Sequence record: MK234886 | DNA length: 64,000 bases | Direction: 5' to 3' (one strand) | Source of the DNA: Escherichia phage AnYang | Shown: positions 1 through 64,000 of the stretch, piece by piece | How positions within the stretch are numbered: the first letter of the stretch is position 1 | Layout: each line of letters begins with the position of its first letter | The notes under the pieces: model-generated | Database searches by the model: none | What the model was told of the DNA's origin: nothing | Seen by the model: only the letters and a program-made list of their open reading frames with translations | Translations under genes and position numbers: made by a program

Positions 1-181
1 CAAAGGATTGAGACGTAAATCCAGGTTCTGGCCACTTTTTAATACCGTAGTTCAAACGACGAGTATAAGCCATATGATATACACGTTTCAGAAGCTCGTT
101 ATCCTTTTCACGAGCAATAATAGCTTCTTTAGCTTTAGTAGAATCAATAGCAGCAATTTCGTTTAAAATATCTAAAATCAT
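1..181 (-). CDS. 30: DNA ligase (gene 30), N-terminal fragment; ORF continues beyond window start
   Basis: Manual minus-strand translation MILDILNEIAAIDSTKAKEAIIAREKDNELLKRVYHMAYTRRLNYGIKKWPEPG matches the remembered T4 DNA ligase N-terminus; ATG at 181 preceded by GAGGTGA. Confidence 0.8.
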   Translation of the reverse strand, partial: MILDILNEIAAIDSTKAKEAIIAREKDNELLKRVYHMAYTRRLNYGIKKWPEPGFTSQSF

Positions 182-191
182 AATCACCTCA

Positions 192-470
192 TTAGTCATG
201 GATTCTATTATAAGCCACATCAGCCAAAAGCAAGTCTAATCGCTTATGATAAGAGAACACAAATCTCATTCGCCCGTCGGATTTGAACTTGGACATAAAG
301 TGGACATAAATGAATCCCTGTTCGACGCATTCACGCCAAACAGGATGGTCTTTAGCCGGATTTACATCAAATGAGTAATTATGATTCACATGACGAATAA
401 ACTGGTTTACATGACCATAATCCATTGTAGTGGTAGGACCATAGTCTGAAATTGTATGAACTACAAACAT
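192..470 (-). CDS. hypothetical protein; start moved to internal ATG at 470
   Basis: ORF track 192..521; the ATG at 470 lies just past the upstream stop (TAATATG junction), suggesting translational coupling. Confidence 0.35.
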   Translation of the reverse strand: MFVVHTISDYGPTTTMDYGHVNQFIRHVNHNYSFDVNPAKDHPVWRECVEQGFIYVHFMSKFKSDGRMRFVFSYHKRLDLLLADVAYNRIHD

Positions 471-471
471 A

Positions 472-1110
472 TTAACCTCGAGCAATCCATTCAACTGCGG
501 CATTATTACGAAGGGATTCAATTGCTGCGATATCGTCCCATGAATTAACCTTTACGGCCAAATTAGGTTTAAAGTCGCGTTCACCACGAGCTAACCAATA
601 AACTTGGATATCCATGAGAACATTAGATGCGGCATCACAGTGGTGAGCCAAATCATCAACATAAAACTTAATACGTTTACCGTACGTATTTTTAGCTCTT
701 ATGAAGAGGTCTTCTTTTGATTCTGAATGACCGCACATCAGAATCTCCTTGAATGCGCCAGGGAACAAAGCATTCAAATTGAATTGTCTATTCAGCAGAG
801 CATCAATTGAGTCGCCTAGCGCAGTCACGGCTACAAAATCGAAGTCTTTTTTGAGCTTGTTGATATGTTTTAATGCGTCCATGTAAGGAGACAGATAACG
901 AATAAAATCCGACTGATTATATTTCTCGATTAAACGAGCGCCCAATTCATTATCGCAATTAAACAGCTCGCCTGGAGATAAGAAACGTTCGTCCTGAATC
1001 ATATTCAAAATATGTTCTAAAGGCAAATTATATTTCTGTGCGAAATAAGGCAAGCCGGACTGCCAACTTAAACATACTCCATCGATATCTGTTAAGATAA
1101 CTGGTTTCAT
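472..1110 (-). CDS. HAD-superfamily hydrolase-like protein (putative phosphatase/nucleotidase)
   Basis: N-terminal ILTDIDGV (DxDG motif I), later T, K and YVDDL motifs; ATGA overlap with the upstream NADAR-like ORF. Confidence 0.45.
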   Translation of the reverse strand: MKPVILTDIDGVCLSWQSGLPYFAQKYNLPLEHILNMIQDERFLSPGELFNCDNELGARLIEKYNQSDFIRYLSPYMDALKHINKLKKDFDFVAVTALGDSIDALLNRQFNLNALFPGAFKEILMCGHSESKEDLFIRAKNTYGKRIKFYVDDLAHHCDAASNVLMDIQVYWLARGERDFKPNLAVKVNSWDDIAAIESLRNNAAVEWIARG

Positions 1111-1559
1111 AATAAATCTCTCAATTTGTTTAGGATGTCGATAAACTCTTTTTCAGTTAGTATTGTATCACATTCTGTAAGGTGGCTTGCCATCGAATGC
1201 TTTAAAACTTTACCTTTAGTGGATTGTAACGCATCGCGGAATCCTTTGTTCTGGAGCGCTGCTTCAAAATACGCACTTTCGTAAAGCTCTTTCCACGCTG
1301 TGGAGTATCTTGAAAACGGAGTTCCAAGCCAGAACAACGTGCCACGGTCCTGAGCCCTAGCATAAGCTCGTCCAGCTTTTTGCGCGTCCAACCCAGACAT
1401 CTCAAATATACGTCTTTGCTGTTCAACATTTTTCACCTTACACCCTTGGAGGAATCCTTCGAGTCCACCAAATTGGATACCGTCCATAACGAAAGGCCAT
1501 TTGGCAAAGTTACTTAATGCACATGATGGCCATGGGAAGTTGCTTCTGATTTCAATCAT
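1107..1559 (-). CDS. NADAR/YbiA-like (DUF1768) domain protein
   Basis: Motif LSNFAKWPFVMDGIQFGGLEGFLQGCK resembles the FSNFAAWP..DG..E..Q..K core of E. coli YbiA as I recall it; size 150 aa. Confidence 0.5.
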   Translation of the reverse strand: MIEIRSNFPWPSCALSNFAKWPFVMDGIQFGGLEGFLQGCKVKNVEQQRRIFEMSGLDAQKAGRAYARAQDRGTLFWLGTPFSRYSTAWKELYESAYFEAALQNKGFRDALQSTKGKVLKHSMASHLTECDTILTEKEFIDILNKLRDLL

Positions 1560-1750
1560 AGTCTTTTAAGGCTTTTGATAACTTCTAATTCAGACCCAAT
1601 ACGAACATCTTCAGTTCCATCGACCCATAGGACGGTGTAGGCTTCTTTAATAGTAACATTACCTAATTTAAAAGCAGGTAGAACCTTGGAAATCATACCA
1701 GGAATACCTATACCCTTTAATTGGACTGTTTGCGATAAGAATAGTTGCAT
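1556..1750 (-). CDS. hypothetical protein (64 aa)
   Basis: ORF track; start/stop overlaps with both neighbours. Confidence 0.3.
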   Translation of the reverse strand: MQLFLSQTVQLKGIGIPGMISKVLPAFKLGNVTIKEAYTVLWVDGTEDVRIGSELEVIKSLKRL

Positions 1751-2037
1751 TAGAACCTCATCTGAAAGCCGTGCGATTTAACATTGCCACCATAGATGTC
1801 AGAGGTATTGACTTCACGTGCAGCGCTTGGGTCGATATTGATGTCGTGGTTGAGCTTAGTGATTGCTAGGGTATCACGACCATTAACAGTACGGAATTCT
1901 ACAGGGCATACAACATCGGCATAAGCCTTAATAGATTCACGAGTAGGTTGTTTGTCGGCAGGAACGTCTTTACCTGCTTTAGAGAAAACAACTTCACAGA
2001 AATTTTTACGAGTATCGAAATAAGTGGTCATAAACAT
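1750..2037 (-). CDS. hypothetical protein; start moved to ATG at 2037
   Basis: The ORF-track N-terminal extension covers the promoter/SD region; ATG at 2037 follows a GAGGA Shine-Dalgarno. Confidence 0.4.
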   Translation of the reverse strand: MFMTTYFDTRKNFCEVVFSKAGKDVPADKQPTRESIKAYADVVCPVEFRTVNGRDTLAITKLNHDINIDPSAAREVNTSDIYGGNVKSHGFQMRF

Positions 2038-2068
2038 AATATTTTCCTCATCATTAGTTGATAAATCT

Positions 2069-2097
2069 ATAGTATCATGCCTACCGGAGATGTACAC
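2069..2097 (-). promoter_or_regulatory. T4-type early promoter
   Basis: Minus strand: -35 GTGTAC (2092..2097), 17-nt spacer, -10 TACTAT (2069..2074); followed by the conserved leader AGAxCTATCAACTAATGAGGA. Confidence 0.5.
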
Positions 2098-2115
2098 CCT
2101 TTTTTTAAAGATTTA

Positions 2116-2144
2116 GAAACAAAAATGGGACTCCGAAGAGTCCC
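2116..2144 (-). terminator. intrinsic terminator
   Basis: Minus strand: GGGACTC-TTCG-GAGTCCC hairpin followed by ATTTTTGTTT. Confidence 0.7.
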
Positions 2145-2149
2145 ATAAC

Positions 2150-2311
2150 TTATGCCTGAGGCTTACCAAAGCAAGCAGCATCTGCACGCAATACCGCACG
2201 AGCACGAGCTTGAAGCTTATCAACTACCTGATCGATACGCTTGTTGGACGCACGCTTGTAACCAGCGCGTTTAGAGGTACCGTCAACTACTTTAACTTCT
2301 TTCTTAGCCAT
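2150..2311 (-). CDS. small basic protein (53 aa), not in ORF track
   Basis: Manual translation MAKKEVKVVDGTSKRAGYKRASNKRIDQVVDKLQARARAVLRADAACFGKPQA; followed by an intrinsic terminator. Confidence 0.35.
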   Translation of the reverse strand: MAKKEVKVVDGTSKRAGYKRASNKRIDQVVDKLQARARAVLRADAACFGKPQA

Positions 2312-2578
2312 TTTAAATCTCTTAAATTAGAATGCAGGACTTATTGGCGTTGCCTGCGCAAGCCCTCAAGGGGAACATAGGTTTCAAATATTTAACGACA
2401 GGATAACCGTAAACCTCGTCATCATACCGACCACGACTTAGACAGATAACCTTTTTCTGACGCGTGATAGTACAAAATACATTCAAGAGGTACACCGTAA
2501 AATTGTCGGGGCGGTACTTCTAAAATATACCGATTCGTAAATCGGTAATCAGACAATTCGACGGCTCCTCGATTTAAT

Positions 2579-2827
2579 TTACTTCAGGGTAATAATAAAA
2601 TGACGTACTGCTTTACGAGCCGCTGAAGCCAAAGGCTTAGCAAATTTCAGTTCATCTTTAGCTTCCAGTTCAGCAGCCAGAGTAGCCTGAGCCGGATTAA
2701 GATGTTTGAAATAACGCAGGATTTCCAGTGCTTCGGCTTCAACATCAATAGATGCGCCATAGTTTTCGTGACCGTTGTTCCAAGCGTTGCGTTGCAGTTC
2801 AAGAGCGTGATTCAGTTGTTTGTTCAT
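2579..2827 (-). CDS. rIII: rIII lysis-inhibition accessory protein
   Basis: 82 aa, matches my recollection of T4 rIII; lies between gene 31 and the 30.x-like ORFs as in T4. Confidence 0.75.
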   Translation of the reverse strand: MNKQLNHALELQRNAWNNGHENYGASIDVEAEALEILRYFKHLNPAQATLAAELEAKDELKFAKPLASAARKAVRHFIITLK

Positions 2828-2965
2828 TTTAGTTTCTCAATTCGAGATAAAGATTGGCGAGCACGTTCGTCTCAGTATTTCCAGCTGAGTTGTATCTCGC
2901 CGTATGGAAGAGGCTAACCCCATACACCAACCGAAGTTCTGTATGACATCAACCTCTTCGTAATT

Positions 2966-3289
2966 TTATTTATACAAGCAAGGAATTGCTTTATAATGAC
3001 AGGTAACGAATTTTTGTTTAATTTCTTTAGGCTGCTTAATACCTAGAGCAACTAAAGGATGAGGCACGTTAGCAATCTTACCAACAGGAAGTGGAGTCAA
3101 ATCACCTACTTCACAAAAATCTTCAGGGACATCAGGTCCCACAGAATAAATTTCACAAAGTTCAGGGATTTCGCCTTGATGGAGTTTGCCAATAACGATA
3201 CCAGATGCAGTAGTTTCTTCATCACCAGCTTGTTTTGGTTCGGAAACGAGAATAACATATTCTCCGACCGCTTTAATAGGAAGTTCCAT
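2966..3289 (-). CDS. 31: gp31 co-chaperonin (GroES-like) for capsid protein folding
   Basis: [15 protein letters not shown]...[23 protein letters not shown] is near-identical to remembered T4 gp31. Confidence 0.9.
2967..2974 (-). promoter_or_regulatory. candidate T4 late promoter upstream of rIII
   Basis: TATAAATA on the minus strand overlapping the 3' end of gene 31. Confidence 0.4.
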
Positions 3290-3347
3290 ATTTAATCCAT
3301 ATTGTTTTGTTGATAGATTAATAATAACACGCTATTCTTAAAGCATA

Positions 3348-3644
3348 TTACAGGACAAGCAGAGTTTCGGTCTGAAGGCCGTTAACAGAAATCAGCTTAT
3401 CGAAACGGAATGAACGCCATTGTTGAAGGTCGACATCAAAAACATATAGAGAATTACGTGGACCCTGTTTACCTGTTTGAGATTTGAAGTCTTCCTTTTT
3501 AGGAAGAAGGTCTAAGTCACGAGTGCATTTAAGACGACGGATATTACCATTAATCTTTTCAAACACCACTTCGTGAGTACCCACAGACAAAATAGTCTTG
3601 ACTTTTTCACGGAGACGAATAGTTTCTTGTTCAGTTAAAATCAT
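3348..3644 (-). CDS. hypothetical protein (31.1-like position)
   Basis: ORF track; synteny between 31 and cd. Confidence 0.4.
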   Translation of the reverse strand: MILTEQETIRLREKVKTILSVGTHEVVFEKINGNIRRLKCTRDLDLLPKKEDFKSQTGKQGPRNSLYVFDVDLQQWRSFRFDKLISVNGLQTETLLVL

Positions 3645-3646
3645 AA

Positions 3647-3880
3647 TTATTCCAGAATAGTTTTGATAGTGGTTGCGTTACGCTCTTTTAGAGCTCTTAA
3701 TAGGTTATGACAATTTTCAAGAATAGGCACCGTTTTGTAGTTCATGTTGGCATAAACCCACTCGGATTTATAGTACGATTTCCAACGAGAGAAAAAGTAC
3801 TTTTTATATTCTACTGAATAGGCTATCAGGTTTTCACCTTTTGAGTTCAGACCTGAAAACTTAACTAAACGAAATTTCAT
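3647..3880 (-). CDS. hypothetical protein (31.2-like position)
   Basis: ORF track; synteny. Confidence 0.4.
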   Translation of the reverse strand: MKFRLVKFSGLNSKGENLIAYSVEYKKYFFSRWKSYYKSEWVYANMNYKTVPILENCHNLLRALKERNATTIKTILE

Positions 3881-4425
3881 TATTCACCACAATAGTTTTG
3901 AATTGATTCCCAGTTCAAAGAACGGAGACCTGTACGGTTATACTGGATAACTTCGATGCCTGATTCACGGAGGATATCGTCCCAACCTTCAGGATTTCGG
4001 TCATAGAGCTCAGCATAAACCAATGTTTTAATTCCTGACTGCGCAATAGACTTAGCACAATCAGCGCACGGAGATAATGTCACGTACATCGTAGCGCCAT
4101 CAATAGAACTTCCGGTACGAGCTGCAAACAAAATAGCATTCAGTTCAGCATGGATTTCATTTTTAGATGACCATGCAGCGTGAGCCATACGGTGTTCTTT
4201 AAGAAGAACGGATTTATGCGACATCCGTGTCGGGTCATACACAACACGAGTCCAGTCCTGTTCCACAGCATGGTCGCAACAGTTAACACCACCAGACGGT
4301 GAACCGTTATAGCCTGTAGAGATAATGCGACCATTCTTTTCGATAACCGCACCCACTTTCCATGAACAACATTTTGATTCTTGAGAAATCAGATATGCAA
4401 TCTGAAGGTATGTGCTTGCTTTCAT
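3880..4425 (-). CDS. cd: dCMP deaminase
   Basis: Cytidine/dCMP deaminase zinc motifs HAELNA and PCADC; 181 aa; T4 cd position. Confidence 0.85.
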   Translation of the reverse strand: MKASTYLQIAYLISQESKCCSWKVGAVIEKNGRIISTGYNGSPSGGVNCCDHAVEQDWTRVVYDPTRMSHKSVLLKEHRMAHAAWSSKNEIHAELNAILFAARTGSSIDGATMYVTLSPCADCAKSIAQSGIKTLVYAELYDRNPEGWDDILRESGIEVIQYNRTGLRSLNWESIQNYCGE

Positions 4426-4796
4426 TACATCACCACTAGATAAGCTGTATTATTGGTTTCGACACGATATAAATCGGTACGAAGTTTAGTGATAGATTTC
4501 ACACGTGAGGTTAATATACTATAACCGTCTGGGAAGCGTTTTTGTTTATCGAAAAATACCGCCGCCGGAATTCGATCACCAATTTCAACCGGAAGAACAG
4601 TAGCCAGCACAGCATCATATGTTGAAGTATGGATGCTTTGGAAATCTTCACTCAGTTTAAAAAGGTCTTTGATGTACTGAGTAGCCTTTTCAGAGAGACC
4701 TCGATGGTCTCCGTCTTCGTCAGAATGTAAGGTGGCATTAACTGCCAGTTTTAAATTAAGCATCAATATACACCCGCTGCGCTTCGACCAAACCAT
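4425..4796 (-). CDS. hypothetical protein (cd.x region)
   Basis: ORF track; true start may be internal. Confidence 0.35.
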   Translation of the reverse strand: MVWSKRSGCILMLNLKLAVNATLHSDEDGDHRGLSEKATQYIKDLFKLSEDFQSIHTSTYDAVLATVLPVEIGDRIPAAVFFDKQKRFPDGYSILTSRVKSITKLRTDLYRVETNNTAYLVVM

Positions 4797-4992
4797 CTGA
4801 ACCGAGTTTCAACTGGGTAATCTGGTCGCCATTTTTAGGATTAACGATAACCAATACCGCACGTGGTGATTCCTGAATTACTCGCAGAGTTGCGTCAGGA
4901 AAACGTATAGAAACCTTATTAATCAGGGCCTGAGCAAATTCTTTAACTTTAACTTGGAATTGCTCTACAGTAATAGGTTGTTCGCTCAGCAT
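4756..4992 (-). CDS. hypothetical protein
   Basis: ORF track. Confidence 0.35.
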   Translation of the reverse strand: MLSEQPITVEQFQVKVKEFAQALINKVSIRFPDATLRVIQESPRAVLVIVNPKNGDQITQLKLGSDGLVEAQRVYIDA

Positions 4993-5546
4993 TAGATTGT
5001 CTCCAACTTAAGTTGTTTGGTAGTGGTAGCTTGGGTAACGTCGCCTTTAACAATATAACACACTTGTTGGAACGAACCGGTCAAAAGCTCTTCAGCCTGT
5101 CGATCCGCTTGTTCCTTTGTGTTATGGCGAGAATGAACTTCAATCTTACCATTTTTAACAATAAGCACTTTCCAATCGGCCGGAGTTTTAATAGGTTTGA
5201 TTTCAGGGTTCTGGAAAACTAACTGCAATTCTTTAGGGTCTACCACTTCAATAAAGTATTCGAATTCATGGCTAAAAAAGCCCGCTGAATTAAAAAGAAC
5301 ACTATTTGCATCATCAGGATTACCTGTCATTTTGCTCGGGTCGACAAACATCATCTCGTCATATACACGAATTCGGCTTACGCGTTCACGCCCATTATGA
5401 TAATCAATTTCAACTTCAAACGGATTCATACCCACATACTTAGCAAAAGCTGTATTGAGGCCATAAGCACCGTTATTAGTGAATTTGTTTTTAGTGTATT
5501 CACCAACGAACTTGTAAAACTTACGCTCTTCAAAGAACTTACTCAT
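4992..5546 (-). CDS. hypothetical protein (184 aa)
   Basis: ORF track; early promoter at 5579..5606 upstream. Confidence 0.45.
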   Translation of the reverse strand: MSKFFEERKFYKFVGEYTKNKFTNNGAYGLNTAFAKYVGMNPFEVEIDYHNGRERVSRIRVYDEMMFVDPSKMTGNPDDANSVLFNSAGFFSHEFEYFIEVVDPKELQLVFQNPEIKPIKTPADWKVLIVKNGKIEVHSRHNTKEQADRQAEELLTGSFQQVCYIVKGDVTQATTTKQLKLETI

Positions 5547-5578
5547 TTCGATTTCCTCATTTGTTTCGGTAAGGTCAT

Positions 5579-5606
5579 CATATCACCGTCCTTGGTGAAA
5601 GTAAAC
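5579..5606 (-). promoter_or_regulatory. T4-type early promoter
   Basis: -35 GTTTAC (5601..5606), -10 GATAAT; flanking short inverted repeat. Confidence 0.45.
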
Positions 5607-5613
5607 ACCTTTT

Positions 5614-5892
5614 TTAAATAGCTTCGACAACTACCGTTTGTTTCTGGAAGTCCATTTTGCATGAAATAGCCAAAATGTGGTTATCAATTTTAAATGGAAC
5701 AATTGCAAATGCTGCACCAGGCGTGAGTTGAACAGTGATTGCATCAACTGCATCTGGGAACATGATTTCCAGAATAGCAGACAAACGACCGTGCACTTTT
5801 AGTTCAGTCGACACGTCGACAGTTTCGTATAGATAATCAGATACAATCTGACTAAAAACTACTTTAACAATTTCAGAATAAGTAGGGAACAT
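5614..5892 (-). CDS. hypothetical protein
   Basis: ORF track. Confidence 0.4.
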   Translation of the reverse strand: MFPTYSEIVKVVFSQIVSDYLYETVDVSTELKVHGRLSAILEIMFPDAVDAITVQLTPGAAFAIVPFKIDNHILAISCKMDFQKQTVVVEAI

Positions 5893-5899
5893 AATTACC

Positions 5900-6107
5900 T
5901 CAGTGTACGGTATGGACCTTCACGTTAACAATAAACCGGTCAACGACTTCAGTCAGAGGAACAAACTCAACATAGTACTCGCCTTTGTAACGTTCATTGA
6001 GGTCATTACGAAGGGCCGCTAGTGAGTTAATGAGGGTAGGAGACATATTCTGACCTACCAGTTTCTGAAGCTCTTTATAAGCTTCTTCTTCAACTTCATG
6101 GTGTTTG

Positions 6108-6115
<8 letters not shown>
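5900..6115 (-). CDS. hypothetical protein; start probably internal ATG at 6115
   Basis: ORF track 5900..6220 overlaps the upstream ORF by about 110 nt; an ATG at 6115 follows its stop. Confidence 0.3.
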
Positions 6116-7509
<1,394 letters not shown>

Positions 7510-7543
7510 AATAATTTCCTCAATTTTTATAATCCGTAGGAGC

Positions 7544-7573
7544 ATTATACTCTGCTCCCAAGAGTTTGTAAAC
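7544..7573 (-). promoter_or_regulatory. T4-type early promoter with stem-loop
   Basis: -35 GTTTAC (7568..7573), 18-nt spacer, -10 TATAAT (7544..7549) inside inverted repeat GGAGCA...TGCTCC. Confidence 0.6.
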
Positions 7574-7676
7574 TACTTTCCAAAAATACCATTCATACAC
7601 AGGCTGAACACGATACCAAAGCAAAAGAATGCAGCGCCAAATCTAACGGCATCCCAACCGCAAACACATGTCTCAA

Positions 7677-7967
7677 TCATTTGCACTTCTCCTCTTTTAG
7701 GCCGGAACGATAATAACATAACATAGATTTCTGGTCTTGTACATATCTTTTTACGTCATTCAACCAAATACGATGTTCTTGGGAATCTTCAAATGGCATT
7801 CCAACCCAAGCTTTACCATCGATTACCTTAACCTGCCATTTAACATTATGTTCGGCGATAGGTTGTGGCCATGAAGGATGCAGTTGTTGCTTAGGCACTA
7901 CAGGGATGTCCTGGGCACATCCAACTAACAAGCCAATAGATAATACTACCACAGATAATTTAATCAT
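7677..7967 (-). CDS. o-spanin (Rz1-like outer-membrane lipoprotein; pseT.2 equivalent)
   Basis: Signal peptide with lipobox LLVGC; immediately downstream of the i-spanin candidate; T4 pseT.2/pseT.3 position. Confidence 0.65.
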   Translation of the reverse strand: MIKLSVVVLSIGLLVGCAQDIPVVPKQQLHPSWPQPIAEHNVKWQVKVIDGKAWVGMPFEDSQEHRIWLNDVKRYVQDQKSMLCYYRSGLKEEKCK

Positions 7968-8317
7968 TCTGTAATGCTCCTGAAGTCTTCTGTAAAGGAA
8001 TCGAAGGACTTGTTGATTTGTTTTTCGACCAGTCCTGGCTTACTTGCCACCACGTGCGCCTTCTTCGAATCTTTACGGAGCTTTTCATTTTCTACCTTAA
8101 TTTTATCCATTCGGGCATTCATTTCAGTAGTACGGAATTCAATATCCGAGTATTGGCCACGAAGGTCATCCACGGCTTCGGCGTTCTGTTTGGCCGTTTG
8201 CTGGGTTGTTTTCAGTTCTTCGGTTAATGTATCAATACGGCTTGATTGATACGAAATAAAACCGTAAGCACCTACTGCAATGGCTCCAGCTAAAAGGTAA
8301 ATACTTAATTTAGACAT
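7964..8317 (-). CDS. i-spanin (Rz-like; pseT.3 equivalent)
   Basis: N-terminal transmembrane helix followed by a charged, coiled-coil-like sequence. Confidence 0.65.
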   Translation of the reverse strand: MSKLSIYLLAGAIAVGAYGFISYQSSRIDTLTEELKTTQQTAKQNAEAVDDLRGQYSDIEFRTTEMNARMDKIKVENEKLRKDSKKAHVVASKPGLVEKQINKSFDSFTEDFRSITE

Positions 8318-8820
8318 TTGGTAATAATCTCGATGATGTCATCACGTGACAGGGAATTAATAAGAACTGTTTTAGGATTTTCACACTGAATTTTATATGT
8401 TTCAAACATAAAACAGAGTTCTTCAGCGGTATGGTAAGGACTTGAAATACCAAGGCGATTAAACTTGTCGCTTAATGGGTCACAAATCAAATAGAAAGTG
8501 ATGCCTGAGATTTTAACATTAGGTTGGCTAATATTAATGAACACCTCGGCATCGTACTTGGAAAGGTTATTTTGGAGAAACTCAACCATAGAGTTGACAG
8601 CTTCAGGCATAGCCTCGCGCTTTTCTTCCGCATAACGGGTAGAGTATTCTTTTTGCTTGATTTTCTTTTTAGCATTTTTAGCTAAAGTAACACGAAGATC
8701 GGTCAGGTAACCTACTGCACGAGAACCTTTAAAAACTTGGATACCGTCAGTAGAGTCACCAAAAGCCTTAACAACCATTTCGTTAGTAATCATCTGCATA
8801 TTCATTTGTTTTCTCCTCAT
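8305..8820 (-). CDS. alc: Alc-like protein (transcription-termination factor on cytosine DNA), by synteny
   Basis: 171 aa ORF between rnlA and the spanins, where T4 has alc; early promoter 8835..8863 upstream. Confidence 0.5.
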   Translation of the reverse strand: MRRKQMNMQMITNEMVVKAFGDSTDGIQVFKGSRAVGYLTDLRVTLAKNAKKKIKQKEYSTRYAEEKREAMPEAVNSMVEFLQNNLSKYDAEVFINISQPNVKISGITFYLICDPLSDKFNRLGISSPYHTAEELCFMFETYKIQCENPKTVLINSLSRDDIIEIITKCLN

Positions 8821-8834
8821 TAGTTGGTAAGTCT

Positions 8835-8863
8835 ATACTAACACATCATGAGGAGATGTAAAC
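8835..8863 (-). promoter_or_regulatory. T4-type early promoter
   Basis: -35 GTTTAC (8858..8863), 17-nt spacer, -10 TAGTAT (8835..8840). Confidence 0.6.
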
Positions 8864-10011
8864 TACTCTACCACAATTTCTTTCAAATATTTTTCAGGGA
8901 TTTGGGCTTTATGGTTTTTCAAGAACACAGAGTTAATCTGGTCTACAACCGTATCATAATTAATACCACCCACGTACGCCTGCATAAGAATAGAGAACAA
9001 CCCTGGGAAATCCTTAAGGATTAGCTGTCCGGTAACGGCGTAGTCTTTACGGTCGCGGCCTTTGAGTTGAGAGTAAGCTGCTTCCAACAAAGCCAATGAT
9101 TGTTCTAGGTAATCTAAATGGGTACGTTCAAAGGCATCGATTTTCTCAATAGCAAACGAATCTGTACTGAACAGACCACGAAGGTCATCAGTTCCACCTG
9201 CCACTACAACTTCAAACAACCGTTCGTTATTGTTAATGGAATCTTTGGTATGATGTAGTGCACTGTACCAGGCGGTTTTGAGTTTAAAGAACGTACCATC
9301 TTTCAGTACAAAGATGAAACCTTCAATACCCTCTTGTTTACGGATGTTTTCTACGAAATCACCCTCAGCGAGCTCATAGCTTTCAACCAAATGCTTACGC
9401 AGCGCGCCGTCCTTAAACAATTCAGCATACGGAATATACTCACCTGTTTCATTATTACGAACGTTCAACAGGATGAGGTTTGTTTCTTGGTAAGCCAGCA
9501 CGATACGGTTGGTAGGTGCAACATATTCAAGGTTGCAGGTATACCCAGCTTTGGTGATTTCTTCTAGACGTGCGGCAAAAGCCTCATTCTCAGGGAGACG
9601 AAGGAAACGTAAAGAATCATATACCATCGATGAATGGATAGAGCCTTTAGATTTAACAGAAAGATACTGACGGTCCATGAATGTAGAAATCAGAGAACCA
9701 TCTTCCTTAGCCATTACGAGGTCGATATTTTCTGGCGACAAATCCAGACCGATAGTCAGTGGGTTTTCGTCAAGGTTAAAGAACTTTTGCATAGGACGAG
9801 CAGCAATACGTACCGGACCGTTCTCGTCCATTTCAAACATAATGCCTCGGCACTCTAGTGCTCCGTCCTCCAACCAATCAGAGTATGATGCATAGTTATA
9901 ACTAAAGATGCGATAGTTGACTCCTAGCGCACTCTGAAAGTCTTTAAAGAAGAACTTAGATTTAGTCGAGTTTTTAACCAGGGCCATCAAGTTATCATAT
10001 AATTCAATCAT
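8863..10011 (-). CDS. rnlA: RNA ligase 1
   Basis: Close match to remembered T4 Rnl1 (YRIFSYNYASYSDWL, ALECRGIMFEM, EDGSL). Confidence 0.85.
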   Translation of the reverse strand: MIELYDNLMALVKNSTKSKFFFKDFQSALGVNYRIFSYNYASYSDWLEDGALECRGIMFEMDENGPVRIAARPMQKFFNLDENPLTIGLDLSPENIDLVMAKEDGSLISTFMDRQYLSVKSKGSIHSSMVYDSLRFLRLPENEAFAARLEEITKAGYTCNLEYVAPTNRIVLAYQETNLILLNVRNNETGEYIPYAELFKDGALRKHLVESYELAEGDFVENIRKQEGIEGFIFVLKDGTFFKLKTAWYSALHHTKDSINNNERLFEVVVAGGTDDLRGLFSTDSFAIEKIDAFERTHLDYLEQSLALLEAAYSQLKGRDRKDYAVTGQLILKDFPGLFSILMQAYVGGINYDTVVDQINSVFLKNHKAQIPEKYLKEIVVE

Positions 10012-10015
10012 TGCT

Positions 10016-10429
10016 TTATCCTTTTAATCGGTGTTGGGTATTCCAAGGTGGATTAAATTTCTTTATGAACATTGGCTCTTCAAGAGACATGGTCTCAACT
10101 GACATAGTTCCAAGTTCGTTAGTCATCGACAGATTAAAGCACTGCCGTGCATAGAACTCTACCTTTTTACCTGCCATTAATGCTTCATGAATCAGAATGG
10201 ACTTAGTCGAATCCGACGTTTGGTCCTTACGATTAATAGCGGTTCGGTAGTAGTTGATGCGCTTACGAAGATTTTTAGTCTTCCCGATGTAGACTAGTAT
10301 ATCATCAACCGCTATAGCATATATGACATTTTGTTTATTTGGTGCTGTGAGTGGAGCAATGCTGGCGTCATCTTGGAGTTCTAGGGTGACGTACTTGATA
10401 AAGCTAAATTCGTCTGCGATTTCTTTCAT
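10016..10429 (-). CDS. denA: endonuclease II (GIY-YIG family)
   Basis: 137 aa with VYIGKTKNLRKRINYY; sits between nrdB and rnlA as in T4. Confidence 0.7.
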   Translation of the reverse strand: MKEIADEFSFIKYVTLELQDDASIAPLTAPNKQNVIYAIAVDDILVYIGKTKNLRKRINYYRTAINRKDQTSDSTKSILIHEALMAGKKVEFYARQCFNLSMTNELGTMSVETMSLEEPMFIKKFNPPWNTQHRLKG

Positions 10430-10455
10430 AGCAATAAGGGGCCGAAGCCCCGTCC

Positions 10456-11664
10456 TTAAAAATATTTCTTGTATGATGTCATTACCTTTTCATCAACATC
10501 ATTATCAATTTGTGCTACAAGGTAAGAACTGATTTCCACTTCCTGAGGAGCAGCCTGTACAGCATCAGAGTTCAGGTATTCGCGAATCCAAGGATATGGA
10601 TGGCGGGTAGGAGCATCAGTAATAGGACATGGTAAGCCACACTGCTTCATACGAGAAACTGTCAGGTAATCGACAAAAGCACCCATGTTCTGAGTATTTA
10701 ATCCAGGGCAAGTGCCATCTTTGAACAGGTGAGCGGCCCATTCTTTTTCTTGGCGGTTAACTTCCATGAAAATATCAACTGCTTCTTGTTCACACTCTTG
10801 GGCAATTTTAACCCATTCGTCGCCATCAGTACCAAGTTGAAGCTGACGAATAATGTACTGGGTACCTTTAAGGTGGAGCTGTTCATCACGTGCAATGAAC
10901 TTCATAATCTTGGCATTACCTTCCATGATTTCCATGTTTTTATGGAAGTTAAAGGTACATGCGAAAGATACATAAAAACGAATAGCTTCCAATGCGTTGA
11001 TTACGTGCAGGCAGAGGTAAAGAGAACGCATCAGTTCACGTTTCCAATACATCTCATGCTCTATGGCATCTTCAATATCATCTTCGTCTGCGTTAATTTC
11101 TTTTTGGTACTCAATATCAGCTTTAGCATTCTGCCAATATCTAGTTTTCTTTAAAACATCGTCATAATAACGACCAATGGATTCGGCACGTTTCATGATG
11201 GCGTCATCTAACAGAATTTCATCAAATACCTTAGATGGGTCTGTATAGAGGTTACGCATTATATGGGTATACGAACGTGAGTGAATAGTCTCACTAAAGG
11301 TCCATGTAGCAACCCATGTATCAAGGCTAGGGTCAGAAATCAATGCTTGGAGAGCAGCAGAAGGAGCCCGTCCCTGGATACTATCCAGAAGTGATTGATA
11401 CTTCAGGTTATTGGTAAAAATATTTTGCTGGAATTGTGGAAGCTTATTAAACTGGGCAGCATCCATCATCAAGTTAACTTCTTCTGGTCGCCAGAAAAAA
11501 CTCAACTGCTTTTCACAAAGCTCTTCGAATACTTTATGGCGTTGGATATCATAACGAGCAATACCCAATCCTGAACCAAAGAACATCGGTTCGACTAAAA
11601 CATCAACTGGGGTGGTATTAAAAACTGTAGACATATTATTCTCATTTGTTAGTGACTCATCCAT
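10456..11664 (-). CDS. nrdB: ribonucleotide reductase small subunit, uninterrupted
   Basis: 402 aa ferritin-like R2 protein immediately downstream of nrdA; no intron-sized interruption. Confidence 0.9.
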   Translation of the reverse strand: MDESLTNENNMSTVFNTTPVDVLVEPMFFGSGLGIARYDIQRHKVFEELCEKQLSFFWRPEEVNLMMDAAQFNKLPQFQQNIFTNNLKYQSLLDSIQGRAPSAALQALISDPSLDTWVATWTFSETIHSRSYTHIMRNLYTDPSKVFDEILLDDAIMKRAESIGRYYDDVLKKTRYWQNAKADIEYQKEINADEDDIEDAIEHEMYWKRELMRSLYLCLHVINALEAIRFYVSFACTFNFHKNMEIMEGNAKIMKFIARDEQLHLKGTQYIIRQLQLGTDGDEWVKIAQECEQEAVDIFMEVNRQEKEWAAHLFKDGTCPGLNTQNMGAFVDYLTVSRMKQCGLPCPITDAPTRHPYPWIREYLNSDAVQAAPQEVEISSYLVAQIDNDVDEKVMTSYKKYF

Positions 11665-11687
11665 GAGTCAATTATAATCAGATTTTA

Positions 11688-13943
11688 TTAAAGCTTACAT
11701 GCTGCACAATCGTCGGCTTTAGGAGTTTCGATTTCGTAATCGTCAGTACCAGAACCATCACGGGTATTGTGATAATAGAGATTTTTTCCGCCATAATACC
11801 AGAAATATAGCAGGTCATCAAGCATTACAGACATCGGAACTTTTCCTTTTGGAAAAATCTGCGGGTCATAATAAGTGTTTGCTGATGCCGATTGACAAAC
11901 CCATTTCAACATAATCGCCACCTGCGTAAGATAAGGTTTATTACCTTTCTTAGCGAGGGTCCAAGCGTAATCGTAGAGCCCTTGATTATGTTCTACATTA
12001 GGAACTACCTGCCGGAAGTTACCTTCTTTAGATTCTTTAATACTTACTGGGCCACGCGGAGGTTCGATACCGTTTGTAGAGTTGGAAACCTGGCTGCTTG
12101 ATTCACACGGCATAAGTGCTGATAATGTGCTATTACGGATGCCATGTTTAGCCAAGTCTTCCCGCAACGACGTCCAGTCGCAAACATAGTTAGGGGCTGC
12201 GATTTGGTCAATCTTTTTATTGTACCAGTCGATAGGTAATTCGCCTCGAGACCATTTAGTGTCTGAATAATACTCGCAAGGTCCTTTTTCTTCGGCCAGC
12301 TTGATGGATGCTCGGATAAGTCCATATTGTAATCTCTCAAACAGTTCGTGAGTTAAATCGTTAGCGTCTTCATAAGAAGCAAAGTTGCTTGCCAACCAAG
12401 CAGCGTAGTTCGTAACACCTACACCCAGGTTACGACGTTTCTTAGCCTTAAGAGCTTCAGGAACAGGATAATCTTGGTAGTCCAACAGGTTATCAAGTGC
12501 ACGTACTTGTACTTCAGCCAGCTCATTGATTTTGTCTTGGTCTTGCCAATCGAAGTTATCCAGCACAAATGCAGACAACGTACACAATCCGATTTCAGCG
12601 TCCGGACTATTCACGTCAGTAGTCGGGATAGCAATTTCACAACACAAGTTGCTCTGGCGAATAGGAGCTTTCTCACGAATAAATGGTGTGAAGTTGTTAG
12701 TGTTATCAACGAACTGAGGATAAATTCGTGCAGTGCCTGAACGTTCAGTCATGAACAATTCAAAAAGGTCACGTGCTTTAATACGTTTCTTACGAATACT
12801 AGGGTCTTTTTCAGCAGCTTCATACAATTCACGGAAACGGTCTTGGTCTTCGAAATAAGAATGGTAAAGCTCACCACTCATTTCATGAGGACTAAACAGG
12901 GTAATGTAATCATTTTTGCCGAAACGTTCCATCATAAGGTCATTCAACTGGATTCCGTAGTCCATATGACGAATACGGTTCTCATCGACACCCTTGTTGT
13001 TTTTCAGAACGAGCAGATTCTCAACTTCCAAATGCCAAATAGGATAATAAGCAGTAGCAGCGCCGCCACGGATTCCACCTTGTGAACATGATTTAACAGC
13101 AGTCTGGAAATGTTTCCAGAATGGAATAACACCAGTATGTTTGACTTCGCCCATGCCAATACGAGAACCTTCAGCACGAATCATACCAACGTTGATACCA
13201 ATACCTGCACGTTTAGAAATGTATTCAATTATTGAGTTAGCAGTTTTGTTAATAGATTTCAGTGAGTCGCCTGCTTCAATAACCACACAAGAACTAAATT
13301 GACGGGTTGGTGTACGTGCTCCGGCCATAATAGGAGTAGGCAACGAAACCTGACGAGTACTTACAGCATCATAAAAACGGATAATATGCGCTAAACGATT
13401 ACCCGGCTCTTCTTGGTGCAACGCCATACCAATGCACATAATAGCGAACTGAGGAGTTTCGTAGATTTTACCGGTTGTTTTATCTTTAACCAAATATTTC
13501 TCTTTCAGCTGCATTGCGCCTGCATAGGTCAATTCAAAGTCACGTTCATGCTTGATATGAGATTCTAAGAAAGTAATTTCTTCTGCAGAATATCGAGACA
13601 GCAATTCGGGGTCATATTTACCTTCGTTAACACAATAGGAAATATGGTCGATAAAACTACGTGGTTCAAACTGGCCGTAAACTTCTTTACGCAGTGCAAA
13701 CATCAATTGCTTTGCAGCAACATATTGGTAATCAGGCTCTTCAACCGAAATAAGGTTGGCTGCTACCTTAACAGTCAGATTCTGGATATCTTTGGTAGTC
13801 ATACCATCACGAAGATGAGATTTGATTTCTTCGTATAATTCATAGGGGTCGATTTGGGTTCCTTCACAGCCCCAAGTCAGAACTTTAATAATTTTTTGTG
13901 CGTCAAAATCTTGGGATACACCACTACTTTTTTGTACTTGCAT
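11688..13943 (-). CDS. nrdA: ribonucleotide reductase large subunit
   Basis: 751 aa class I RNR alpha subunit; C-terminal CAACKL-type tail. Confidence 0.9.
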   Translation of the reverse strand: MQVQKSSGVSQDFDAQKIIKVLTWGCEGTQIDPYELYEEIKSHLRDGMTTKDIQNLTVKVAANLISVEEPDYQYVAAKQLMFALRKEVYGQFEPRSFIDHISYCVNEGKYDPELLSRYSAEEITFLESHIKHERDFELTYAGAMQLKEKYLVKDKTTGKIYETPQFAIMCIGMALHQEEPGNRLAHIIRFYDAVSTRQVSLPTPIMAGARTPTRQFSSCVVIEAGDSLKSINKTANSIIEYISKRAGIGINVGMIRAEGSRIGMGEVKHTGVIPFWKHFQTAVKSCSQGGIRGGAATAYYPIWHLEVENLLVLKNNKGVDENRIRHMDYGIQLNDLMMERFGKNDYITLFSPHEMSGELYHSYFEDQDRFRELYEAAEKDPSIRKKRIKARDLFELFMTERSGTARIYPQFVDNTNNFTPFIREKAPIRQSNLCCEIAIPTTDVNSPDAEIGLCTLSAFVLDNFDWQDQDKINELAEVQVRALDNLLDYQDYPVPEALKAKKRRNLGVGVTNYAAWLASNFASYEDANDLTHELFERLQYGLIRASIKLAEEKGPCEYYSDTKWSRGELPIDWYNKKIDQIAAPNYVCDWTSLREDLAKHGIRNSTLSALMPCESSSQVSNSTNGIEPPRGPVSIKESKEGNFRQVVPNVEHNQGLYDYAWTLAKKGNKPYLTQVAIMLKWVCQSASANTYYDPQIFPKGKVPMSVMLDDLLYFWYYGGKNLYYHNTRDGSGTDDYEIETPKADDCAACKL

Positions 13944-14071
13944 AATTTCCTCAATATGTTAGGTTCTATAATTATTCTATCATAGAACCTGTTAAGCATG
14001 GACTGATATTTATAGAATGAAATTCAGTCCGACCATAATAACCAAAAACAGAGTACAGATTATTTGAATTT

Positions 14072-15760
<1,689 letters not shown>

Positions 15761-15785
15761 TTTATTCTCCTTAGTTGATAAGGCT

Positions 15786-15815
15786 ATAGTATCACTACCA
15801 TAGCCTGGTGTAAAC
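15786..15815 (-). promoter_or_regulatory. T4-type early promoter with stem-loop
   Basis: -35 GTTTAC (15810..15815), -10 TACTAT (15786..15791); inverted repeat AGGCTAT...ATAGCCT. Confidence 0.6.
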
Positions 15816-16043
15816 TTATTTTTGAATTAAGCCCATATAAAATTTAGCGTCTTCCGGGTGCATACCGTCACAATACTCGTCAGCCATAAAGCGGGTAAGG
15901 TCTTCAAGAGGACCTTGGACTTCAATTTGCATACTGCAGAATTGCGTATCTTTAATATAGGTCATAACTAAAGAAGGATAACGATTACGGATAACTTCGT
16001 AAGTGTATTCAAAATCAACGATATCAATATTAACCTTAGCCAT
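15816..16043 (-). CDS. hypothetical protein (frd.x position)
   Basis: ORF track; SD GAGGA; promoter 16074..16102 upstream. Confidence 0.4.
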
Positions 16044-16073
16044 TTTATTTTCCTCATGTAGTTGATAGGTTCT

Positions 16074-16102
16074 ATAGTATCATGTTTAAAGGCATTGTAA
16101 AC
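16074..16102 (-). promoter_or_regulatory. T4-type early promoter
   Basis: -35 GTTTAC (16097..16102), 17-nt spacer, -10 TACTAT (16074..16079). Confidence 0.6.
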
Positions 16103-16111
16103 CATTAAATG

Positions 16112-16138
16112 CCAAAAAGGGAAGACCGAAGTCTTCCC
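16112..16138 (-). terminator. intrinsic terminator downstream of gene 32
   Basis: GGGAAGAC-TTCG-GTCTTCCC hairpin followed by a TTTTT run. Confidence 0.75.
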
Positions 16139-16154
16139 ATTATAAATCAATAAC

Positions 16155-17066
16155 TTATAGACCAGCTAACAGGTCGTCCAGACCATCGTCATCAGAAGGA
16201 CTTACTGACGGCTCAGGAGTAGTGGAACGAGCAGGTGTAGACGGTTTGGAATCATATGCATCAAGGTCTGCACTGAATGCGTCCAGGTCATCACCAATCT
16301 TATCAGCGGCTGCAGATGCGACAGCGGCAGCACCACCAAGAGCAGCTGTACCAACAACTTTCTTAAACTTAGCTTCGTTAGTTTCGAATGATTTGAACTC
16401 GAGCAGTTTAGAAAGGTCGTGCATTTCTTCCATCAATTTAGCTTGGTAAGCTTCATCATTGATGTTAGGAATTTCAGACTGACCCATGAATTTGGAATCG
16501 TCATAGTTCTTGAAGTCGCCAACTTTCTTAGATTTCAGTACGAAGTTCGCACCATCAAACGGACATGTTACGTCAACCGGCACTTCACCGATATCAGTAT
16601 CAACTTCAACCATCTGGTTGATTTTATCCATAATTTTCTGACCGAAACGGAATTTAAACACTTTACCTTCGTTAGCAGGCACTGCACTATCCTTAATAAC
16701 AAGGATGTTAGCCCAGAAGGAAGTTTTACGTTTCATCAGTTTGTATTCGGCATTATTAGTATTAAAGGTATCATTCTGGTTCATGTATTTACATACAGGA
16801 CATGAATCGAAATCACCATGAGTAGACGTACATGATTCGATATACCACTGACCATTTTTCTTAAAACCATGGTTAACAAGCTTAACGAATGGGGATGGAT
16901 TAGCTTCGTTTTTCGAAGGAAGGAATCGAATAACTGCGGTTCCTACGCCATTGTCATCTTTCAATTTCCATTCGGATTTGTCATCAGACGAGAAAGAAGA
17001 GCCACCTTTCATTGCAGACAGTTGAGCAGCAAGTTCAGCAGGATTACGGCGTTTAAACATAGACAT
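16155..17066 (-). CDS. 32: gp32 single-stranded DNA-binding protein
   Basis: MFKR..AELAAQ, WKLK, zinc site CxxC and acidic C-terminal DDLL tail; near-identical to remembered T4 gp32. Confidence 0.95.
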
Positions 17067-17110
17067 ATTATTTACCTTATTTGATATATTTAATAAATTT
17101 ATTAACAGTT
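17067..17110 (-). promoter_or_regulatory. candidate gene 32 translational operator (A/U-rich leader)
   Basis: Leader AAUAAAUUUAUUAAAUAUAUCAAAUAAGGUAAAUAAUAUG is A/U-rich and unstructured, as expected for gp32 autoregulation. Confidence 0.4.
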
Positions 17111-17164
17111 GTTGTTATCACGTTTACCTTGATAACTAGGTTTTGAAGATGAAGTAATTATATA

Positions 17165-17809
17165 TCACTTCGAATAAAGCATTTTTAACTTAATGAATTC
17201 AGGGTCATCATTAGGAACCCAACCCTCATTAAATTGTTTAATCATACTCTTTGATGTAGTTTCACTAACATTTATACCAGAGTTAATGAGACGCCTCCAT
17301 CCACAAGCTCTTCCACTAGAATTAATTATACAATAATTAGTATAAGCAATATCACTAAGCATCCAATCTAAAGGGTTTGCTCTAGAAGTTTTCCAAGGAC
17401 GGTAATCGGGTTGATTCATATAGTTAGCAGCTTTCATATGGGCTCTAACTTCAGGACGTTTGGCTGGGTGAGTGCATCCAAAGACTCCAAATCCGCCACC
17501 GGCATAAACCAAATTAAAATAATCATCATTATCTCTAGCTTGAACTTCCAATTGTTCTGAACGTTCAATATTAATAACAATATCAAATGGCGTTATAGCC
17601 AAAATTTCAACAATAGGTTTTTCTTCTTCGAGGGCCTCTTTAAATCTTGATTGCTCGCAAGAGGTCCAATACTCTTTACCTTTACAGTCAATAATCACGC
17701 CATTTTCAAAAGTACAATTAGTTTTAGAACCTATGTACGAAAACGGCTTAATATTATTAGCCTGACGATTAAGCCAAGTCATTTTATAAACTATATTCAA
17801 AATTGACAA
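17165..17809 (-). CDS. hypothetical protein (T4 segG position); possible degenerate GIY-YIG-like N-terminus
   Basis: ORF track start is a TTG; N-terminus IVYKMTWLNRQANNIKPFSYIGS weakly resembles GIY..YIG, but the real start is uncertain. Confidence 0.35.
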   Translation of the reverse strand: MSILNIVYKMTWLNRQANNIKPFSYIGSKTNCTFENGVIIDCKGKEYWTSCEQSRFKEALEEEKPIVEILAITPFDIVINIERSEQLEVQARDNDDYFNLVYAGGGFGVFGCTHPAKRPEVRAHMKAANYMNQPDYRPWKTSRANPLDWMLSDIAYTNYCIINSSGRACGWRRLINSGINVSETTSKSMIKQFNEGWVPNDDPEFIKLKMLYSK

Positions 17810-18450
17810 CTCTTAATAGTCTCAATGAATAATTTTCTTGCCTCTACAGCATCTATTATAAGAATTTTTTTGTAAGCATTTAATTTAGTCGAATACTTAG
17901 ACCACACTAAATCGTTAGTCTTTTCATCGTGCTTATCAATTATACCCATAAATGAATCAAGCAAAATAAACGTTTCGAATGAAATCACATTTGATTGAAG
18001 GAGCTTAAAAATATAGCTCGAGTTAACTTTTTTATTATAATCAAAAATTTCAGAAAGCGCTTGAACTTCCACTTTCTTACTAAAATAATAAATGTTTTTG
18101 ATATCATCCTCAAAAACTTGTTTTATTCTTTTAAGTCTACCGATATATTCTCGGTAAAAGACTAAGGCGTCAGCATCACTGATGTCGCCAATCCATGCGT
18201 CTTGGTTAGCCACCAAGTTACTCATGAAGATAAGAGCAAGCTCTTTCAAAGTGTATTTATCACTCAATTTCTCAAAGAAATATTTGTCACGACGTTTTTG
18301 ATAAGCCGTATCAGAGATTCGCATGACCCAGTTATATTTTATAACGTCGTATTTGGCATTGAAGTGATGTTTAAGTTGCAAATATAAAGAATACACGCTC
18401 TTACCATTCACCATACGATTGCTGTTTGGTGGCATACGAATCTTAATCAT
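17797..18450 (-). CDS. 59: gp59 helicase loader
   Basis: 217 aa, near-identical to remembered T4 gp59. Confidence 0.9.
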   Translation of the reverse strand: MIKIRMPPNSNRMVNGKSVYSLYLQLKHHFNAKYDVIKYNWVMRISDTAYQKRRDKYFFEKLSDKYTLKELALIFMSNLVANQDAWIGDISDADALVFYREYIGRLKRIKQVFEDDIKNIYYFSKKVEVQALSEIFDYNKKVNSSYIFKLLQSNVISFETFILLDSFMGIIDKHDEKTNDLVWSKYSTKLNAYKKILIIDAVEARKLFIETIKSCQF

Positions 18451-19129
18451 GATATTTCCATCCGGTCCACTTATCGCTTTTTAATCTGTAACTAACCAAA
18501 CTATTAGATATTCCGAATTTGGAAGCCACTTCAGAACATGAATCATAACATATTCCATCGATAAGCAATTTCTTTTTGTATAAGTCTTTAAAAGATTGTG
18601 GCCTAGGTCCTGTATTTGCCTTAAGAAGAGCAGCTCTTGTACTATCAGGCATTTTAGGTCCTTTCTTACCTGCTCTGGATTTACTTAGAGCTTTTCGATG
18701 TGCATCGGTAAGATTAATACCTTTATTTGGTGAAGGTATATTTCTAAGTCTTCTTGTTATAGAAACTTTTTTACAAACACTATCAGGTCGTGGAATACCT
18801 AATTTAGATTTACTTATAGCAAGTTTATGTTCTTCAGATATTTTCTTACCAAGTCCACCTTTACCGCCAACAACCAAATTATAAGTATTCGGGTCTGAAA
18901 CAAATTCTTCGTTAACGAGTTCTCGCTCTTTATCAAAGGCCTCCTCTTGGGAATCCATAACAAAGAGAATTTCTTTTTCAAAATTCTCTATACCATGTTT
19001 TAATATAGCCTTCTTAATTAACTTACCTGAACCCATATAATGGTCATGGCGTTTGGTTTCTTTATGCACACCGATATAAATTTTACCATTCAATTTATTG
19101 GTTACTTTATATACGGTGTGTTTAATCAT
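18443..19129 (-). CDS. freestanding GIY-YIG homing endonuclease (Seg-like)
   Basis: YKVTNKLNGKIYIGVHKE GIY-YIG motif with repeated basic NUMOD-like segments; inserted between 59 and 33. Confidence 0.7.
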   Translation of the reverse strand: MIKHTVYKVTNKLNGKIYIGVHKETKRHDHYMGSGKLIKKAILKHGIENFEKEILFVMDSQEEAFDKERELVNEEFVSDPNTYNLVVGGKGGLGKKISEEHKLAISKSKLGIPRPDSVCKKVSITRRLRNIPSPNKGINLTDAHRKALSKSRAGKKGPKMPDSTRAALLKANTGPRPQSFKDLYKKKLLIDGICYDSCSEVASKFGISNSLVSYRLKSDKWTGWKYHD

Positions 19130-19428
19130 AACAAGAAATCCAGAGTATTAGTCTTTTGCGTTCTGGCCATTGAAGGTCGAAGCAAGTTATCATCAATGGC
19201 TTCGTTCATAATTTTATCAATAATTCCTGCAGGCAAATAACGAGCAAAGTTACCTTCAGGGATGCTGTTCTCTTCCAACCATGCGGTAGCCGCTTCGAGG
19301 TAACTACAACCTTCAGCCTCAACAAAGGCCTCAATATCAAGGCCATTCTGTTGTTTGTTTACCAATACATGGACGGGTTCGGAAGCGGTATTAACCGCTC
19401 CATCAAAATCATTCAAAGATTGTGTCAT
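19126..19428 (-). CDS. 33: gp33 late-transcription co-activator
   Basis: C-terminus EENSIPE...IDDNLLRPS..KTNTLDFLL matches remembered T4 gp33. Confidence 0.85.
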   Translation of the reverse strand: MTQSLNDFDGAVNTASEPVHVLVNKQQNGLDIEAFVEAEGCSYLEAATAWLEENSIPEGNFARYLPAGIIDKIMNEAIDDNLLRPSMARTQKTNTLDFLL

Positions 19429-19687
19429 ACAGTTCTACCACTTCAGTTTTTTCGTCTTCGAAACGTTCACGAGTGCCTTTATGGTACAAGGAGAACAGCT
19501 GGTTAAACATTTTACCATCTACACCAAGTTCAGTCTTAGCACGGTCTTTGATATCTTTAATTTCGTCACCGTAAGCTTCCATTTTTAATTTAGTATCGGA
19601 AGCCGACTTAATCAGTTGTGCCAATGTGTTACCATGTTCTTCTTGATTGAATTCAACTTTCACTTTTTCTTTAGCCATTATATTCAC
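19409..19687 (-). CDS. dsbA: DsbA-like double-stranded DNA-binding protein, by synteny
   Basis: About 90 aa between 33 and rnh as in T4. Confidence 0.55.
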   Translation of the reverse strand: MNIMAKEKVKVEFNQEEHGNTLAQLIKSASDTKLKMEAYGDEIKDIKDRAKTELGVDGKMFNQLFSLYHKGTRERFEDEKTEVVELYDTIFE

Positions 19688-19688
19688 C

Positions 19689-20636
19689 TTAATAAAAATC
19701 AGCTACTGTAGCGGTTAGTTTAGACAAACCGGATTTAACGAAATAAGGATAAACTTTAGATTTCGAAGGTTTGTTATACGTATTATATCTTTCAGTAATT
19801 AAAGCAACAATATCATCTGGAATAAAGTCCATATCAATTAAGATTTGGTTTTCACAGAAACGTTCATATTGTTCTTCAGTAAGAAGTGTTTTAATTATAT
19901 CATGGTCATAATAATTAAGAGCAATTGCTTCAAGTTCCTTGGCACGAGTGCTAGGAGTACGTTCGCCTTCAACCATTGTCAACCAGTAATCACCACGAAC
20001 TTTAATACTCGCAACGTTATCTTTACGGTCGCCTTTAACTACTTTAGTTACACAATCAAGCAAGGCATCGCCAGATTTCGTTTTGACGAATTTTTTCTGC
20101 ATTGGAGACCATTGTTTTACCCCAGGGAATTTATGAAGTTGGGTAAAGTCACCATCCGAAGAACCGATCATAACAGGATGGCCTAAAGCCGTGAGGATGC
20201 GAGTCAATACAGCAATATGGTCATCAGCTTCGATTGTATCGATATTCATAACAATATAAGGCATGTTTTGTTCCAGTTCATCAACAATAATATGCATTGC
20301 AGTGAATAAACCTTCCCAATCAAATGGTGATTCGTCACGTGCCTTAGCACGGTTTTTCTTATAATAAGAAGAATAACGACGACGCCAATAACCTGATTTA
20401 GAGTTATCGACACAAATGATTAATTGGTTGTAACCTTGTTTTTTAAAGTCTTTAATGTTTTTCTTAATTGAATTCAACACGAGATGTCGAAGCATTGCTG
20501 TAGTTACTTTAGGAAATCCAGCATTTTCACCAAATTCTTGGAAAGCCGCAGCCATAATGATTTGGCTGAAGTCTAACAACAAGAATCCATCTTTTTGTTG
20601 GTCTTCTTCAGGAAGTAAAAAATCTAAATCGTTCAT
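19689..20636 (-). CDS. rnh: RNase H (5'-3' exonuclease/flap endonuclease)
   Basis: Strong match to remembered T4 RNase H; start set to ATG 20636 because the ORF-track start lies inside the promoter -10. Confidence 0.9.
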   Translation of the reverse strand: MNDLDFLLPEEDQQKDGFLLLDFSQIIMAAAFQEFGENAGFPKVTTAMLRHLVLNSIKKNIKDFKKQGYNQLIICVDNSKSGYWRRRYSSYYKKNRAKARDESPFDWEGLFTAMHIIVDELEQNMPYIVMNIDTIEADDHIAVLTRILTALGHPVMIGSSDGDFTQLHKFPGVKQWSPMQKKFVKTKSGDALLDCVTKVVKGDRKDNVASIKVRGDYWLTMVEGERTPSTRAKELEAIALNYYDHDIIKTLLTEEQYERFCENQILIDMDFIPDDIVALITERYNTYNKPSKSKVYPYFVKSGLSKLTATVADFY

Positions 20637-20667
20637 ATGAACCTCTGTCCAATTAGTGTAGAGGTTC

Positions 20668-20696
20668 ATTATATCATGACCCTAGAAGAAGTAAAC
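20668..20696 (-). promoter_or_regulatory. T4-type early promoter (rnh)
   Basis: -35 GTTTAC (20691..20696), 17-nt spacer, -10 TATAAT (20668..20673). Confidence 0.6.
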
Positions 20697-20703
20697 ACTT
20701 TGC

Positions 20704-20711
20704 TATAAATA
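20704..20711 (+). promoter_or_regulatory. T4 late promoter (gene 34)
   Basis: Exact TATAAATA about 33 nt upstream of the gene 34 ATG. Confidence 0.7.
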
Positions 20712-20743
20712 GTTCTATACCCTGAAAACGAAAAGGAAATAAA

Positions 20744-23700
20744 ATGGCTGATATTTTAAAACCTGCATTCCGTGCTACATCCGGACTCGATGCTGCGGGC
20801 GAGAAAGTTATCAATGTTGCCAAAGCCGATTACAATGTATTAGATGATGGCGTCAACGTTGAATTCTTTATAGATGAGAACACCATCCAGGCGTACGACG
20901 AGACGCGCGGATATAAGAAAGGGTTTGCAGTAATCCATGACCAACGTATCTGGGTTTCTCAACGTGATATCGATGCTCCTGCAGGAACTTTTACTCCGGG
21001 CTATTGGACCGCTACCCGTACCGACCCTAAATGGATTACCGTAGCATCTCCTACACGCCAGCTGGCTTCCGGTGAATATATTGCGGTGGATTCCGCTGCT
21101 AGCTTTACTACATTTACCCTGCCTCCGAACCCTACTGATGGCGATACCGTTGTAATTAAAGATATTGGTGGACGTGTTGGTTATAACGAAATCAAGGTCC
21201 AATCTAGTTCTGCTCCTGGCGGCGGTAACCAGAAAATTGTTCGTTTTGGTAATCAGTTTACTGAGACCTTAATTACGAAGCCTTTTTCTTATAACATGAT
21301 TATCTTTGCTAACCGTCTTTGGCATTTCTGGGAAGCCGGTAATGAAGAACGTGGTATTCGGGTAGAACCGAACATGGCCCAGTTCCAATCACAAGCAGGT
21401 GATAACGTTCTTCGTCGTTATACTTCAGGTGCAGTAATTAAGTTTACCCTTCCTAAGTATGCGAACCAAGGCGATATGATTAAAACCGTTGATATTGATG
21501 GTTTAGGAAGTAAATTCCACTTAATCGTTGAAACGTTTGATGCTTCGTCTGCATTAGGTAAACCTGGTCAGCATAGCATGGAATTCCGTACCTCCGGTGA
21601 TGGATTCTTTGTTTATAACTCTACCGAAAAATTATGGTATGTTTGGGACGGCGACCGTCAAACTCGTTTACGTGTAATTCGTGACGATGTTGAGCTCTTG
21701 GCTAATGAAAGTGTTATTGTTTTTGGCCCTAATAATACAACGCCGCAGACGATTAATATCACATTACCCACAAGCGTAGCGCAGGGCGATACAATTAAAA
21801 TAGCGTTGAACTATCTTCGTAAAGCCCAGACAGTAAATATTAAGGCTGCTGTAGGAGACAAAATAGCTTCTTCGGTTCAATTGCTCCAGTTCCCTAAACG
21901 CTCTGAATATCCGCCGGATACTGAATGGGTTCTGAATGATGTGCTGACCTTCAATGGTAACTTGAGTTATACTCCTGTTATTGAGCTTAGCTATATTGAA
22001 GATTCTACTACAGATGCCAAATATTGGGTTGTGGCTCAGAACGTTCCTACTGTAGAACGTGTGGATTCTAAGGATGATTTAACCCGTGCTCGTCTTGGTG
22101 TTATTGCTCTAGCGTCACAGACCCAAGCAAACGTAGACCATGAAAATAATCCTGAAAAAGAACTGGCTATCACTCCACAGACTTTAGCCAATCGTGTAGC
22201 GACTGAATCACGTCGTGGTATTGCTCGTATTGCTACAACTGCTCAGGTAAACCAGAATACTGGATTTGCATTCCAGGACGATTTGATTATTTCTCCTAAG
22301 AAATTAAACGAACGTACTGCTACCGAAACTCGTCGTGGTGTAGCTGAAATTGCTACGCAACAGGAAACTGATGCAGGTGTTGATGATACAACCATTATCA
22401 CTCCTAAGAAGCTACAGACGCGCCAGGGAACTGAAACCCTGTCCGGTATAGTAAAATACGTATCCACCACAGGAACCACTCCTGCGACTTCTAGAGCAAC
22501 TGTAGGTACTAACGTTTATAATAAGAACACAACTACTTTGGTTATTTCTCCTAAAGCTTTAGACCAATATAAAGCTAACTACGAGAACCAAGGCGCTGTA
22601 TATCTTGCAACTGCCCCGGAAGTTAATGCTGGTACTACTAATCCTGGATTCCAGAATGCTGTAGTTACTCCTGAAATGTTACACCAACGTGTGGCCCTTG
22701 ATAGTCGTACAGGTTTAATTGAAATTGCTACGCAAGCAGAAACTGATACTGGAACTGATTATACTCGTGCGGTAACGCCTAAGACGTTAAATGATAGAAA
22801 GGCTACAGAGACTTTAACGGGTATTGCTCGTATTGGTACTCAAGTAGAATTTGATGCAGGTGTATTAGATAATGTTATTTCAACTCCGTTGAAAGTTAAA
22901 ACAAGATTTAATGATACTGCTAGAACTTCTGTCTCAGCAGCCAGTGGTTTGATTGAATCAGGAACCTTATGGAACCATTATACACTAGATATCCGTGAAG
23001 CAAGTAATACTCAACGTGGTACGGCTCGTTTGGCTACCCAAACTGAAGTTAATACTGGTACTGATGACAAAACAATCATCACTCCACTTAAGCTTCAAGC
23101 TAAAAAGGCTACCGAAAACGCTGAAGGTATTATCCAACTCGCTACTCAGGCCGAAGTTATTGATGGTACGGTAAGTAATAAAGCGTTTAGTCCTAAGCAT
23201 TACAAATATATCGTCCAACAGGAAAAATCCTGGGAAGCTACTTCTGCTCGTAGAGGATATGTTAAATTAACCACAGGTACAGCCACTTGGGAAGGTGACG
23301 ATACTAATGGTTCTGTTGCTAACCTAGCTAAATTTGAAGATAACGGCTTTGCTATTTCCCCTCTTCAAATGAACACTGCTTTAACTCATTATCTTCCGAT
23401 TAAAGGTAAGGCTTTTGACAGTGATAAATTAGATGGATTTGATTCTACGCAGTTTATTCGTCGTGATATAGCACAAGATATTAATGCTAATATGACATTT
23501 AAACAGCCTGTAAGAATTGAAAACACTTTAGCGGTCACCGGTGCGGTTAATTTGAGTGGCTCTGTTATTTCAAATAATACTACATTAACCGGTTCTACTA
23601 CAGTCAATAGCAATTCTACTATGGGTGCTTTGAATTACATTGAGTTCACTTCAGAATCTCAAGGTGCGGGTACTTGGAACTCTCAACACAATAGTAATGT

Positions 23701-24622
23701 TAAAGCTCCTGTATTTTTAAATATAACTACAGGTCCAGGCTCTTCTAAATACGTTCCTATCGTAAAGCAACGGTATAAAACTGGGACATTTAGTTTTGGT
23801 ACTTTAATAAATGAGTCCGAAGCAAGTCCGGACGAAGGTTCATTTGTATTGCATTATATTGATGAAGCCCAGACACAAAGAAGATGGACCTTCCGTAGAG
23901 ACGGTTCCCTACTTTTATCAGCAGGTGACTTAACTCTATACAATGGTAATGCTACTATTAATGGCGGGTTAAGTGTAACTAAAGCATCCGGTATTACTAC
24001 TACGGGATTGGTTGCTTCCTCTTCATCAAGATTTGATGGCAGTGTTGCAATTAATAATACATTAACTGTTCGAGACCCTTTGACAGCTAATGGTGGTTTA
24101 ACGGTTAATTCAAGAATTCGTTCACAAGGTACTAAACCTGCCGACCTTTATTCCAGAAAACCTAATGCAGATAATACCGGTTTCTGGTCCGTTGACGTTA
24201 ATGATTCAGCTACATATAATCAGTTCCCAGGTTATTTTAAAATGGTTGAAAAAACTAACGAAGTAACAGGACTGCCGTATTTGGTTCGTGGTGAAGAAGT
24301 TAAATCGCCTGGTACGTTAACTCAGTTCGGTAACACTCTGAATTCGCTTTACCAAGATTGGATTACCTATCCAAATACTGCAGACGGAAGCACTACTCGT
24401 TGGACTCGTACTTGGCAGCAAAATAAAAATGCTTGGTCTGGATTTGTTCAGGTATTTGATGGCGGTAACCCACCACAACCGTCCGATATCGGTGCTTTGC
24501 CTTCTGACAACGCTTCAATGAGTAACTTGACCATTCGTGATTGGTTACGTATCGGTAACGTACGTATGGTTCCGGACCCGGTAACTCGTTCTGTTAAATT
24601 CGAATGGATTGATACACCATAA
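20744..24622 (+). CDS. 34: gp34 long tail fibre proximal subunit
   Basis: 1292 aa; N-terminus resembles T4 gp34; late promoter 20704..20711; internal repeat motifs. Confidence 0.9.
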   Translation: MADILKPAFRATSGLDAAGEKVINVAKADYNVLDDGVNVEFFIDENTIQAYDETRGYKKGFAVIHDQRIWVSQRDIDAPAGTFTPGYWTATRTDPKWITVASPTRQLASGEYIAVDSAASFTTFTLPPNPTDGDTVVIKDIGGRVGYNEIKVQSSSAPGGGNQKIVRFGNQFTETLITKPFSYNMIIFANRLWHFWEAGNEERGIRVEPNMAQFQSQAGDNVLRRYTSGAVIKFTLPKYANQGDMIKTVDIDGLGSKFHLIVETFDASSALGKPGQHSMEFRTSGDGFFVYNSTEKLWYVWDGDRQTRLRVIRDDVELLANESVIVFGPNNTTPQTINITLPTSVAQGDTIKIALNYLRKAQTVNIKAAVGDKIASSVQLLQFPKRSEYPPDTEWVLNDVLTFNGNLSYTPVIELSYIEDSTTDAKYWVVAQNVPTVERVDSKDDLTRARLGVIALASQTQANVDHENNPEKELAITPQTLANRVATESRRGIARIATTAQVNQNTGFAFQDDLIISPKKLNERTATETRRGVAEIATQQETDAGVDDTTIITPKKLQTRQGTETLSGIVKYVSTTGTTPATSRATVGTNVYNKNTTTLVISPKALDQYKANYENQGAVYLATAPEVNAGTTNPGFQNAVVTPEMLHQRVALDSRTGLIEIATQAETDTGTDYTRAVTPKTLNDRKATETLTGIARIGTQVEFDAGVLDNVISTPLKVKTRFNDTARTSVSAASGLIESGTLWNHYTLDIREASNTQRGTARLATQTEVNTGTDDKTIITPLKLQAKKATENAEGIIQLATQAEVIDGTVSNKAFSPKHYKYIVQQEKSWEATSARRGYVKLTTGTATWEGDDTNGSVANLAKFEDNGFAISPLQMNTALTHYLPIKGKAFDSDKLDGFDSTQFIRRDIAQDINANMTFKQPVRIENTLAVTGAVNLSGSVISNNTTLTGSTTVNSNSTMGALNYIEFTSESQGAGTWNSQHNSNVKAPVFLNITTGPGSSKYVPIVKQRYKTGTFSFGTLINESEASPDEGSFVLHYIDEAQTQRRWTFRRDGSLLLSAGDLTLYNGNATINGGLSVTKASGITTTGLVASSSSRFDGSVAINNTLTVRDPLTANGGLTVNSRIRSQGTKPADLYSRKPNADNTGFWSVDVNDSATYNQFPGYFKMVEKTNEVTGLPYLVRGEEVKSPGTLTQFGNTLNSLYQDWITYPNTADGSTTRWTRTWQQNKNAWSGFVQVFDGGNPPQPSDIGALPSDNASMSNLTIRDWLRIGNVRMVPDPVTRSVKFEWIDTP
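22190..23170 (+). repeat. tandem degenerate peptide repeats inside gp34
   Basis: Recurrent about 40-aa units: TESRRGIARIATTAQV, TETRRGVAEIATQQETD, LDSRTGLIEIATQAETD, TETLTGIARIGTQVEFD, NTQRGTARLATQTEVN, ENAEGIIQLATQAEV. Confidence 0.6.
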
Positions 24623-24630
24623 GAGGTAAT

Positions 24631-25755
24631 ATGGAAAGATTTATGGCTGAATTTGGACAAGATTATGTTCAAATTCCTGTACTATCTGAAAATAATGCCG
24701 TTAGTTATAAACTTAGTATAGCAGGGAGCTGTACTAAGTCCACTAAAAAGGCTTATATCAAATTTCAAGATGAGGACTTCGGTCCTCAGAATTTCCAATC
24801 TGGCCTAAATTTGGTTGAAATAGACCCGACAAATAACACAATAGTAACTACAAAATCATACGCATTTACCAAAGACCATGATGTTATTTCCCAAGCGTTT
24901 ATAACTTATATTTCGTCTATACCTGCCGGTAGAATTGTTTGCTTTATTTCTTCCGGTAAATTAAACGCCTCACAGATATTAATTGATTGGTTTAGAGCTT
25001 CCGGTTCTGCAGCGTTTCCAGATAAATGGCTTATTGATAAAGTGGATACTTCTTATTCAGCTTTTTATGTTTCAGGAAGAAATGCTATTGTAATGGAACA
25101 TGTGCTTTATAACGATGGCGTTTTGGTAGAAGACGTTTCCACCCCATTAGAAGTCGTTTATGACAACTTTAATGATGTAGGAGGAACTGGGTTCCCTGTT
25201 AGAGTCGTTGAAGATGAAAACACTTACTATAGTGGAGCTACTCAAGAAATTAAAAGGTTTCCTACCGAATCCACTATAACTCCTTGTGCCGGTTATAATA
25301 TGGTTCCTGGAGATTTCTTTTATCTTAAATTCCAAATGACCTATGACCAGGCTTTAAAAGATTTAGGGACGACCCAGATGTCCATACGTTTTTTTAATGG
25401 TCAGGAAATGCTTCAATCCACTGATATCAATATTCCTGTAGGAGCGGGCTCTCCACCTGCAGGCGCATGGATGTCTTTTGAGCGCGTAATAGAAGTTCCG
25501 CCGAATGCTAATGGTTTTACATTATATTGTAGAAAAACTGTCTCAGGCGGAGTAGGAGGTGTTAGGAATGTTATGTTTGGTGAAATAGCTAGACCTGAAG
25601 ATACACCTAAATCCGCTGAAATTGGTGTTAATGGTATTCGTATGAGCTATGGTACCGAAACCCGTTCAATGGGTAATGTTATTGCACAATTGAATGATAA
25701 ATCATCTGGTAATGCAGGTAAAGTATTTGTTCAAGAATTTAAAGAAAAATATTAA
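24631..25755 (+). CDS. 35: gp35 long tail fibre hinge protein
   Basis: 374 aa, coupled to gene 34; synteny and size. Confidence 0.8.
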   Translation: MERFMAEFGQDYVQIPVLSENNAVSYKLSIAGSCTKSTKKAYIKFQDEDFGPQNFQSGLNLVEIDPTNNTIVTTKSYAFTKDHDVISQAFITYISSIPAGRIVCFISSGKLNASQILIDWFRASGSAAFPDKWLIDKVDTSYSAFYVSGRNAIVMEHVLYNDGVLVEDVSTPLEVVYDNFNDVGGTGFPVRVVEDENTYYSGATQEIKRFPTESTITPCAGYNMVPGDFFYLKFQMTYDQALKDLGTTQMSIRFFNGQEMLQSTDINIPVGAGSPPAGAWMSFERVIEVPPNANGFTLYCRKTVSGGVGGVRNVMFGEIARPEDTPKSAEIGVNGIRMSYGTETRSMGNVIAQLNDKSSGNAGKVFVQEFKEKY

Positions 25756-25777
25756 GGGACCTTACGGTCCCTTTTTG
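25756..25777 (+). terminator. intrinsic terminator downstream of gene 35
   Basis: GGGACC-TTAC-GGTCCC hairpin followed by TTTTTG. Confidence 0.7.
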
Positions 25778-25778
25778 C

Positions 25779-25786
25779 TATAAATA
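25779..25786 (+). promoter_or_regulatory. T4 late promoter (genes 36-38)
   Basis: Exact TATAAATA about 26 nt upstream of the gene 36 ATG, just after the gene 35 terminator. Confidence 0.7.
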
Positions 25787-25811
25787 CGTTATCTAATAAA
25801 GAGGAATAACT

Positions 25812-26459
25812 ATGGCTGATTTAAAATTAGGCTCAACTGCTGGAGGTTCCGTTATATGGCACCAAGGTAACTTTCCGTTGACGCCGGTATCAAATGATAT
25901 TTTATATAAGACCTACAAAATCTATACCGAATTTAATAAGCCTCAAGCCGCAGATAACGACTTTGTTTCTAAAGCAGCAGGTGGTTCTTACAAAGGGACT
26001 GTTAACTTTGAAAAGGGATTAATGTTTAATGATTCCACTGGTTATGGAATCAAACTTGGTGCAAGAAATGGCGGACAACCTTTTACTGCTTCATTTAAGA
26101 TTAAAGGGCCTTTTGGCTTTGAAACTGAAACAGGAACCCCGTTTGTAATCTTTGACCCAACCACTACGGTAGGAGCTAACCGACTTACTGTAATGGGTGA
26201 TATCCTAGGTCGTCAAATTAAAGACGAATCTGGAAGAGTATTTTCTCCAGGGAATACTCCTACTAAGGCCCAGGTGGGTTTAAGCGATGTAGATAACGCA
26301 AAACAGGTCCAAATAAATAATAGTAACATACAATCCATGGCTGGTGTTCTTTCAGCCCCGAATTTCATATCTAGGAACCCAGGAACATTGAACGAACACG
26401 TTCCTCGTATTGACCAGGTTGTTCTTAGAGGTACATCTGAAGATTTTGGATATTATTAA
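25812..26459 (+). CDS. 36: gp36 long tail fibre distal connector
   Basis: 215 aa; late promoter 25779..25786; synteny and size. Confidence 0.8.
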   Translation: MADLKLGSTAGGSVIWHQGNFPLTPVSNDILYKTYKIYTEFNKPQAADNDFVSKAAGGSYKGTVNFEKGLMFNDSTGYGIKLGARNGGQPFTASFKIKGPFGFETETGTPFVIFDPTTTVGANRLTVMGDILGRQIKDESGRVFSPGNTPTKAQVGLSDVDNAKQVQINNSNIQSMAGVLSAPNFISRNPGTLNEHVPRIDQVVLRGTSEDFGYY

Positions 26460-26467
26460 GAGGCATT

Positions 26468-29400
26468 ATGGCTACTTTAAAATCGATACAATTTAAAAGA
26501 AGTAAAATAGCAGGAGCCAAGCCTACTGCAGCTCAGTTAGATGAAGGCGAACTGGCTATTAACTTGCGTGACCGCACTATTTTTACCAAGTCAGACCAGG
26601 GACAGATTATTGATTTAGGTTTTGCGAAGGGTGGAACTATTGATGGGGATGTTCTTCAAAACGGGACATTTAACCTTAACGGTAACCAATTTGTTTATGC
26701 CGGTAAATATATTGAATTTTTACCTAAGACTGCCGGTAACGGTGCCTGGGCTAACCAACATCTGAATAAAGCCCCTATCTTTACAGATTTGAGTTCAACT
26801 ACTTCAACTTCTGAATACCACCCTTTGATTAAGCAACGTTATAAAGACGGCACTTTTTCAGCAGGTACATTAGTAAGCGAAGGCAGTTTTAAATTCCATT
26901 ATATCAATGAAACGGGTGATTCAAAATATTGGACGTTTAATCGTAATGGTAGTTTTATTGTAGATAATGGCAATATTGAGGTCCGCGCAGGTAATATTAA
27001 CTCGGCCAATGGTGTTATCACTGGTCCTGAAATTGTTACTAAAAATATTAATTTCAGTACAAAACCCTTTGTAGCTAATGCCAACATCGGCTATGACTGG
27101 GTTTCTTTGCCCACCTGGGTTTATAACCCACCAGCTGATGGTTCTGATGATACTACTAACGGTTTAAACTATTTGCGTAAATTACGCGCATCAAGTGCAT
27201 CAAGTATTTTCCATGAAATTGCTGATTGTCGCAAAGGTAAGCCACAAGAAATTTCTTGGTGGACTGGTGTCGGTCCTTCGTCTTTCCAATGGGCTTTTGA
27301 TAACTCTGGACGTATTACTGCAGGTAAATCTATTTCTGTCGGTCTTCCTGATAATGGTGCAAATGGACGTTATCCACTTGAGTCTGCAATTTCTATTGGT
27401 ATTGCAATTGGTGATAACGATACTGGTATTAAATGGGTCCGTGACGGTGTTTATGACCTGATGGCTAATGGTATTTCATCTGCTACCATTTTGAATAACG
27501 GTATTAATAGCACTAAGAAATTGATGGTTGGTTATAGCCGTGATTCGGGTACTACATGGGATTTCCCAAATACCAACCAGGCTATGTTCACTGCACGTAC
27601 TGATGTTGATGGCAATAATAACGGTGATGGTCAGACTCATATCGGTTATAGCAGCAATGCCAAGATGTATCACTATTTCCGTGGCACGGGTCGTATGTCT
27701 GTTAGCATGGGTGATGGACTTCTTGTTGAGCCAGGTATTTTAGATATTAAAACCGGTACTAATACGTTATCTTTCCGCGCCGATGGTACCGTAGCTTCAA
27801 CACAAAGAACAAAATTTGATAATGGCCTAATGCTTAACTCTAATACCAGAAATGACGGTATTACATTTACTGCTGCTTCATCCATTGACGGCACTAAACA
27901 GATTTTATGGGAAGGCGGTACTCGAGCAGGTCAGAATAAGAGTTATGTAACTGTTAAAGCATGGGGTAATTCATTTAACGCCACTGGCGATAAATATCGT
28001 GAAACTGTATTTGAAGTTAGTGACGGGCAAGGATACCATTTTTATTCTCAACGGGGCGCGCCTACAAATGATGAAACTGTTGGCCCTGTATTAATGCAAA
28101 TTGCAGGTTCTTTAAATGCAAGAGGAACATTAAACACTGATAGCAATCTTTATGTGAAAGGATTAAGTACACATGAAGGTACCGTAACCATGAATAACGG
28201 CCTTCGCTTAACAGGCGGCGCTAATATAAGTGGCCAAGTTAAAATTGGCGGTGTTAATGATGCATTGAGAATTTGGAACGACCGATATGGTGCCGTTTTC
28301 CGTCGCTCAGAAACATCATTACATATTATCCCAACCAATGAAAATGAAGGGGAAAACGGTCCGATAAGCAACCTTCGTCCGTTTAGTATTGAATTAGGTA
28401 CCGGTGCCATTAATATAGGCCATTCTTTAATGATAGGCAACTCGGCACGCGCCGATGGCCTGTTGAATATTGATACCAAAGCATTCTTGATTACAATTAA
28501 CAGTCATTCGAAAATTAACCCTAACTATCGTATGGACCTGGAAAACGGTGCTTATATAAATGCTTTGATGGATTCAAATGGTCGTTCAGCTGGTGCAGGT
28601 TCATTTGCTTCCCAGAATAACGAAAACGTCCGCGCGCCATTTTATATGAATATCGACCGTGATGATACCAGCACTTATGTTCCTATGATAAAACAACGTT
28701 ATGTTCAGGGCAATGGTTGTTTTTCGATAGGTACTTTGCTTAATAACGGTAATTTCCGTGTTCATTACCATGCAGGCGGCGATGGTGGTTCTACCGGTGC
28801 TCAGATTGCTGATTACGGTTGGGAATTCACTAAATCCGGTGATTTTGTATCCCCTAAACGCGTTTCTGCTGGTGGTACAGTTTATCTTGGCACCGATGGT
28901 AATATTACGGGTGGTTCATTACCTAACTTTGCTAACTTGAACTTGACATTAGACCGTAAAGTCAATACCCGAATGGTTTCTTATTCAGGTACTGGCGGTT
29001 GGTATAAATTAGCCACTGTAACAATGCCACAATCCACTTCAACCGTCACATTCGAAATTGCTGGTGGAAATGGTTATAATATTAACACTCCACACCAATG
29101 CGTTACTTCGAAAATTGTTTTAAGAACTTCGAATAACAATCCGAAAGGTGTTAACGCGGTTGTTTGGTCGATGGATGTTGCTCAAGGTATTAAAAATGTC
29201 GCAACTGTTAATACATCAGGTGATGTTTATGACATTTATGTAAATGTAGGTACATATGCTCAGGCTCTAGCAGTTTCTTATTATGCTACTCCTAATGCAA
29301 CCATCAACCAGATATTTGCTTCAGATTCATCCGGCGCAACAGAAACTGCAGTTGAACTTCCAGCCGAGGCTATCCAAGGGGTGGTTGCTAGTGTTCTGAA

Positions 29401-30439
29401 TAACTTGGCTCCTACCCCGACCGGCGTGAAGCGTTATGAAGCTGATTCCGAAATAGCTATTAACAACCAAACCGGTATTCGTATCAGAAGTAACTACGAT
29501 AAAGCGGGTTCTAATGCTTTAATGATGCGAAATGATGGTGGAAGTTTTTATATTCTTATAACTGATAAAAACGCAACCGATGGCGCTGCAACAGTTAACG
29601 GTGATTGGAACTCATTGCGTCCTTTTACAATAAGCATGACTACCGGTGAAGTATCAATGAATAATGGTACAATTCATCGTGGTTCCTCTTTGTTCTACAA
29701 TGGCATAAACGTCAAAGATAACGGTTCGATTAACTTTGATAAATCAGGCGCAAACCCGAGAAACATGCGTATATTCCATGCTGGTGATGGCACACGCGGA
29801 AACCGTATTGAAATTGCTGATGACTCAAGCTATATTGTTTATTTCGAAAAAACTCCGGCCGGAGCAAACCGTTCTTCATATAATAGCTGCGAAGTTAACG
29901 GTATAACTACCCTTAGCGTCGGAACTAAGATTAACACCCCACAAATTGGAGCATTTGGTGTCAATACAACAAATGGATGGGGTGGTAACTCCATTGCAAT
30001 TGGTGATAGCGATACAGGTTTCAGACAAGTTGGTGATGGTCTTTTAGAAGCTTGGGCTAACAACGTTAAAGTTGTACGTTTTACTTCTAGTGAAGTATAC
30101 TCCGAGAAAAACGTCAATGCTCCTAACGTTTATATTCGTTCTGATATCAGATTGAAATCAAACTTCAAGCCTATTGAAAATGCTCTTGAAAAGGTTGAAC
30201 AGCTCGACGGTTTAATCTATGATAAAGCAGAGTATATTGGCGGTGAAGCGGTTCAAACTGAAGCAGGTGTTATTGCTCAGAAACTTAAAGAAGTATTACC
30301 TGAAGCAGTGCATGAATCTTTAGATTCGCAGGAAAATATGGTTCTGACAGTTTCGACTCAGGCACAAGTTGCTCTGTTAATTGAAGCAGTTAAAACCCTG
30401 TCGGCTAAAGTTAGAGAACTTGAAGCTAAATTAAATTAA
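26468..30439 (+). CDS. 37: gp37 long tail fibre distal subunit with C-terminal intramolecular-chaperone-like domain
   Basis: 1323 aa; last about 99 aa (SDIRLKSNFKPIENALEKV...) resemble peptidase S74 / endosialidase-chaperone domains. Confidence 0.85.
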   Translation: MATLKSIQFKRSKIAGAKPTAAQLDEGELAINLRDRTIFTKSDQGQIIDLGFAKGGTIDGDVLQNGTFNLNGNQFVYAGKYIEFLPKTAGNGAWANQHLNKAPIFTDLSSTTSTSEYHPLIKQRYKDGTFSAGTLVSEGSFKFHYINETGDSKYWTFNRNGSFIVDNGNIEVRAGNINSANGVITGPEIVTKNINFSTKPFVANANIGYDWVSLPTWVYNPPADGSDDTTNGLNYLRKLRASSASSIFHEIADCRKGKPQEISWWTGVGPSSFQWAFDNSGRITAGKSISVGLPDNGANGRYPLESAISIGIAIGDNDTGIKWVRDGVYDLMANGISSATILNNGINSTKKLMVGYSRDSGTTWDFPNTNQAMFTARTDVDGNNNGDGQTHIGYSSNAKMYHYFRGTGRMSVSMGDGLLVEPGILDIKTGTNTLSFRADGTVASTQRTKFDNGLMLNSNTRNDGITFTAASSIDGTKQILWEGGTRAGQNKSYVTVKAWGNSFNATGDKYRETVFEVSDGQGYHFYSQRGAPTNDETVGPVLMQIAGSLNARGTLNTDSNLYVKGLSTHEGTVTMNNGLRLTGGANISGQVKIGGVNDALRIWNDRYGAVFRRSETSLHIIPTNENEGENGPISNLRPFSIELGTGAINIGHSLMIGNSARADGLLNIDTKAFLITINSHSKINPNYRMDLENGAYINALMDSNGRSAGAGSFASQNNENVRAPFYMNIDRDDTSTYVPMIKQRYVQGNGCFSIGTLLNNGNFRVHYHAGGDGGSTGAQIADYGWEFTKSGDFVSPKRVSAGGTVYLGTDGNITGGSLPNFANLNLTLDRKVNTRMVSYSGTGGWYKLATVTMPQSTSTVTFEIAGGNGYNINTPHQCVTSKIVLRTSNNNPKGVNAVVWSMDVAQGIKNVATVNTSGDVYDIYVNVGTYAQALAVSYYATPNATINQIFASDSSGATETAVELPAEAIQGVVASVLNNLAPTPTGVKRYEADSEIAINNQTGIRIRSNYDKAGSNALMMRNDGGSFYILITDKNATDGAATVNGDWNSLRPFTISMTTGEVSMNNGTIHRGSSLFYNGINVKDNGSINFDKSGANPRNMRIFHAGDGTRGNRIEIADDSSYIVYFEKTPAGANRSSYNSCEVNGITTLSVGTKINTPQIGAFGVNTTNGWGGNSIAIGDSDTGFRQVGDGLLEAWANNVKVVRFTSSEVYSEKNVNAPNVYIRSDIRLKSNFKPIENALEKVEQLDGLIYDKAEYIGGEAVQTEAGVIAQKLKEVLPEAVHESLDSQENMVLTVSTQAQVALLIEAVKTLSAKVRELEAKLN

Positions 30440-30444
30440 GAAAA

Positions 30445-30470
30445 GGGCCTTCGGCCCTCTAAGGATTTTT
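30445..30470 (+). terminator. hairpin / weak terminator downstream of gene 37
   Basis: GGGCC-TTCG-GCCC hairpin; the T-run is displaced by about 8 nt. Confidence 0.35.
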
Positions 30471-30472
30471 TA

Positions 30473-31261
30473 ATGGCAATTGTAGGAATACCTGGTTGGA
30501 TTGGTGAATCTGCAGTGAATGAAACTGGACAACGCTGGATGGATGCTGCTATGCGTGATGTGCGAGTTGCAGTACCGGGTTGGATGGGTTCGATGGCTAA
30601 CCAATCAAAAGAAATTTACTTATCTATAGGGGCTAATAACTCTTATGACAGAAATACGCTAATTAATTGGATGAGAGCCCAAGGCGGTGCGCCTGTGGTT
30701 ATTACTATAACCGGGAATATAGTATCAAATAGCCGTGGAAACCCGTGTCTGGAATTCCCTAGCAACTTACCTAATGCTTATATACAACTTAATATTAATA
30801 GTGGTGTAACCGTTTATGGTCGAGGAGGTAATGGTTCTACTAATGGTACTGCAGGCCAAGCAGGCGGTACAGCAATCCATAACGCCGCTGGAACCAAATT
30901 GCGTATTCGAAACAATGGTGCTATCGCTGGCGGTGGCGGCGGTGGCGGTGCTGTATCGTTACAGAACAGCTATCCGACTAACGGTACCTGTGGCGGCGGT
31001 GGTGGTAGACCATTCGGCGTCGGTGGGAAAATAGGGTCTGATGCCATATTGTCCGGTGCAAACGCATCTCTAACTGCCGCTGGCTCAGGTGGTACCACGG
31101 TCCAATACGGTGCAGGTAACGGCGGTAATGTTGGTGCTGGCGGTGGACGAGGATGGGGCAAAAACGTTTATACCTCTGCAGGCGGTTCAGCTGGTGCAGC
31201 CGTTACAGGCAATGCTCCTTCTTGGCAGAACGTAGGAACCATCTACGGAAGCCGTGTGTAA
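30473..31261 (+). CDS. 38: gp38 receptor-recognising adhesin, T2-type with glycine-rich motifs
   Basis: 262 aa; MAIVGIPGWIGESAVNETGQRW N-terminus and GGGGGG tracts match remembered T2-type gp38. Confidence 0.85.
   Translation: MAIVGIPGWIGESAVNETGQRWMDAAMRDVRVAVPGWMGSMANQSKEIYLSIGANNSYDRNTLINWMRAQGGAPVVITITGNIVSNSRGNPCLEFPSNLPNAYIQLNINSGVTVYGRGGNGSTNGTAGQAGGTAIHNAAGTKLRIRNNGAIAGGGGGGGAVSLQNSYPTNGTCGGGGGRPFGVGGKIGSDAILSGANASLTAAGSGGTTVQYGAGNGGNVGAGGGRGWGKNVYTSAGGSAGAAVTGNAPSWQNVGTIYGSRV
30890..31150 (+). repeat. glycine-rich motif repeats in gp38 (GGC/GGT codon tracts)
   Basis: Runs GGGGGGG and GGGGG with short variable segments between them. Confidence 0.6.
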
Positions 31262-31272
31262 TACTTCTGTAT

Positions 31273-31280
31273 TATAAATA
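31273..31280 (+). promoter_or_regulatory. T4 late promoter (holin t)
   Basis: Exact TATAAATA 19 nt upstream of the t ATG. Confidence 0.7.
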
Positions 31281-31298
31281 TCTTTAAAGGAGAAAAGT

Positions 31299-31952
31299 AT
31301 GGAACCAAAAGTAGGATTTTCATTATCAGACCTACTTTTTGGACTTCTTGATAGAATTTTTAAAGATACTTCTTCCGGGAAAGTAGTTTTTTCCCGGGTC
31401 CTAGTCGTGGTATTATTGTTCTTTATGGCACTGGTTTGGTATAAAGGCGAGTATATTCTAAACTTTTACAAAGAGACAACTTATGCCTCTTATACTGAAA
31501 TGATTAGACAAGACCAGGACAATAGATTTAAAATTGCGGCTATCGAGCAGCTCCGAATAGTGCATTCTTCTTCAGGCGCAGACTTCACAGCAATATATTC
31601 TTTTAGACCAACCAACATGAATTATTTTGTGGATATGGTGGCTTACGAGGGTAAATTACCGGAAACGGTAGACGCAAAAAACACGGGAGGGTTTCCAATT
31701 GACAAAACGTCAATAGAATATATGGCGGGAGTTAACGGGAACTATTTTGAATCAAGTACTGAAACTGTATTTCTTCCTACAAAGAAGAAAACACAATTCA
31801 CGTATATGTTTTCGTGCCCGTTTTTTAATTTGGATAACGTCTACGCCGGCTCGATATCGTTGTACTGGTATGATATCAAACCGGATTTAGGATTTCCTAG
31901 ACTTTCGTCTATGTGCGGTCAAGCCGGAAGGACATTAGGTCGAACACGTTAG
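31299..31952 (+). CDS. t: holin T
   Basis: 217 aa; LSDLLFGLLDRIFKD, one transmembrane segment, matches remembered T4 gpt; late promoter 31273..31280. Confidence 0.9.
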   Translation: MEPKVGFSLSDLLFGLLDRIFKDTSSGKVVFSRVLVVVLLFFMALVWYKGEYILNFYKETTYASYTEMIRQDQDNRFKIAAIEQLRIVHSSSGADFTAIYSFRPTNMNYFVDMVAYEGKLPETVDAKNTGGFPIDKTSIEYMAGVNGNYFESSTETVFLPTKKKTQFTYMFSCPFFNLDNVYAGSISLYWYDIKPDLGFPRLSSMCGQAGRTLGRTR

Positions 31953-32224
31953 AAATTGGAGGTATACATCATTAAATAACGGTGTATATCTTCATACCCT
32001 TCATTAAATTGCTCAATAAGAGTTTCACGCTCATCTTCAGTTAAAGACTTAAATAATTTGTTATAAGACAAACCATTAAGTTCCTTTCCATGTTCATTAC
32101 GAATACCTAACTCATTCAAAAAGGCAATAAACTCATCACGACGTTGCATGATGTCTTCACAATCCGTTTTAATCAAAATGGAAACAATAGTGGCAATTTC
32201 GGAAACGATTTCAATTTTAGTCAT
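31949..32224 (-). CDS. asiA: AsiA anti-sigma70 factor
   Basis: 91 aa, matches remembered T4 AsiA (ASILIK, FIAFLNE, FNEG..YRYL.MYT). Confidence 0.9.
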   Translation of the reverse strand: MTKIEIVSEIATIVSILIKTDCEDIMQRRDEFIAFLNELGIRNEHGKELNGLSYNKLFKSLTEDERETLIEQFNEGYEDIHRYLMMYTSNF

Positions 32225-32265
32225 AATATTCTCTTCAATTCAGTACGACATTATCTGATAGGGCT

Positions 32266-32294
32266 ATACTAACATATCCTTAGGGATTGTAAAC
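32266..32294 (-). promoter_or_regulatory. T4-type early promoter (asiA)
   Basis: -35 GTTTAC (32289..32294), 17-nt spacer, -10 TAGTAT (32266..32271). Confidence 0.6.
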
Positions 32295-32527
32295 ATGTTC
32301 TTCGTTCTTTTTAACATATTCCTGATACATCTCTTCTATTGGTTCCTGGAACTTAAAATCAGCTCCCAGGAATTCCTCAAAGCACTCCTGCTCACGCGTA
32401 CGCATGCCTGTTACGGTATTCTCTAAGTTATGGCTCATAGCCTTTACCCTTATGTTTCTGTTTGCGATTGGACTCTTTAAAATTTTTCTTCTTGTCCTTA
32501 TGGACAGAAGCCTTATTGAAATCGTGC

Positions 32528-32809
32528 TTAGCTACCAGATTGTTCACGTAATTTCCTTAATTGATATTCAAGAGAGCTGATAATTTCTTTATTAGTTGCA
32601 ATATACATATCACGTAGGAACGGCTTCAAACCTTCCATATTCCCATGGATTGTCTTAGAACTAATATTCTTTATATATTCGTGGTCTAAAGCATCCCAAG
32701 CCGGTTGGTTGACATAAGTTCCCCAATTATCTTCCACCATAACAATCAGACGTTTAATATGGTTAATATGGGCTTCGATTGCATCAATCTGGAGTTGTTT
32801 AAGATTCAT
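32528..32809 (-). CDS. hypothetical protein at the position of T4 arn
   Basis: 93 aa ORF directly after asiA; assignment is by position only. Confidence 0.35.
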   Translation of the reverse strand: MNLKQLQIDAIEAHINHIKRLIVMVEDNWGTYVNQPAWDALDHEYIKNISSKTIHGNMEGLKPFLRDMYIATNKEIISSLEYQLRKLREQSGS

Positions 32810-33297
32810 TAGTAAAGGTCCTCAGAGTAAAGTTCTTTTTCACTACCACCACGTTCAATACGTACTTGTCCAGCGTAAGTTGCAATAATCATTGCTTCTT
32901 CGCGAGTCCAATAGTTTGAATATTGGTCAATAAATCCTTGGTCGTCACCACAAACATGGTCCGACACAAGTTTATCACTTACCTGGTCAAGCACTTCTGC
33001 CATATCTTTAGAATAATGACGAGCGCCAGGAATAACCAGAGTCCCACCATCTTTTAACTTAAAGCGGTTGGCTGCACACACAATCCGACGCTGATATTTT
33101 TCATTATTGTTCCAATAGGCAATCTGCCAACAGATTTCAGGAACCTCTTCTAAAACATCCTCTTCTGTATATTCGGTGTAGTCGCCATAGGCCTGTAATT
33201 TAGCTGCTAAGCTTTCAGGCGTCTCACGAGAAAGAGCTTTATCTAACAAGGCCATACGGTCTTTAAAGGATAATTCTTTGCCTTTTAATGGATTCAT
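32809..33297 (-). CDS. hypothetical protein (162 aa)
   Basis: ORF track. Confidence 0.4.
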
Positions 33298-33641
33298 TTG
33301 AAAATCACCTTATGGCCGTTATCTTTAGCGAATTCTTGAATTTTAGTGGCGGTTTCAATTAAATCACCTTTATAATAGGATGATAATTTAATATCAACTG
33401 TTTGGCCTTCGCCATACGAAGTTATATTTACTTTTTCTATAAAAATAATCTCAAGAAATCGCAATAACTGCATACCAAATTCAAGATGAACATTATCAAT
33501 CTGGAGATTAAGTTGGTAAATTTTCTTAATACCACTTACCAGAGCTACGCGCTCGTCCCAATCATTACGCTGCTCTTCAATCAATTTAAGGGAATGACCT
33601 TCACCGTCCCAGTCAAGTTCCATAGGAATCATTTGAACCAT
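33294..33641 (-). CDS. hypothetical protein (115 aa)
   Basis: ORF track. Confidence 0.4.
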
Positions 33642-33958
33642 CCTTTAACACGCTGCCATAAAGTTTTCTGTTGAGCTTTATTAACACCAATTGAACGAAT
33701 AACCGGCTGTGATTCCTGGTATTCTTTATAGTCGGCTTTATAAACTTCATAAGCGGCCGGAACAAAGGTGCTGATTGCTGCCATAAAGTTCTTACGAATT
33801 CCCATAGAAGCTTCAGAACCACCACGGATGATTAAGTATTTACCTGCTTTAATCTTAACAATAGTGCCGAGATAAGCGCCATGGTACCAAATGTCCCAAC
33901 CTTCTTGAGTAGGTTCTGCACAACGACGAAGTTCATTAACAATATTCAGCTTGTTCAT
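33629..33958 (-). CDS. hypothetical protein (109 aa)
   Basis: ORF track. Confidence 0.4.
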   Translation of the reverse strand: MNKLNIVNELRRCAEPTQEGWDIWYHGAYLGTIVKIKAGKYLIIRGGSEASMGIRKNFMAAISTFVPAAYEVYKADYKEYQESQPVIRSIGVNKAQQKTLWQRVKGWFK

Positions 33959-33976
33959 AATAATTTCCTCAGTCAG

Positions 33977-34609
33977 TTAAATTGCGTTGGTTACGGTTTT
34001 GATAACTTCAGATGATACGTTTTGGAAGTCGATATAAGTATTCTTACCACCAGTCTTAATCTTAACATCAAGATTCAAGGAAGTAAACACTTGTTTTTCT
34101 TTATCAGTCATATTATAACCGAAGATGCGCATCATTCCGTCACGACGGACTTCGATTTGACGAATACCATTGGTACGTTTGGCGAATCGAACTTCAAGGT
34201 TGCTACGGTTTTCAGCAATTTCACGAATCTCGATACGGTCTTCTAATAAAGCTTTAACTTCATCAGCCAGTGTTACCATTTCAGGAGTAACACCACGTGA
34301 ACTACGCGTTTTACGTTTTTCCAACATCTCTGGGGCATTTTCAGAAGCGAACAGGTCAGCAGCTTTTTGAACTAGGTCCATTGCTTCACCCGTAGCCACT
34401 AAACCATCACCAGATTTTTCGATGAATCCTTTCTTAATCAATACACCGATGTTAGAGTTAACTACCGCAGCACTAAATTGCTCACTCAGGGCTTCACGGA
34501 CTTCGCCTGAAGTGATGAAGTTATGCTTGATGATATGTACTAAGATCGAAGCAGTTTTTTCATTCAGGACGTCTTCAGAAGCTTTGATGATATAAGTAAT
34601 TTTAGACAT
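33977..34609 (-). CDS. motA: MotA middle-promoter transcription activator
   Basis: MSKITYIIKAS.DVLNEKTA...GVLIKKG..EKSGDGL; strong match to remembered T4 MotA. Confidence 0.9.
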   Translation of the reverse strand: MSKITYIIKASEDVLNEKTASILVHIIKHNFITSGEVREALSEQFSAAVVNSNIGVLIKKGFIEKSGDGLVATGEAMDLVQKAADLFASENAPEMLEKRKTRSSRGVTPEMVTLADEVKALLEDRIEIREIAENRSNLEVRFAKRTNGIRQIEVRRDGMMRIFGYNMTDKEKQVFTSLNLDVKIKTGGKNTYIDFQNVSSEVIKTVTNAI

Positions 34610-34682
34610 TTTAATCTCCGATAACCATTTATTTGATAGGTCTATAATAACATTATCATAGACCTTTGTATATAATTTTTAA

Positions 34683-34922
34683 TTAAATTGCGCTTTTAAC
34701 ATAATCAACATAAGCTTCAACAACTTTCTTAGAAGAAATTTTAGCTTGACCACGACCATTACCAGTTTTTAAATTTTTCTTAACAACCACTTTATCTGAC
34801 TTAACACCCCATACATGGATATAAGTATCTAAATCACAATCAAAGAACATTGCATGATCGGTATTAGCGTTGTAGAAAAAAGAATTAATATTTAAGGTTT
34901 TCATTTTGTATCTCCATTTCAC
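34683..34922 (-). CDS. hypothetical protein (79 aa)
   Basis: ORF track; promoter 34943..34971 upstream. Confidence 0.4.
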   Translation of the reverse strand: MKWRYKMKTLNINSFFYNANTDHAMFFDCDLDTYIHVWGVKSDKVVVKKNLKTGNGRGQAKISSKKVVEAYVDYVKSAI

Positions 34923-34942
34923 TCTGTTGTTTTGATAGGTCT

Positions 34943-34971
34943 ATAGTATCATGTTTAAAGCAGAAGTAAAC
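34943..34971 (-). promoter_or_regulatory. T4-type early promoter
   Basis: -35 GTTTAC (34966..34971), 17-nt spacer, -10 TACTAT (34943..34948). Confidence 0.6.
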
Positions 34972-34987
34972 ACTTTTTTTCACTAAA

Positions 34988-35013
34988 CCCAAAAAAGGAA
35001 CCCGAAGGTTCCT
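34988..35013 (-). terminator. intrinsic terminator downstream of gene 52
   Basis: GGAACC-TTCG-GGTTCC hairpin followed by TTTTTTGGG. Confidence 0.7.
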
Positions 35014-35117
35014 TACTTTTTAAAGTGGGCCGCTATTAAACCTATAGCTAAGCCTGTCGCCAGGCCTAGAATAACAGCAAAGATACAGAGTAACAAGAAC
35101 TCGACTCCAAGGCTCAT
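35013..35117 (-). CDS. small hydrophobic peptide (34 aa), not in ORF track
   Basis: Manual translation MSLGVEFLLLCIFAVILGLATGLAIGLIAAHFKK; ATGA overlap with the gene 52 stop; terminator immediately downstream. Confidence 0.3.
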   Translation of the reverse strand: MSLGVEFLLLCIFAVILGLATGLAIGLIAAHFKK

Positions 35118-36442
35118 AGAGCCTCCAAATCTTTAACATACTCAGTTACCACATCAGTGGTTTTCCAGTATTGGTGCTCTTCTTTCTTAGCTTTAGCTTC
35201 GAGGGCCAGTTTCTTGGCTTCATCGGATGTGATATGGAAAATGTTCATTGCAACCAGTTTATCGGCATATTCGCCATAGACTTTATTACCAGCCAATTCT
35301 TCGGTTAAAACCTTACGAGTCTTACCTTGGATAACCACTACGCCATCAATAACATCTTTGATGAATGTAGCTTTAGCCAATGCCAGTTTAAAAGCTTCTT
35401 CGGTTTCGATGATTTTACCATCAATACGTTTCTGTACAAAGGTCTTACGGACCTCAACGAAATCACGAATCAGTTCAACTGCATCTTCGTAAACCTTAAG
35501 TTTACCTTTTTCATTAATGACGGTCAGGTTTTGTGAACGACGTTCGATTAACCCGAAGTCCTTCATGATTTTTTCGTGCTTCTTATTTTCTTCGGTAGGC
35601 AATTCGTATTCTTTACGAATCTTAACCTTGAAGCCAAAACCGTTCTCGTCACAGTCATCATCATATGTGATATACCCTTTGTCTTCCAGAGGGTCTAATA
35701 TCTTGGCCACATATGTTTCACGGTCATACTTATACGGAATTTCCGTGATATGCATTTGGGTTCGAGATGTGAACTTATACGTTCCACGAATCTCATAACT
35801 ACCAGGCTCAATCTCAACAACTTCACCACGGAATTCAGGATAAGCCACTTTGGGTTTGGTTACTCGTTTTTCCTGAAGAACTTGCAATACAGCTTTCTTA
35901 ACAGAATCAAAACTATGAGGAAGAATATTAGTTGCATAACCAGTTGCAATACCGGAAACGCCATTAAGAAGAACAGTAGGAATAATAGGCAGATAAAAAG
36001 CCGGTGGCTTATGTTCGACATCCGCATGAACCGGAGCATATTCTGTGTCCTTATAAACTTTTGCAAAGTTACTTCCTATACGAGCAAAAATATAACGAGA
36101 GGCCGCAGCTTTTTGAACCAATCGGGAACCAAAGTTACCTTGACCGTCTAACAATGGATAGTTGTTGTTCCATGTGTTGGCCATCAAAGCCCCTGCTTCC
36201 TGAGCAGAACCTTCGCCGTGGTGATATCCAAGGTCGGCTACGCCGCCAGCAATAGAAGCTAGTTTGTGGAATTTTTCTTTATTACCACGAGCCATATCAA
36301 GACAACGAGCCACTACAAAACGTTGTACAGGTTTAAAGCCATCAATCATATTTGGAATGGCTCGGTTTTCGACAGTATACATTGCATAAGCCAATGCTTC
36401 ATTGTCGATAATACTTTTTAAACCACGAGATGTTAATTCCAT
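35114..36442 (-). CDS. 52: gp52 topoisomerase II medium subunit (GyrA-like)
   Basis: 442 aa; N-terminus AYAMYTVENRAIP..DGFKPVQR is a type IIA topoisomerase signature. Confidence 0.9.
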   Translation of the reverse strand: MELTSRGLKSIIDNEALAYAMYTVENRAIPNMIDGFKPVQRFVVARCLDMARGNKEKFHKLASIAGGVADLGYHHGEGSAQEAGALMANTWNNNYPLLDGQGNFGSRLVQKAAASRYIFARIGSNFAKVYKDTEYAPVHADVEHKPPAFYLPIIPTVLLNGVSGIATGYATNILPHSFDSVKKAVLQVLQEKRVTKPKVAYPEFRGEVVEIEPGSYEIRGTYKFTSRTQMHITEIPYKYDRETYVAKILDPLEDKGYITYDDDCDENGFGFKVKIRKEYELPTEENKKHEKIMKDFGLIERRSQNLTVINEKGKLKVYEDAVELIRDFVEVRKTFVQKRIDGKIIETEEAFKLALAKATFIKDVIDGVVVIQGKTRKVLTEELAGNKVYGEYADKLVAMNIFHITSDEAKKLALEAKAKKEEHQYWKTTDVVTEYVKDLEAL

Positions 36443-36446
36443 AATT

Positions 36447-36587
36447 TTACCATACTAGTGAATGAATAGCCATAATAACATCGGAAATAAAAAGCACAAC
36501 TTGGATAAGTCCGAACATTACTCCATAATACAGTGCTACTAATAAAGCAGCAAGGGCTAACGAGTAGCCCAAGATTTTCTTAATCAT
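36447..36587 (-). CDS. small membrane peptide (46 aa), not in ORF track
   Basis: Manual translation MIKKILGYSLALAALLVALYYGVMFGLIQVVLFISDVIMAIHSLVW. Confidence 0.3.
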   Translation of the reverse strand: MIKKILGYSLALAALLVALYYGVMFGLIQVVLFISDVIMAIHSLVW

Positions 36588-36741
36588 TTTTAATCATCTT
36601 AAGTAAACCGACAGAAGTAGAAAGAACCCAGCCAATAAACAGAAAACTTAAGAATATCGGACCAGGGGTCCACACACCTAAAAAGAAGCAAACTGAACAG
36701 ACAATAGCCATAATAAGTTCAATAAAAACTAGGATAATCAT
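36580..36741 (-). CDS. small membrane protein (53 aa), not in ORF track; ac-like position
   Basis: Manual translation MIILVFIELIMAIVCSVCFFLGVWTPGPIFLSFLFIGWVLSTSVGLLKMIKND; SD GAGGA. Confidence 0.35.
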   Translation of the reverse strand: MIILVFIELIMAIVCSVCFFLGVWTPGPIFLSFLFIGWVLSTSVGLLKMIKND

Positions 36742-36751
36742 ATTTTCCTCA

Positions 36752-36829
36752 TTAGCGTCCGAAGACGCCTTTAGTTTTAAGATTGTTACGATAGAACTGC
36801 ATCACATGTTCGTTATGGAAATTGCTCAT
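36752..36829 (-). CDS. stp: Stp peptide (25 aa)
   Basis: Manual translation [25 protein letters not shown] matches the remembered T4 Stp peptide; ATG overlaps the ndd stop. Confidence 0.7.
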
Positions 36830-37278
36830 TAGTACGCCTGCAGAATGAATTTAAAGTTATCAGCCAACATACGGTTCATTTCTTCTAGTGTCTGGAGGTC
36901 GGAACTATGATTACGAGTGAAAGCCATTGCAATTTGACCCTTACCAAAACCTGTAGTCAGAGGTTTCATCTTAGAAGCTGGTACATAAAGAACTTCATAC
37001 ACAACACCGTTCACTGCCATAGTGCGGGCTGATTGAGAACGTTTCTTACGAATGTTAGCCACGATACCATCAAGACCTTGAGCCGAACGTTGATTACCGA
37101 CATAAAAACGAGCCGCTACGACACGAGAATCAGCTCCACCTTTAACAAAGAAGTAGAAGCCTGGCTGGGCAGAGATTTCTTTAGAAGGTTTACCATTTTG
37201 GTATTCACCGTTCTTAACATAAGCAACAGTAGTAGCACCAGCAGACAGAACGTTACGGCGAGTCATATAAGTATTCAT
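36829..37278 (-). CDS. ndd: Ndd nucleoid-disruption protein
   Basis: C-terminal half ([41 protein letters not shown]) matches remembered T4 Ndd. Confidence 0.85.
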
Positions 37279-37327
37279 ATCAATTTCCTCAGTAGATTAA
37301 TGTTTTGTTATCCAGTCAACGAGAACC

Positions 37328-37356
37328 ATTATAACATGATTCTCGAGGTTGTAAAC
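37328..37356 (-). promoter_or_regulatory. T4-type early promoter with stem-loop (ndd)
   Basis: -35 GTTTAC (37351..37356), 17-nt spacer, -10 TATAAT (37328..37333); inverted repeat GAGAA...TTCTC. Confidence 0.6.
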
Positions 37357-37724
37357 TATTTTTGTAGCTGTTCTAAAATAAATCCGCTCGTATAAAAGGT
37401 AGCATTATAAACCTTGTTCAGCGGGTTCAAAGCACGTCCATAGGTATCACATAATTCTTTGATAACATTTTCATAACTCACATAATAGCCGCTATGATAA
37501 TACGGGTCCATACTCATACGAAATTTAATGAACCGATAAAAGCCTGTTTCCGGGTCTTGAACGAAAACGAAATCAGCACTCATCATAATTTTTGAATCTA
37601 CGCCAGGAATCATACTTTGATTGAATGCCACCGATGCATCCTGAAGGCTGAGTTGTTTAAAGAACATTACCTTAGCATTACCAAAAAAGATTTTAGACAT
37701 GATAATTTCCTTATTCAGCGTCAA
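37356..37724 (-). CDS. hypothetical protein (122 aa)
   Basis: ORF track. Confidence 0.4.
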   Translation of the reverse strand: MTLNKEIIMSKIFFGNAKVMFFKQLSLQDASVAFNQSMIPGVDSKIMMSADFVFVQDPETGFYRFIKFRMSMDPYYHSGYYVSYENVIKELCDTYGRALNPLNKVYNATFYTSGFILEQLQK

Positions 37725-37923
37725 CAGAAATAGCCATCAGTTCATCAACAGTAAGACACTGTACACTAGGGCCTACGCAAAAACGCTTAGTTGAATCATA
37801 AAGGTCTGTAGCATTTACAGGCTGTAATTCACCACCAACTTGCAAAGGAGAAATGCGAATCAGTTGTTGACCATTATGTAATACAAAGCTCTCACCAACT
37901 GCAACATCTTTAAAAAGTTTCAT
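37711..37923 (-). CDS. hypothetical protein; start moved to ATG 37923
   Basis: ORF-track extension covers the SD and promoter leader; SD GAGGA. Confidence 0.4.
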   Translation of the reverse strand: MKLFKDVAVGESFVLHNGQQLIRISPLQVGGELQPVNATDLYDSTKRFCVGPSVQCLTVDELMAISVDAE

Positions 37924-37933
37924 AATATTTTCC

Positions 37934-38044
37934 TCAGAAGTTAAAGAATACACGTATATGGTCAATCATAAAAACGATTGGGAAAATGCTCAATACCATT
38001 AACAACACAAACATGTTCCAAATTGCTTTAAGTAAGTTTTTCAT
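37934..38044 (-). CDS. small hydrophobic peptide (36-38 aa), not in ORF track
   Basis: Manual translation M(IM)KNLLKAIWNMFVLLMVLSIFPIVFMIDHIRVFFNF downstream of the promoter at 38071..38099. Confidence 0.25.
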   Translation of the reverse strand: MKNLLKAIWNMFVLLMVLSIFPIVFMIDHIRVFFNF

Positions 38045-38070
38045 AATCATCTCCATTAGTTGATAGGTCT

Positions 38071-38099
38071 ATAGTATCATGATTAATGGAGATGTATAC
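38071..38099 (-). promoter_or_regulatory. T4-type early promoter with stem-loop
   Basis: -35 GTATAC (38094..38099), -10 TACTAT (38071..38076); 11-bp inverted repeat CATCTCCATTA/TAATGGAGATG encloses the -10. Confidence 0.5.
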
Positions 38100-38189
38100 T
38101 GATTTATGCCAATTTCCACAACAATAAACTAAAACATACGCAAATCACTGGGATACAGGCCAACCAAATAAGGCACCACATTTTGCTAC

Positions 38190-38456
38190 TCAAAACACCA
38201 CCTCTTTTATCTCAATCAATCCCCTGTACAATGCAGTGCGGAGGTCATAAAGAATATCTATGCCATCAACATTATCCAGTTTTCCATCAATAAGCTTTTT
38301 TAAATCTTCCTTGGATGCGATTAAGGGACGGAGAAATTTACAATCAGACAGAGATAACTCTGTAGTAACATCATCACCTTCGCCTGACGCGTCATACATA
38401 GCGGCAACAACCATACCTGTAACTTTGTGTTTAGCGTAATATAATTTGATATCCAT
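38190..38456 (-). CDS. hypothetical protein; start moved to ATG 38456
   Basis: Promoter 38485..38514 and SD GAGGA precede the internal Met. Confidence 0.4.
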   Translation of the reverse strand: MDIKLYYAKHKVTGMVVAAMYDASGEGDDVTTELSLSDCKFLRPLIASKEDLKKLIDGKLDNVDGIDILYDLRTALYRGLIEIKEVVF

Positions 38457-38484
38457 TTTGTTCTCCTCATTAGTTGATAGGAAG

Positions 38485-38514
38485 ATAGTAACACCATCCA
38501 TGGCGTATGTAAAC
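38485..38514 (-). promoter_or_regulatory. T4-type early promoter
   Basis: -35 GTTTAC (38509..38514), 18-nt spacer, -10 TACTAT (38485..38490). Confidence 0.6.
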
Positions 38515-38526
38515 ACTTATTTTAAA

Positions 38527-39108
38527 TTATAAGGCGAGATACCAGCCGTTGTAATTGCTCTTACGGACTAGCTTTTTGATGGCTTCTCTGTCACCAGAGA
38601 ACTTAGGAGTGAACAGGATGTCGCCTGCCTCATTTACTGAAGTGTCGAATATGATTATACAGTCTGCAACTTTATGATTCAAGAGCGGTCCCAGGTTAAT
38701 CCCTGTTCCATAAGGGAAGTCACCAGAGTATCCTGTAGTGCAGGAAATCCACTTAGAATCTGATTGGTGAGTCTTGACCTCTACACGTAGTCCACAATAC
38801 ATAGGATGGGCTAAAACATCCCATGCATAGGTATAAGGGTCGTCATGGTCTTCTAGACCACTGTTAACGTATCCTTTCAACCAATCGGCAACCATGTACT
38901 CGGCATACGTTGCAATGACACACCGAGTCAATACTTCTTTCTTATCTTGGGACGGGTCTTGGCTTAAGGAATACAATACGGTATCCTTAATCTTAACCTT
39001 CATTTCGCCTGTTAAATCAGATGTCTTCAGGGTAAATGTCGGCATCGCTGCCAATCGGAGTAGTCCCGGGTTCGTCTTCACCATAAATGCCTCGAATATG
39101 AAGTTCAC
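38527..39108 (-). CDS. hypothetical protein (near the T4 denB position)
   Basis: ORF track; overlaps the upstream ORF, so the true start is probably internal. Confidence 0.4.
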   Translation of the reverse strand: MNFIFEAFMVKTNPGLLRLAAMPTFTLKTSDLTGEMKVKIKDTVLYSLSQDPSQDKKEVLTRCVIATYAEYMVADWLKGYVNSGLEDHDDPYTYAWDVLAHPMYCGLRVEVKTHQSDSKWISCTTGYSGDFPYGTGINLGPLLNHKVADCIIIFDTSVNEAGDILFTPKFSGDREAIKKLVRKSNYNGWYLAL

Positions 39109-39325
39109 CGTAATAAATTCGGTCGTCGGGTTCTAAAGTATCAGAATCAATTAAAGGAAATTCACCTTCGACCACCTCATCGCATTCTAAAAAAGCGTAA
39201 TGAACATCGCCAGGGTGTTTAACGAGCTTAGCACAATAAACAGTACCTGCTTTATGGAACCCACGCAAATTAGAAATCTTGATATCACGTTCGCCGACAT
39301 TTAGGTAATTAATCATTTTACTCAC
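39017..39325 (-). CDS. hypothetical protein (102 aa)
   Basis: ORF track. Confidence 0.4.
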   Translation of the reverse strand: MSKMINYLNVGERDIKISNLRGFHKAGTVYCAKLVKHPGDVHYAFLECDEVVEGEFPLIDSDTLEPDDRIYYGELHIRGIYGEDEPGTTPIGSDADIYPEDI

Positions 39326-39515
39326 CGAAATAAGAAATACGAACTTCTAAACAATGAGCATAAGCACCCATCGCATCCAGTTGTGCAATCAGTAACCCTT
39401 GTTGACGAACATCTAGAGTTTCAAAAACACCACCTTTAATAAAGGTTTCTAGTGCATTAATTTTAAGAACCAATTGGTCGTATTCTTCAACTACACGTGC
39501 TTGGTAACCTAACAT
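39318..39515 (-). CDS. hypothetical protein (65 aa)
   Basis: ORF track; SD AAGAGGA. Confidence 0.35.
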   Translation of the reverse strand: MLGYQARVVEEYDQLVLKINALETFIKGGVFETLDVRQQGLLIAQLDAMGAYAHCLEVRISYFGE

Positions 39516-39551
39516 AATTTCCTCTTAGGAGGCCGAAGCCTCCATTTAGTT

Positions 39552-40583
39552 TTAACGTAAATCTGATTTAAACTGATCGGTAACGTCTTCCAGAACTTCA
39601 TAATAACATACGCGCATTTTAGCATCACCATAATCAACAGGAATACTAACAACATCACGTGGGTTAACTTTACACGAAACTACACGGTTGTTTGAATTAC
39701 CGAATGCGCCGATATAGCTACGAGAGCAAACGTGCAGACCACTTGAACAAGTTACTTCATCATCGTCATTTACACGAGAACGTGGCATTTTAACCGGTTT
39801 GCCTGGTGAGTTATCAAATGTACCGGTACGGCAGTCGGTGTAATCAGAGTTAACTACCTTCCACGTAATAAAGTGACCATCTTCGGTGATTTTGATATCG
39901 TTTGCAACCAGGAAGTCGAACAAACGTTGTACAGCTTTTTCGCTTGGGTTTTCTAACAGGTTTTCAAGGAAAGGCAGGTAGAATTCGAAGTCTTCACCAT
40001 TTTCCATTGAAGCAATAATACGGTCGATTAACCCTGAACGAAGTTCGATACCTTGATACATCAAGCGTCCACCTTCAATACGAACGTTGCCTTTAACAAA
40101 TGCCTTAACAGCTTCTTTAATGGAAATCAGTTTAATCGCATCATCAAAACGGGATTCTTTAAGAGCCTGTACGATGGCATCAAAATGTTTGTTCTTATTA
40201 GTGGTGTTCCATACTGTACGGCCTTCAGTGATGGACACGAATTTAGAACTAGCGTTCCAAATAATTTCTGGACGAGAACCGCCAATAGTAACTTCAACAG
40301 GAACTGCACGAGGCTCGTTAGGAACCGTTACTTTGATATTTCCGGTAATAACCACTTCTGTTGGGGCATTAAGAGGTACAGTAGGTGCTTTTTTAAGAGA
40401 TTCGGCCAAAGAATTAGCCACTTGAGAACGTTTAGCTTCTTCAGCATTTTTCAGGACTTTACGAATGGTATCAACCGAAACACTATACCAGTCAGCTAGT
40501 TCTTGCTGAGTATAATTACCGGATTTATAGAGGGAAACTACTTTCTCTTGTTCAGATTTAGCCAGACACTTAATATTGTACAT
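39552..40583 (-). CDS. rIIB: rIIB
   Basis: Extensive match to remembered T4 rIIB (MYNIKCL, GNYTQQELADW, FEFYLPFLENLLENPS, HVCS.SYI). Confidence 0.9.
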   Translation of the reverse strand: MYNIKCLAKSEQEKVVSLYKSGNYTQQELADWYSVSVDTIRKVLKNAEEAKRSQVANSLAESLKKAPTVPLNAPTEVVITGNIKVTVPNEPRAVPVEVTIGGSRPEIIWNASSKFVSITEGRTVWNTTNKNKHFDAIVQALKESRFDDAIKLISIKEAVKAFVKGNVRIEGGRLMYQGIELRSGLIDRIIASMENGEDFEFYLPFLENLLENPSEKAVQRLFDFLVANDIKITEDGHFITWKVVNSDYTDCRTGTFDNSPGKPVKMPRSRVNDDDEVTCSSGLHVCSRSYIGAFGNSNNRVVSCKVNPRDVVSIPVDYGDAKMRVCYYEVLEDVTDQFKSDLR

Positions 40584-40597
40584 AATATTTCCTTAGA

Positions 40598-42808
40598 TTA
40601 AGCCGCTTCCACGGCTTTCATGAATTTAACGATTTGAGCTACAGAAGCCTCGGTAATGGATGTTCCACGACGATACATGTAGTCCGAAACTAAATGGTAA
40701 TCAGATTCAAACTGTACAGTCATTTTATCATTGTTACTTGAAGCATTATTGGTTAACGTATTAAACGTATTGTTACAAATTCTCTTGGTGATATTCAATT
40801 TATCATCAGTGATATATCCATGGAAATTCATATAACGGAATATATCATAGAAATTACTCAGACGAGTATATGCTTCAGTCACCGGCTTATCACTAAAATA
40901 CTTGGTCATGAAACCGAGCTCAGGGAACTTGGCAATAATTTCAAGGTAATACCGAGCACGGGTATTACTACCAAGGTAATCATCAACATCTACCGCATCT
41001 AGAGCTTCGGTATAGGCTTCTAATGTAGCTTCCATCAAGCATTCACACTGGCCTAACTTTTTAATCTTTTTGGCAATCTGAGGGCGAATGATATGGAATT
41101 CTGTTACACCAATCAAATTAGCCATACGACACATAGTAGTGGTGTTGATGTCAAAGATACCATAAGCTTCGTCCATACCAAAGATATCAGAACGACTGCC
41201 AAACAGCACGTAACCTGTAATTTCTTCTGCTTCTGCGGCGGTCAAATACATGGTCTCTGTTTGCCAACGCCCATCTTTAATGAACCAACGATAAGCACTT
41301 GGTGTTTTAGGACGAGGTTCTGATGAGCGAACAGTAACCGGAATCCATGGCTTAACAATTTTATTCAGTTCAGAGACTTTATAAAAATGAATTGTGTCAC
41401 CTTTAAAAAGTTCTTTAACCTTTTCAAGCTGCTGCATTTGCAGCAAAGAATTAGGGTCGACAAAAATAAGGTCTGTTCCGTATTTAGGAATATTGTGCTC
41501 TTTAACAATTTTCTTGGCTGAAGCACTGCTGTCCATTGCCAGGGCCCAAAGTCCTCGAACTAATGGCACACGGCCCTTTTCATCATCATAAACAACATGG
41601 ATTTCTTTCTTATTAATGCCTAATAAACTACTAAGTCCTGCTACTGAAGAAGTATTACCACTCGGCTTAATTCGTTTCAAACGTGGGTCCATACAAACTT
41701 CATAAACAACGCCTAAATTAAGAAGGTCGTTTTGGAGTGTATAACGCTGGTATAATTTCTCGTATGTTAATTTTTCAGTTGTGAACTGTTTAGTAATGCC
41801 TCTTTTAGAAAGATAATCACGGGCACTATAACCGAGATTAGAAAGGTCACGATAAACATGACGTGGATTATCGGATTCAACCCATTCCTTCGTATCATTT
41901 TTAAAGACCACTGCATCCAGTGCTTCGATACGGGTTGCAATATTTTCCATCGTGCGTTTATCAAGAGACAGCACTTCACGAGACGGAGCAATATCCAGTG
42001 AACCCATAGGGAACTTAATATAAACTACGTCATGTCGAGTACGCATCCATGTGCCTTTATTATAAGCTGAATCTAATGGGTAGACAATACCACCATAAAC
42101 AGCATAAAGACCACTTCGTTCGAAATCACCATAACCTGTATCGGTTACTGGGTAGTAGTCTTCGAATTCAGGGAAATAATCAACTTCAACGCCATCAACA
42201 TCACCAAGACCAACAAATGGGCGCATGATATAACGAATTTCGGTTTCAAACTTACGGAAATCCGATTCATCTACAGGAACTGTGATTTCAATGCCTGTTT
42301 TATCATCAGGGCCCATAGGCTCTACAAATGTAGGTTTAATCTGTGGACCATCACCGTCCATATAAGCTACGTAACCACGAACTTCACCGTTATGCCATGA
42401 CGTGATATTAAACGTTTCCGTATAACTGAACGGAGATTTTGAACCAAGGCCAAATCCACCGATGAAATCGTTAGAAGAGGTTTTAGAAGAAGCAAAATAA
42501 GAATTATACAGACCTGGTTCTTCATCATTACCACGAATCTGGAAATCACTCATGCCTGGACCGAAATCACGGCATACGAAACGTGGGTCCAGTTTACCAG
42601 GAACCTGTACTTTCCAGCGTTCTGTATTGCCATTCAGCATATGGGCATCAATCATGTTAGTAATTAGTTCACGTACTACAGCACGTACTTTATTACTATA
42701 AAGGTCTGATGACAGAATTTTAAAGACCTTAGGCGAGGCCTGGATAGTAAACCCTGTGGACTTAGCACCATTACCAATGATTTGTTCTTTTTCGGTTTCA
42801 ATAATCAT
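40598..42808 (-). CDS. rIIA: rIIA
   Basis: 736 aa directly upstream of rIIB; size and synteny match T4 rIIA. Confidence 0.9.
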   Translation of the reverse strand: MIIETEKEQIIGNGAKSTGFTIQASPKVFKILSSDLYSNKVRAVVRELITNMIDAHMLNGNTERWKVQVPGKLDPRFVCRDFGPGMSDFQIRGNDEEPGLYNSYFASSKTSSNDFIGGFGLGSKSPFSYTETFNITSWHNGEVRGYVAYMDGDGPQIKPTFVEPMGPDDKTGIEITVPVDESDFRKFETEIRYIMRPFVGLGDVDGVEVDYFPEFEDYYPVTDTGYGDFERSGLYAVYGGIVYPLDSAYNKGTWMRTRHDVVYIKFPMGSLDIAPSREVLSLDKRTMENIATRIEALDAVVFKNDTKEWVESDNPRHVYRDLSNLGYSARDYLSKRGITKQFTTEKLTYEKLYQRYTLQNDLLNLGVVYEVCMDPRLKRIKPSGNTSSVAGLSSLLGINKKEIHVVYDDEKGRVPLVRGLWALAMDSSASAKKIVKEHNIPKYGTDLIFVDPNSLLQMQQLEKVKELFKGDTIHFYKVSELNKIVKPWIPVTVRSSEPRPKTPSAYRWFIKDGRWQTETMYLTAAEAEEITGYVLFGSRSDIFGMDEAYGIFDINTTTMCRMANLIGVTEFHIIRPQIAKKIKKLGQCECLMEATLEAYTEALDAVDVDDYLGSNTRARYYLEIIAKFPELGFMTKYFSDKPVTEAYTRLSNFYDIFRYMNFHGYITDDKLNITKRICNNTFNTLTNNASSNNDKMTVQFESDYHLVSDYMYRRGTSITEASVAQIVKFMKAVEAA

Positions 42809-42815
42809 ATTTTTC

Positions 42816-43019
42816 TCAATTCAGGTTACGTTTAAAAAGGTCTGCCACTTCAAGGAGCTCGTCCTTAGTAGCGATGTCGTTGAGTATTTTATATCTGATT
42901 TCTTTAAAGCGTTCTTTAAAATCCTCAGCCGCATTGATATCAAAAAATCGCTGGATTAATCGGAATTCTTTATGGACTGCTTTATCGAACAAATCAATAT
43001 TCACTTTAAAGTTTGTCAT
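42816..43019 (-). CDS. hypothetical protein (rIIA.1-like position)
   Basis: ORF track. Confidence 0.4.
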   Translation of the reverse strand: MTNFKVNIDLFDKAVHKEFRLIQRFFDINAAEDFKERFKEIRYKILNDIATKDELLEVADLFKRNLN

Positions 43020-43329
43020 TTTTAACTACCTCATGTTGAACATATTCTCTGGTAGAACCAAGTTCAGCCAGAATTCTTCTCATAGAACCCATTGTACTTT
43101 TGTGCTCTCTGTGGCGATACATTATCTCTAAAACCTTTTCCTGGACCACAGGAGAGAGCGCCTGGTTATCTTTAATCTTTAAGGCAATAGATTTTACAGC
43201 CTTAAGGTATTCAAGTCCCTTACCGCTTGTAGTCACTACTCCTTCATCTTTACAGTTACGAATAGCCGTTTCCATAAAGGATAAAGCCAGGTTGTCAGTA
43301 TTCACTATACTGTTATCTTGCATAATCAT
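43006..43329 (-). CDS. hypothetical protein
   Basis: ORF track trimmed to the ATG after SD GAGGTGA. Confidence 0.4.
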   Translation of the reverse strand: MIMQDNSIVNTDNLALSFMETAIRNCKDEGVVTTSGKGLEYLKAVKSIALKIKDNQALSPVVQEKVLEIMYRHREHKSTMGSMRRILAELGSTREYVQHEVVKNDKL

Positions 43330-43375
43330 ATTCTCACCTCTAGATAATCCTATCACAGTTTTGTTATGTTGTAAA

Positions 43376-43397
43376 CCCCGAAAAGGGCCCGAAGGCC
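43376..43397 (-). terminator. intrinsic terminator
   Basis: GGGCC-TTCG-GGCCC hairpin followed by TTTTCGGGG; an early promoter follows. Confidence 0.55.
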
Positions 43398-43402
43398 CTT
43401 AA

Positions 43403-43555
43403 TTATTCAATTTTGTAGACTTGTCCTCGAACTTGATAAAATTCGCCTTCCCAGGTTTCTACCATAATGGTCACGTACTCTGCGAACAAAGGTCTCTTCT
43501 CAGCCCAGAGATATCCAAATTCACCGGTGGCTAGCGTTATCCAGTACTTTCTCAT
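43403..43555 (-). CDS. hypothetical small protein (about 50 aa)
   Basis: ORF track 43403..43690 overlaps gene 39; the internal Met downstream of the gene 39 stop is the likely start; terminator follows. Confidence 0.3.
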   Translation of the reverse strand: MRKYWITLATGEFGYLWAEKRPLFAEYVTIMVETWEGEFYQVRGQVYKIE

Positions 43556-43598
43556 AAAGTCTCCTAATTGTATGGCACTCATGTACCATACATATTTA

Positions 43599-45416
43599 TT
43601 ACGACATCCAGGCCTTACGGAGTTGAGGGTCATTTCCGAGGAGCATTTCGAACTGTTCTTTCCAATCTTCAGGCAATTGAACCACATCAAATTTAGGGTC
43701 TTGAATCATTCGACGGTATTCAGCCTTCTCAAGAGAACCTAGTCCTTTGATATAACGAATAGAATGTTTTGGTAGAGAGTCCTTAGCTTTGGTATAACTA
43801 GGAACATCATAGAACCATTCCTGTTCTTTACCAACCTGGGCAATAATCACCGGAGTTTTACAGAATCGTACTCGACCCTGTTCGAACAATTCAGGCCATT
43901 GACTAAAGAAGGCTAGCAATGATGGATAAATCGAACCAGTACCATCCACATCAGCATCAGTCATGATAGCGATATTACGATAGTTAGTTTTCTCTGCGGG
44001 TTCGCCAATAACCAGTCCAGTGATTGCACAGATATCAAATAGTTCCTTGTTCTTCATGATATCTGTTGCTGTCATTCCCCAGGTATTCATAACCTTACCA
44101 CGTAATGGATACCCGCCTTGAAGGTCTTTATTACGAACTTCAATGAAAGGACCCATAGCGGAATCACCTTCGGTTAGGAACAGGGTTGTATCAGCATCTT
44201 TGCCGTATAAGTTAGCTTTAATATGCTTATGGACCTTGGCTTTAGAAGCTTTCTTAGCGGCTTTAGTTTCGGCAGCCTTTTCAGCTGCTAATTTACGTGC
44301 TAAAGCAGCTTCAACGATAGGCATAATCAACCCTTCGTCTTTAAGAATATACTGTGAGATTTTCTTTGCATCAATTTGAATATGGTTACGAATTTCACCG
44401 AATGGTGACGTCAAACGTTCTTTAGTCTGGGAATCAAAACGCATATTACTCATATCGCGAATGAACATCAGCATAGTTAAGCATTCTTTAACTCGTGCCT
44501 TACTTACTTCGATGCCTTTATATTTCTTCTTGATGCCTGGCAAGAGATGTTCGCAGATATCATCAAACACACATTCAACATGATGACCACCGTTCTTAGT
44601 ATGAATATTGTTCACATAAGTTAGGTGACGGAATCCATCTGGAGATGTAGTAAATGCCAATGAGACATTATCGGTTTCTTGAATTACTACATCTTTACCA
44701 AATTGATTGGCATACTTTTTAAAGTTGCCATCTACTTTTTTACCATTAAAAGTAAATTGAATATCAGGATAAATTACAGCTAGAGTTTTAAGACGATCTA
44801 GAGTAATATCCAGATAAATTTGTGATAGAGAGTTCTCTTCAAAATGATTAAAGTCTGGAGTGAATATAACCGAAGTACCCTTACCTTTAGATTTCTTAGT
44901 AGACCAACCTTTGTTTTCCATTCCATTGGAACAGTTAACTGTAATTTCATTCTCGCCATCAGAGGTGATGCCTGTGAACAAAACAGAGAAGATATTAGTT
45001 AAACTACTACCGACACCATTCATGCCGCCTGTCTTACGCTCTGCATCATCTCCAAAGTTACCACCTGCCTTTGGGATAGTCCATGCAGCTACAGGACCTG
45101 GGATTTGTTCACCATTTTGATCGATGACCATTGCTTGTGGAATACCACGACCATTATCAGAAACTGAAACCTGGTTATTCTTAATTTGAACATCAATTTT
45201 ATTTGCGAACTTAAAATTGGTGCGAATAGCTTCATCGACAGAGTTATCAATGATTTCGTCAATTAATTTAACCAGTCCAGGAACATAGTTCACCTGAGTA
45301 AAATTACCAAACAGGAATCGACCGTGAGCTTCATTAGCACTGGAGCCAATATACATCCCACTACGTTTTTTGATATGTTCAATGTCGGACAGTACTTTAA
45401 TTTCATTCTTAATCAT
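43599..45416 (-). CDS. 39: gp39 topoisomerase II large subunit (GyrB-like ATPase), unsplit
   Basis: 605 aa single ORF with GHKL ATPase and TOPRIM features; no gene 60 split. Confidence 0.9.
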   Translation of the reverse strand: MIKNEIKVLSDIEHIKKRSGMYIGSSANEAHGRFLFGNFTQVNYVPGLVKLIDEIIDNSVDEAIRTNFKFANKIDVQIKNNQVSVSDNGRGIPQAMVIDQNGEQIPGPVAAWTIPKAGGNFGDDAERKTGGMNGVGSSLTNIFSVLFTGITSDGENEITVNCSNGMENKGWSTKKSKGKGTSVIFTPDFNHFEENSLSQIYLDITLDRLKTLAVIYPDIQFTFNGKKVDGNFKKYANQFGKDVVIQETDNVSLAFTTSPDGFRHLTYVNNIHTKNGGHHVECVFDDICEHLLPGIKKKYKGIEVSKARVKECLTMLMFIRDMSNMRFDSQTKERLTSPFGEIRNHIQIDAKKISQYILKDEGLIMPIVEAALARKLAAEKAAETKAAKKASKAKVHKHIKANLYGKDADTTLFLTEGDSAMGPFIEVRNKDLQGGYPLRGKVMNTWGMTATDIMKNKELFDICAITGLVIGEPAEKTNYRNIAIMTDADVDGTGSIYPSLLAFFSQWPELFEQGRVRFCKTPVIIAQVGKEQEWFYDVPSYTKAKDSLPKHSIRYIKGLGSLEKAEYRRMIQDPKFDVVQLPEDWKEQFEMLLGNDPQLRKAWMS

Positions 45417-45464
45417 GTTATTTCCTCATGTAGTAGGAGAATATTATCCCATTTCACTTAAAGC

Positions 45465-45482
45465 ATAAAAGGGCCGAAGCCC
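45465..45482 (-). terminator. intrinsic terminator downstream of the lipoprotein gene
   Basis: GGGC-TTCG-GCCC hairpin followed by TTTT. Confidence 0.5.
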
Positions 45483-45743
45483 TTAATCAAATCGAATGGT
45501 CGACTTTTTAAAGAATAACCCGGAACAAACTGTCCCTTCAACCCTTTTACCTGTCGGCCCTACAGCAATAAAGCCTGTACGTTGGAAATCATCTTCAGAG
45601 CAGCCAAATAGGTTGTATCCTGTGATTTGGATTTGTTCGTAGCCATTTGCATCCAATACACGGGTAGCATTATCGGCATCAGTACAACCAACCAACGAAA
45701 CTGCTAGTACAAGAGCTGCAATAGAACGATTAATATATTTCAT
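45483..45743 (-). CDS. putative lipoprotein (86 aa)
   Basis: Signal peptide with lipobox LVGC; terminator hairpin downstream. Confidence 0.5.
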   Translation of the reverse strand: MKYINRSIAALVLAVSLVGCTDADNATRVLDANGYEQIQITGYNLFGCSEDDFQRTGFIAVGPTGKRVEGTVCSGLFFKKSTIRFD

Positions 45744-45749
45744 AATTTC

Positions 45750-45926
45750 TCACTTAGTCAGCAGGTCGTAAAACCCACCATTAACATGTTTAGGGGCCGA
45801 GACTAACCGAACAGCCAGCCGATGGCAATCAGGACAAACATCATTATCTCTTTCAGAGATTTTCTTGATTTTTTCGTATTCTTTTGCACAGTCTTCAGAT
45901 TGGCATTTATAATCATAAAGTGGCAT
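45750..45926 (-). CDS. FmdB-like zinc-ribbon protein (58 aa), not in ORF track
   Basis: Manual translation MPLYDYKCQSEDCAKEYEKIKKISERDNDVCPDCHRLAVRLVSAPKHVNGGFYDLLTK; CxxxxC...CPxC; SD AAGGAA. Confidence 0.4.
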   Translation of the reverse strand: MPLYDYKCQSEDCAKEYEKIKKISERDNDVCPDCHRLAVRLVSAPKHVNGGFYDLLTK

Positions 45927-45927
45927 A

Positions 45928-46335
45928 TTATTCCTTAAAGTGAGCTTTCAACATCTGGTAAACGGTCCAGGCTTCAGAGTTATTAGAGATAGTGATTTTA
46001 GTCAAAGGGAAATCACTCGGTTCGGACGGTTCATCACTATCATCGTAGTCATAATCACGGTCTTCATCCAATTCTTCGTCGCACTCAACTTCAACCATTT
46101 CGGTAAAAAATTTCCTCTCACTAGCGTATATAACCATATCTTTATTATCGCCGTAAACCAGGTCGAAGTTGGTTACACATCCATTTGAAATTTTAACCGG
46201 GGAAAAACCTTCACCTTCAATAATAACATCGGCTACAATATTATTGATACCTCTACGACGGAATTCAGCTTCTGCCGCATCATCTTTAAAATAGTACCAT
46301 TTACCTTTTTCAAATTCAGGTTCTTGATTAAGCAT
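45928..46335 (-). CDS. hypothetical protein with strongly acidic C-terminal segment
   Basis: ORF track trimmed to internal Met; C-terminal DEELDEDRDYDYDDSDEPSEPSDF. Confidence 0.4.
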   Translation of the reverse strand: MLNQEPEFEKGKWYYFKDDAAEAEFRRRGINNIVADVIIEGEGFSPVKISNGCVTNFDLVYGDNKDMVIYASERKFFTEMVEVECDEELDEDRDYDYDDSDEPSEPSDFPLTKITISNNSEAWTVYQMLKAHFKE

Positions 46336-46546
46336 TGTAAGTTTCCTTCCAGAAGTCGGTGCCTTCAGCAGTGATTTCACGGAACACTGCATAGATAGGG
46401 GTTTTATCGCCTTGATTTTCGTATACATAAACCGACGATAAATGAGAAAACGTATCAGAATGTTCCTTTTGAACCACGATTAAATCCGGGTTGAACAGAA
46501 CATCTTCAAATTCTTCACGAGTCGAGTTCACAGTAACTTTAGCCAT
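46328..46546 (-). CDS. hypothetical protein (72 aa)
   Basis: ORF track. Confidence 0.4.
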   Translation of the reverse strand: MAKVTVNSTREEFEDVLFNPDLIVVQKEHSDTFSHLSSVYVYENQGDKTPIYAVFREITAEGTDFWKETYNA

Positions 46547-46620
46547 TTTATTTTCCTCTCATTTGTTGATAGGGTAATCTTATCACTACCCTACCATATT
46601 GTATACTGTTTTTTTAAACT

Positions 46621-47187
46621 TTATGCGCGATGAATATTGGCATATTCAACAATAAAGCTTTCAGGGACCACCTTAAAGGTTCCAAGGAATACGATGTTAT
46701 AGAGTTTAACACCTTCTTCAACCCATTGGTCTGTGATATAACCGGACATGCTAGTGGTTTCATAAGTACCGAAAATTTCGTCATAGTATTCAAACGGCTT
46801 AGGGGAAACGAAAAAGACACCCGCGCCTAATTCCCATTTAAAATGGACACCCACATGAGACTGGTCAATAGTTTCAACGTCTTGAGCTACTACGCCACGG
46901 ATATCATTGCTTTCACATACATACCCATCATGGGATTCAACTTCTTCAACTACAGGAGCGATGTATCCAGTGAATTCAGTTGATTCCAAGAATTTAGCAC
47001 GCACATAAGCGAATTGAGTTTCAGTCTGGCCATTTTTAGGAATGATACGCACTTTTACTTCAGAATTTTCTTCACTGATACCTTCTTTAAGTTGGATGCT
47101 AACAACTTCAACTAAATGGCCTGCAGCTTTTGAACGAGACTTTTTGGATACACGAACAATACCGCCGATATCGGAAATAGTAATCAT
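46621..47187 (-). CDS. hypothetical protein, paralog A of a tandem pair
   Basis: C-terminal GYITDQWVEEGVKLYNIVFLGTFKVVPE shared with the adjacent ORF; own early promoter 47229..47257. Confidence 0.45.
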   Translation of the reverse strand: MITISDIGGIVRVSKKSRSKAAGHLVEVVSIQLKEGISEENSEVKVRIIPKNGQTETQFAYVRAKFLESTEFTGYIAPVVEEVESHDGYVCESNDIRGVVAQDVETIDQSHVGVHFKWELGAGVFFVSPKPFEYYDEIFGTYETTSMSGYITDQWVEEGVKLYNIVFLGTFKVVPESFIVEYANIHRA

Positions 47188-47228
47188 AATTTTCTCTCTT
47201 GGTTAAAAGTTTATTCTCCGTAAGAGCC

Positions 47229-47257
47229 ATTATAACATGGCTCTCGATAAAGTAAAC
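47229..47257 (-). promoter_or_regulatory. T4-type early promoter with stem-loop
   Basis: -35 GTTTAC (47252..47257), 17-nt spacer, -10 TATAAT (47229..47234); inverted repeat AGAGCCAT/ATGGCTCT. Confidence 0.6.
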
Positions 47258-47259
47258 TA

Positions 47260-47808
47260 CTAATTCAATACATTAACCACTGCATTACGAGGTACTACAC
47301 TAAAATCACCTGCATGGACAACGTTCAGCAGCTCAACACCGTCTTCAACCCACTGGTCTGTTACCCAACCACAGATAGGATTATCAAAAGGACGACGGAT
47401 AGACACAGCAACACACAGCAGGTCAGTAGGGTCTTGTTCTTCAACTTCTTGGAACAGGATGAACTCTGCTTCATAAACCAAGATTTTCTCTATTTTGTTA
47501 TTATCTAATCGACGGCCGTGGATGACGTAAGATTTGGCAAACCAGTCACTTTTGGTAAATTCTTCAACAATAAATTCGCCTTCGCCAAAAACATCAGTCA
47601 GAGTTTTATGGCCGGAAATCAAGGCATTAGTTTTAATTTCAGGTTCAACCAGTTTATAGGTTTTGCCGATTTTGATAGTCTGAGTAGTCATAGTGGTTTC
47701 CTTAATTTCCAGTGGTTTAACAGGGCATACATAAGTGCTTAAAACATCAAAATCAATCAGTTTAGCTGCCGGATTTGGAGTGTATTTAGGGTTGTAATTA
47801 AATTTCAT
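47260..47808 (-). CDS. hypothetical protein, paralog B of a tandem pair
   Basis: C-terminal CGWVTDQWVEDGVELLNVVHAGDFSVVPR shared with paralog A. Confidence 0.45.
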   Translation of the reverse strand: MKFNYNPKYTPNPAAKLIDFDVLSTYVCPVKPLEIKETTMTTQTIKIGKTYKLVEPEIKTNALISGHKTLTDVFGEGEFIVEEFTKSDWFAKSYVIHGRRLDNNKIEKILVYEAEFILFQEVEEQDPTDLLCVAVSIRRPFDNPICGWVTDQWVEDGVELLNVVHAGDFSVVPRNAVVNVLN

Positions 47809-48314
47809 ATTGTTCTCAATTCAATAAAATCTACGAGTTCAGCATGGGATTTGCGGAACATTACTTGGCGGCCACCAATGACAACCTCATCTTCTGGTAT
47901 TTCGTAAACAGCAAGATAGAATCCTTTAGAAGATAATTCAGCACGCTCTTCACGAGTAAACCAGCGCATCATATCATACTCGCTGGCAAAGGCAAAATGG
48001 TAGAGGTTAACAAACCAACCTGGAATGTAGTTATCTACACCTTTATAATCTTCATGTTCGAATTTGGTTTTAATTACCATATTAGAATTTTTAACCAACA
48101 ATTCGTCTTGACTTGGTAGTGGAATATTTTTATTATTGGTATGATGGTGTCTAAAATTAGGTCTGTCGAAACCTACTTCCAATAACCAACCTTCACTCCA
48201 TTCGTCAAATGAGCCTCTATACGGGGTTAATTGGCGGCATTGTTGACGAGTGATTGCGATAACATCGCTGTTGTCTAGGATACTGAACGATGACTCCACT
48301 CGATAAATTTTCAT
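47805..48314 (-). CDS. hypothetical protein (169 aa)
   Basis: ORF track; promoter 48342..48370. Confidence 0.45.
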   Translation of the reverse strand: MKIYRVESSFSILDNSDVIAITRQQCRQLTPYRGSFDEWSEGWLLEVGFDRPNFRHHHTNNKNIPLPSQDELLVKNSNMVIKTKFEHEDYKGVDNYIPGWFVNLYHFAFASEYDMMRWFTREERAELSSKGFYLAVYEIPEDEVVIGGRQVMFRKSHAELVDFIELRTI

Positions 48315-48341
48315 TTTGTTCTCCTCATGTTGATAGGGTAG

Positions 48342-48370
48342 ATAATATCATGTCATGAGGAGAAGTAAAC
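48342..48370 (-). promoter_or_regulatory. T4-type early promoter with stem-loop
   Basis: -35 GTTTAC (48365..48370), -10 TATTAT; inverted repeat CTCCTCATG/CATGAGGAG. Confidence 0.5.
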
Positions 48371-48374
48371 ACTT

Positions 48375-49049
48375 TTATCGATTTTTTACACTTAACGGGT
48401 CAGGATTCTCAGGGACATCTTCCAGGCCCAAGGCGTATCGTTGGGCATATTTAAGCATCAAGATATCCTTAGCACAGTCATGGATGGAGTCATGAGCAAC
48501 AAAGCCGTTCAATGTTCCGTTAGGCAGAGGACACATGCTCAATCCACGAGTCAATGAATATGCTTCAATAGCCGTACGGATGTCACGTTGGTTCCAGAAT
48601 TTAACCGGTTCTAATTTGCTGGTATCGATTTCATTCTCAGGGACACCTTCAGAACGATAAGCATCGCGAATAAGGTCGACTAAGATAGGAAAGTCAAATG
48701 ACATTCCACGACACCACATCTGTGATTTCCATTGGTCCACTTCGTTTTTACGGCAGTATTCCAGGAAATTACCAAGGCCGATAGAAGTGCTCACATCAAT
48801 TTCAGATGGCGCCAGGTTTTTACGTGCTTCAGGCCCTTGCTCTTTCCACCACTGTAACGTGCTTTTAGAAAACAGTCGTCTATCACGTTGAGAAGCGAGG
48901 TCAAATTTAATACGAAGGCCCCGTCGAGTAAGCTCTTCAAACGTTTCTACAACCTCTGGATTAGGGTCATAAGCAATTACCGCGAGGTCGATAACCGCCG
49001 CGTTTTGGGTAGTGGCAAAGGTTTCAAAGTCAATAATTATATCTTTCAT
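48375..49049 (-). CDS. dexA: DexA-like 3'-5' exonuclease A
   Basis: 224 aa with DnaQ-like N-terminus IIDFETF; located upstream of dda as in T4. Confidence 0.65.
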   Translation of the reverse strand: MKDIIIDFETFATTQNAAVIDLAVIAYDPNPEVVETFEELTRRGLRIKFDLASQRDRRLFSKSTLQWWKEQGPEARKNLAPSEIDVSTSIGLGNFLEYCRKNEVDQWKSQMWCRGMSFDFPILVDLIRDAYRSEGVPENEIDTSKLEPVKFWNQRDIRTAIEAYSLTRGLSMCPLPNGTLNGFVAHDSIHDCAKDILMLKYAQRYALGLEDVPENPDPLSVKNR

Positions 49050-49285
49050 TTAACATACCTCATAAGGTCACGGATTTGACCGACGGTGTAGTCTTCAATA
49101 TAAACCGAAGAGATATTGTCGTCCATCAGTTTTTGTACAGCAATAAAATCGTATTCAATCTCTTTAAGAGAATGCAAGACCTTATGAGCCTTGCCACGGA
49201 TATTGGTATCGTCTTGGTTGACCTTAATAATATATTCTGTTTCAAATTTCAACTTATAAAATTGGTCTTTAGTTACTTTAATCAT
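49046..49285 (-). CDS. hypothetical protein; start probably ATG 49285
   Basis: ORF track 49046..49336 overlaps the dda 3' end; an internal Met lies just past the dda stop. Confidence 0.35.
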   Translation of the reverse strand: MIKVTKDQFYKLKFETEYIIKVNQDDTNIRGKAHKVLHSLKEIEYDFIAVQKLMDDNISSVYIEDYTVGQIRDLMRYVK

Positions 49286-49292
49286 ATTTTCC

Positions 49293-50624
49293 TCAAACGT
49301 AATAAGCATCAGTACGAGCACGAGTAATACTAACATAAGCTAGCTGTGAAGCTAAACTCACATCAGCCATATGCATACACGGCGTATAGATGAAACTGTT
49401 CTGGACCGTGAGGCCTTGGGATTTATGAACAGTGCTCACAGGAAGAGCTCGAACCTTAGTAAACATTCTCTTAGCTTTCCAAAAATCAGCCCACTTAGGT
49501 TTCTTACCACTACCACGCATGGCTTTGTACTCAGTAGCAACCTTAGCCAAGAAATAATGGAACTTCTCAACCGAAGCCTCATCAATAACCTTTAAGTGCT
49601 CTACGTAATACTCATCATCTTCATCGATAGATTCTACTTGGAGGTCCCAGTAATTAATCATTTGTCGAGTGCCTACATCCTTAGCAGACAAGAACAATGA
49701 GGTGTGGTTCACATCTAGAATACGAACCATTTGACCATTATTAAAAATGGTTTCAGAGAATTTCTTACCGTCGTATTCAAGTTCCTTCATAAAAGGCTCT
49801 TGCATTACCAGGATTTCACCTTTGATATAAGGTGCATCGGTTTCGTAAAGCTTTTTACGAATAATGCTATTCAGCTTTTCAACCGATTTATTTGTATAAG
49901 CAAACATCCTATTTTCAAATAAGGCATCCGCGTCTTTTACAATGGAAAAATAATTCATCATAAAATCTTTTAAAGCGGTTTGGGATTTAAAGCCATGAAC
50001 ACCATGTCCTTCGAATACACAATCTCTAAACCATCCACCATTACGGATTTCAGTAGCAACCTCAATGATAGGAGCATTACTACGCATTACTTCGGTCAAA
50101 TGCAATTGCTTGATTTTTGGATGAGTAAAGAACGGAGACAACTGTGGACTACCATCACTTCCAGGTTCCACTGGCTGTAGCTGAGCTCTGTCGCCAATCC
50201 CTAATACAGTACACCATGGAGGCACGGAAGATTCAATAATCTTAAACAGCTTACCGTCAATCATCGAGCCTTCATCAACAACTAGCACATTACATTTACT
50301 CAAATCAGGAGCTTCGCGTTGTTCAAAGATGTCCTGGTCTTCGTATGTGGTAGGGTTAATCTTTAAGATTCTATGGATTGTTGATGCTTCTTGACCTGCG
50401 AGTTTCGACAACACCTTTTTGGCCGCATGAGTGGGTGCAGTCAAAATAACTCCGAGTTCACCATTCTTGACTAGATGGTCAAGAATAAATTTGGTAAGGG
50501 TTGTTTTACCCGTACCGGCTGGACCGTTCAATGTAATCCATTCGCCCTTACGTCGTTTAATAGCTTCAATGATTTCTTTAAAAGCCGTCCTCTGGCCAAT
50601 GTTCAAGTCTTCAAATGTAATCAT
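49293..50624 (-). CDS. dda: Dda DNA helicase (SF1B)
   Basis: 443 aa; Walker A GPAGTGKTT; close match to remembered T4 Dda throughout. Confidence 0.9.
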   Translation of the reverse strand: MITFEDLNIGQRTAFKEIIEAIKRRKGEWITLNGPAGTGKTTLTKFILDHLVKNGELGVILTAPTHAAKKVLSKLAGQEASTIHRILKINPTTYEDQDIFEQREAPDLSKCNVLVVDEGSMIDGKLFKIIESSVPPWCTVLGIGDRAQLQPVEPGSDGSPQLSPFFTHPKIKQLHLTEVMRSNAPIIEVATEIRNGGWFRDCVFEGHGVHGFKSQTALKDFMMNYFSIVKDADALFENRMFAYTNKSVEKLNSIIRKKLYETDAPYIKGEILVMQEPFMKELEYDGKKFSETIFNNGQMVRILDVNHTSLFLSAKDVGTRQMINYWDLQVESIDEDDEYYVEHLKVIDEASVEKFHYFLAKVATEYKAMRGSGKKPKWADFWKAKRMFTKVRALPVSTVHKSQGLTVQNSFIYTPCMHMADVSLASQLAYVSITRARTDAYYV

Positions 50625-50920
50625 GCCAATTTTACTCGCTTAACATATAAAGTGTCTAAAACTAATTTAAGTTCTCGGGCTCGTTCTTCGGTAGGATACA
50701 CGGTTTTGGTTTCCCACTTGTTAAACCACCATTTTCTAGGTGTGCACACTGTTTCAATGCGTCCCCTACTTAAATATTGTTTTGTATTGTATGAATACCC
50801 AGCGCATTCGAAATCAGCAGCGGCTTTTGTGGAATATAAGGTCACCTTTCCGTCATATTCCAATGGAATTTCATACCCGTCTTTGTCCTTGTGAACCAAT
50901 ACATATGCGTAATACATCAC
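50621..50920 (-). CDS. hypothetical protein (dda.1-like position)
   Basis: ORF track. Confidence 0.4.
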   Translation of the reverse strand: MMYYAYVLVHKDKDGYEIPLEYDGKVTLYSTKAAADFECAGYSYNTKQYLSRGRIETVCTPRKWWFNKWETKTVYPTEERARELKLVLDTLYVKRVKLA

Positions 50921-50921
50921 G

Positions 50922-51671
50922 TTAACCTCTAATCAGTGAAAAAATTGAAGCATTCAGCGGAAGACCTTTTTTCAACTTCAATTTGTCAATAAAAGAAAGG
51001 TGTTCTAAACGCTCCAGACCTTGAATAATTTTATCATACATATCGTAACGCGTTTCTGCTTCAGACAATTTAAACTTGACGCGCCAATCAGGCCCACCAA
51101 TTAAAGATTTAAGGCCTTTTTCCATAGTACCGATTGAAGCATTAGAACCATGGATACGAGCTTTAACCGCGATGACAGAAGGGGTCTTATCAGTAGCTCC
51201 TGATTTAATAAGGTCCTTAAGACGTTTTTCACGCTTTTTAAGGCCTCTTTGGGTATCTTTAATATTTTTAACGATTTTACGAATTTTATAATAATTATCG
51301 GGGGTAACTTTAAAACTATTAGGCATTTTAGAACTACCTGAAATACGGGACGCTAAACGAGTCTGTGCACGTTTCAATTCATCTAAAGACAAATCAGCGC
51401 GCAACCAGTTGTACTTAACTTTAACCGGGATTACATTACCTTCGATATAACCTATATCGTTGTTAAAGCGTTCAAAAGAAATCTTATCACTATCTGAATT
51501 CTCATCAAAGCGCTCGCCTGAATATGCACACACTTTTTGTTCAAGAAGTCTACGAACGTACTTACTAGACAGGTTAAAGTCCTTACCACGTTTTTTGGCA
51601 GAGGCTTTAGTGTGTTCGCGACGTTTGTAAACCTTTAACTCAAATTCATCAGTAGTTTTAATAGTAGGCAT
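50922..51671 (-). CDS. hypothetical protein at the T4 srd position
   Basis: 249 aa between dda.1 and the ModA/B-like genes; promoter 51712..51740; call by synteny only. Confidence 0.45.
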   Translation of the reverse strand: MPTIKTTDEFELKVYKRREHTKASAKKRGKDFNLSSKYVRRLLEQKVCAYSGERFDENSDSDKISFERFNNDIGYIEGNVIPVKVKYNWLRADLSLDELKRAQTRLASRISGSSKMPNSFKVTPDNYYKIRKIVKNIKDTQRGLKKREKRLKDLIKSGATDKTPSVIAVKARIHGSNASIGTMEKGLKSLIGGPDWRVKFKLSEAETRYDMYDKIIQGLERLEHLSFIDKLKLKKGLPLNASIFSLIRG

Positions 51672-51711
51672 AATATTTTTCTCATCTTACGGACGATTAG
51701 TTGATAGGTCT

Positions 51712-51740
51712 ATAGTATCACGTTGCTTGATAAAGTAAAC
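51712..51740 (-). promoter_or_regulatory. T4-type early promoter
   Basis: -35 GTTTAC (51735..51740), 17-nt spacer, -10 TACTAT (51712..51717). Confidence 0.6.
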
Positions 51741-51809
51741 ACTTTTTTGCTTTAAATTTTCGACGGTATAATGAATCAAGGACTTTGCCTTTCAATTAAA
51801 CCGGGTGGT

Positions 51810-52424
51810 TCAGTAAGAAAGAACGGAAAGATTCCAAATGGTGTAATTATTCCATTTAGGATTTCTCTCAATAGAGTCTACGCGCAGCGTAGTTCCCGCA
51901 GGGAACATCATCTCATCTTCATCATTTATTAATTGTAAGTTTGCTACACGGGTAGATTCAGGAAATGCGCCTGGGAACTCTTCAGGGGGTGCGGCACATA
52001 ACATTTTAAAGATTTCTTCCTGATAATTGTACACAAATGGTGCATCATTAATACAAAAGATATTAAATGTGCCGTAGAAGTTATAAGATGCGAAGTTACG
52101 AGCTACATTGAAATCTTTTGAGAAGCTCATTACTCGGTCGAATTCAATTACGGCACCTACACACATTGTGGACTCTAGATACTTCATAGTCTTTTTAGAT
52201 ATACCGCGATAGAGCTTATCAGGCACTACAGAAGTCAGGTTCTTACGAATAATTTTGTTCAGAGTTTCCTGGATATTATCTGGTTTATTTTCCATGCACT
52301 GCCAGAGCGTGCTCTGTTCTAAATCAGAATAAACCTCATCAATTTCTATCTGAGTATTCTCACGGAAATCATCGCATTTGGCGTTGTTGATAAATTCTGC
52401 TAATTTATGGCTCGGATATAACAT
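51810..52424 (-). CDS. ModA/ModB-like mono-ADP-ribosyltransferase (R-S-E class)
   Basis: LYRGIS (Arg), MSFSKD (Ser-x-Ser), EDEMMF (Glu); about 204 aa; paralog of the adjacent gene. Confidence 0.65.
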   Translation of the reverse strand: MLYPSHKLAEFINNAKCDDFRENTQIEIDEVYSDLEQSTLWQCMENKPDNIQETLNKIIRKNLTSVVPDKLYRGISKKTMKYLESTMCVGAVIEFDRVMSFSKDFNVARNFASYNFYGTFNIFCINDAPFVYNYQEEIFKMLCAAPPEEFPGAFPESTRVANLQLINDEDEMMFPAGTTLRVDSIERNPKWNNYTIWNLSVLSY

Positions 52425-52449
52425 ATTATTCTCCTCAGTTGGTAGAAAG

Positions 52450-52479
52450 ATAGTACCACAAGCTTCCTTGCCTGTAAAC
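52450..52479 (-). promoter_or_regulatory. T4-type early promoter
   Basis: -35 GTTTAC (52474..52479), 18-nt spacer, -10 TACTAT (52450..52455). Confidence 0.55.
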
Positions 52480-53048
52480 TAAAAATCCAACATTTTTAAA
52501 TGAATTGTTTTGTACTCGATTTCGCACGGGTCTCTTTTGACGGTTTCGATTTCAACAATCTCGAATCGTGATAGGCCGGAGACCATGAACTCACATTCAG
52601 TTTCAACCATATCATAGAGGTCAATACGAGTTTCATCAATTTCAAGGTCGTCTACATTCCCTGCAAGAACAAGGTCGATAGCATGGTTGTAGTAGTCGAA
52701 AATGAACGGTGCATTCCTGAGACTTAAAATGGTTTTGGTTCCGTATTCCCATGCCCCTGCGAACTGACGAGCCTGAGAGTATTGTGTACTAAAAGAAGTA
52801 ACGCGACCAGGAGACCATTGACAACCTACTGAAAGGAGCTCTAATTGCTCAAGTTCTCTGGTGGTAATCCCACGATACAACTCTACCGGAACCGCTGAAG
52901 TAACATGCTTACGGACTAGTTTGTCGAGGTCGTAATGGAAGTTAGGGTCCTTTTTAGCATCCAGACATTTCTCTAACAACGCTTGTTCAGATTTTGAAAA
53001 TTTGGAATTGATTCGGTCTTGATAAAGACATTTTTGTTCGATGTTCAT
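52479..53048 (-). CDS. ModA/ModB-like mono-ADP-ribosyltransferase (R-S-E class)
   Basis: LYRGIT, TSFST, ECEFMV; about 189 aa; promoter 53073..53101. Confidence 0.65.
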   Translation of the reverse strand: MNIEQKCLYQDRINSKFSKSEQALLEKCLDAKKDPNFHYDLDKLVRKHVTSAVPVELYRGITTRELEQLELLSVGCQWSPGRVTSFSTQYSQARQFAGAWEYGTKTILSLRNAPFIFDYYNHAIDLVLAGNVDDLEIDETRIDLYDMVETECEFMVSGLSRFEIVEIETVKRDPCEIEYKTIHLKMLDF

Positions 53049-53072
53049 ATGACCTCCAGTGATTTAGAGGTC

Positions 53073-53101
53073 ATTATAACATGAAGGGAGGAGGTGTAAA
53101 C
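53073..53101 (-). promoter_or_regulatory. T4-type early promoter with stem-loop
   Basis: -35 GTTTAC (53096..53101), 17-nt spacer, -10 TATAAT (53073..53078); inverted repeat GACCTC/GAGGTC. Confidence 0.6.
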
Positions 53102-53337
53102 TACTTAAACACACCAAGTGGGACGCCAAACACTGCAATGTCAGCAGCCATGCCTAATGAGGATTGGGTATATGAAGTATAGGAGCTTTTTGATTCATAA
53201 GAGCTTTTTGTTTCTGGCGCCTTGGCCGTAATCTTAGGAGCTTTTGCCTGAATATTTTTTTGCTCGATTTCCTTACGAGCTTGTTTACGGTCGATATCCA
53301 ACGTCGATGTAGGTATATTAGTTAGCCAATTCATCAT
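53101..53337 (-). CDS. hypothetical protein
   Basis: ORF track; start uncertain. Confidence 0.35.
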   Translation of the reverse strand: MMNWLTNIPTSTLDIDRKQARKEIEQKNIQAKAPKITAKAPETKSSYESKSSYTSYTQSSLGMAADIAVFGVPLGVFK

Positions 53338-53522
53338 TTTACCCAAGGAGCCCATGGAGGAGGGTCTAAGTAATAAGAAGCTAGGTCGCTAAGAGCATCT
53401 TTAGGCAACTTAAAACCATGCTTCTGTATAATCATATCAAGCTCATTGACGAGGTCAACAGGCGGCTCCTGAGTTGTTTCAGGCTCAGGGTCCGGAATGA
53501 CAAACATATCAAATAGGTCCAT
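53334..53522 (-). CDS. hypothetical protein (62 aa)
   Basis: ORF track. Confidence 0.35.
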   Translation of the reverse strand: MDLFDMFVIPDPEPETTQEPPVDLVNELDMIIQKHGFKLPKDALSDLASYYLDPPPWAPWVK

Positions 53523-54013
53523 TAGTAACCACCGATAGGACCGTACTCGTACATACGAGCTCGCACCTTAGCATCAAAAATAGCGTCTTCAGTCATGGTA
53601 AAGCGCAATCCAATATCAAAGTGTTTCCAAATCTGACGTTCGACTTCAGTAAGGTCTTCGGTAGCGGAAATCAGATAAGTACGACCTTTAAGACGTTCGT
53701 TGGACATTCTATCGGTATCTTTATAGAAAATATCCATTGTTCCTTCGGTATATGGGTCTGCCGGATAACGATAACCCTTGATATGTAATGCTTCAGCCAG
53801 GCTAAAAGGACAACCTTCAGCAACATCAACATTTTTGTTATGGTAAGCCTTCATCATAATATTTTCTGGCAGCTTAATATCTTTTAATCGTGTTTCTAAC
53901 TGGGTTATAGAATTCGTACCATTATCGACAAGGATAAGACACGCCGTAGCATCATAAGGACGCGTTTGTCCTGCAGAATCACGAACAAAGAATTCTAGTT
54001 CATAAACTTTCAT
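53522..54013 (-). CDS. hypothetical protein (163 aa)
   Basis: ORF track. Confidence 0.45.
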
Positions 54014-54163
54014 TATGTTTTCCTCTTCTTAGTTTACCTACTAAAGGACCATCCGGAATTTTATTTTCTTGGATGTATTTCTCGTTTTCTTCCATCATTT
54101 TACTACCAATTTTAAGAAGCAAATCTAATGCCTCTTTAGCACGTTCTTCAGCCTCTTTAATAG

Positions 54164-54364
54164 TCATGATTTATCCCCATAGATATCACGCATAATCCTA
54201 AGGGCTTCGCGTTCTAATTTCTTTTCGCGTTCTTCACGGATACCTTTAAGAATCCATTCTTCGGAGTCACGTTTCATTTCTGCATTGGCTTGGTCTAACC
54301 ATCCGTCATCAAGATAATCACCAGGACGATCTAGCCAATCTTTAAGCCATGATAAAGGTTTCAT
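54164..54364 (-). CDS. hypothetical protein (66 aa)
   Basis: ORF track. Confidence 0.35.
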
Positions 54365-54681
54365 TAATCACACGAGCTGGACGATGAGCCACAGCTTCCC
54401 GAGTCAGAATAAGACGAATCGCCGGTCCATGAACTAACAGCTGCCGCAACCATAATAGGAGTAGTATCAATATGGCTTGTGCGACGAGCTTCTAGATGTT
54501 CTTTAAACTTTTTAGAATTCAAAGGAAGAGCGCCTGGCCCCACATTACCAGCTTTTTCAGGTTGACGGGTAACTTCTTCCATCATACCATCGCCCACATA
54601 AACATATTCCTTCGGACCTGAGATAGGAACCATCCCTTCACCGGGTTTGGTCTTGAAAAAATTCTTAAGCCAACGAATCAT
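54364..54681 (-). CDS. hypothetical protein with Ser/Cys-rich C-terminus
   Basis: ORF track; C-terminal SSYSDSGSCGSSSSSCD. Confidence 0.4.
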   Translation of the reverse strand: MIRWLKNFFKTKPGEGMVPISGPKEYVYVGDGMMEEVTRQPEKAGNVGPGALPLNSKKFKEHLEARRTSHIDTTPIMVAAAVSSWTGDSSYSDSGSCGSSSSSCD

Positions 54682-54895
54682 AGGAAACCTCGTTTAAATT
54701 CAACTTTATCGATATCATCAGTCTCGTGACGGATTTCGGCATTAAATTCGATAGAACCGTCTTCATGCATCATAAATGAATGGACAATAACTTCGGTATA
54801 CCAAGGCGTATAGAAGTACTTTTTCAATACGTGGTTAGCTATAATTTCATCCAGACCTTTATTAGGTTTAATCCAACGATTTAACATAGTGTTCT
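54678..54895 (-). CDS. hypothetical protein; start trimmed to internal Met
   Basis: ORF-track N-terminus overlaps soc and the terminator hairpin. Confidence 0.35.
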
Positions 54896-54949
54896 CCTCT
54901 ATAAGATAAGACCATCTTAACACAACCTTCCTGGAAAGTAAACCCTTAA

Positions 54950-54975
54950 AACCAAAAAAGGAACCCGAAGGTTCC
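54950..54975 (-). terminator. intrinsic terminator downstream of soc
   Basis: GGAACC-TTCG-GGTTCC hairpin followed by TTTTTTGG. Confidence 0.7.
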
Positions 54976-54981
54976 TTATAA

Positions 54982-55215
54982 TTAAACAATATCAGTTGGC
55001 GTAAACATCGCCGCGTTTTTGGTCTTCCAGTCAGCAGCATCAGTCACTACGGTTGAGTAGGCTGCAACGGCTGAAGGGAAAGTCTGATAATGAGCATTAG
55101 CGATACGATGTTCGTTAGAATAGATTTCAAACGGGACAGAAACCTCGGTACCTTTAACTTCTTTACCTTCACCAGCCGGATGCGTAAAGGTTTTGATATT
55201 AACGAAACCACCCAT
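54982..55215 (-). CDS. soc: Soc small outer capsid protein
   Basis: GFVNIKTF...AHYQTFPS..AAYSTV matches remembered T4 Soc; late promoter at 55247..55254; terminator downstream. Confidence 0.8.
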   Translation of the reverse strand: MGGFVNIKTFTHPAGEGKEVKGTEVSVPFEIYSNEHRIANAHYQTFPSAVAAYSTVVTDAADWKTKNAAMFTPTDIV

Positions 55216-55246
55216 AATAAACTCCTTTGTTGTTTAATTACAGGTG

Positions 55247-55254
55247 TATTTATA
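55247..55254 (-). promoter_or_regulatory. T4 late promoter (soc)
   Basis: Plus-strand tatttata is TATAAATA on the minus strand, about 32 nt upstream of the soc start. Confidence 0.6.
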
Positions 55255-55945
55255 TATCTCTAAAAGAGTATATTAAATTTTTGAGAGCACTTGCGGTAAC
55301 GTCATATTTACCTTTAAGTTCTTTGACTACAGGACCTGTAGTTGGTTTACCTAATGAAAGCCAAATATTATAGATTTCGCTTTTCAATGGTTCATGCCAA
55401 TGAGGAGCAGTTCGTTGAGCTTTAGAAGTGGCTTCAGATATTAATTTATTCCCACCATTCTCATAAAACTCTTTCATTATTTCTGATTGACGAGCTTTAC
55501 GTTCAGGCCTATTCTGAGCTATAGCTTGAGCCTTCCTCATTTTAATCTTAGTTTCAGGTTTATTTAATCTAAGCTTGTGCTCTATACACTGTTCTTCAGT
55601 CCATTTATGTCCTTCGCTGCCAGCGCCACCTGGTAATATATTCAAGCATTCGTTAGGATGCTTTTCTCTTATTTTGGCTATTAAAAGTCTTTCATGATTA
55701 AAAGATTCTTCTAAATTTTGGTGGCCTACAAACCAACGTATTTTATATTTTAGACCATACTTTTTATACATATTCCATAAGATTTTGCCAGAACCTGGAT
55801 ATCTATCTTTATTTGGATTTAGTATAAAGGTTTCATGTTTACCACCATACCAAAAGACGCCTTTCGGCGTCCTAATTTTTATCAAATAAGTTCTATAAAA
55901 CTTAGCCTTAATAGCCACGGTCCTGCCTTGCAAAGTTTTCAGCAT
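55250..55945 (-). CDS. freestanding GIY-YIG-like homing endonuclease (segF-like position)
   Basis: YLIKIRTPKGVFWYGGKHE N-terminus with basic helix-rich C-terminal half; adjacent to gene 56 as T4 segF. Confidence 0.55.
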   Translation of the reverse strand: MLKTLQGRTVAIKAKFYRTYLIKIRTPKGVFWYGGKHETFILNPNKDRYPGSGKILWNMYKKYGLKYKIRWFVGHQNLEESFNHERLLIAKIREKHPNECLNILPGGAGSEGHKWTEEQCIEHKLRLNKPETKIKMRKAQAIAQNRPERKARQSEIMKEFYENGGNKLISEATSKAQRTAPHWHEPLKSEIYNIWLSLGKPTTGPVVKELKGKYDVTASALKNLIYSFRDI

Positions 55946-56426
55946 TCTTCAGATAATAAAGTTTAAACATTTCTTCAGCCGACATATTCAGGCCAATAGC
56001 CATATTGAATACGAAGTGCATAATATCAATGAGTTCAAATTTAATTTCAAGCTGGTCTTCAGGAGACATTTCTGAAATAGGTTTGGCTTGTGCTTCCGGG
56101 TAACGGGCTTTCCATTTTTTCCATACAGCAGATGCATCTTTCTCACCTTTAGACATTTCACCGAGGGAAGTCAGAAGTTCACGGAATTCATCGTCAATAC
56201 AATCTTTCTGTTCACGCATCCAAGCAACAACATCACCGGCTGTCGCTAATTTGTCCGGATGGTAACAATATTCACGGTCATTAGCCAAACGGACCTGTAA
56301 TGATTTCTGCATATCAAGCATAACCTGCAGAGGGTCTTTATCTTCGTGAATCAGAGCATTAAAATAAGCTTCCTCAGCTTTATCAACACCGTCAATCAGG
56401 TTTGCGCATTCGTTAAAGTATGCCAT
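55908..56426 (-). CDS. 56: gp56 dCTPase/dUTPase (MazG-like)
   Basis: 172 aa; size and position match T4 gp56; EE-rich MazG-type motifs. Confidence 0.85.
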   Translation of the reverse strand: MAYFNECANLIDGVDKAEEAYFNALIHEDKDPLQVMLDMQKSLQVRLANDREYCYHPDKLATAGDVVAWMREQKDCIDDEFRELLTSLGEMSKGEKDASAVWKKWKARYPEAQAKPISEMSPEDQLEIKFELIDIMHFVFNMAIGLNMSAEEMFKLYYLKNAENFARQDRGY

Positions 56427-56519
56427 TATATTTTTTCCTTTTTCAATTCATTAGTAAGTTAGATAATTATAAACTGTTTAGATTAAAGCGAATAAATATT
56501 AATTTAACAGGAGGATAAC

Positions 56520-56720
56520 ATGGGTAGTATTTTTTACCAAATCTGGAAATTGGCCGAAAAGAAAGACAAGAAAATGATGTTAGGTTTTCTTGCGCTAGAC
56601 GTATTCCTTTGGAATCTTCTGGTAGTTCCTGTAGCCGCTAGCCAAGGTATAATTTTACCAGCGGTTACAATGGAACACGTGTTAAGCATAATTGGATTCT
56701 TTACCGGAATCCACGCTTAA
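56520..56720 (+). CDS. small hydrophobic protein (66 aa) on the plus strand
   Basis: Strong SD AGGAGGATAACATG; predicted membrane helices; the only plus-strand ORF with an SD in a minus-strand block. Confidence 0.35.
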   Translation: MGSIFYQIWKLAEKKDKKMMLGFLALDVFLWNLLVVPVAASQGIILPAVTMEHVLSIIGFFTGIHA

Positions 56721-57745
56721 ATTTTGGAATATTTTGAAAGTCTCATTTTTGCCATTAGACCTTGGGCGATATTTGCTTTCATATATGCCAGTACATCATT
56801 TATATCGGCTTTATCTTTCATAACCATATCATTTATATCTTTAGAAGGCCATGGAGCCTTGTCCCAGAATAGAACCCTTTCGCCAGCATCAACTAATCGT
56901 TGCATACGCTTAATTGTGTCAGGATGGCGGGGTTCATTGTCCATTACCCAGGCACGAGTTTCTTTACACGGAACCATAGCCAAGTCCAACGACCCACCAG
57001 TAATTGCTATTGCATTAGGTACGAATAATGAATCAATAGGACCTTCCATTACCCACACCAACTGACGTTCGTCAACTGTATCCATTCCATATATTTTTGT
57101 AGCTTGGTCATGAGCTTTTATTGTAATATATTTTTGTGGAGCATCTTTACGTAAGGCTCGACCCTGAAAACTTTCAATTTGTTTATTCTTATTGAAAATT
57201 GGAATAACCAAACGAGGTTCAGGCATTTCTTTAGAATAGGTCCCTGGATTCACAGAGTTAACTAATGCAGGCCATTCTTTAGTAAACCATAGCCGATTCC
57301 ATTTGTTTTCAGGAATGCAACGTAGTGTTACGTATTTGATGATAGGATGGTCCTTTGGCATCCTATCTAATCGTTCACAGAAATTAAGCTTTTCGATGAC
57401 AGGCATCTTAGCTTTAATTTTTTCAGATATCTCCACCTTAGGTGCAGCTTGTCTCCCGAACGATTGCTCTTTATGTTTCTCAAGAATATATTCACGATAT
57501 AAATCAGGCTCGTATTCGTATAGATACTTCTTAATTCCTGCTGAATAGTCACAGTTAAAACAGTGCAGCATTACGGAGCCGTCATTAGCAGGATAGGCCC
57601 AAAAACGAGCTTTGTTCTCATCTTTTAGGGAGTCACCGCATACACGACAACGACAGTTTAATTTAAAATCACTACCAGTTACTTGTCTGAATTTAGGTTG
57701 GTAATTCAAGGCACGTACAGCAAATTCTCTATCGACATATGACAT
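56717..57745 (-). CDS. 61: gp61 DNA primase
   Basis: 342 aa; N-terminal zinc ribbon CRCRVCGDS...CFNC; size identical to T4 gp61. Confidence 0.9.
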   Translation of the reverse strand: MSYVDREFAVRALNYQPKFRQVTGSDFKLNCRCRVCGDSLKDENKARFWAYPANDGSVMLHCFNCDYSAGIKKYLYEYEPDLYREYILEKHKEQSFGRQAAPKVEISEKIKAKMPVIEKLNFCERLDRMPKDHPIIKYVTLRCIPENKWNRLWFTKEWPALVNSVNPGTYSKEMPEPRLVIPIFNKNKQIESFQGRALRKDAPQKYITIKAHDQATKIYGMDTVDERQLVWVMEGPIDSLFVPNAIAITGGSLDLAMVPCKETRAWVMDNEPRHPDTIKRMQRLVDAGERVLFWDKAPWPSKDINDMVMKDKADINDVLAYMKANIAQGLMAKMRLSKYSKI

Positions 57746-57783
57746 TATTTTTCCTTGGGCTCTAAATTAATAGAGCCATTATA

Positions 57784-57945
57784 TCATTCGTTTTCGGATT
57801 TTTCTTTACGCTTTTTAGATGGGATTTGTTCAGGCCCTTTGTTGACGACCGCGCCTGAGGTAGTTCCGGAGGCAATAGCAGTAGGATTACCACCTGCATC
57901 ACCTGCGACCATATCTTCGTTCATAACTTCTTTAAAAGATTTCAT
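57784..57945 (-). CDS. small hydrophilic protein (53 aa), not in ORF track
   Basis: Manual translation MKSFKEVMNEDMVAGDAGGNPTAIASGTTSGAVVNKGPEQIPSKKRKEKSENE; SD AGGAG; TATAAATA late-promoter motif just upstream. Confidence 0.3.
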   Translation of the reverse strand: MKSFKEVMNEDMVAGDAGGNPTAIASGTTSGAVVNKGPEQIPSKKRKEKSENE

Positions 57946-57958
57946 AGGCTCCTGGCCT

Positions 57959-57966
57959 TATTTATA
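57959..57966 (-). promoter_or_regulatory. candidate T4 late promoter
   Basis: TATAAATA on the minus strand 14 nt upstream of the 53-aa ORF 57784..57945. Confidence 0.4.
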
Positions 57967-58153
57967 TTACGAAAATAGCTTTATCACCATTTGCATCAGT
58001 GACTTCATAGGTATCTTCGTTGTAAAGTGGAATAATCCAAGTCACACCATCACCAGCAATAATATGGATAGCTTCTTGGTCTTTTGATACGATTTCATAT
58101 TCTTCGAATAATTCGAATACAGAAATCTTAGAGCCCGTACACATTGCACTCAT
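57962..58153 (-). CDS. hypothetical protein (63 aa)
   Basis: ORF track. Confidence 0.35.
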   Translation of the reverse strand: MSAMCTGSKISVFELFEEYEIVSKDQEAIHIIAGDGVTWIIPLYNEDTYEVTDANGDKAIFVI

Positions 58154-58349
58154 ATTGTTCCCTTCTTTTAATCAGTTGACGATGAGCCTTTTTAAGTTTG
58201 CGAAGCTGACGTTTAGTTGGCCGCGCAACATAAGCTTGAGTAGTTACTCGTCCAAAAACACCGTACTTAGGTGAAGGAGAATCGATAAAGACTTCCCACT
58301 GACAAGAGTAACTATACACTGCTTTAGAGAATTGAGTTAAGACAAACAT
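58128..58349 (-). CDS. small basic protein, paralog of 59137..59376
   Basis: Shared C-terminal PTKRQ[IL]R basic motif with the 79-aa ORF. Confidence 0.4.
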   Translation of the reverse strand: MFVLTQFSKAVYSYSCQWEVFIDSPSPKYGVFGRVTTQAYVARPTKRQLRKLKKAHRQLIKRREQYECNVYGL

Positions 58350-58350
58350 A

Positions 58351-58791
58351 TTAACCTCGATTCATAAAGGCATTAAAAATCTGGTCATCGATTGAATAAA
58401 CCGGGGCCTCCAGAATTTTCAACAGACTATTTTTGATGTACTTGCTAGGGATATCCATATTAACGCCGTCATTCAATTCGTTGTCCGGGAGGATGTCTTT
58501 AAATTCAAATCCATCAAACTCAACCTTGTCGGGAATACCTTCAGCGAAAAAATAAACCAATTGGTGCATTGCATTGCACGAAAATAATTTAGACCTCACC
58601 GCAATAAGTTCTTGCCAATGGTTTAATTCTCTGTTAAGAAGTTTATGAGCCATTGTAATTCTATCATCACTATCAACAAGAAAATAACCTAGGTATTGGT
58701 GGTCGTCGCTCCAATACATCCGGTATGCTTGTGCATTTGGATTTTTACAACGAAGTTTTTTGATAACTAAATTTCTGTTAATCTTATTCAC
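58351..58791 (-). CDS. hypothetical protein (146 aa)
   Basis: ORF track. Confidence 0.45.
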   Translation of the reverse strand: MNKINRNLVIKKLRCKNPNAQAYRMYWSDDHQYLGYFLVDSDDRITMAHKLLNRELNHWQELIAVRSKLFSCNAMHQLVYFFAEGIPDKVEFDGFEFKDILPDNELNDGVNMDIPSKYIKNSLLKILEAPVYSIDDQIFNAFMNRG

Positions 58792-59077
58792 CTGTCACCT
58801 CTTTAACGATATTTTTGTTATCGAAATTGGCATCGCAATACAAAACATAGTTATATTGCATAACACCACCTGAAGCTAATTGGTCTGACACTTCTTTAGC
58901 CATATTAGGGCGGTCGCGTTTAGTGATGTTCATGATATCGGCATAAATCTGGTGTTCAACCGATTCTTGGTCTGCAGTCATAGACCATTCACAAAGGTCT
59001 TTATCCAATCCAGCCGTAACTGGAGCCGTACCACATGATGCTACTGTAAGGATTGCTGCGATTAATAACTTTTTCAT
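58784..59077 (-). CDS. putative secreted lipoprotein; start moved to ATG 59077
   Basis: MKKLLIAAILTVASCG signal peptide with lipobox; promoter 59106..59135. Confidence 0.45.
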   Translation of the reverse strand: MKKLLIAAILTVASCGTAPVTAGLDKDLCEWSMTADQESVEHQIYADIMNITKRDRPNMAKEVSDQLASGGVMQYNYVLYCDANFDNKNIVKEVTGE

Positions 59078-59105
59078 TTTTAACTCCTCGTTAGTTGATA
59101 GGTCT

Positions 59106-59135
59106 ATAGTATCACTACCATAGACCGTTGTAAAC
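59106..59135 (-). promoter_or_regulatory. T4-type early promoter with stem-loop
   Basis: -35 GTTTAC (59130..59135), 18-nt spacer, -10 TACTAT (59106..59111); inverted repeat GGTCTAT/ATAGACC. Confidence 0.6.
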
Positions 59136-59136
59136 A

Positions 59137-59376
59137 CTATTTCAGCGAATCTTCCAAATAAATTTTACGGAATTTACGTTTTGTCTGACGAATCTGACGC
59201 TTAGTAGGCTTCACAGGAAAATCGAAGAACTCTACGTATTCTTGTTCATAATCGTTGTGACCGACTGAAAGAACCAGTTCCCAGTTGCTTACAGTACGTT
59301 GGATAAACATATTATGCTTACCAAAGGATTTATTCCAAAAAGAACTAGGAGTTGGTTTCATTAATACAATATTCAT
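59137..59376 (-). CDS. small basic protein, paralog of 58128..58349
   Basis: C-terminal VKPTKRQIRQTKRKFRK. Confidence 0.4.
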   Translation of the reverse strand: MNIVLMKPTPSSFWNKSFGKHNMFIQRTVSNWELVLSVGHNDYEQEYVEFFDFPVKPTKRQIRQTKRKFRKIYLEDSLK

Positions 59377-59517
59377 TTATTCCTCGCCTTCATGTTTATG
59401 GGCAATTTCTTCGAATTCGCTGTCACAGTCTAAACAGGTTGCGTTATCCCAAGCATCAAATACCGCTTGGTCTTCGCAGACCGAACAACCACATACTACA
59501 CATTCAAATTCTTCCAT
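59377..59517 (-). CDS. Cys-rich acidic peptide (46 aa), not in ORF track
   Basis: Manual translation MEEFECVVCGCSVCEDQAVFDAWDNATCLDCDSEFEEIAHKHEGEE; start abuts the dmd stop. Confidence 0.35.
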   Translation of the reverse strand: MEEFECVVCGCSVCEDQAVFDAWDNATCLDCDSEFEEIAHKHEGEE

Positions 59518-59721
59518 TTAGATTTCCTCAATGCGGGCATCATATTCAAAAACTTTATTGTCATCAACAAAGGCTTTCACCAGCGCATTATTCACTTCTG
59601 CATACTGCACTGTAACCCATTCAATCATATTTTGGTCACTAACATCCAGAACGGTTTCTTTGGTAAACATATTACCATTTTCAAACCAACCAATAAACAC
59701 TACTTTCTCTAATTTAGGCAT
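59518..59721 (-). CDS. dmd: Dmd-like antitoxin (inhibitor of RnlA/LsoA toxins)
   Basis: KVVFIGWFENGNMFTKE...QYAEVNNALVKAF.DD matches my recollection of T4 Dmd; about 67 aa. Confidence 0.7.
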   Translation of the reverse strand: MPKLEKVVFIGWFENGNMFTKETVLDVSDQNMIEWVTVQYAEVNNALVKAFVDDNKVFEYDARIEEI

Positions 59722-60039
59722 TTAGATTTCCTCACAGAAAGCCCATTCGGCATGATAAACCGTAGCGCCTTTAGTATCATTTAAACAAACCACATCTACC
59801 GGAGCAATTACACGATAAAGACGGGGTTCTCCTCCCACTGAACGAGCTGCACGTCCAGCATAAATCTTAGCCAAACCGATATCTTCAGTAAAGAACACAC
59901 GATTTAGGTTTTTCTTACGACCGGTTTCAGACAAAACTCCTGTTTCCTCAGGAGGACAAAGCATATTACCGATATTAGCAACACTACAACTTCCATGATA
60001 ATACACTTTATATTCTGCTTTACAGTCGATGGTTTTCAT
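59722..60039 (-). CDS. Arr-like minimal ADP-ribosyltransferase candidate (H-Y-[ED] class)
   Basis: YYHGSCSVANIGNML / RVFFTEDIGLAKIYAG / RLYRVIAPVD align by eye with the Arr rifampin ADP-ribosyltransferase core as I recall it; own promoter 60064..60092. Confidence 0.5.
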   Translation of the reverse strand: MKTIDCKAEYKVYYHGSCSVANIGNMLCPPEETGVLSETGRKKNLNRVFFTEDIGLAKIYAGRAARSVGGEPRLYRVIAPVDVVCLNDTKGATVYHAEWAFCEEI

Positions 60040-60063
60040 TTTGTTCTCCAAGTTGATAGGTCT

Positions 60064-60092
60064 ATAGTATCACGCCTACAGGAGATGTAAAC
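60064..60092 (-). promoter_or_regulatory. T4-type early promoter (drives the Arr-like ORF and dmd)
   Basis: -35 GTTTAC (60087..60092), 17-nt spacer, -10 TACTAT (60064..60069). Confidence 0.6.
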
Positions 60093-60099
60093 CCTTAAA

Positions 60100-60122
60100 A
60101 ACAAAAAAGGAGCCGAAGCTCC
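60100..60122 (-). terminator. intrinsic terminator downstream of gene 41
   Basis: GGAGC-TTCG-GCTCC hairpin followed by TTTTTTG. Confidence 0.7.
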
Positions 60123-61562
60123 TTAAAATTTGATAGATGCGGCTAAATCGTCCAAATCACTTCTATTAACACGCGTCTGTCGATTGACCTCGGCTTGACG
60201 ATTCATCTCACCTGTAGCCTCACGAACAGTGTTCACTGGACCTGGATTGGAATCATCTTCAACTTCGTACCAACGTTGATTTCCTTTCTTAACACCAATC
60301 TTAAATTTGTTGTAGTAGCTCTTATCACCATAACGAGATTTAAGCTGCTTAACCATCTGCATACCCATTTGGGCAAACTCTTCTGTCTCGACCACACCTA
60401 ACATGAAGTCTGCAGTATGTGCAATACCAAAGGATTCGGCAATATCAGCCATATCGATTTCGGCTGCAACGTTCGCACCACGAGTAGTCTGGGCTGCAGT
60501 CCACAACAATAATTTCTTTTCTACTGCAAGTCCACGTAGTTCTTCGGCTACCATCTTAATCAATCCGTAACTGTTTTCAGAGAAAACTTTCGTACGAGAC
60601 GATGCACAGATGGCCAAGTAGTCGACGATAACGACCTGTGGGACAAAGTTTTGTTTGAGCTTATATTCGTTTAATAATGCACGGAATGTATCGGCATTAG
60701 CACCACCAGTAGGGTACTGTTTAATCTTTAAACGTCCTAAGGTAGCAGTCGAACGCCATTTATCCATCTTAGCTTTATATTCAGGCCATGATACGTGACC
60801 ATCATCGATATCATCCAGTGACACATCCAGAAGGTTGGCATCGATACGCTTAGCACATACTTCCTCTGCCATCTCCATGGAGATATAAAGAACATCGTAA
60901 CCAGATTGAAGGTAATCAGCAGCCAATGAACACAGACCAAGAGACTTACCTACGTTTGTTCCTGCCAACAATACGTTTTCAGTACCAAACTCGGCACCAC
61001 CTTTAGTAATCTTATTCAGAATATTAAGACGGAACGGAACCTTACGTGCTTTATCGGAATAACTTTTGAATCGTTCTTCATAGTCATCCATCCAGTCATG
61101 ACCTAATTCAGAATCGAAACAAATCGATAATGCATCACGCATGATATCTGGAATAGCGCCAATACCTGGAAGTTTTCTATTTTGTTGCTCAACCGGAAGG
61201 TCTGCATTAGTTTGGATTTCAATGATTTTTGAAGTTGCATTATACATCGCTGCTTTCTGAACGTATTTCTCCGTCTCTTTAACCAACCATTCTTGGTCTT
61301 CAGGTCCAGCATTCAGTGAGCTTAAAAGCTCTTTAGCTCCTTGATGTTCGACTTCTGAAAGCGTGCTGTTATCTAATGCAATGCTCAATGCGTTCTTAGA
61401 AGGCACTGCATTATATTCATTGACGTGTTTTTTAATTTCTTTGAAAAGGGTCTTTGCAGGACCCTGGTCAAAATAAGAATCATTCATATAAGGCCAGACC
61501 TTAGTGAAATAATCACTATTGCCTAGCAGTTGAGCCAAAATAGTTTCTACCACTTCCACCAC
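60123..61562 (-). CDS. 41: gp41 replicative DNA helicase (DnaB-like)
   Basis: 479 aa; RecA-like helicase motifs (GTNVGKS Walker A); size and synteny with 61 and uvsX. Confidence 0.9.
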   Translation of the reverse strand: MVEVVETILAQLLGNSDYFTKVWPYMNDSYFDQGPAKTLFKEIKKHVNEYNAVPSKNALSIALDNSTLSEVEHQGAKELLSSLNAGPEDQEWLVKETEKYVQKAAMYNATSKIIEIQTNADLPVEQQNRKLPGIGAIPDIMRDALSICFDSELGHDWMDDYEERFKSYSDKARKVPFRLNILNKITKGGAEFGTENVLLAGTNVGKSLGLCSLAADYLQSGYDVLYISMEMAEEVCAKRIDANLLDVSLDDIDDGHVSWPEYKAKMDKWRSTATLGRLKIKQYPTGGANADTFRALLNEYKLKQNFVPQVVIVDYLAICASSRTKVFSENSYGLIKMVAEELRGLAVEKKLLLWTAAQTTRGANVAAEIDMADIAESFGIAHTADFMLGVVETEEFAQMGMQMVKQLKSRYGDKSYYNKFKIGVKKGNQRWYEVEDDSNPGPVNTVREATGEMNRQAEVNRQTRVNRSDLDDLAASIKF

Positions 61563-61876
61563 CTCTTAGATTTAATTTTATCCAGTTCTTCTTGTATTTG
61601 CATTGTAACACATTTTTCTACATGAAGCGCTAGCTCTTCTTTTCGGTCTTCGGAAGGTGTTCCGAAATCAACCGACACTTTTCCATCTTTCTCAATAACA
61701 ATATTCATCACATAAACGATGTGAGCAGTGCCATCCGGTAAAGTAAGCATAATTTCCTGCTTAACAGAACCCATTGACTTACGGATTATATCTAATGATT
61801 TCTCATAATAACGAGGGTCACTAGGACCCTCTTCGGCATCTTTAACAAAATTATCTAAATCAGATAAATCAGTCAT
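61547..61876 (-). CDS. hypothetical protein at the T4 gene 40 position
   Basis: 109 aa between 41 and uvsX; synteny only. Confidence 0.4.
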   Translation of the reverse strand: MTDLSDLDNFVKDAEEGPSDPRYYEKSLDIIRKSMGSVKQEIMLTLPDGTAHIVYVMNIVIEKDGKVSVDFGTPSEDRKEELALHVEKCVTMQIQEELDKIKSKRWWKW

Positions 61877-63050
61877 GGTCGCTCACAAAATTCATGTTTT
61901 CTAAATCGCTTTCGATGTCAGCGGCGCTTTGGGTATTTCCACCTAATTTAACAGCAACGTTTTTAGAGACACGAGAGTTAATAAGGTCGTTCACTGCATC
62001 GTCAACTTCTTTAATAGAATTAATTGCACCAAGCTTATACTTATTCTCGATTGCTTCACGGAACGGAGCGTGTTTAAACAGAGGTCCCCAGAACTCAACA
62101 CAATCGGTAGCTTTAGCACGCCATGCTTTTTCTTCTTGAACCATTTCACCTGTGGTTTCGTCAAGGAATGCACGATTATACCAACCAGCTTTAGGTTTCA
62201 CGACAAAGCCGATATCGGTAGCCATTTCAAGCAGACCAGAGAACGGGTCGATACCACCTTCGAAGTTAACGGTGATAGGGAACGTTGATTTCTCTTTAAC
62301 CGTACGAGATTTCTCTGCTTTCAGTGTGAAGTCATAACCAGTGAGCTCAGTACCATCTTTAACTTGGCGTTTAGAGATAAAGAACACGGTAGAAGCAGAG
62401 TACAGAATACCAGTACCACCACCCATAATCTCTTTAGGATACATTCCACCAATTTCCATAGCCGTGTGGTTAATTGCTACGCAAGGGATATCCTTGATGG
62501 TCAGATAAGGTGTTACGATACGGAACAGAGATTTCAGTGACTTAGCACGAGTCATATCACCTACAACTTTCTCGTTCAAAGCATCTTCGGTTTCTTTCTT
62601 AGAAGCAGTGTTACCAATGGAGTCGATAAAGATAATAACCTTTTCGCCACGAGTAATTTCTTCTAACTGGTTGGTCATATCAACTTTAAGCTGTTCGACT
62701 GACTGGATTGGTGTATGAACCACACGTTCCAAATCAACACCCATCGAACGGAAATAAGATTCTGAAGCACCAAACTCAGAGTCATAGAACAAACAAATTG
62801 CGTCTGGATATTTCTTCATATATGCCGCAACCATGGTAAGTCCAAACAACGTTTTAAAGTGTTTAGATGGGGCAGCAAAGATTGTCAAACCTGATTGTAA
62901 GCCTGCATTCAATGCACCGCCTAATGCAATATTCAGCATAGGGATACGAGTAGGAACTTCGTCACGACCATTAAACAATTTAGATTTGGTCAGGTCGGCA
63001 GTCATTTTAGAAGTAGAAGCTTTAATCAAACGGGATTTTAAATCGGACAT
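61869..63050 (-). CDS. uvsX: UvsX recombinase (RecA/Rad51-like)
   Basis: 393 aa; RecA-fold with Walker A region; size and position match T4 UvsX. Confidence 0.9.
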   Translation of the reverse strand: MSDLKSRLIKASTSKMTADLTKSKLFNGRDEVPTRIPMLNIALGGALNAGLQSGLTIFAAPSKHFKTLFGLTMVAAYMKKYPDAICLFYDSEFGASESYFRSMGVDLERVVHTPIQSVEQLKVDMTNQLEEITRGEKVIIFIDSIGNTASKKETEDALNEKVVGDMTRAKSLKSLFRIVTPYLTIKDIPCVAINHTAMEIGGMYPKEIMGGGTGILYSASTVFFISKRQVKDGTELTGYDFTLKAEKSRTVKEKSTFPITVNFEGGIDPFSGLLEMATDIGFVVKPKAGWYNRAFLDETTGEMVQEEKAWRAKATDCVEFWGPLFKHAPFREAIENKYKLGAINSIKEVDDAVNDLINSRVSKNVAVKLGGNTQSAADIESDLENMNFVSDHD

Positions 63051-63127
63051 TATATTTTTCCATAGGCACCATTATATTTTACTCACGTTTTAAGATAGGG
63101 TAATTATATCACTTCACATTTACAGCG

Positions 63128-63991
63128 TTAAAGGACCACGTCCTCATAACTTGGCATTTCGTGCTCAGAATGGATGTGGGCACCGAAATAAATGAATTCA
63201 GCCAGTCCAGGATGGAATACTAAACCAGGATTCTCATGATAAATGATATGAGGTCTTGATTTCAGAATCTGGTAATATTCAACCTTACTCGGTTTGAATT
63301 TAATAATCTCTACATCAGGACGATAGTCTTCACGTTTAAATGAATCATTCGGATCGGTGATATAAAGACGAGCACCTTCAGCCGCAGCTTGGTCTACAAC
63401 TCTTTCGAATTGATAACACTTATCAGAGATACGGAACGGATGGAAAATACCATCAATTTTAATAGGCGCTAGACCTTCAGAGTAACGCTCAATTACTGCG
63501 GGATTAATTACCTTTTGGTCTACAAAAATCTTATCAGAGGACGCACCTCGTGACACCAGGACGTCTTTCTGACATTGATTCAGGACTGTAGTATAAATCG
63601 AACGTTCAACTGAAGACACGTCGATATCAATGAACTCATCAATATAATAACGAGGAACTTCAGGGTCCATTGTAATGTTAAAGTTGAATTGTACAGTCTG
63701 AGTGCCATCATAACCTGTGATATCGGTTACTAATCCTGAGCAGTCATAGTATTCGATTAATGAATCAACGACGAACTCGTTTTCAGACCAAAAATGTTTA
63801 CGGGTTTCATAAGCATTTTCTTTATACCAAAGCGGCACAAAATTCAGTTCAGGAAACAATTCAATACATTCTTTGATATCGCTCGAATTTCTAGGATAAG
63901 CCAGATAATCACCTGGGCGAGCACGGTTTAAATGGAGTTGAAAATTGCCGTCCTTAAGGACGGCATATTCACCTGTTTCGTAACTACGCAT
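63128..63991 (-). CDS. hypothetical protein at the T4 beta-gt position; may extend beyond window end
   Basis: 287 aa ORF with no resemblance to my recollection of T4 beta-glucosyltransferase; first Met is 10 nt from the window edge. Confidence 0.45.
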   Translation of the reverse strand: MRSYETGEYAVLKDGNFQLHLNRARPGDYLAYPRNSSDIKECIELFPELNFVPLWYKENAYETRKHFWSENEFVVDSLIEYYDCSGLVTDITGYDGTQTVQFNFNITMDPEVPRYYIDEFIDIDVSSVERSIYTTVLNQCQKDVLVSRGASSDKIFVDQKVINPAVIERYSEGLAPIKIDGIFHPFRISDKCYQFERVVDQAAAEGARLYITDPNDSFKREDYRPDVEIIKFKPSKVEYYQILKSRPHIIYHENPGLVFHPGLAEFIYFGAHIHSEHEMPSYEDVVL

Positions 63992-64000
63992 ACTGAAAAT

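Follow-up and report, generated by a model that had tools for sequence, protein, structure and literature searches.

Gene organization at the distal end of the long-tail-fibre module

The window analysed herein is a 64,000-nucleotide stretch of Escherichia phage AnYang (sequence record MK234886), and all positions refer to it. The region under study is the distal end of the long-tail-fibre gene module of this T-even phage, which belongs to the genus Dhakavirus; the genome backbone is that of Dhakavirus, not Tequatrovirus. Gene 37 (26468–30439, + strand) encodes the precursor of the long tail fibre distal subunit, 1323 aa in length, and gene 38 (30473–31261, + strand) encodes a protein of 262 aa. 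Both products exactly matched RefSeq proteins of phage AnYang (YP_010100377.1 and YP_010100378.1), which are labelled as the fibre distal subunit and the adhesin, respectively. Gene 38 lies directly 3' of gene 37 and 5' of the holin gene t (31299–31952), an order shared with T2, dhaeg, and IME341. No tRNA genes were found within the window, and a literature search found no paper on phage AnYang. The arrangement of a chaperone-ended gp37 followed by a gp38 adhesin is nothing new; it is the textbook T2-type architecture and is already annotated in RefSeq.

Boxes resembling T4-type late promoters, with the sequence TATAAATA, were located by motif position upstream of gene 36 (25779–25786, + strand) and upstream of the holin gene t (31273–31280, + strand), where the box marks the 3' limit of the fibre module. 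In the whole window, seven such boxes were found against 7.1 expected, which is the chance level. Three of the seven precede genes 34, 36, and t by 18–32 nt, so that the positions of the boxes, not their number, are suggestive of a late-promoter role. From what is known of T4, late transcription of genes 36-37-38 might begin at the box at 25779.

The gap separating gene 37 from gene 38 contains a G+C hairpin (GGGCC-UUC-GGCCC, 30445–30457, + strand), followed on its 3' side by the gene 38 Shine-Dalgarno sequence AAGGA (30461–30465). The hairpin is conserved in relatives, taking the C(UUCG)G tetraloop form in T2 and dhaeg and a variant form in IME341. Compared with shuffled sequences, its fold was not unusual (z of −1.3). 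It may act as an mRNA stabiliser or a weak terminator. A rho-independent terminator on the + strand at this site was unconvincing, as the T-run begins about 10 nt past the stem and overlaps the ribosome-binding site of gene 38.

gp37 ends in a Peptidase_S74 chaperone domain

T4 gp37 is 1026 aa long, and the sequence-only reading had correctly placed AnYang gp37 at about 300 aa more. In the open reading frame listing, the protein ends with NVYIR SDIRLKSNFKPIENALEKVEQLDGLIYDK...LIEAVKTLSAKVRELEAKLN. The C-terminal segment from S1225 to N1323 comprises 99 aa and begins with the Ser1225 codon at 30140–30142, exactly the start and length first proposed. A C-terminal intramolecular chaperone domain was assigned to this segment (aa 1225–1323; 30140–30436, + strand) from its Pfam match, its conservation, and its predicted fold. 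The Peptidase_S74 profile (PF13884) matched gp37 with an E value of 1.1e-15 and a score of 58 bits, against a cut-off of 22 bits, and the match covered the whole model (1–58 of 58), with S1225 at model position 1. The Pfam core thus corresponds to aa 1225–1282. The match falls within the last 99 aa of a protein that is homologous to the fibre distal subunits of T2, dhaeg, and S16.

A Ser-x4-Lys motif (SDIRLK) can be read off the gp37 sequence at the start of the domain, and the conserved cleavage serine that had been anticipated could be located: the catalytic residues are Ser1225 (30140–30142) and, five residues downstream, Lys1230 (30155–30157). PF13884 was present in all 60 database homologues of gp37 aa 1140–1323. 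Among the 61 sequences, Ser1225 was kept in at least 90% and Lys1230 in 100%; this set, which also served as input for structure prediction, consists only of short proteins or fragments of 105–320 aa and holds no full-length gp37.

The AlphaFold monomer model of the gp37 C-terminus had pLDDT values above 90 across the chaperone domain and showed a terminal helix at aa 1297–1322, in agreement with solved chaperone domains, in which a beta-rich core precedes a long helix at the C-terminus. A Foldseek search of the PDB with the domain model returned 7dc3 (E of 3e-6), 3gw6 (E of 1.5e-3), and 3gud (probability of 0.95), which are the MyRF ICA, the K1F endosialidase chaperone, and the GA-1 neck appendage chaperone, respectively. 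Upstream of the domain (aa 1140–1224), pLDDT was below 55, as expected of one chain of an intertwined trimer. The gp37 C-terminus also gave weak sequence matches with influenza HA2 entries in the PDB (E of 0.1–1), which were regarded as chance. Taken together, the profile search, the predicted fold, and the alignment with 6f45_A given below bear out the idea of an S74 chaperone domain at the gp37 C-terminus.

The predicted cleavage site and the mature gp37 tip

The crystal structure of the S16 gp37-gp38 complex, PDB 6f45, was reportedly solved by Dunne et al. in 2018. The AnYang gp37 tip and chaperone domain aligned with S16 gp37 in 6f45_A with an E value of 5e-11 and with the cleavage motif in register, SDIRLK being aligned with S16 SDRRIK. 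The autoproteolytic cleavage site is therefore predicted at R1224/S1225 (30137–30142, + strand). By the same alignment, the last 54 residues of the predicted mature gp37 would be aa 1171–1224 (...GGNSIAIGDSDTGFRQVGDGLLE...NAPNVYIR; 29978–30139, + strand), a segment homologous to the gp38-carrying S16 tip in 6f45. The NAPNVYIR sequence is invariant in gp37 of AnYang, T2, dhaeg, and IME341. According to PMC7917993, S16 gp37 is cleaved at DLNVS^SDRRIKK, thereby exposing the docking surface for gp38, and cleavage in the fPS phages is predicted at DVYIR^SDGRLKI. The alignment hence predicts autoproteolytic release of the AnYang chaperone domain between R1224 and S1225, with R1224 as the C-terminus of mature gp37.

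gp38 is a T2-type adhesin by homology

The sequence-only reading had described a 262-aa gp38 with poly-Gly motifs, and the protein encoded at 30473–31261 agrees with this description, with runs of GGGGGGG at residues 153–159 and GGGGG at residues 174–178; glycine makes up 32% of residues 115–262. Two adhesin families account for the protein from end to end. The N-terminal attachment domain (aa 1–42; 30473–30598, + strand) matched Gp38_N (PF21721) with an E value of 3.8e-16, and aa 47–262 matched GP38 (PF05268) with an E value of 8e-80 over the full model (1–218 of 218). Three tryptophans of the attachment domain, W9, W22, and W37, are invariant across gp38 of AnYang, T2, dhaeg, and IME341 and are aligned with Trp residues of S16 gp38; PMC7917993 describes Trp prongs of gp38 that dock into the gp37 tip. 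In the same comparison with T2, dhaeg, and IME341, the C-terminal end of gp38 (...WQNVGTIYGSRV) was also conserved.

The specificity region (30815–31210, + strand) contains five glycine-rich motifs (GRMs; aa 115–121, 153–159, 174–185, 213–225, and 237–246) and four hypervariable segments (HVSs; aa 122–152, 160–173, 186–212, and 226–236), with boundaries that are our own reading after the scheme of PMC3157838, there being no published numbering for AnYang gp38. The protein aligned with the S16 adhesin 6f45_D (E of 2e-45, aa 8–260) and with 9v85, the receptor-binding domain of PP01 gp38 (E of 1e-42), and its specificity region aligned with the polyglycine-II sandwich domains of both structures. 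Pfam scanning of AnYang gp38 gave adhesin families only, not the T4 gp38 chaperone family, and the nearest relatives are T2-type adhesins, with T2 gp38 itself 88.5% identical. Judged by this homology, gp38 is a T2-type adhesin, as first proposed, and not a T4-type assembly chaperone. By analogy with T2, S16, and PP01, it probably sits at the fibre tip of the virion and binds the receptor (PMC3157838, PMC12892980).

Proposed assembly of the fibre tip

Based on domain identity, motif, fold, homology, and gene order, we propose that gp37 would be synthesised as a 1323-aa precursor, in which S1225–N1323 (99 residues) would serve as a Peptidase_S74 intramolecular chaperone, aiding the trimerisation and folding of three chains. 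On the precedent of T2 and S16, the chaperone domain would then cleave itself off between R1224 and S1225 by means of the Ser1225/Lys1230 dyad and expose a flat tip formed by the three chains, each with NAPNVYIR at its end. One gp38 would dock on this tip through its Trp-bearing N-terminal domain, giving a 3:1 stoichiometry as in those phages, and the four hypervariable loops of its polyglycine-II sandwich would recognise an E. coli outer-membrane protein. As the loops would make the receptor contact, host range would be set mainly by gp38. We give this whole reading, an S74-cleaved gp37 with a gp38-capped tip and host range mainly through gp38, a probability of about 0.9.

T4 gp37 terminates in a receptor-binding needle tip. 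If AnYang followed the T4 pattern, gp38 would be a non-structural assembly chaperone of gp37, not part of the virion, and receptor binding would fall to the gp37 tip. The homologous genes in the ime09, SA21RB, and SA20RB records are indeed labelled "distal long tail fiber assembly catalyst", but these labels are carried-over T4 names. The full-length match to Gp38_N and GP38, the matches to crystal structures of virion-tip adhesins (6f45_D and 9v85), the closeness to T2 gp38, which is a receptor-binding protein (PMC3157838, PMC12529663), and the S74 chaperone domain at the end of AnYang gp37 together make a T4-like role exceedingly improbable. It is likewise very unlikely that the S74-like domain has degenerated into a remnant that no longer cleaves and stays on mature gp37, with gp38 attached elsewhere or around it. 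Catalysis is not provable from sequence alone, but both residues of the Ser1225/Lys1230 dyad are in place and conserved over 61 homologues, the Pfam model was matched over its full length, and the residues flanking the cut are invariant compared with T2. In 50-residue bins, the domain is 70–74% identical to that of T2, whose gp37 is reported to undergo C-terminal processing (Drexler et al. 1986, as cited in PMC3157838), and exposure of the S16 docking surface by cleavage argues in the same direction. We therefore retain a cleaved gp37 that carries gp38 on its tip.

Host range and receptor

For the T2-type gp38 family, it is the established view that the hypervariable segments determine host range (PMC3157838, PMC12892980). 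The pattern of substitutions between AnYang and T2 fits this view: GRM1–4 are identical, and the differences are concentrated in HVS1–4, which hold 13 of the 31, and in the N-terminal half. Host range thus most likely depends chiefly on gp38 rather than on gp37, in line with the earlier suggestion that the variable segments of gp38 probably control it. From the 88.5% identity to T2 gp38, FadL and/or OmpF could be put forward as the AnYang receptor, although this is a weak guess.

The architecture may well be as described while the receptor is neither FadL nor OmpF, the HVS substitutions having retargeted AnYang gp38 to LPS or a different outer-membrane protein. We regard this as a tentative alternative, less probable than not. 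The 13 substitutions in HVS1–4 compared with T2 speak for it, as does the fact that the gp38 proteins of T2 and SV76 use different receptors while being only two residues apart (PMC3157838, PMC12529663); moreover, the Dhakavirus LHE83 is reported to use OmpA (PMC10987938). However, D190 in HVS3, a site of T2 escape mutation (PMC12529663), is retained in AnYang gp38. LHE83 gp38 was absent among the 40 matches listed, the weakest of which was 53% identical, and among these the T2-like clade was nearest by a wide margin, at 88% or more, with CJ20 reaching no more than 77% and all others no more than 63%. Whichever protein is bound, placing specificity in gp38 means that anyone wishing to alter or understand the host range of AnYang and its relatives should look to the hypervariable loops of gp38.

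Comparison with known systems

AnYang shares with T2 the gene order 36-37-38-t, a gp38 of 262 aa, and a gp37 chaperone domain of 99 aa, with NAPNVYIR/SDIRLKSNFKPIENAL invariant. However, T2 has a Tequatrovirus backbone, whereas AnYang is a Dhakavirus. T2 gp37 (1341 aa as annotated CDS, against 1323 aa) is only 54% identical overall in the shaft, and it has a segment of about 50 aa just before the tip that is missing in AnYang.

Among the Dhakavirus phages IME341, dhaeg, VR20, and IME08, gp38 is 90–97% identical to that of AnYang, with IME341 at 97%. The closest relatives of gp37 differ from segment to segment. Residues 1–400 and 600–800 are 94–100% identical to dhaeg, except in one bin of 82%, and for residues 831–1100 the nearest relatives (88%) are the Tequatrovirus phages TB37, Solly, and PaulHMueller. 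From about nt 30100 onwards, the DNA of the chaperone domain, gp38, and t is 93–100% identical to IME341. No record in the phage collection covered at least 80% of AnYang genes 37–38. Judged from these segment-wise comparisons, AnYang gp37 is a recombinational mosaic in a distinct combination. One breakpoint lies at about 30100, near the cleavage site, indicating an IME341-like origin common to the chaperone domain, gp38, and the holin. This breakpoint suggests that the chaperone domain and gp38 might move as a single host-range cassette between Dhakavirus and Tequatrovirus. The broader proposal, in which the NAPNVYIR/SDIRLK junction would be both the recombination site of such a cassette and a universal docking interface, and the AnYang adhesin would have been retargeted by its 13 HVS changes, is doubtful. 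In practical terms, the invariant junction at the cleavage site would offer a natural place at which to exchange adhesin cassettes among T-even fibres.

S16 gp38 has three N-terminal Trp residues, as does AnYang gp38, but the sequences have diverged far more. In S16, the chaperone domain has 113 aa against 99 aa, the cut site differs (DLNVS^SDRRIKK according to PMC7917993, against NVYIR/SDIRLK in AnYang), and S16 uses OmpC as its receptor, with hypervariable loops unrelated to those of AnYang. More distant are K1F endosialidase (3gw6), GA-1 (3gud), and MyRF (7dc3), which share with the AnYang gp37 domain the PF13884 family, the Ser-x4-Lys dyad where the domain begins, the fold, and the C-terminal placement in a trimeric fibre, at 14–25% identity in the fold alignments. 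Their passengers are a tailspike, a neck appendage, and a transcription factor, respectively, whereas in AnYang the passenger would be a fibre tip that later receives a separate adhesin.

Layout of the long-tail-fibre module

The ORF listing placed a full T-even long-tail-fibre module on the + strand at 20744-31952 of Escherichia phage AnYang (species Dhakavirus anyang, Tevenvirinae), with gene 34 (20744-24622, 1292 aa), gene 35 (24631-25755, 374 aa), gene 36 (25812-26459, 215 aa), gene 37 (26468-30439, 1323 aa), gene 38 (30473-31261, 262 aa), and the holin gene t (31299-31952, 217 aa; Pfam Phage_holin_T). The Ser1225 codon of gp37 begins at position 30140 and opens a 99-aa segment (S1225-N1323), and the stop codon of gene 38 ends at 31261. 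The sequence-only reading had placed this segment and gp38 correctly to the base, and the 99-aa sequence was as quoted there. No tRNA genes were found in the 64 kb window.

Exact-sequence look-up identified gp37 as YP_010100377.1, annotated as 'long tail fiber protein distal subunit', and gp38 as YP_010100378.1, annotated as 'long tail fiber adhesin / tail fiber protein; host specificity'. Both exact proteins are thus in RefSeq under correct functional names, and the tip architecture is already known and ordinary. The flanking 20 kb was 91-95.5% identical to other Dhakavirus genomes, the best backbone match being phage 04086 (95.5%). None of the records in the phage collection searched spanned at least 80% of genes 37-38, because AnYang was absent from the phage-collection matches.

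Late-promoter-like TATAAATA boxes, which carry the T4 late-promoter consensus, were located on the + strand 18-32 nt 5' of gene 34 (20704-20711), gene 36 (25779-25786), and holin t (31273-31280). Over the window, 7 such boxes were found and 7.1 were expected, which is chance level, and therefore the placement alone is suggestive. The stretch from gene 36 to gene 38 had no TATAAATA, in keeping with a joint 36-37-38 transcript. The 33 nt spacer between genes 37 and 38 contained a G+C hairpin, GGGCC-UUC-GGCCC (30445-30457), directly followed by the Shine-Dalgarno AAGGA of gene 38. This hairpin is present as a C(UUCG)G tetraloop in T2 and dhaeg and in a shifted variant form in IME341; its probable role is mRNA stabilisation or attenuation, as known for elements in T4 intercistronic regions.

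In gp35 (gene 35, 24631-25755), aa 57-128 matched Pfam ILEI (PF15711, interleukin-like EMT inducer / FAM3-type domain) above threshold (E 2e-8, 35 bits vs a cut-off of 27), an unexpected match in a fibre hinge connector.

The C-terminus of gp37 is an intramolecular chaperone domain

The 99-aa segment had been proposed to be an autoproteolytic-type chaperone domain, and four independent lines (profile, solved relative, conservation, and fold) concur in assigning the end of gp37 to the Peptidase_S74 intramolecular chaperone domains. The profile search matched the whole Pfam PF13884 model (1-58/58) to aa 1225-1282 with an E value of 1.1e-15 (58 bits vs a cut-off of 22), and model position 1 fell exactly on S1225. 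The final 199 aa of gp37 matched 6f45 chain A, the gp37 tip of Salmonella phage S16 co-crystallised with its adhesin (E 5e-11), with SDIRLK of AnYang lining up with SDRRIK of S16, so that the predicted cleavage serine is S1225, aligned with the S16 cut-site serine. According to PMC7917993, the last 113 residues of S16 gp37 are autocleaved at DLNVS^SDRRIKK, exposing the gp38 docking face; the equivalent cut in fPS phages, DVYIR^SDGRLKI, is a prediction (PMC7917993). AnYang gp37 reads NVYIR|SDIRLK at this point, and the predicted cut is therefore R1224|S1225.

PF13884 was found in all 60 database homologues of gp37 aa 1140-1323, in whose alignment Lys1230 was invariant and Ser1225 was kept in at least 90%. 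Together, these two residues make up the Ser-x4-Lys dyad of Peptidase_S74. The AlphaFold model built from the homologue alignment had pLDDT values of 93-97 over the chaperone domain, with a long terminal helix (aa 1297-1322), and its best PDB fold matches were all S74-type domains: the auto-processing intramolecular chaperone domain of MyRF (7dc3, E 3e-6) and the chaperones of K1F endosialidase (3gw6, E 1.5e-3) and of the GA-1 neck appendage (3gud). Compared with T2, dhaeg, and IME341, the chaperone domain and both flanks of the cut were invariant or nearly so. Proteolytic processing of T2 gp37 in fibre morphogenesis was reported by Drexler, Riede and Henning in 1986, as listed in PMC3157838.

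gp38 is a T2-type adhesin

The proposal of a T2-type gp38 was likewise borne out. Pfam Gp38_N covered aa 1-42 (E 3.8e-16) and the full GP38 model covered aa 47-262 (E 8e-80), while aa 8-260 aligned with the S16 adhesin 6f45_D (E 2e-45) and aa 41-262 with 9v85 (E 1e-42), in which the receptor-binding domain of PP01 gp38 is fused to sfGFP (PMC12892980). The nearest gp38 proteins by tblastn were those of IME341 (97.3%), fDHCT2 (96.6%), VR20 (93.5%), IME08 (92%), dhaeg (90.5%), and T2 (88.5%), followed, among the matches listed, by a gap to CJ20 (77%) and the rest (63% or less). All computationally testable defining features of both families, Peptidase_S74 and T2-type gp38, are present.

When the sequence was divided following Trojet et al. 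(PMC3157838), gp38 showed five glycine-rich motifs with four hypervariable segments. Compared with T2, glycine-rich motifs 1-4 were identical and motif 5 had one change; hypervariable segments 1-4 had 4, 3, 5, and 1 changes, respectively (13 in total), and the other 17 differences lay in the N-terminal half, motif 5, and the C-terminal end. W9, W22, and W37 were invariant, and their S16 equivalents dock into the gp37 tip (PMC7917993). G+C content was 0.52 at 30750-31249 vs ~0.40 nearby, coinciding with the Gly-rich part of gene 38; the rise plausibly comes from GGN glycine codons, and a foreign origin seems unlikely.

Receptor specificity

The receptors of T2 gp38 are FadL and OmpF (PMC8594841, PMC12529663), and AnYang gp38 would use FadL and/or OmpF with a probability of roughly 60%. 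A different receptor is the lesser prospect, at about one chance in three; SV76 gp38, only two residues off T2, has a different receptor set (PMC3157838). The sequence-only reading had looked to the variable segments of gp38 for specificity; the comparison with T2 yielded the 13 hypervariable differences, from which the receptor is not confidently assignable. It is rather doubtful that specificity was retargeted inside the T2 adhesin clade and that the chaperone domain and gp38 were exchanged as a cassette.

Mosaic structure of gp37 and comparison with known fibre tips

Identity of gp37 to dhaeg was 94-100% over aa 1-400 and 600-800, save one 82% bin, vs only 26-74% over aa 400-600 and 800-1100, and aa 831-1100 shared 88% identity with TB37, Solly, and PaulHMueller, which are Tequatrovirus phages. 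DNA identity to IME341 rose from 55-59% before ~30100 to 88-100% after it (two gp38 bins, 82% and 85%) and stayed high as far as t, across the chaperone domain and gene 38. Therefore one breakpoint lies near the conserved cleavage-site region (predicted cut at 30140), with an IME341-like ancestry common to the chaperone domain and gp38. From these identities, gp37 (26468-30439) is a mosaic of at least three sources: dhaeg-like, TB37/Solly/PaulHMueller-like, and IME341-like.

Residues 962-1055 of gp37 matched the proximal fibre subunit's trimerisation domain, Pfam Gp34_trimer (PF21446, E 7e-11), which points to shaft modules common to gp34 and gp37. A repeat read by eye in the ORF translations, N(Q/S)HxNxxKAP(I/V)F...Y(H/V)P(L/M/I)(I/V)KQRY(K/V)xG(T/N)...(S/G)(F/N)F(K/R)(F/V)HY, occurred once near the C-terminus of gp34 and twice in gp37 (aa ~96-146 and ~715-768).

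The established T2/S16 account is the best supported for the AnYang tip, on identity, motif, fold, and synteny. By analogy with the homologues, the chaperone domain would make the distal end of gp37 trimerise and fold and would then cut itself off at R1224|S1225; the exposed tip would be capped by gp38 via its N-terminal domain, and a polyglycine-II sandwich would project the hypervariable loops to bind an outer-membrane protein. Recombination between conserved motifs is known at the T-even adhesin locus; the gp37 mosaic agrees with it, and the breakpoint pattern is not new in kind.

Follow-up and report, generated by a model that had tools for sequence, protein, structure and literature searches.

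The region around gene 52 of Escherichia phage AnYang (sequence record MK234886; the window analysed here comprises 64,000 nucleotides) holds four open reading frames shorter than 60 codons, which raises the question of whether these frames are genes and what their products could do to the host. An ORF list with a minimum length of 20 aa, together with inspection of the raw sequence, places all four on the minus strand with lengths of 25, 53, 46 and 34 aa. A first-pass annotation had noted the same four as lying below the size limit of its ORF track, and its coordinates and peptides agree exactly with the list. In a comparison of the window, nucleotide identity reaches 97% to Dhakavirus IME341 and IME08, and by sequence the source is a Dhakavirus, a T4 relative of the JS98/IME08/IME341 type. 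The frames are embedded in a gene order that is familiar from T4. The first gene is ndd (36829..37278, minus strand; nucleoid disruption protein, PF06591, 1.1e-68), which carries that name in the annotations of relatives, and it is followed by stp, the 53-aa ORF, 52.1, gene 52 (35114..36442, minus strand; topoisomerase II medium subunit, PF00521, 1.8e-75) and the 34-aa ORF, matching the T4 order ndd-stp-ac-52.1-52-motA.1. The start/stop overlaps of 1, 8 and 4 nt within this series are also those of T4. The ndd start is preceded, at a distance of about 50 nt, by an early-type sigma-70 promoter-like site (37328..37355, minus strand; TTTACA, a 16-nt spacer with TG, TATAAT) that matches the consensus at 11 of 12 positions and is the best site in the region. 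At the other end an intrinsic terminator (34995..35014, minus strand; AAGGAACC-UUCG-GGUUCCUU followed by a U run) has an 8-bp stem, a UUCG loop and a T tract, with a folding energy of -15.6 kcal/mol and z = -2.1; its stem starts within the stop codon of the 34-aa ORF and it ends the unit that begins with ndd. Six genes are thus bracketed by an early-type promoter and an intrinsic terminator, and the T4 counterparts of the small ones are transcribed early (PMC9697503 supplement). In our judgement the region is very probably a T4-type early unit of a Dhakavirus, ndd-stp-X-52.1-52-Y, where X is the 53-aa ORF and Y the 34-aa ORF, with all four of the short frames genuine genes.

Length and hydrophobicity are poor guides at this locus. 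At a minimum length of 20 aa, as many as 66 ORFs lie in or across the 5-kb stretch, so that ORF length by itself proves nothing. The 53-, 46- and 34-aa peptides are strongly hydrophobic (GRAVY 1.7-1.8; Stp is hydrophilic at -0.94), but AT-rich phage DNA gives many hydrophobic spurious ORFs, and across the fetched loci 276 of 797 same-strand ORFs of 30-80 aa have a GRAVY of at least 0.9, which makes this property weak evidence on its own. For the same reason little weight attaches to the finding of small hydrophobic ORFs upstream of gene 52 in 44 of 44 loci and at its stop in 30 of 44. These backgrounds favour a reading in which the hydrophobic ORFs, chiefly those of 34 and 53 aa, are chance frames in an AT-rich spacer or are translated only as spacers, passing ribosomes on to the following gene, and so does the fact that T4 proteomics by mass spectrometry left the motA.1, 52.1, ac and stp proteins undetected (PMC9697503 supplement). 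Against it stands the pattern of conservation. PHROG family matches are full length for all four ORFs (E = 2e-20 to 8e-26), synonymous changes outnumber non-synonymous ones in all four among relatives, most weakly for the 53-aa ORF, and motifs survive at 26-53% identity in distant phages. Each of the four junctions has a stop/start overlap or a Shine-Dalgarno sequence in the raw sequence, as had been reported in the first pass, and the premature stops in related genomes that were named there as telling against the frames did not appear: in related loci the ORFs are unbroken and have the same spacing from gene 52. We consider chance frames or mere spacers very improbable. Starting from genuine genes with this homology, operon context and hydrophobic helical character, we infer that the small peptides are translated and that X, Y and gp52.1 would most likely enter the inner membrane of the host soon after infection begins; once there, they may bind host membrane proteins, disturb them or alter permeability, as proposed for Ac with AcrAB-TolC. 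The earlier description of three hydrophobic membrane peptides holds in that they are conserved and strongly hydrophobic; they are not overlooked novelties, being positional counterparts of ac, 52.1 and motA.1.

The motA.1 slot is occupied by the 34-aa ORF (35013..35117, minus strand), whose product is predicted to cross the membrane once. Its family is very narrow: an exhaustive HMMER search found one 50%-identity cluster only among 1.84 billion proteins, as a spurious frame might give. Yet the frame has a strong GGAGG Shine-Dalgarno sequence of its own, matches phrog_16377 over 34 of 34 positions (2.3e-21), is intact in 12 loci and shows nine synonymous changes against one non-synonymous change in comparison with locus L007. 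A role as a coupling spacer is hard to apply here, because the 34-aa ORF is the last before the terminator and there is no downstream gene to couple to. A tblastn search of the peptide against phages gave no match, probably owing to the low-complexity filter and the short length. Like T4 MotA.1 it is small and hydrophobic, starts on the gene 52 stop with a 4-nt overlap (ATGA) and is the last ORF of the unit; it differs in that MotA.1 has 49 aa, belongs to phrog_3487 and has two hydrophobic spans, where the 34-aa ORF has one predicted span. No homology between the two was detected in a profile comparison (hhalign probability 0.7%), and nucleotide identity to T4 in the motA.1 slot is 40%. By these comparisons the 34-aa ORF is assigned as the occupant of the motA.1 slot and not as a sequence homologue of MotA.1.

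At the other end of the series, the 25-aa peptide (36752..36829, minus strand) is assigned by homology as the orthologue of T4 Stp. It matches Pfam PF08133 (Nuclease_act) with 72.1 bits (2e-20; cut-off 25) over positions 1-25 of the 26-position profile, matches phrog_6763 at 1.6e-20, agrees with T4 Stp at 25 of 25 aligned residues and is identical to the annotated stp product of JS10. The stp ATG and the ndd stop share one base (TAATG), as in T4, and the gene differs from that of T4 by two synonymous and no non-synonymous changes. The first-pass annotation had taken a 25-aa peptide overlapping the ndd stop for Stp, an identification that both the Pfam match and the T4 alignment bear out. The likeness to the T4 system covers residues 1-25, the position, the 1-nt overlap with ndd and the partner genes pseT and rnlA in the window. 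The difference is the C-terminal Gln26, which is missing from the window peptide and likewise from JS10. T4 Stp has a mutational hotspot at residues 4-14 and a functional core at residues 1-18, and deleting its eight C-terminal codons lowers activity moderately and is tolerated (PMC3014915). In the window peptide the hotspot is intact and the core is the same as in T4, and the missing Gln26 should make no difference to function, given that T4 tolerates the eight-codon deletion.

By inhibiting EcoprrI, a type IC enzyme, Stp brings the PrrC anticodon nuclease out of its masked state (PMC3014915), in agreement with the account of its function given earlier for this DNA. By homology the peptide would bind host type IC restriction complexes (EcoprrI, EcoR124I) and stop DNA restriction, while in prr+ hosts the same binding would unmask the tRNA-Lys anticodon nuclease PrrC. 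Repair of the resulting damage would fall to Pnk and Rnl1, phage enzymes whose genes lie in the window: pseT (6305..7213, minus strand) specifies a polynucleotide kinase/phosphatase for tRNA repair (PF25109, 3e-59, plus a kinase P-loop domain), and gene 63, or rnlA (8863..10011, minus strand), the tRNA-repair RNA ligase 1 (PF20819, 9.4e-46, and PF09511, 1.8e-22). Judged from their sequences, the two genes are consistent with the Stp/PrrC role. Relief of type IC restriction is then to be expected of phage AnYang, as is a triggered response in prr+ hosts, which it could survive because it also encodes Pnk and Rnl1.

Between stp and gene 52, the 46-aa ORF (36447..36587, minus strand) is identified by its matches as gp52.1, a hydrophobic peptide under very strong constraint, with invariant YYG and LFISDVI positions. 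It aligns with PF24129 (DUF7396) over 46 of 46 positions at 81.2 bits (6e-23; cut-off 27), lies directly upstream of gene 52 and belongs to phrog_3595. T4 gp52.1 is identical at 45 of 46 residues, the single difference being a conservative change of Leu41 to Ile in the window peptide, and the gene comparison gives dN 0.019, dS 0.50 and dN/dS 0.04, in a range of 0.04-0.3 that speaks further against chance frames. The likeness to T4 includes the junctions: the start overlaps the stop of the 53-aa ORF by 8 nt, and the stop lies 4 nt ahead of the gene 52 ATG. Gene 52 itself has a weak ribosome-binding site, which together with the 4-nt gap suggests that translation of 52.1 probably brings ribosomes to gene 52. 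The same junction, in which gene 52 lacks a strong Shine-Dalgarno sequence, also favours the coupling-spacer reading. An AlphaFold2 model computed without an alignment shows a single 44-residue helix (pLDDT 94), and the peptide may be either one long helix or a hairpin.

Such conservation could instead mean that gp52.1 serves the phage topoisomerase as an accessory of its own, for example by tethering gp39/gp52/gp60 to the membrane or by regulating them, and is not an effector directed at the host. Of the 49 loci examined, 35 have a gp52.1 homologue as the upstream neighbour of gene 52, at a distance of 4-12 nt from the gene 52 start, among them loci where gp52 identity is only 64-66%, and in the window gp52.1 is 98% identical to its T4 counterpart in amino acids as against 81% for gp52 and 61% for Ndd. 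The tight linkage, however, fits translational coupling equally well, and in T4-like loci that are more distant (L034-L047) the small ORFs at this place are non-homologous or absent. In addition, a deletion in vB_EcoM_005 (locus L039) seemingly takes out most of 52.1, which, if it is no assembly error, would make the gene dispensable. We therefore regard a topoisomerase accessory as improbable. A literature search on gp52.1 and motA.1 found no functional study. At the nucleotide level the window and T4 are 95% identical in stp and 90% in 52.1, against 75% in gene 52 and 64% in ndd. An Rfam scan of positions 34600-37400 returned one sub-threshold chance match and nothing else, so that a known RNA element is not supported as the cause of the conservation of stp and 52.1.

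The slot that lies between these two conserved genes is filled by the 53-aa ORF (36580..36741, minus strand), which, as an occupant of the ac slot should, follows stp and runs 8 nt into 52.1. Its ATG is preceded by a strong GAGGA Shine-Dalgarno sequence, which again weighs against a chance frame, and the ORF matches phrog_9347 over 53 of 53 positions (8e-26). Its family extends to 75 phage records, each covering at least 80% of the peptide, with a motif, FIELI..AIVC..C[FY]F.G.W.P, that is kept down to 26-33% identity and an acidic residue in helix 1. The comparisons of this ORF give a dN/dS of about 0.24-0.73, and constraint among close relatives is only weak (dN/dS 0.3-0.7, from 2-7 substitutions). 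AlphaFold2 predicts a two-helix hairpin with helices at residues 2-21 and 28-52 (pLDDT 75). No sequence homology to T4 Ac was detected by profile comparison (hhalign probability 0.6%), and by these comparisons we assign the 53-aa ORF as the occupant of the ac slot that is not detectably an Ac homologue. The suggestion made in the first pass, that the membrane peptides are analogous to T4 ac, thus applies to this ORF in position, size and predicted two-helix shape, and does not extend to detectable homology.

Experiments support the view of Ac as a membrane peptide through which cells become sensitive to acriflavine, AcrAB-TolC being its proposed target (bioRxiv 10.1101/2025.06.30.662393). The 53-aa peptide could in principle be a true Ac orthologue diverged past recognition, causing acridine accumulation probably via a blocked AcrAB-TolC. 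The two share the slot between stp and 52.1 in an early unit, a size of about 50 aa (53 against 51), the same 8-nt overlap with 52.1 and a predicted membrane hairpin of two helices, as modelled for Ac by ESMFold (bioRxiv 10.1101/2025.06.30.662393). Moreover, the Tequatrovirus AugustSocin (Bas38) has the 53-aa type instead of Ac, annotated as an "acridine resistance protein". Both peptides also end in Asn-Asp, but the 8-nt overlap with 52.1 forces these residues. What separates the two is sequence and coexistence. T4 Ac and JS98 orf256 fall in phrog_2501 and the 53-aa ORF in phrog_9347 only, a different PHROG family with a conserved motif of its own; the profile-profile probability is the very low one given above, and the 49% nucleotide identity to T4 in the ac slot is near that of unrelated sequence, against 90-95% in the flanks. 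In JS98 and NC-G the phrog_2501 Ac homologue and the 53-aa ORF stand side by side, so that the mutual exclusion expected of orthologues does not hold, which argues for distinct genes and not alleles of one gene. Orthology with Ac is thus unlikely. One ORF, at locus L010, gave phmmer matches both to Ac (1e-3) and to the 53-aa family (4e-16); profile comparison gave no support to this double match, and we take it as noise from transmembrane composition. An Ac protein would confer acriflavine sensitivity on infection and its loss resistance; acriflavine data for Bas38 or Dhakaviruses, or for any phage with the 53-aa type alone, were not found in PMC13250531.

Two Stp alleles and at least three contents of the ac slot are scattered across genera. 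A single diverged superfamily of small peptides was considered and set aside: in hhalign comparisons that took in the 53-aa family, Ac, the 34-aa family, MotA.1, the 57-aa phrog_5941 family and gp52.1, all probabilities were below 3%. A tentative proposal, and one to which we give only limited credence, is that the stretch between stp and 52.1 is an exchange site with the two conserved genes as homology arms, and that the 53-aa peptide is an alternative to Ac with a different host inner-membrane pump or transporter. Non-homologous two-helix membrane peptides would be swapped or stacked there across genera, the inserts being Ac (phrog_2501) and the 53-aa phrog_9347 family with its very divergent sub-alleles; the 57-aa phrog_5941 ORF may be one more variable insert, placed beyond stp in the ndd-stp interval. 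In the reading that we favour for the unit as a whole, X and Y are alternative cassettes adjoining the conserved stp, 52.1 and 52, in keeping with the drop in nucleotide identity to T4 at the ac and motA.1 slots. Were the exchange site to exist, phages would have a small "menu" of peptides, matched to the host, with which to modify pumps or permeability, and the ac slot would offer natural comparisons (Ac only, 53-aa type only, both) that bear on the effects of Ac-like peptides on host efflux and permeability. Variable small-ORF cassettes beside conserved core genes are a described pattern of T4-type genomes. The present locus resembles such regions in having cassettes beside core genes and alleles that do not follow the core phylogeny, and it looks like a small and not unusual example. 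The proposed exchange of non-homologous membrane peptides between conserved stp and 52.1 islands is the only new point here, and a mildly new one.

For the rest, a T4-like phage is expected to have small early genes such as these four, a result that is correct but ordinary, and every one of the four ORFs has been annotated before in one related genome or more; in phage C6, for example, the 34-aa ORF is ORF267. The main value of the analysis lies in annotation hygiene, in that stp, 52.1 and the two lineage-specific membrane ORFs merit calling despite a 60-aa cut-off. Indeed the records of relatives are uneven at this locus. IME08 has 52.1 alone among these small ORFs, IME341 has 52.1 and the 57-aa ORF and leaves out stp and the 53- and 34-aa ORFs, and JS10 leaves out the 53- and 34-aa ORFs. 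The label that Bas38 carries on its 53-aa ORF rests on position only.

The four small ORFs near gene 52 described in the first-pass annotation, Stp and three hydrophobic peptides, were all recovered from the raw sequence and from an ORF list at a cut-off of at least 20 aa, with the sequence read over 34500-37400. All lie on the minus strand, as do their neighbours. A near-consensus early-type promoter (37355-37328) stands upstream of ndd (36829-37278; a 149-aa ORF matching Ndd in Pfam), and the ndd stop shares one nucleotide with the start of stp (36752-36829, 25 aa) in the sequence TAATG. A GAGGA Shine-Dalgarno sequence lies between the stp stop and the ATG of the 53-aa ORF (36580-36741), which overlaps the 46-aa ORF, 52.1 (36447-36587), by 8 nt; 4 nt then separate the 52.1 stop from the ATG of gene 52 (35114-36442; a 442-aa ORF identified by Pfam as the topoisomerase II medium subunit). 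The 34-aa ORF (35013-35117) has GGAGG ahead of it and starts across the gene 52 stop (ATGA), and within its own stop codon begins the stem of an intrinsic terminator (35014-34995; 8-bp stem, UUCG loop, then a U run). The promoter above ndd, the terminator at the 34-aa ORF stop and the tight junctions indicate that the six ORFs form one compact transcription unit. Beyond it, between the terminator and motA, sits a 79-aa ORF (34683-34922, minus strand), at a position where relatives annotate a "hypothetical protein" of about 71-77 aa and where the T4 record has no gene between motA.1 and motA.

The T4 record has the same order, ndd, stp (26 aa), ac (51 aa), 52.1 (46 aa), 52, motA.1 (49 aa) and motA, and shares the 1-, 8- and 4-nt overlaps, so that each of the four ORFs corresponds in position to a T4 gene annotated long ago. 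In nucleotide sequence the region matches the Dhakaviruses IME341 and IME08 at 97% identity, and JS98 and JS10 at 94%. Among relatives, stp and 52.1 are annotated in JS10, the 53-aa and 46-aa ORFs in Bp7, the 34-aa, 46-aa and 53-aa ORFs in phage C6, and in IME08 just 52.1. All four ORFs had been recorded before, either as T4 genes or as catalogued PHROG families, and their annotation in relatives is uneven.

Length alone is no evidence for a gene here, since 66 ORFs that are 20 aa or longer overlap the 5-kb stretch. We compared same-strand ORFs around gene 52 homologues in 44 IMG/VR loci and four GenBank references, 49 loci being examined in all. Matches were found in 18 of the 49 for stp, 17 for the 53-aa family, 35 for 52.1 and 12 for the 34-aa family, in every case at constant offsets from gene 52. 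Relative to T4, 52.1 has a dN of 0.019 and a dS of 0.50, and stp carries no non-synonymous and two synonymous changes; the 34-aa ORF differs from that of L007, one of the compared loci, by one non-synonymous and nine synonymous changes. The 53-aa ORF is looser, with dN/dS of about 0.3-0.7 among close relatives (from few substitutions) and 0.24-0.55 farther off. These patterns are consistent with purifying selection on coding sequence. The three peptides proposed earlier to be membrane peptides are real conserved small genes; their membrane character is predicted from hydrophobicity and helices, their GRAVY values of 1.7-1.8 being among the highest possible for peptides, as against -0.94 for the hydrophilic Stp. 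In T4 omics data the four counterparts yield RNAs assigned to the early class, and no protein was detected for any of them (PMC9697503 supplement).

The 25-aa peptide is indeed Stp. It matches PF08133 at 72 bits (cut-off 25) and phrog_6763 at 1.6e-20, and differs from T4 Stp only in lacking the final residue, Gln26, which the JS10 Stp also lacks. Loss-of-function mutations in T4 Stp are concentrated at residues 4-14, and removal of the 8 C-terminal codons reduces activity only moderately (PMC3014915), so the absence of Gln26 is expected to have no functional effect. T4 survives PrrC activation because polynucleotide kinase/phosphatase (Pnk) and RNA ligase 1 (Rnl1) repair tRNA-Lys (PMC3014915). 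Both are encoded in the same 64-kb window (Pnk, 6305-7213; Rnl1, 8863-10011; both minus strand), so that this phage carries the tRNA-repair side of the Stp-PrrC circuit. From homology we have high confidence that Stp would bind type IC restriction complexes and so block restriction, and equally that in prr+ hosts it would unmask PrrC, with Pnk and Rnl1 then repairing tRNA-Lys. Stp occurs as two alleles, T4-type and JS98-type, whose distribution does not track gp52 relatedness. When the E-value limit was relaxed to 1, tblastn with the 25-aa peptide matched 797 phage records, among them Salmonella siphoviruses with weak matches (52-63%) to residues 1-19 that may be due to chance. Stp-like peptides are also present beyond the T4-like phages: the Kagunavirus K1ind2 has an unannotated 25-aa Stp-like ORF, 92% identical and preceded by a GGAG Shine-Dalgarno sequence (NC_041898.1, 40077-40151), and Sf12 (Drexlerviridae) has one of 31 aa (NC_047848.1, ~45894-45986). 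Together with phrog_28068, these results suggest that the type IC anti-restriction peptide is common to unrelated coliphage groups.

The 46-aa ORF is gp52.1 (PF24129/DUF7396, 81 bits), sharing 45 of its 46 residues with the T4 protein. AlphaFold2 predicted a single helix (residues 2-45, pLDDT 94) from the single sequence, a model compatible with a long tilted helix or with a hairpin whose bend falls at the conserved YYG. Its extreme conservation, its 4-nt junction with gene 52 and the weak gene 52 ribosome-binding site suggest two roles, as a constrained peptide and as a means of coupling translation to gene 52; a specific link to topoisomerase is conceivable but unsupported. In vB_EcoM_005 (L039; P0001) a deletion of ~99 nt leaves little of 52.1 and makes the 53-aa ORF part of a 70-aa fusion product, and gene 52 of this 155-kb record also appears truncated; the record reflects either a natural variant, in which case 52.1 is dispensable, or an assembly problem.

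The first-pass annotation had likened the membrane peptides to T4 Ac, and this held for the position and structure of the 53-aa ORF alone, not for homology. In position, size and shape the peptide is similar to Ac, yet its full-length match is to phrog_9347 (8e-26), whereas phrog_2501 is the family of T4 Ac and of orf256, the JS98 homologue of Ac. Profile-profile comparison of the small families, including 53-aa with Ac and 34-aa with MotA.1, gave probabilities below 3% throughout, and some phages carry both Ac and the 53-aa peptide. On these two grounds we place it outside the Ac family, as a peptide that possibly works like Ac. By tblastn it occurs in 75 phage records, with no less than 80% of the peptide covered in each, and the motif FIELI..AIVC..C[FY]F.G.W.P is kept down to 26-33% identity. 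AlphaFold2 (7-sequence alignment, pLDDT 75) predicted helices at residues 2-21 and 28-52 joined by a conserved GVWTPG turn, and the basic C-terminus suggests that both ends would be cytoplasmic. The 34-aa ORF matches phrog_16377 (2.3e-21), whereas T4 MotA.1 falls in phrog_3487; it has a single hydrophobic span followed by Lys-Lys, and its family is very narrow, forming one cluster among 1.84 billion representative proteins in an exhaustive HMMER search. In the best-supported model the membrane peptides would be inserted early into the host inner membrane and modulate host membrane proteins. Its only experimental anchor is T4 Ac, expression of which makes E. coli sensitive to acriflavine and ampicillin, with obstruction of AcrAB-TolC proposed (bioRxiv 10.1101/2025.06.30.662393; repeated in PMC13250531).

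Nucleotide identity between the window and T4 is 95% for stp, 90% for 52.1, 75% for gene 52, 64% for ndd, 49% for the ac slot (between stp and 52.1) and 40% for the motA.1 slot (at the gene 52 stop); the slot between the two very conserved small genes thus has unrelated content in the two phages. Slot content varies, too, independently of core phylogeny. JS98 and NC-G hold an Ac homologue and the 53-aa ORF in one genome, and in the Tequatrovirus Bas38 (AugustSocin) the 53-aa type replaces Ac, the annotators' label "acridine resistance protein" being given by position. L007, whose gp52 is 93% identical to that of the window, has a 33%-identical sub-allele of the 53-aa family, common to far more distant phages. 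An extra 57-aa two-helix membrane ORF (phrog_5941) lies between ndd and stp in IME341, JS98 and C6, overlapping the stp start by 8 nt, and is absent from the window (36742-36760, compared with 3724-3897 of the IME341 locus, L002); IME341 and C6 annotate this ORF and leave the stp that they carry unannotated. Variable regions made up of small ORFs are a feature of T4-type genomes, and this locus looks like a small instance of one, no new phenomenon. What remains new is the pattern of cassettes in the ac slot, where natural comparisons are available for testing the action of Ac-like peptides.

The dS relative to T4 is 0.17 for stp and 0.50 for 52.1, both far below the ~1.8 of gene 52; this may reflect either recent inter-genus exchange of these two small genes or extra nucleotide-level constraint, and no Rfam family was found to account for it. 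One to four small hydrophobic ORFs lie between ndd and gene 52 (within 700 nt upstream) in 44 of 44 distinct T4-like loci. In 30 of these loci a small hydrophobic ORF also begins where gene 52 ends, although several unrelated families are represented. Position is kept while sequence turns over, but hydrophobic ORFs have a high background rate in this AT-rich DNA.

Follow-up and report, generated by a model that had tools for sequence, protein, structure and literature searches.

The motB and motB.1 genes of the Dhakavirus analysed here are very probably two early genes whose products share a C-terminal barrel domain and carry different N-terminal heads, an arrangement that would have come about by an old duplication followed by exchange of the heads. 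The observation of a shared tail is correct but ordinary, as the pair is already known from the Hinton laboratory (Patterson-West et al., Viruses 2021;13:84, section 3.2; PMC7827196), who described T4 MotB and MotB.1 as having a conserved C-terminal domain and different N-terminal domains, suggested that motB or motB.1 may have arisen through duplication of the other, and reported both genes in 40 other phage genomes. The shared tail by itself thus adds little to what has been published; the findings could matter modestly for work on T4 early genes, with regard to the fold of the tail, the size of its family and a truncation in the T4 record.

The motB locus

The window, by which we mean the whole 64-kb stretch of DNA that was analysed, is assigned to a Dhakavirus, that is, a JS98/IME08-like T-even phage. 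Its DNA is 98.4% identical to that of Escherichia phage C6 and 88-95% identical to those of IME341, IME08 and JS98 (all JS98-like), and IME08 is classified in the genus Dhakavirus, Tevenvirinae. All genes in the motB part of the window lie on the minus strand, in the order 39-39.1-39.2-goF-cef-motB-motB.1-motB.2-dexA that is common to the window, IME08 and T4; the annotated order in IME08 is 39, 39.1, 39.2, goF, cef, motB, motB.1, motB.2, dexA, dexA.1, dda. The genes are as follows.

43599-45416, minus strand: gene 39, topoisomerase subunit (ORF list)
45483-45743, minus strand: 39.1 (ORF list)
45750-45926, minus strand: 39.2, zinc ribbon (ORF list)
45928-46428, minus strand: goF, longest ORF, 166 aa; three genes downstream of motB.1
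46328-46546, minus strand: cef (ORF list)
46621-47187, minus strand: motB, 188 aa plus stop, 'modifier of transcription' (ORF, PF17613, phrog_1671, IME08 annotation)
47260-47808, minus strand: motB.1, 182 aa plus stop (ORF, phrog_2333, IME08 and JS98 annotation)
47805-48314, minus strand: motB.2, 169 aa (phrog_1106, 2.2e-52; IME08 synteny)
48375-49049, minus strand: dexA (ORF list); a 96-aa ORF and then dda lie beyond it

The pair thus sits between gene 39 and dexA, where a preliminary description of this DNA had placed it. Read as its longest ORF (166 aa), goF would have about 100 nt in common with cef; since the goF/cef overlap is 8 nt in the annotation of the PSD2002 homologue and the GoF family profile match begins near aa 38, goF probably starts at Met32 (ATG at 46335). 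The sole match in an Rfam scan of 45400-49400 was a sub-threshold CRISPR-DR at 49152-49188 (22.6 bits against 39), which was judged to be a chance match.

The shared C-terminal tail

The preliminary description had reported that the 188-aa and 182-aa ORFs share the C-terminal motif G[YW][IV]TDQWVE[ED]GV.L.N[IV]V..G.F.VVP, and both copies are present on the minus strand, in MotB as GYITDQWVEEGVKLYNIVFLGTFKVVP (aa 149-175, 46663-46743) and in MotB.1 as GWVTDQWVEDGVELLNVVHAGDFSVVP (aa 147-173, 47290-47370). The pairwise alignment that it had proposed as a check gives a similarity far above chance: by BLASTP only the last 40 residues of the two proteins align, with 19/40 identical (48%) and an E value of 2e-11, and the two family profiles, aligned with each other, give a probability of 98.6% with an E value of 1e-15. 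The heads alone, compared by hhalign with the tails removed, do not match significantly (E 0.3-0.4), so that the N-terminal halves are indeed diverged at the sequence level, as had been said. Given these E values for the tails and for the heads, we take the similarity of MotB and MotB.1 to be real and, at the sequence level, limited to the C-terminal part. The two tails have the same predicted strand order in the MotB and MotB.1 models, and paralogy of the two genes through their common C-terminal domain is supported. An end-to-end alignment of the families had raised the possibility that a single domain diverged into the two heads, a reading dropped because the heads-alone comparison was not significant.

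At the nucleotide level, a near-identical 21-nt stretch (TCTTCAACCCAyTGGTCTGT), which encodes (E)DQWVE, occurs in both tails, at 47348-47368 and 46720-46740 (plus strand). Over such a stretch the two genes could occasionally recombine by homology, and deletion remnants like P0234, a protein of 43 aa in which the start of MotB.2 is fused to the tail, fit a recombination-prone region. Another remnant, a 29-aa peptide of RB69, was noted in the 2021 paper (PMC7827196).

MotB

Family matches identify the 188-aa protein as MotB, the orthologue of T4 MotB. It gives a full-length match to Pfam PF17613 (E 8.8e-60, 201.7 bits against a curated cutoff of 25), matches phrog_1671 over positions 3-166 of 166 (E 1.7e-69), and is 54% identical to T4 MotB over 181 aa (E 6e-66). 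An N-terminal KOW-like barrel is joined to a C-terminal GYITDQWVE barrel, and the gene occupies the cef - motB - motB.1 position with a preceding early promoter. Three parts can be distinguished.

46984-47187, minus strand: N-terminal domain, aa 1-68; basic KOW/SH3-like beta barrel carrying RVSKKSRSKAAG
46861-46983, minus strand: linker, aa 69-109; acidic insertion of about 24 aa, predicted to be disordered
46624-46860, minus strand: C-terminal domain, aa 110-188; five-stranded barrel, of which the last 45 aa or so are the tail common with MotB.1

In the AF2 model (mean pLDDT 73) there is a barrel of four to five strands (residues 1-68) and then a disordered stretch (residues 71-109, pLDDT <50), and the C-terminal domain, modelled with a pLDDT of about 90, has strands at 123-136, 140-157, 160-167 and 170-175, followed by a 3-10 turn and a further strand at 179-182. 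From the models, the tail common to both proteins would be a small barrel of SH3-like topology. The C-terminal domain of MotB had been assigned as an OB-fold cold-shock-like DNA-binding domain (PMC7827196); our analysis does not bear out this assignment, which would call for OB topology (a helix between strands 3 and 4) in a five-stranded barrel and a basic face for binding nucleic acid. A sequence search of solved structures with MotB and MotB.1 returned nothing significant, the best E values (0.04-0.1) being to unrelated proteins.

The charge of the parts bears on which of them contacts DNA. The tails of the two proteins are acidic (pI 4.2 and 4.9) and the MotB N-terminal domain, with its RVSKKSRSKAAG patch, is basic (pI 9.5), and for these reasons we infer that the head rather than the tail is the main DNA-binding part of MotB; a tail that is acidic and probably SH3-like points in the same direction. 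The linker has a net charge of -9, and the acidic insertion gives MotB as a whole an acidic pI (4.9, against 9.2 in T4). The inserted sequence in this phage, VVEEVESHDGYVCESNDIRGVVAQD (within 46861-46983), is absent from the T4 MotB alignment and is patchily present or absent among MotB homologues; its core, DGYV..(D/N)(V/I), is similar to the linker motif found in MotB.1-like proteins with a KOW head.

MotB.1 and its start site

The 182-aa protein is identified in the same manner as MotB.1: it matches phrog_2333 with an E value of 2e-85 (aa 1-182 on positions 1-210 of 210), matches PF17613 with 35.2 bits over aa 137-177 only, carries the MotB.1-subtype tail (VELLNVVHAG..SVVPR), and is encoded directly upstream of motB. 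Among the matches listed, all of the 120 homologue clusters are 176-250 aa in length and cover 91-100% of the query. Its parts are the following.

47692-47808, minus strand: N-terminal extension, aa 1-39; carries LIDFDVLSTYVCPVKP
47434-47691, minus strand: head module, aa 40-125; probably GoF-type, 'LSm-like', beginning IKIGKTYKLVEPE and ending ILVYEAEFILFQEVEE
47263-47433, minus strand: tail, aa 126-182; DPTDLLC... GWVTDQWVEDGVELLNVVHAGDFSVVPRNAVVNVLN, a shortened copy of the barrel of the MotB C-terminal domain

The AF2 model has a mean pLDDT of 66, with residues 1-42 disordered (pLDDT about 33) and residues 43-124 forming a mixed alpha/beta head of a helix plus strands, at modest confidence (pLDDT about 76 in the best model only); residues 134-181 are modelled with the strand order of the MotB C-terminal domain and a shorter first hairpin. 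Homology of the head to GoF is held with moderate confidence, from profile comparisons. Residues 44-126 match phrog_622, the family of the window's GoF, with an E value of 8.9e-6, and hhalign of diverse head modules against GoF N-terminal alignments gives an E value of 4.4e-5 over 72 columns with 69% probability; this more diverse alignment replaced a shallow HMM of the head module, with which the match to GoF was marginal (E 0.002 for one target). The relation is visible only with profiles, BLASTP of MotB.1 against the window's GoF giving no similarity (E 11), and the top matches in a BFVD fold search included only MotB/MotB.1 relatives and KOW proteins, with no GoF. The sequence-profile results agree with Kim et al. 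(CSBJ 2025;27:2051; PMC12152347), who described the MotB.1 head as a beta-barrel, termed LSm-like, that is common to GoF and Frd.2.

The long form of MotB.1, initiated at Met1 (47808), is likely. The alternative start at Met40 (ATG 47691-47689), which would make the upstream 117 nt an untranslated leader possibly with its own promoter, is rather unlikely, although it has several points in its favour: a strong Shine-Dalgarno sequence (AAGGA, 47703-47699) stands 7 nt before the ATG, the T4-type protein has its first residue right at the homologous module, the first 42 residues are predicted to be disordered, the excess of variable sites at third codon positions in codons 1-39 is weak (10/9/15), and a weak TTGATT-17-TATGTA match can be read by eye in 47692-47808. 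Set against these, the promoter scan calls no minus-strand site in that interval, the frame is open in 120/120 of the homologue clusters listed, even where 15/39 residues differ, the DxDVxSxY motif of the extension (aa 19-26) recurs inside longer, KOW-headed relatives, and coupled genes typically overlap in the ATGA fashion seen between motB.2 and motB.1. A second, shorter product in addition to the long form is possible. Some MotB.1 homologues from other phages (P0026, P0044, P0083-P0087 and P0224) are longer, at 245-250 aa: in place of MKFNYNP... they have a different N-terminus some 80 residues long, MNTFDxNAKYIVTP..., which continues in frame into LIDFDV... and could be an extra head or a fusion to the gene upstream.

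Family breadth and probable domain shuffling

The tail profile, 47 positions long, was run against 1.84 billion cluster representatives; at E <=1e-3 it recovered 33 proteins, of which about 28 are genuine (clusters at 50% identity); they are 43-251 aa in length and the tail is C-terminal in all of them. In the phage collection the tail was found at 1232 places in 764 records, all from T4-like phages of enterobacteria. The tail family is small and closed, with only two head types in its 28 or so clusters. KOW-like heads occur both with MotB-type and with MotB.1-type tails (examples are P0217, P0222, P0226 and P0230); the alignment of P0230 to PF17613 takes in positions 11-155, and P0231 scores above the Pfam KOW cutoff. 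The GoF-type module is present in other tail proteins in one or two copies, P0218 having two. The DxDVxSxY linker motif is likewise variable in position, lying directly before DPTDLLC in KOW-headed proteins, before the module in the MotB.1 of the window and after the module in P0225.

The preliminary description had interpreted the pair as a duplication with a conserved tail and a variable head. The paralogy of the tails bears this out, but the heads are distinct domains (KOW-like and GoF-type) and not merely diverged ones, which argues that domains were shuffled and that the copies did not simply diverge once duplicated. As read from the sequences, the variable order of module and linker is the mark left by domains inserted into, and shuffled on, an old scaffold of KOW, linker and barrel. 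Both tail types, that of MotB and that of MotB.1, have been kept across genera as old, separately conserved lineages; they are not rapidly diversifying copies. The origin of the pair would thus lie in an old duplication of a tail-bearing gene with exchange or insertion of head domains, and not in divergence of a single head.

Predicted promoters and intergenic elements

Three elements were identified between the genes.

47229-47256, minus strand: predicted early-type sigma-70 promoter for motB; TTTACT, 16 nt, TGnTATAAT; 10/12 consensus matches
48342-48369, minus strand: early-type promoter-like site upstream of motB.2; TTTACT, 16 nt, TG-extended TATTAT
47223-47245, minus strand: inverted repeat GAGAGCCAT / ATGGCTCT, enclosing the motB -10 hexamer, directly after the motB.1 stop

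Each gene of the pair had been credited with its own promoter. This holds for motB, which has a strong early-type site in the 72-bp gap upstream of it, with a predicted transcription start near 47222, but not for motB.1, for which the nearest promoter-like site is that upstream of motB.2. The T4 equivalent of the motB promoter is in the same place (TTTACA-17-TATAAT, 11/12 consensus matches), and the element is present in 11/11 related loci from which the motB.1-motB gap was recovered (that of locus L005 was not); we infer that the site at 47229-47256 functions as a promoter. There is no gap upstream of motB.1, whose ATG overlaps the motB.2 stop as ATGA (47805-47808). Because of this overlap, and because the next promoter-like site precedes motB.2, motB.2 and motB.1 probably form one transcription unit. 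Expression of motB would be from its own early promoter, and that of motB.1 most likely together with motB.2 from the promoter upstream of the latter.

The inverted repeat folds at -16.3 kcal/mol (z -4.2), and T4-type loci (L003, L009-L012) have a different stem, GGGACCA / TGGTCCC, at the same place, also with z -4.2, so that a stem around the motB -10 hexamer is kept in Dhakavirus-type and T4-type loci despite the differing sequence. The hairpin was rejected as an intrinsic terminator, since no T-run follows it; it might be a 3'-end stabiliser of the upstream transcript or a modulator of the promoter.

A frameshift in the T4 reference record

The T4 reference (NC_000866.4 / AF158101.6) contains one extra G in motB.1, GATTGGAAG against GATTGAAG, which ends the annotated T4 MotB.1 at 119 aa (...GWVTDQWIGRWR followed by a stop), inside the shared motif. 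This was seen by comparing T4 NC_000866.4 7142-7650 (L003 4143-4651) with T4 MT984581.1 (L012 310-741), the sole record compared base by base, which is without the extra G and encodes a 143-aa MotB.1 with a complete tail. Thirteen other T4 records (including T4T), as well as RB55 and RB59, match over 517 and not 518 nt, with 99.6-99.8% identity. The extra G is mentioned in neither of the two Hinton-laboratory papers (PMC7827196, PMC12152347), and a mass of 13.8 kDa is quoted for MotB.1 in PMC12152347, for which reasons constructs designed from the T4 reference may encode a truncated MotB.1. As the truncation falls inside the shared domain, it is relevant for anyone cloning motB.1 from that record.

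Possible functions

Work by others has shown that T4 MotB coats DNA nonspecifically, disturbs H-NS complexes and de-represses some of the genes in the H-NS regulon. Its binding to DNA is tight and nonspecific; it alters the H-NS footprint, co-purifies with H-NS and StpA on DNA, up-regulates 75 host genes of which about a third are H-NS-regulated, is toxic when overproduced, and confers a fitness benefit with a modestly larger burst size (Patterson-West et al., Viruses 2018;10:343, PMC6070864; PMC7827196). Amber and deletion mutants of T4 motB.1 plate as efficiently as normal and show no change in burst size or latent period, and MotB.1, unlike GoF(D25Y), does not stabilise a reporter RNA (PMC12152347).

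The MotB of the window may act like T4 MotB by way of its basic KOW head; that its DNA affinity equals that of the T4 protein is an assumption, given its pI of 4.9, an identity of only 54% and data that come from T4 MotB. Both proteins end in the same small beta-barrel, with an SH3-like topology in the models and the G(Y/W)(I/V)TDQWVE(D/E)G motif; in MotB it comes after a KOW-like barrel, which is basic, and a disordered linker, which is acidic, and in MotB.1 after a probably GoF-type 'LSm-like' barrel. In the mechanism that we propose, the acidic shared tail would be a common docking or assembly module and not the main nucleic-acid surface, and the heads would supply the nucleic-acid contacts, the KOW head with DNA and the LSm-like head possibly with RNA or another partner. 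A more specific version, to which we attach little probability, is that MotB and MotB.1 dock, or form hetero-oligomers, through the shared barrel and so reach one and the same target, such as H-NS/StpA filaments, where the DNA-binding KOW and RNA-binding LSm-like heads would jointly affect the host nucleoid. Such joint action may have escaped the published tests of MotB.1, because the product of constructs made from the T4 reference lacks the last three strands of the barrel.

The preliminary description had called the pattern of conserved tail and variable head typical of specificity-diversified accessory or anti-defence proteins. Spelled out, the genes would be a recently diversifying module of this kind, in which a constant effector tail is joined to variable heads, each specific for a different defence protein of the host. 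We regard this as improbable and found no direct support for it. The genes do lie in a dispensable and variable early region, their heads differ and are exchanged between relatives, and many phages have two or three tail-bearing genes (the 1232 places in 764 records). MotB also counteracts H-NS, a xenogeneic silencer that may be counted as a host defence (PMC7827196), and the target might be absent from laboratory strains, which would explain the missing motB.1 phenotype (PMC12152347). Diversification of specificity, however, would lead one to expect many heads, and essentially two types were found in the 1.84 billion representatives; within each type the proteins are well conserved across genera, with 85% mean column identity in the A1 alignment, the DNA binding of MotB is nonspecific, and T4 lacking motB.1 grows normally. 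In the literature searched there is no report of MotB or MotB.1 inhibiting or triggering a defence system; MotB is mentioned there just in passing, for its anti-H-NS or DNA-coating action. MotB, MotB.1 and MotB.2 had no match in PADLOC-DB at E values up to 0.1, a weak argument as PADLOC covers defence and not anti-defence. The alternative that the motif is a short convergent or chance resemblance between unrelated genes can be dismissed as having next to no probability, for although the similarity is limited to about 40 residues and there is no signal between the heads, the alignment statistics (E 2e-11 pairwise, 1e-15 between profiles) already refute it, both proteins are above the PF17613 gathering score, the intermediates P0217, P0222 and P0230 join a MotB-like KOW head to a MotB.1-type tail, and the predicted strand order is common to both tails.

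Comparison with known systems

Among binders of nucleic acids or peptides that are built of tandem small beta-barrels, Spt5 KOW6-KOW7, the NusG/RfaH C-terminal domain and the 53BP1 tandem Tudor resemble the proteins described here in fold only, with no detectable sequence relation, and we do not claim that MotB and MotB.1 belong with them. T4 GoF (ComC-alpha) and Frd.2 have an N-terminal barrel that is probably homologous to the MotB.1 head (phrog_622; hhalign; PMC12152347), but unlike MotB.1 they have other C-terminal parts, without the TDQWVE tail.

The T4 proteins are the nearest counterparts. T4 MotB, like that of the window, is encoded between cef and motB.1 behind the same early promoter, and has a KOW-like head with an SRSKAAG patch, a head also described in PMC7827196, and the same C-terminal domain; the protein of the window differs in its acidic disordered linker insertion of about 24 residues and in its pI (4.9 against 9.2). 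The window's MotB.1 has a 39-residue N-terminal extension overlapping motB.2 that distinguishes it from T4 MotB.1, and its head is strongly diverged from that of T4, with no BLAST similarity before aa 104. The T4 tail is 58% identical over aa 104-154, the rest matching after correction of the T4 frameshift, and the two MotB.1 proteins have in common the same locus and, probably, a head module of the GoF/Frd.2 type.

Follow-up and report, generated by a model that had tools for sequence, protein, structure and literature searches.

The region between the primosome genes 41 and 61 in the window (the whole stretch of 64,000 nt that was analysed) is, with a probability of roughly 0.8 for its identity and organisation, the Dhakavirus (JS98-like) form of the accessory island of T-even phages found between these two genes, named the "anti-TA island" in the literature (PMC9391042, from which the nomenclature tifA = 61.4 is also taken). 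The window belongs to a Dhakavirus (JS98-like) T-even phage with 97.5% identity to phage C6, and its gene 41 shows a DNA identity of 68% to gene 41 of T4. The island is well known and mostly ordinary, encoding Dmd and Spackle as well as two TifA copies that are old and divergent, and no new kind of system is revealed. The first-pass annotation had placed these genes in the T4 61.x-dmd region with anti-toxin and superinfection exclusion functions, a placement which Pfam matches, synteny and literature confirm, the former function being represented by Dmd and TifA and the latter by Spackle. All the ORFs it listed are present on the minus strand (Table 1), but the small genes described as upstream of dmd lie downstream of it in the direction of transcription, and two genes within 57784-59721, those of the 146-aa and 63-aa proteins, had been missed. 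Family searches of the small proteins against Pfam, PHROGs and PDB assigned TifA, Spackle, Dmd and gp61.1, a search of NCBIfam named none of the nine island proteins and an Rfam scan of 57600..60200 gave no match above the gathering score. The dN/dS values indicate purifying selection on every one of the small ORFs.

Table 1. Features of the island and its boundaries, in window coordinates
Feature	Position	Strand	Remarks
gene 61 (primase)	56717..57745	-	Downstream island boundary
61.1 (53 aa)	57784..57945	-	Conserved; phrog_1823 2.5e-31
Late-promoter consensus TATAAATA, T4-type	57959..57966 (57966->57959)	-	14 nt before 61.1 Shine-Dalgarno
p63 (63 aa, acidic, RB69 ORF033c family)	57962..58153	-	Overlaps end of tifA2 by 26 nt; phrog_3249 1.2e-32
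tifA copy 2 (tifA2; 73 aa, pI 10.1)	58128..58349	-	PM2/Kanagawavirus-type TifA, directly after AdfA-slot gene; DUF7279
Junction, 50 nt	58347..58396	-	90% identical to T4, flanks 66-70%
p146 (146 aa, GTG start)	58351..58791	-	Slot of AdfA (61.2) in T4 and RB69; phrog_8539
sp (Spackle, 97 aa)	58784..59077	-	Pfam T4_Spackle (PF25676) 1e-42, 145 bits; PDB 6X6O 3.3e-41
Candidate early promoter P2, T4-type	59106..59134	-	GTTTACA-17-TACTAT with TG; consensus match
tifA copy 1 (tifA1; 79 aa, pI 9.8)	59137..59376	-	dmd-proximal T4/61.4-type TifA; DUF7279
cys46 (46-aa acidic zinc-ribbon-like peptide)	59377..59517	-	CxxC-18-CxxC, EE tail; phrog_13952 4.6e-31
dmd (67 aa)	59518..59721	-	Pfam Dmd (PF17587) 5.2e-22, 78.4 bits; antitoxin against RnlA/LsoA
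Arr-like protein (105 aa, putative ADP-ribosyltransferase fold, RB69 ORF040c family)	59722..60039	-	phrog_2110 1.7e-60; adjoins 57784-59721
Candidate early promoter P1, T4-type	60064..60091	-	GTTTACA-16-TACTAT, upstream TG; consensus match
Terminator-like hairpin with T-run	60107..60124	-	AAGGAGCTTCGGCTCCTT then TTTTTGTTTTT; directly 3' of gene 41
gene 41 (replicative helicase)	60123..61562	-	Upstream island boundary; gp41 in C6, JS98 and T4 annotation

Two early promoters of T4 type, P1 and P2, would divide the island into two closely packed minus-strand operons. P1 would transcribe operon 1, with the Arr-like protein, Dmd, the 46-aa zinc-ribbon peptide and TifA copy 1, and P2 would transcribe operon 2, with Spackle, the 146-aa protein of the AdfA slot, TifA copy 2 and the 63-aa protein, running on past a late-promoter motif into 61.1 and gene 61. 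The architecture of P1 is that of the T4 promoters 5' of dmd and sp, and an exact direct repeat of 23 nt, common to P1 and P2, brackets operon 1. The early-promoter calls are consensus matches, which in the region as a whole are not enriched (19 observed, 15.3 expected). The 53-aa ORF, here identified as 61.1, had been described as lying behind a late-promoter motif, and TATAAATA is indeed found 5' of it; within the window this motif shows no enrichment (7 observed against 7.1 expected) and, since the count equals chance, only the conserved position gives the site weight. The position is kept in Dhakavirus and Kanagawavirus (C6, JS98, Q7622 and Kosakonia phage 305), the site has one mismatch in PM2 and RB69, and it is absent in T4.

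Judged from their sequences, both small basic proteins are members of the TifA family that have kept its Pro-Thr-capped basic helix. When run against Pfam DUF7279 (cutoff 24.5 bits), copy 1 scored 69.6 bits (2e-19) and copy 2 68.6 bits (4.4e-19), compared with 72.7 bits for TifA of T4 and 72.1 bits for TifA of RB69 on the same model. Pairwise BLASTP of the two copies found only the stretch with PTKRQ[IL]R, the motif that they had already been noted to share (8/20 identical, E=1e-4), and since both match DUF7279 far above the cutoff their relationship is not due to chance. Copy 1 is 46.6% identical to T4 61.4 and 97.5% identical to JS98 gp61.4 (tifA_JS98 of PMC10853763), and copy 2 differs by one substitution from tifA_vB_EcoM_005 of the same study (72/73 identical). 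When aligning T4 TifA with both window copies the residues P, T, K, R, Q and R were found to be invariant, copy 1 reading P-T-K-R-Q-I-R, and the PTKRQxR of both copies is the P-T-K-R-x-x-R helix cap defined in TifA experiments, where binding of RNA and neutralisation of ToxN depended on P53-T54-K55-R56-R59 (PMC10853763). [quoted passage not shown] The location in the early dmd operon is true of copy 1, and copy 2, in the operon that follows, stands where PM2 has its TifA.

The 97-aa ORF, previously read as a signal-peptide lipoprotein, is Spackle. It carries an N-terminal signal peptide of 22 aa which, like Cys29 and Cys81, aligns with T4, and inside this peptide a lipobox-like VASC is found at residues 12–15. 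T4 Spackle has an equivalent LASC and is, according to N-terminal sequencing, cleaved after residue 22 to give a soluble periplasmic protein. The lipoprotein reading was rejected in view of the Pfam and PDB matches to Spackle together with this processing in T4, and by homology the Spackle of the window is most probably no lipoprotein. As proposed from the orthologue, it would be exported to the periplasm and there inhibit the gp5 tail lysozyme of superinfecting phages. Dmd, which in PDB matched 5I8J (5e-22) and 5HY3_B (3e-18), would by the same reasoning bind and block the RNase toxins RnlA and LsoA.

The 46-aa ORF, earlier noted as an acidic, Cys-rich peptide, was found to contain 6 Cys and 15 D+E, with a pI of 4.1, and its conservation extends over four T-even genera or more, with 68 phage records from Dhaka-, Mosig-, Kanagawa- and Mosugukvirus (dN/dS 0.08–0.11), with the cysteines C6, C9, C28 and C31 conserved in the wider family. 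Its Pfam and NCBIfam matches, to rubredoxin-like models or DUF7129, were below threshold only. When 1.84 billion cluster representatives were searched exhaustively with the profile, seven matches were obtained, namely four genuine 46-aa members, two repeat artefacts and the 803-aa P0163, and among the six matches inspected (all but P0163) no larger protein was seen to carry the 46-aa module. The family of the 63-aa protein comprises 263 phage records (dN/dS 0.18 against RB69), and 61.1 is identical to T4 gp61.1 at 33/42 positions of the best BLASTP stretch (E=3e-24) and at 71.7% over 53 aligned codons, with dN/dS of 0.15–0.20. The Arr-like family is 65–89% identical across many T4-like genera; the window protein scored 15 bits (E=0.029) on Pfam Arr-ms, below the 25-bit cutoff, and E=0.07 on NCBIfam rifampin_ARR. 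Its AF2 model (pLDDT 84.9) had Arr-2, PltA and ParT as top PDB folds, at insignificant values (E of at least 0.3, TM ~0.5), and a sequence-profile search of PDB gave no match. A literature search revealed no characterised function for the families of 61.1, RB69 ORF033c or ORF040c, nor any treatment of genomes that have tifA twice.

From the conserved helix it is proposed that each TifA copy would bind RNA through the Pro-Thr-capped basic helix and that, on this RNA, the divergent N-terminal sheet and loop would capture one particular RNase toxin of the host, a mechanism to which we give about even chances, and most likely the two copies together widen the range of toxins neutralised by the phage. 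The guess in the first-pass annotation that these are TifA-like, RNA-binding anti-toxin factors holds at the level of the family (DUF7279 and helix cap) but not for the neutralisation of ToxN and TenpN by near-identical proteins. Guegler et al. cloned tifA_JS98 and tifA_vB_EcoM_005 and found 0/7 type III toxins neutralised, the seven being six ToxN proteins (that of E. coli and five homologs) and TenpN (PMC10853763), and since near-identical proteins rescued no toxin tried, the anti-toxin role of both copies is a putative one, read from family and location. The same result would suit general RNA-binding proteins, acting as mRNA protectors or chaperones and inhibiting no specific toxin, as would the similar affinity of TifA_RB69 for unrelated RNAs, ssDNA and dsDNA. 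This we consider unlikely, since the founders of the family contact ToxN specifically, with ToxN escape mutants at the predicted interface, the basic helix stays constant but the loop changes from clade to clade, as is expected for target-specific recognition, and both genes lie within an island of counter-defence genes. It had also been held that the two genes are a duplication suggesting ongoing selection at the locus, and two family members are indeed found within 1.3 kb, with the 23-nt repeat around operon 1, in a part of the genome where T4 can amplify dmd-tifA through short-repeat recombination. The copies are, however, 21% identical overall and fall in different deep TifA clades in the tree, each lying nearer to TifAs from other genera than to its partner in the window, and copy 2 groups with those of Kanagawavirus, PM2 and EcS1. 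Both positions are conserved elsewhere, T4 and RB69 having only the first, PM2 and Kanagawavirus only the second and VR7 both, and dN/dS against JS98 was 0.03 and 0.05 for the two copies, that is, strong purifying selection within Dhakavirus. Based on identities, tree and synteny a recent local duplication under diversifying selection was therefore rejected as highly improbable; the two copies are old lineages, one of T4 type beside dmd and one of PM2/Kanagawavirus type after the AdfA slot.

The 146-aa protein could be a single-repeat form of AdfA that has diverged and that binds and neutralises an ADP-ribosyltransferase toxin of DarT type, as AdfA itself acts by binding DarT. It is located in the same slot after sp, its C-terminal 14 residues are those of the T4 AdfA tail (14/14; BLASTP matched the tail only, the body being unrelated or very diverged), a Y-x-G-x-h-h-V-x-D-x-x-I hairpin motif recurs in every slot protein, and hhalign against the C-terminal half of AdfA gave a probability of 97% (E=2.9e-11, 105 columns). 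When the shared tail was trimmed, however, the hhalign score collapsed to an insignificant level (E=0.03, probability 1.7%) with another part of AdfA aligned. No full-length match to the Pfam AdfA model (PF23813) was obtained, p146 scoring 16.3 bits with only residues 133–146 aligned (cutoff 27 bits), compared with 454.9 bits for T4 AdfA; a body-only HMM gave 4–7 bits and a BFVD fold search returned only its own family. In a PDB fold search the p146 model (pLDDT 71.5) showed weak matches to an acetate-kinase subdomain (E=3.8e-3, TM 0.33). An AdfA function for p146 is in our opinion doubtful. The C-terminal tail itself is conserved among the slot proteins, with the consensus [ILV]DDQIFN[AYF][FW]M.., and the SIDDQIFNAFMNRG tail is encoded by the 50-nt junction, which also holds the stop codon and, for the gene that follows, the Shine-Dalgarno sequence and the start. 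That some of the ORFs below 60 aa (46 aa and 53 aa) would be chance frames that are not translated agrees with the lack of annotation of the 46-aa ORF in the RefSeq records of JS98 and IME08, but is extremely improbable, as both are kept across genera, with dN/dS of 0.08–0.20 and synonymous divergence at saturation, both have a proper Shine-Dalgarno sequence and stop-start coupling, and a dedicated PHROG family exists for each.

The island brings together, in little space, a range of phage genes for counter-defence, of which most are now correctly named. More speculatively, and with less than even odds, Dhakavirus and Gaprivervirus might keep two TifAs that each trap a different host RNase toxin outside the tested ToxN/TenpN, the 46-aa, 63-aa and 146-aa proteins might be new counter-defence factors, and the conserved tail might be a docking module common to differing bodies. 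The two TifA lineages and the tiny cross-genus proteins (46 aa, 63 aa, 61.1 and the tail-bearing slot proteins) are candidates for toxin-antitoxin or defence screens in E. coli, and ready-made ones because the mechanism and critical residues of the TifA family are already defined; the remaining questions are practical rather than conceptual.

When comparing the window with known systems, T4 TifA (ToxN inhibitory factor A, gp61.4; Srikant et al. 2022, PMC9391042; Guegler et al. 2024, PMC10853763) shares with both copies DUF7279 at comparable scores, the size class, the Pro-Thr-capped basic helix (K55, R56, R59) and the early-gene context. Copy 1 has the same position in the dmd operon, whereas copy 2 follows the gene of the AdfA slot, the arrangement of PM2 and Kanagawavirus, and the identity to T4 TifA is 47–51% for copy 1 and 29–35% for copy 2. 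T4 TifA neutralises ToxN, while proteins near-identical to the window copies failed on E. coli ToxN and the others tested, and there are two tifA genes per genome in the window phage, VR7 and vB_EcoM_005 but one in T4, T2, T6 and RB69.

T4 Spackle (gp61.3; PDB 6X6O, 7CN6) is 70% identical, of equal length and at the same position with its own early promoter, and shows no notable difference. T4 Dmd (gp61.5; PDB 5HY3) likewise matches Pfam Dmd, with 62% identity, and is found in an early operon with tifA as in the window; the window Dmd ends in ...ARIEEI and that of T4 in ...VDCRG, the former matching the junction GAGGAAATCTAAATG, with which the Arr-like gene ends as well, and the window, unlike T4, has the 46-aa gene between dmd and tifA. 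AdfA of T4 and RB69 (gp61.2, anti-DarT factor A) shares the slot, the 14-residue end and the stop/Shine-Dalgarno/start junction with p146 but is 208 aa compared with 146 aa, the bodies being without significant similarity, and it is followed by 61.1 where p146 is followed by tifA2. The islands of Pectobacterium phage PM2 and Kanagawavirus have the order Arr-like protein, Cys-rich peptide, Spackle-like protein, tail-bearing slot protein, TifA, 61.1 and 61 in common with the window, without dmd and the dmd-proximal tifA, and the window joins their layout with that of T4.

When the 4.9 kb around positions 57784-59721 were compared with a phage collection, Escherichia phage C6 matched the region at 97.5% identity and further Dhakavirus T-even phages, IME08 and JS98 among them, at 94-96%, with 71 records covering at least 80% of it. 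The genes, all on the minus strand, are bounded by the helicase gene 41 (60123..61562) and the primase gene 61 (56717..57745), an interval that in T4 holds dmd, 61.4, sp, 61.2 and 61.1 and has been described as a possible "anti-TA island" (Srikant et al., PMC9391042). A Shine-Dalgarno sequence is present at every island start, and most genes are joined stop to start or overlap. A 66-aa ORF with hydrophobic segments on the plus strand (56520..56720) corresponds in position to T4 dam.1 and RB69 ORF029w; it shares a few bases with the 3' end of gene 61 and is annotated in C6. In vB_EcoM_005, 61.1 is separated from a primase annotation that is fragmented by a putative intron-like homing endonuclease gene (L010:3007-3788); an insertion of this type is absent from the window.

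Features of the interval between genes 41 and 61
Feature	Position	Strand	Match
Gene 41 terminator	60124->60107	minus	
Early promoter P1	60091->60064	minus	
105-aa Arr-like protein	59722..60039	minus	
dmd	59518..59721	minus	Pfam Dmd 5e-22; PDB 5HY3/5I8J
46-aa Cys-rich acidic peptide	59377..59517	minus	
TifA copy 1, 79 aa	59137..59376	minus	Pfam DUF7279
Early promoter P2	59134->59106	minus	
Spackle	58784..59077	minus	Pfam 1e-42; PDB 6X6O 3e-41
146-aa protein	58351..58791	minus	
TifA copy 2, 73 aa	58128..58349	minus	Pfam DUF7279
63-aa acidic protein	57962..58153	minus	
TATAAATA motif	57966->57959	minus	
61.1, 53 aa	57784..57945	minus	33/42 identical to T4 (best BLASTP stretch)

Both early promoters have the T4 form GTTTACA-16/17-TACTAT with TG ahead and resemble those that precede dmd and sp in T4. 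Common to the two is an exact direct repeat of 23 nt (59093..59115 and 60051..60073, 958 nt apart), extended by a 22-nt stretch of 77% identity, which takes in each promoter's -10 region and 5' leader and brackets the operon of the Arr-like gene, dmd, the Cys-rich peptide gene (cys46) and tifA copy 1. Amplification of dmd-tifA in T4 was mediated by short flanking repeats of such kind; tifA is the newer name of T4 gene 61.4, given after the phage had escaped toxIN by this amplification (PMC9391042).

The two basic proteins score ~69 bits against Pfam DUF7279 (cutoff 24.5), and the experimentally studied TifAs of T4 and RB69 score 72-73 bits against the same model. TifA binds RNA with a basic helix at its C terminus, for which Pro53-Thr54 form the cap; the P53A/T54A and K55A/R56A/R59A mutants no longer bind RNA or neutralise ToxN, and the protein probably traps ToxN on abundant RNA (Guegler et al., PMC10853763). 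The first-pass annotation had guessed that the basic pair is TifA-like, which is correct at the family level since PTKRQ[IL]R is this experimentally required Pro-Thr-capped element and is invariant in the alignment of T4 TifA and both window proteins. Table S2 of the same study includes tifA_JS98 and tifA_vB_EcoM_005, picked to represent different phylogenetic clusters, and its main text makes no mention of paralogs or of two tifA copies per genome (PMC10853763). Copy 1 is 97.5% identical to JS98 gp61.4 and copy 2 differs from the vB_EcoM_005 protein by one residue, so that both variants have already been cloned and assayed as near-identical proteins. Both genes are present in vB_EcoM_005 and in JS98, and two genes of VR7 are described in its GenBank record as resembling T4 gp61.4.

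That the pair reflects a duplication under ongoing selection, as had been proposed, did not hold. A recent duplication is ruled out by the 21% identity of the copies over their alignment, by their separate groups in the tree, where copy 1 clusters with the TifAs of VR7 (041c), T4 and RB69 and copy 2 with those of Kanagawavirus, PM2 and EcS1, and by their separate conserved positions. The sole tifA of PM2 and Kanagawavirus lies directly after the gene following Spackle, which is the position of copy 2, and their islands contain neither dmd nor a dmd-proximal tifA; the Dhakavirus island is therefore a combination of both layouts. Values of dN/dS against JS98 (0.03 for copy 1, 0.05 for copy 2) indicate that selection on both copies, at this depth, is purifying and not diversifying.

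The ORF first read as a signal-peptide lipoprotein is instead Spackle, given its Pfam and PDB matches and a residue-for-residue alignment with the T4 protein that includes Cys29 and Cys81. N-terminal sequencing of T4 Spackle identified the first 22 residues as a cleaved signal peptide; the mature protein of 75 residues is a soluble periplasmic one that binds the lysozyme domain of gp5 and inhibits it there. The lipobox-like VASC has a counterpart, LASC, evidently unused as a lipobox in T4.

The 146-aa protein, which like the 63-aa protein lies within the coordinates of the first-pass annotation but is missing from its list, occupies the slot of AdfA (61.2), an anti-DarT factor that works by binding DarT. 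Its last 14 residues are identical to those of T4 AdfA (14/14), the sole shared part, and the 50 nt encoding this tail (58347..58396, minus) are 90% identical to T4 with flanks at 66-70%. When full-length profiles of the protein and AdfA are compared, the match looks significant, but with the tail cut off the signal disappears, so that membership in the AdfA family is not established. Its AF2 model is of moderate quality (pLDDT 71.5, below 50 in the tail), and structure searches with it gave no informative neighbours. In PM2, Kanagawavirus and VR7, the last with two such genes in tandem, the slot proteins have dissimilar bodies ending in the same motif, [ILV]DDQIFN[AYF][FW]M[NKE][RK](G); the comparison loci for this motif are L003:3693-3742, L006:3128-3508, L007:2985-3341, L008:2976-3356 and L009:1605-2403. 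Either a shared docking module or a recombination junction, the latter bearing the Shine-Dalgarno sequence of the next gene as well, could account for the tail. In the Shigella phage Shf125875 (Mosigvirus; L005:2501-3080 and 3749-4318) the AdfA homolog has lost the tail, apparently by frameshift.

The 46-aa peptide is found in 68 phage records of several genera, every time within the gene 41-61 island, and its dN/dS is 0.08-0.11 with synonymous sites saturated; judged by this conservation it is a real gene. Of its cysteines only C6, C9, C28 and C31 are conserved across the wider family, which leaves CxxC-18-CxxC and an acidic tail behind it, a pattern typical of small zinc ribbons. Searched for exhaustively by profile, the family yielded four genuine cluster representatives in all, and no larger protein with the module turned up. 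The Enterobacter phage Q7622 encodes two different tandem Cys-rich peptides with acidic tails (45 and 47 aa, L006:2501-2778), the window one. In PM2 and Kanagawavirus the Cys-rich gene is immediately 3' of the Arr-like gene, while in Dhakavirus and Mosigvirus dmd lies between them with a copy of the junction on each side. The 15-nt GAGGAAATCTAAATG (repeat D1) forms both junctions, Arr-like/dmd (59715..59735) and dmd/cys46 (59511..59531), on the minus strand, and the window Dmd ends in ...EEI as does the Arr-like protein, unlike T4 Dmd; this arrangement suggests that dmd entered as a cassette at the microhomology. In Shf125875 the Cys-rich peptide directly follows dmd and a dmd-proximal tifA is lacking.

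The 105-aa protein after gene 41 is unusually conserved, with 65-89% identity across T4-like phages of Escherichia, Serratia, Pantoea, Erwinia, Proteus and Acinetobacter, and T4 lacks the gene. It gave sub-threshold matches to Arr (rifampin ADP-ribosyltransferase), and the best PDB neighbours of its AF2 model (pLDDT 85), none significant, are the ADP-ribosyltransferases Arr-2, PltA and ParT. The 63-aa protein belongs to the RB69 ORF033c family (263 phage records). The 53-aa ORF noted behind a late-promoter motif is gp61.1 (dN/dS 0.15-0.20); Dhakavirus and Kanagawavirus keep the upstream TATAAATA at the same place, and PM2 and RB69 have it there with a single mismatch, but its frequency in the window shows no excess over chance. 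A late promoter at this site is plausible.

The original observation is real and its main interpretation right. The locus has already been described in the literature, which has names for Dmd, TifA, Spackle and the AdfA slot, and the small conserved proteins together with both TifA copies make up a useful candidate list rather than a new kind of system.
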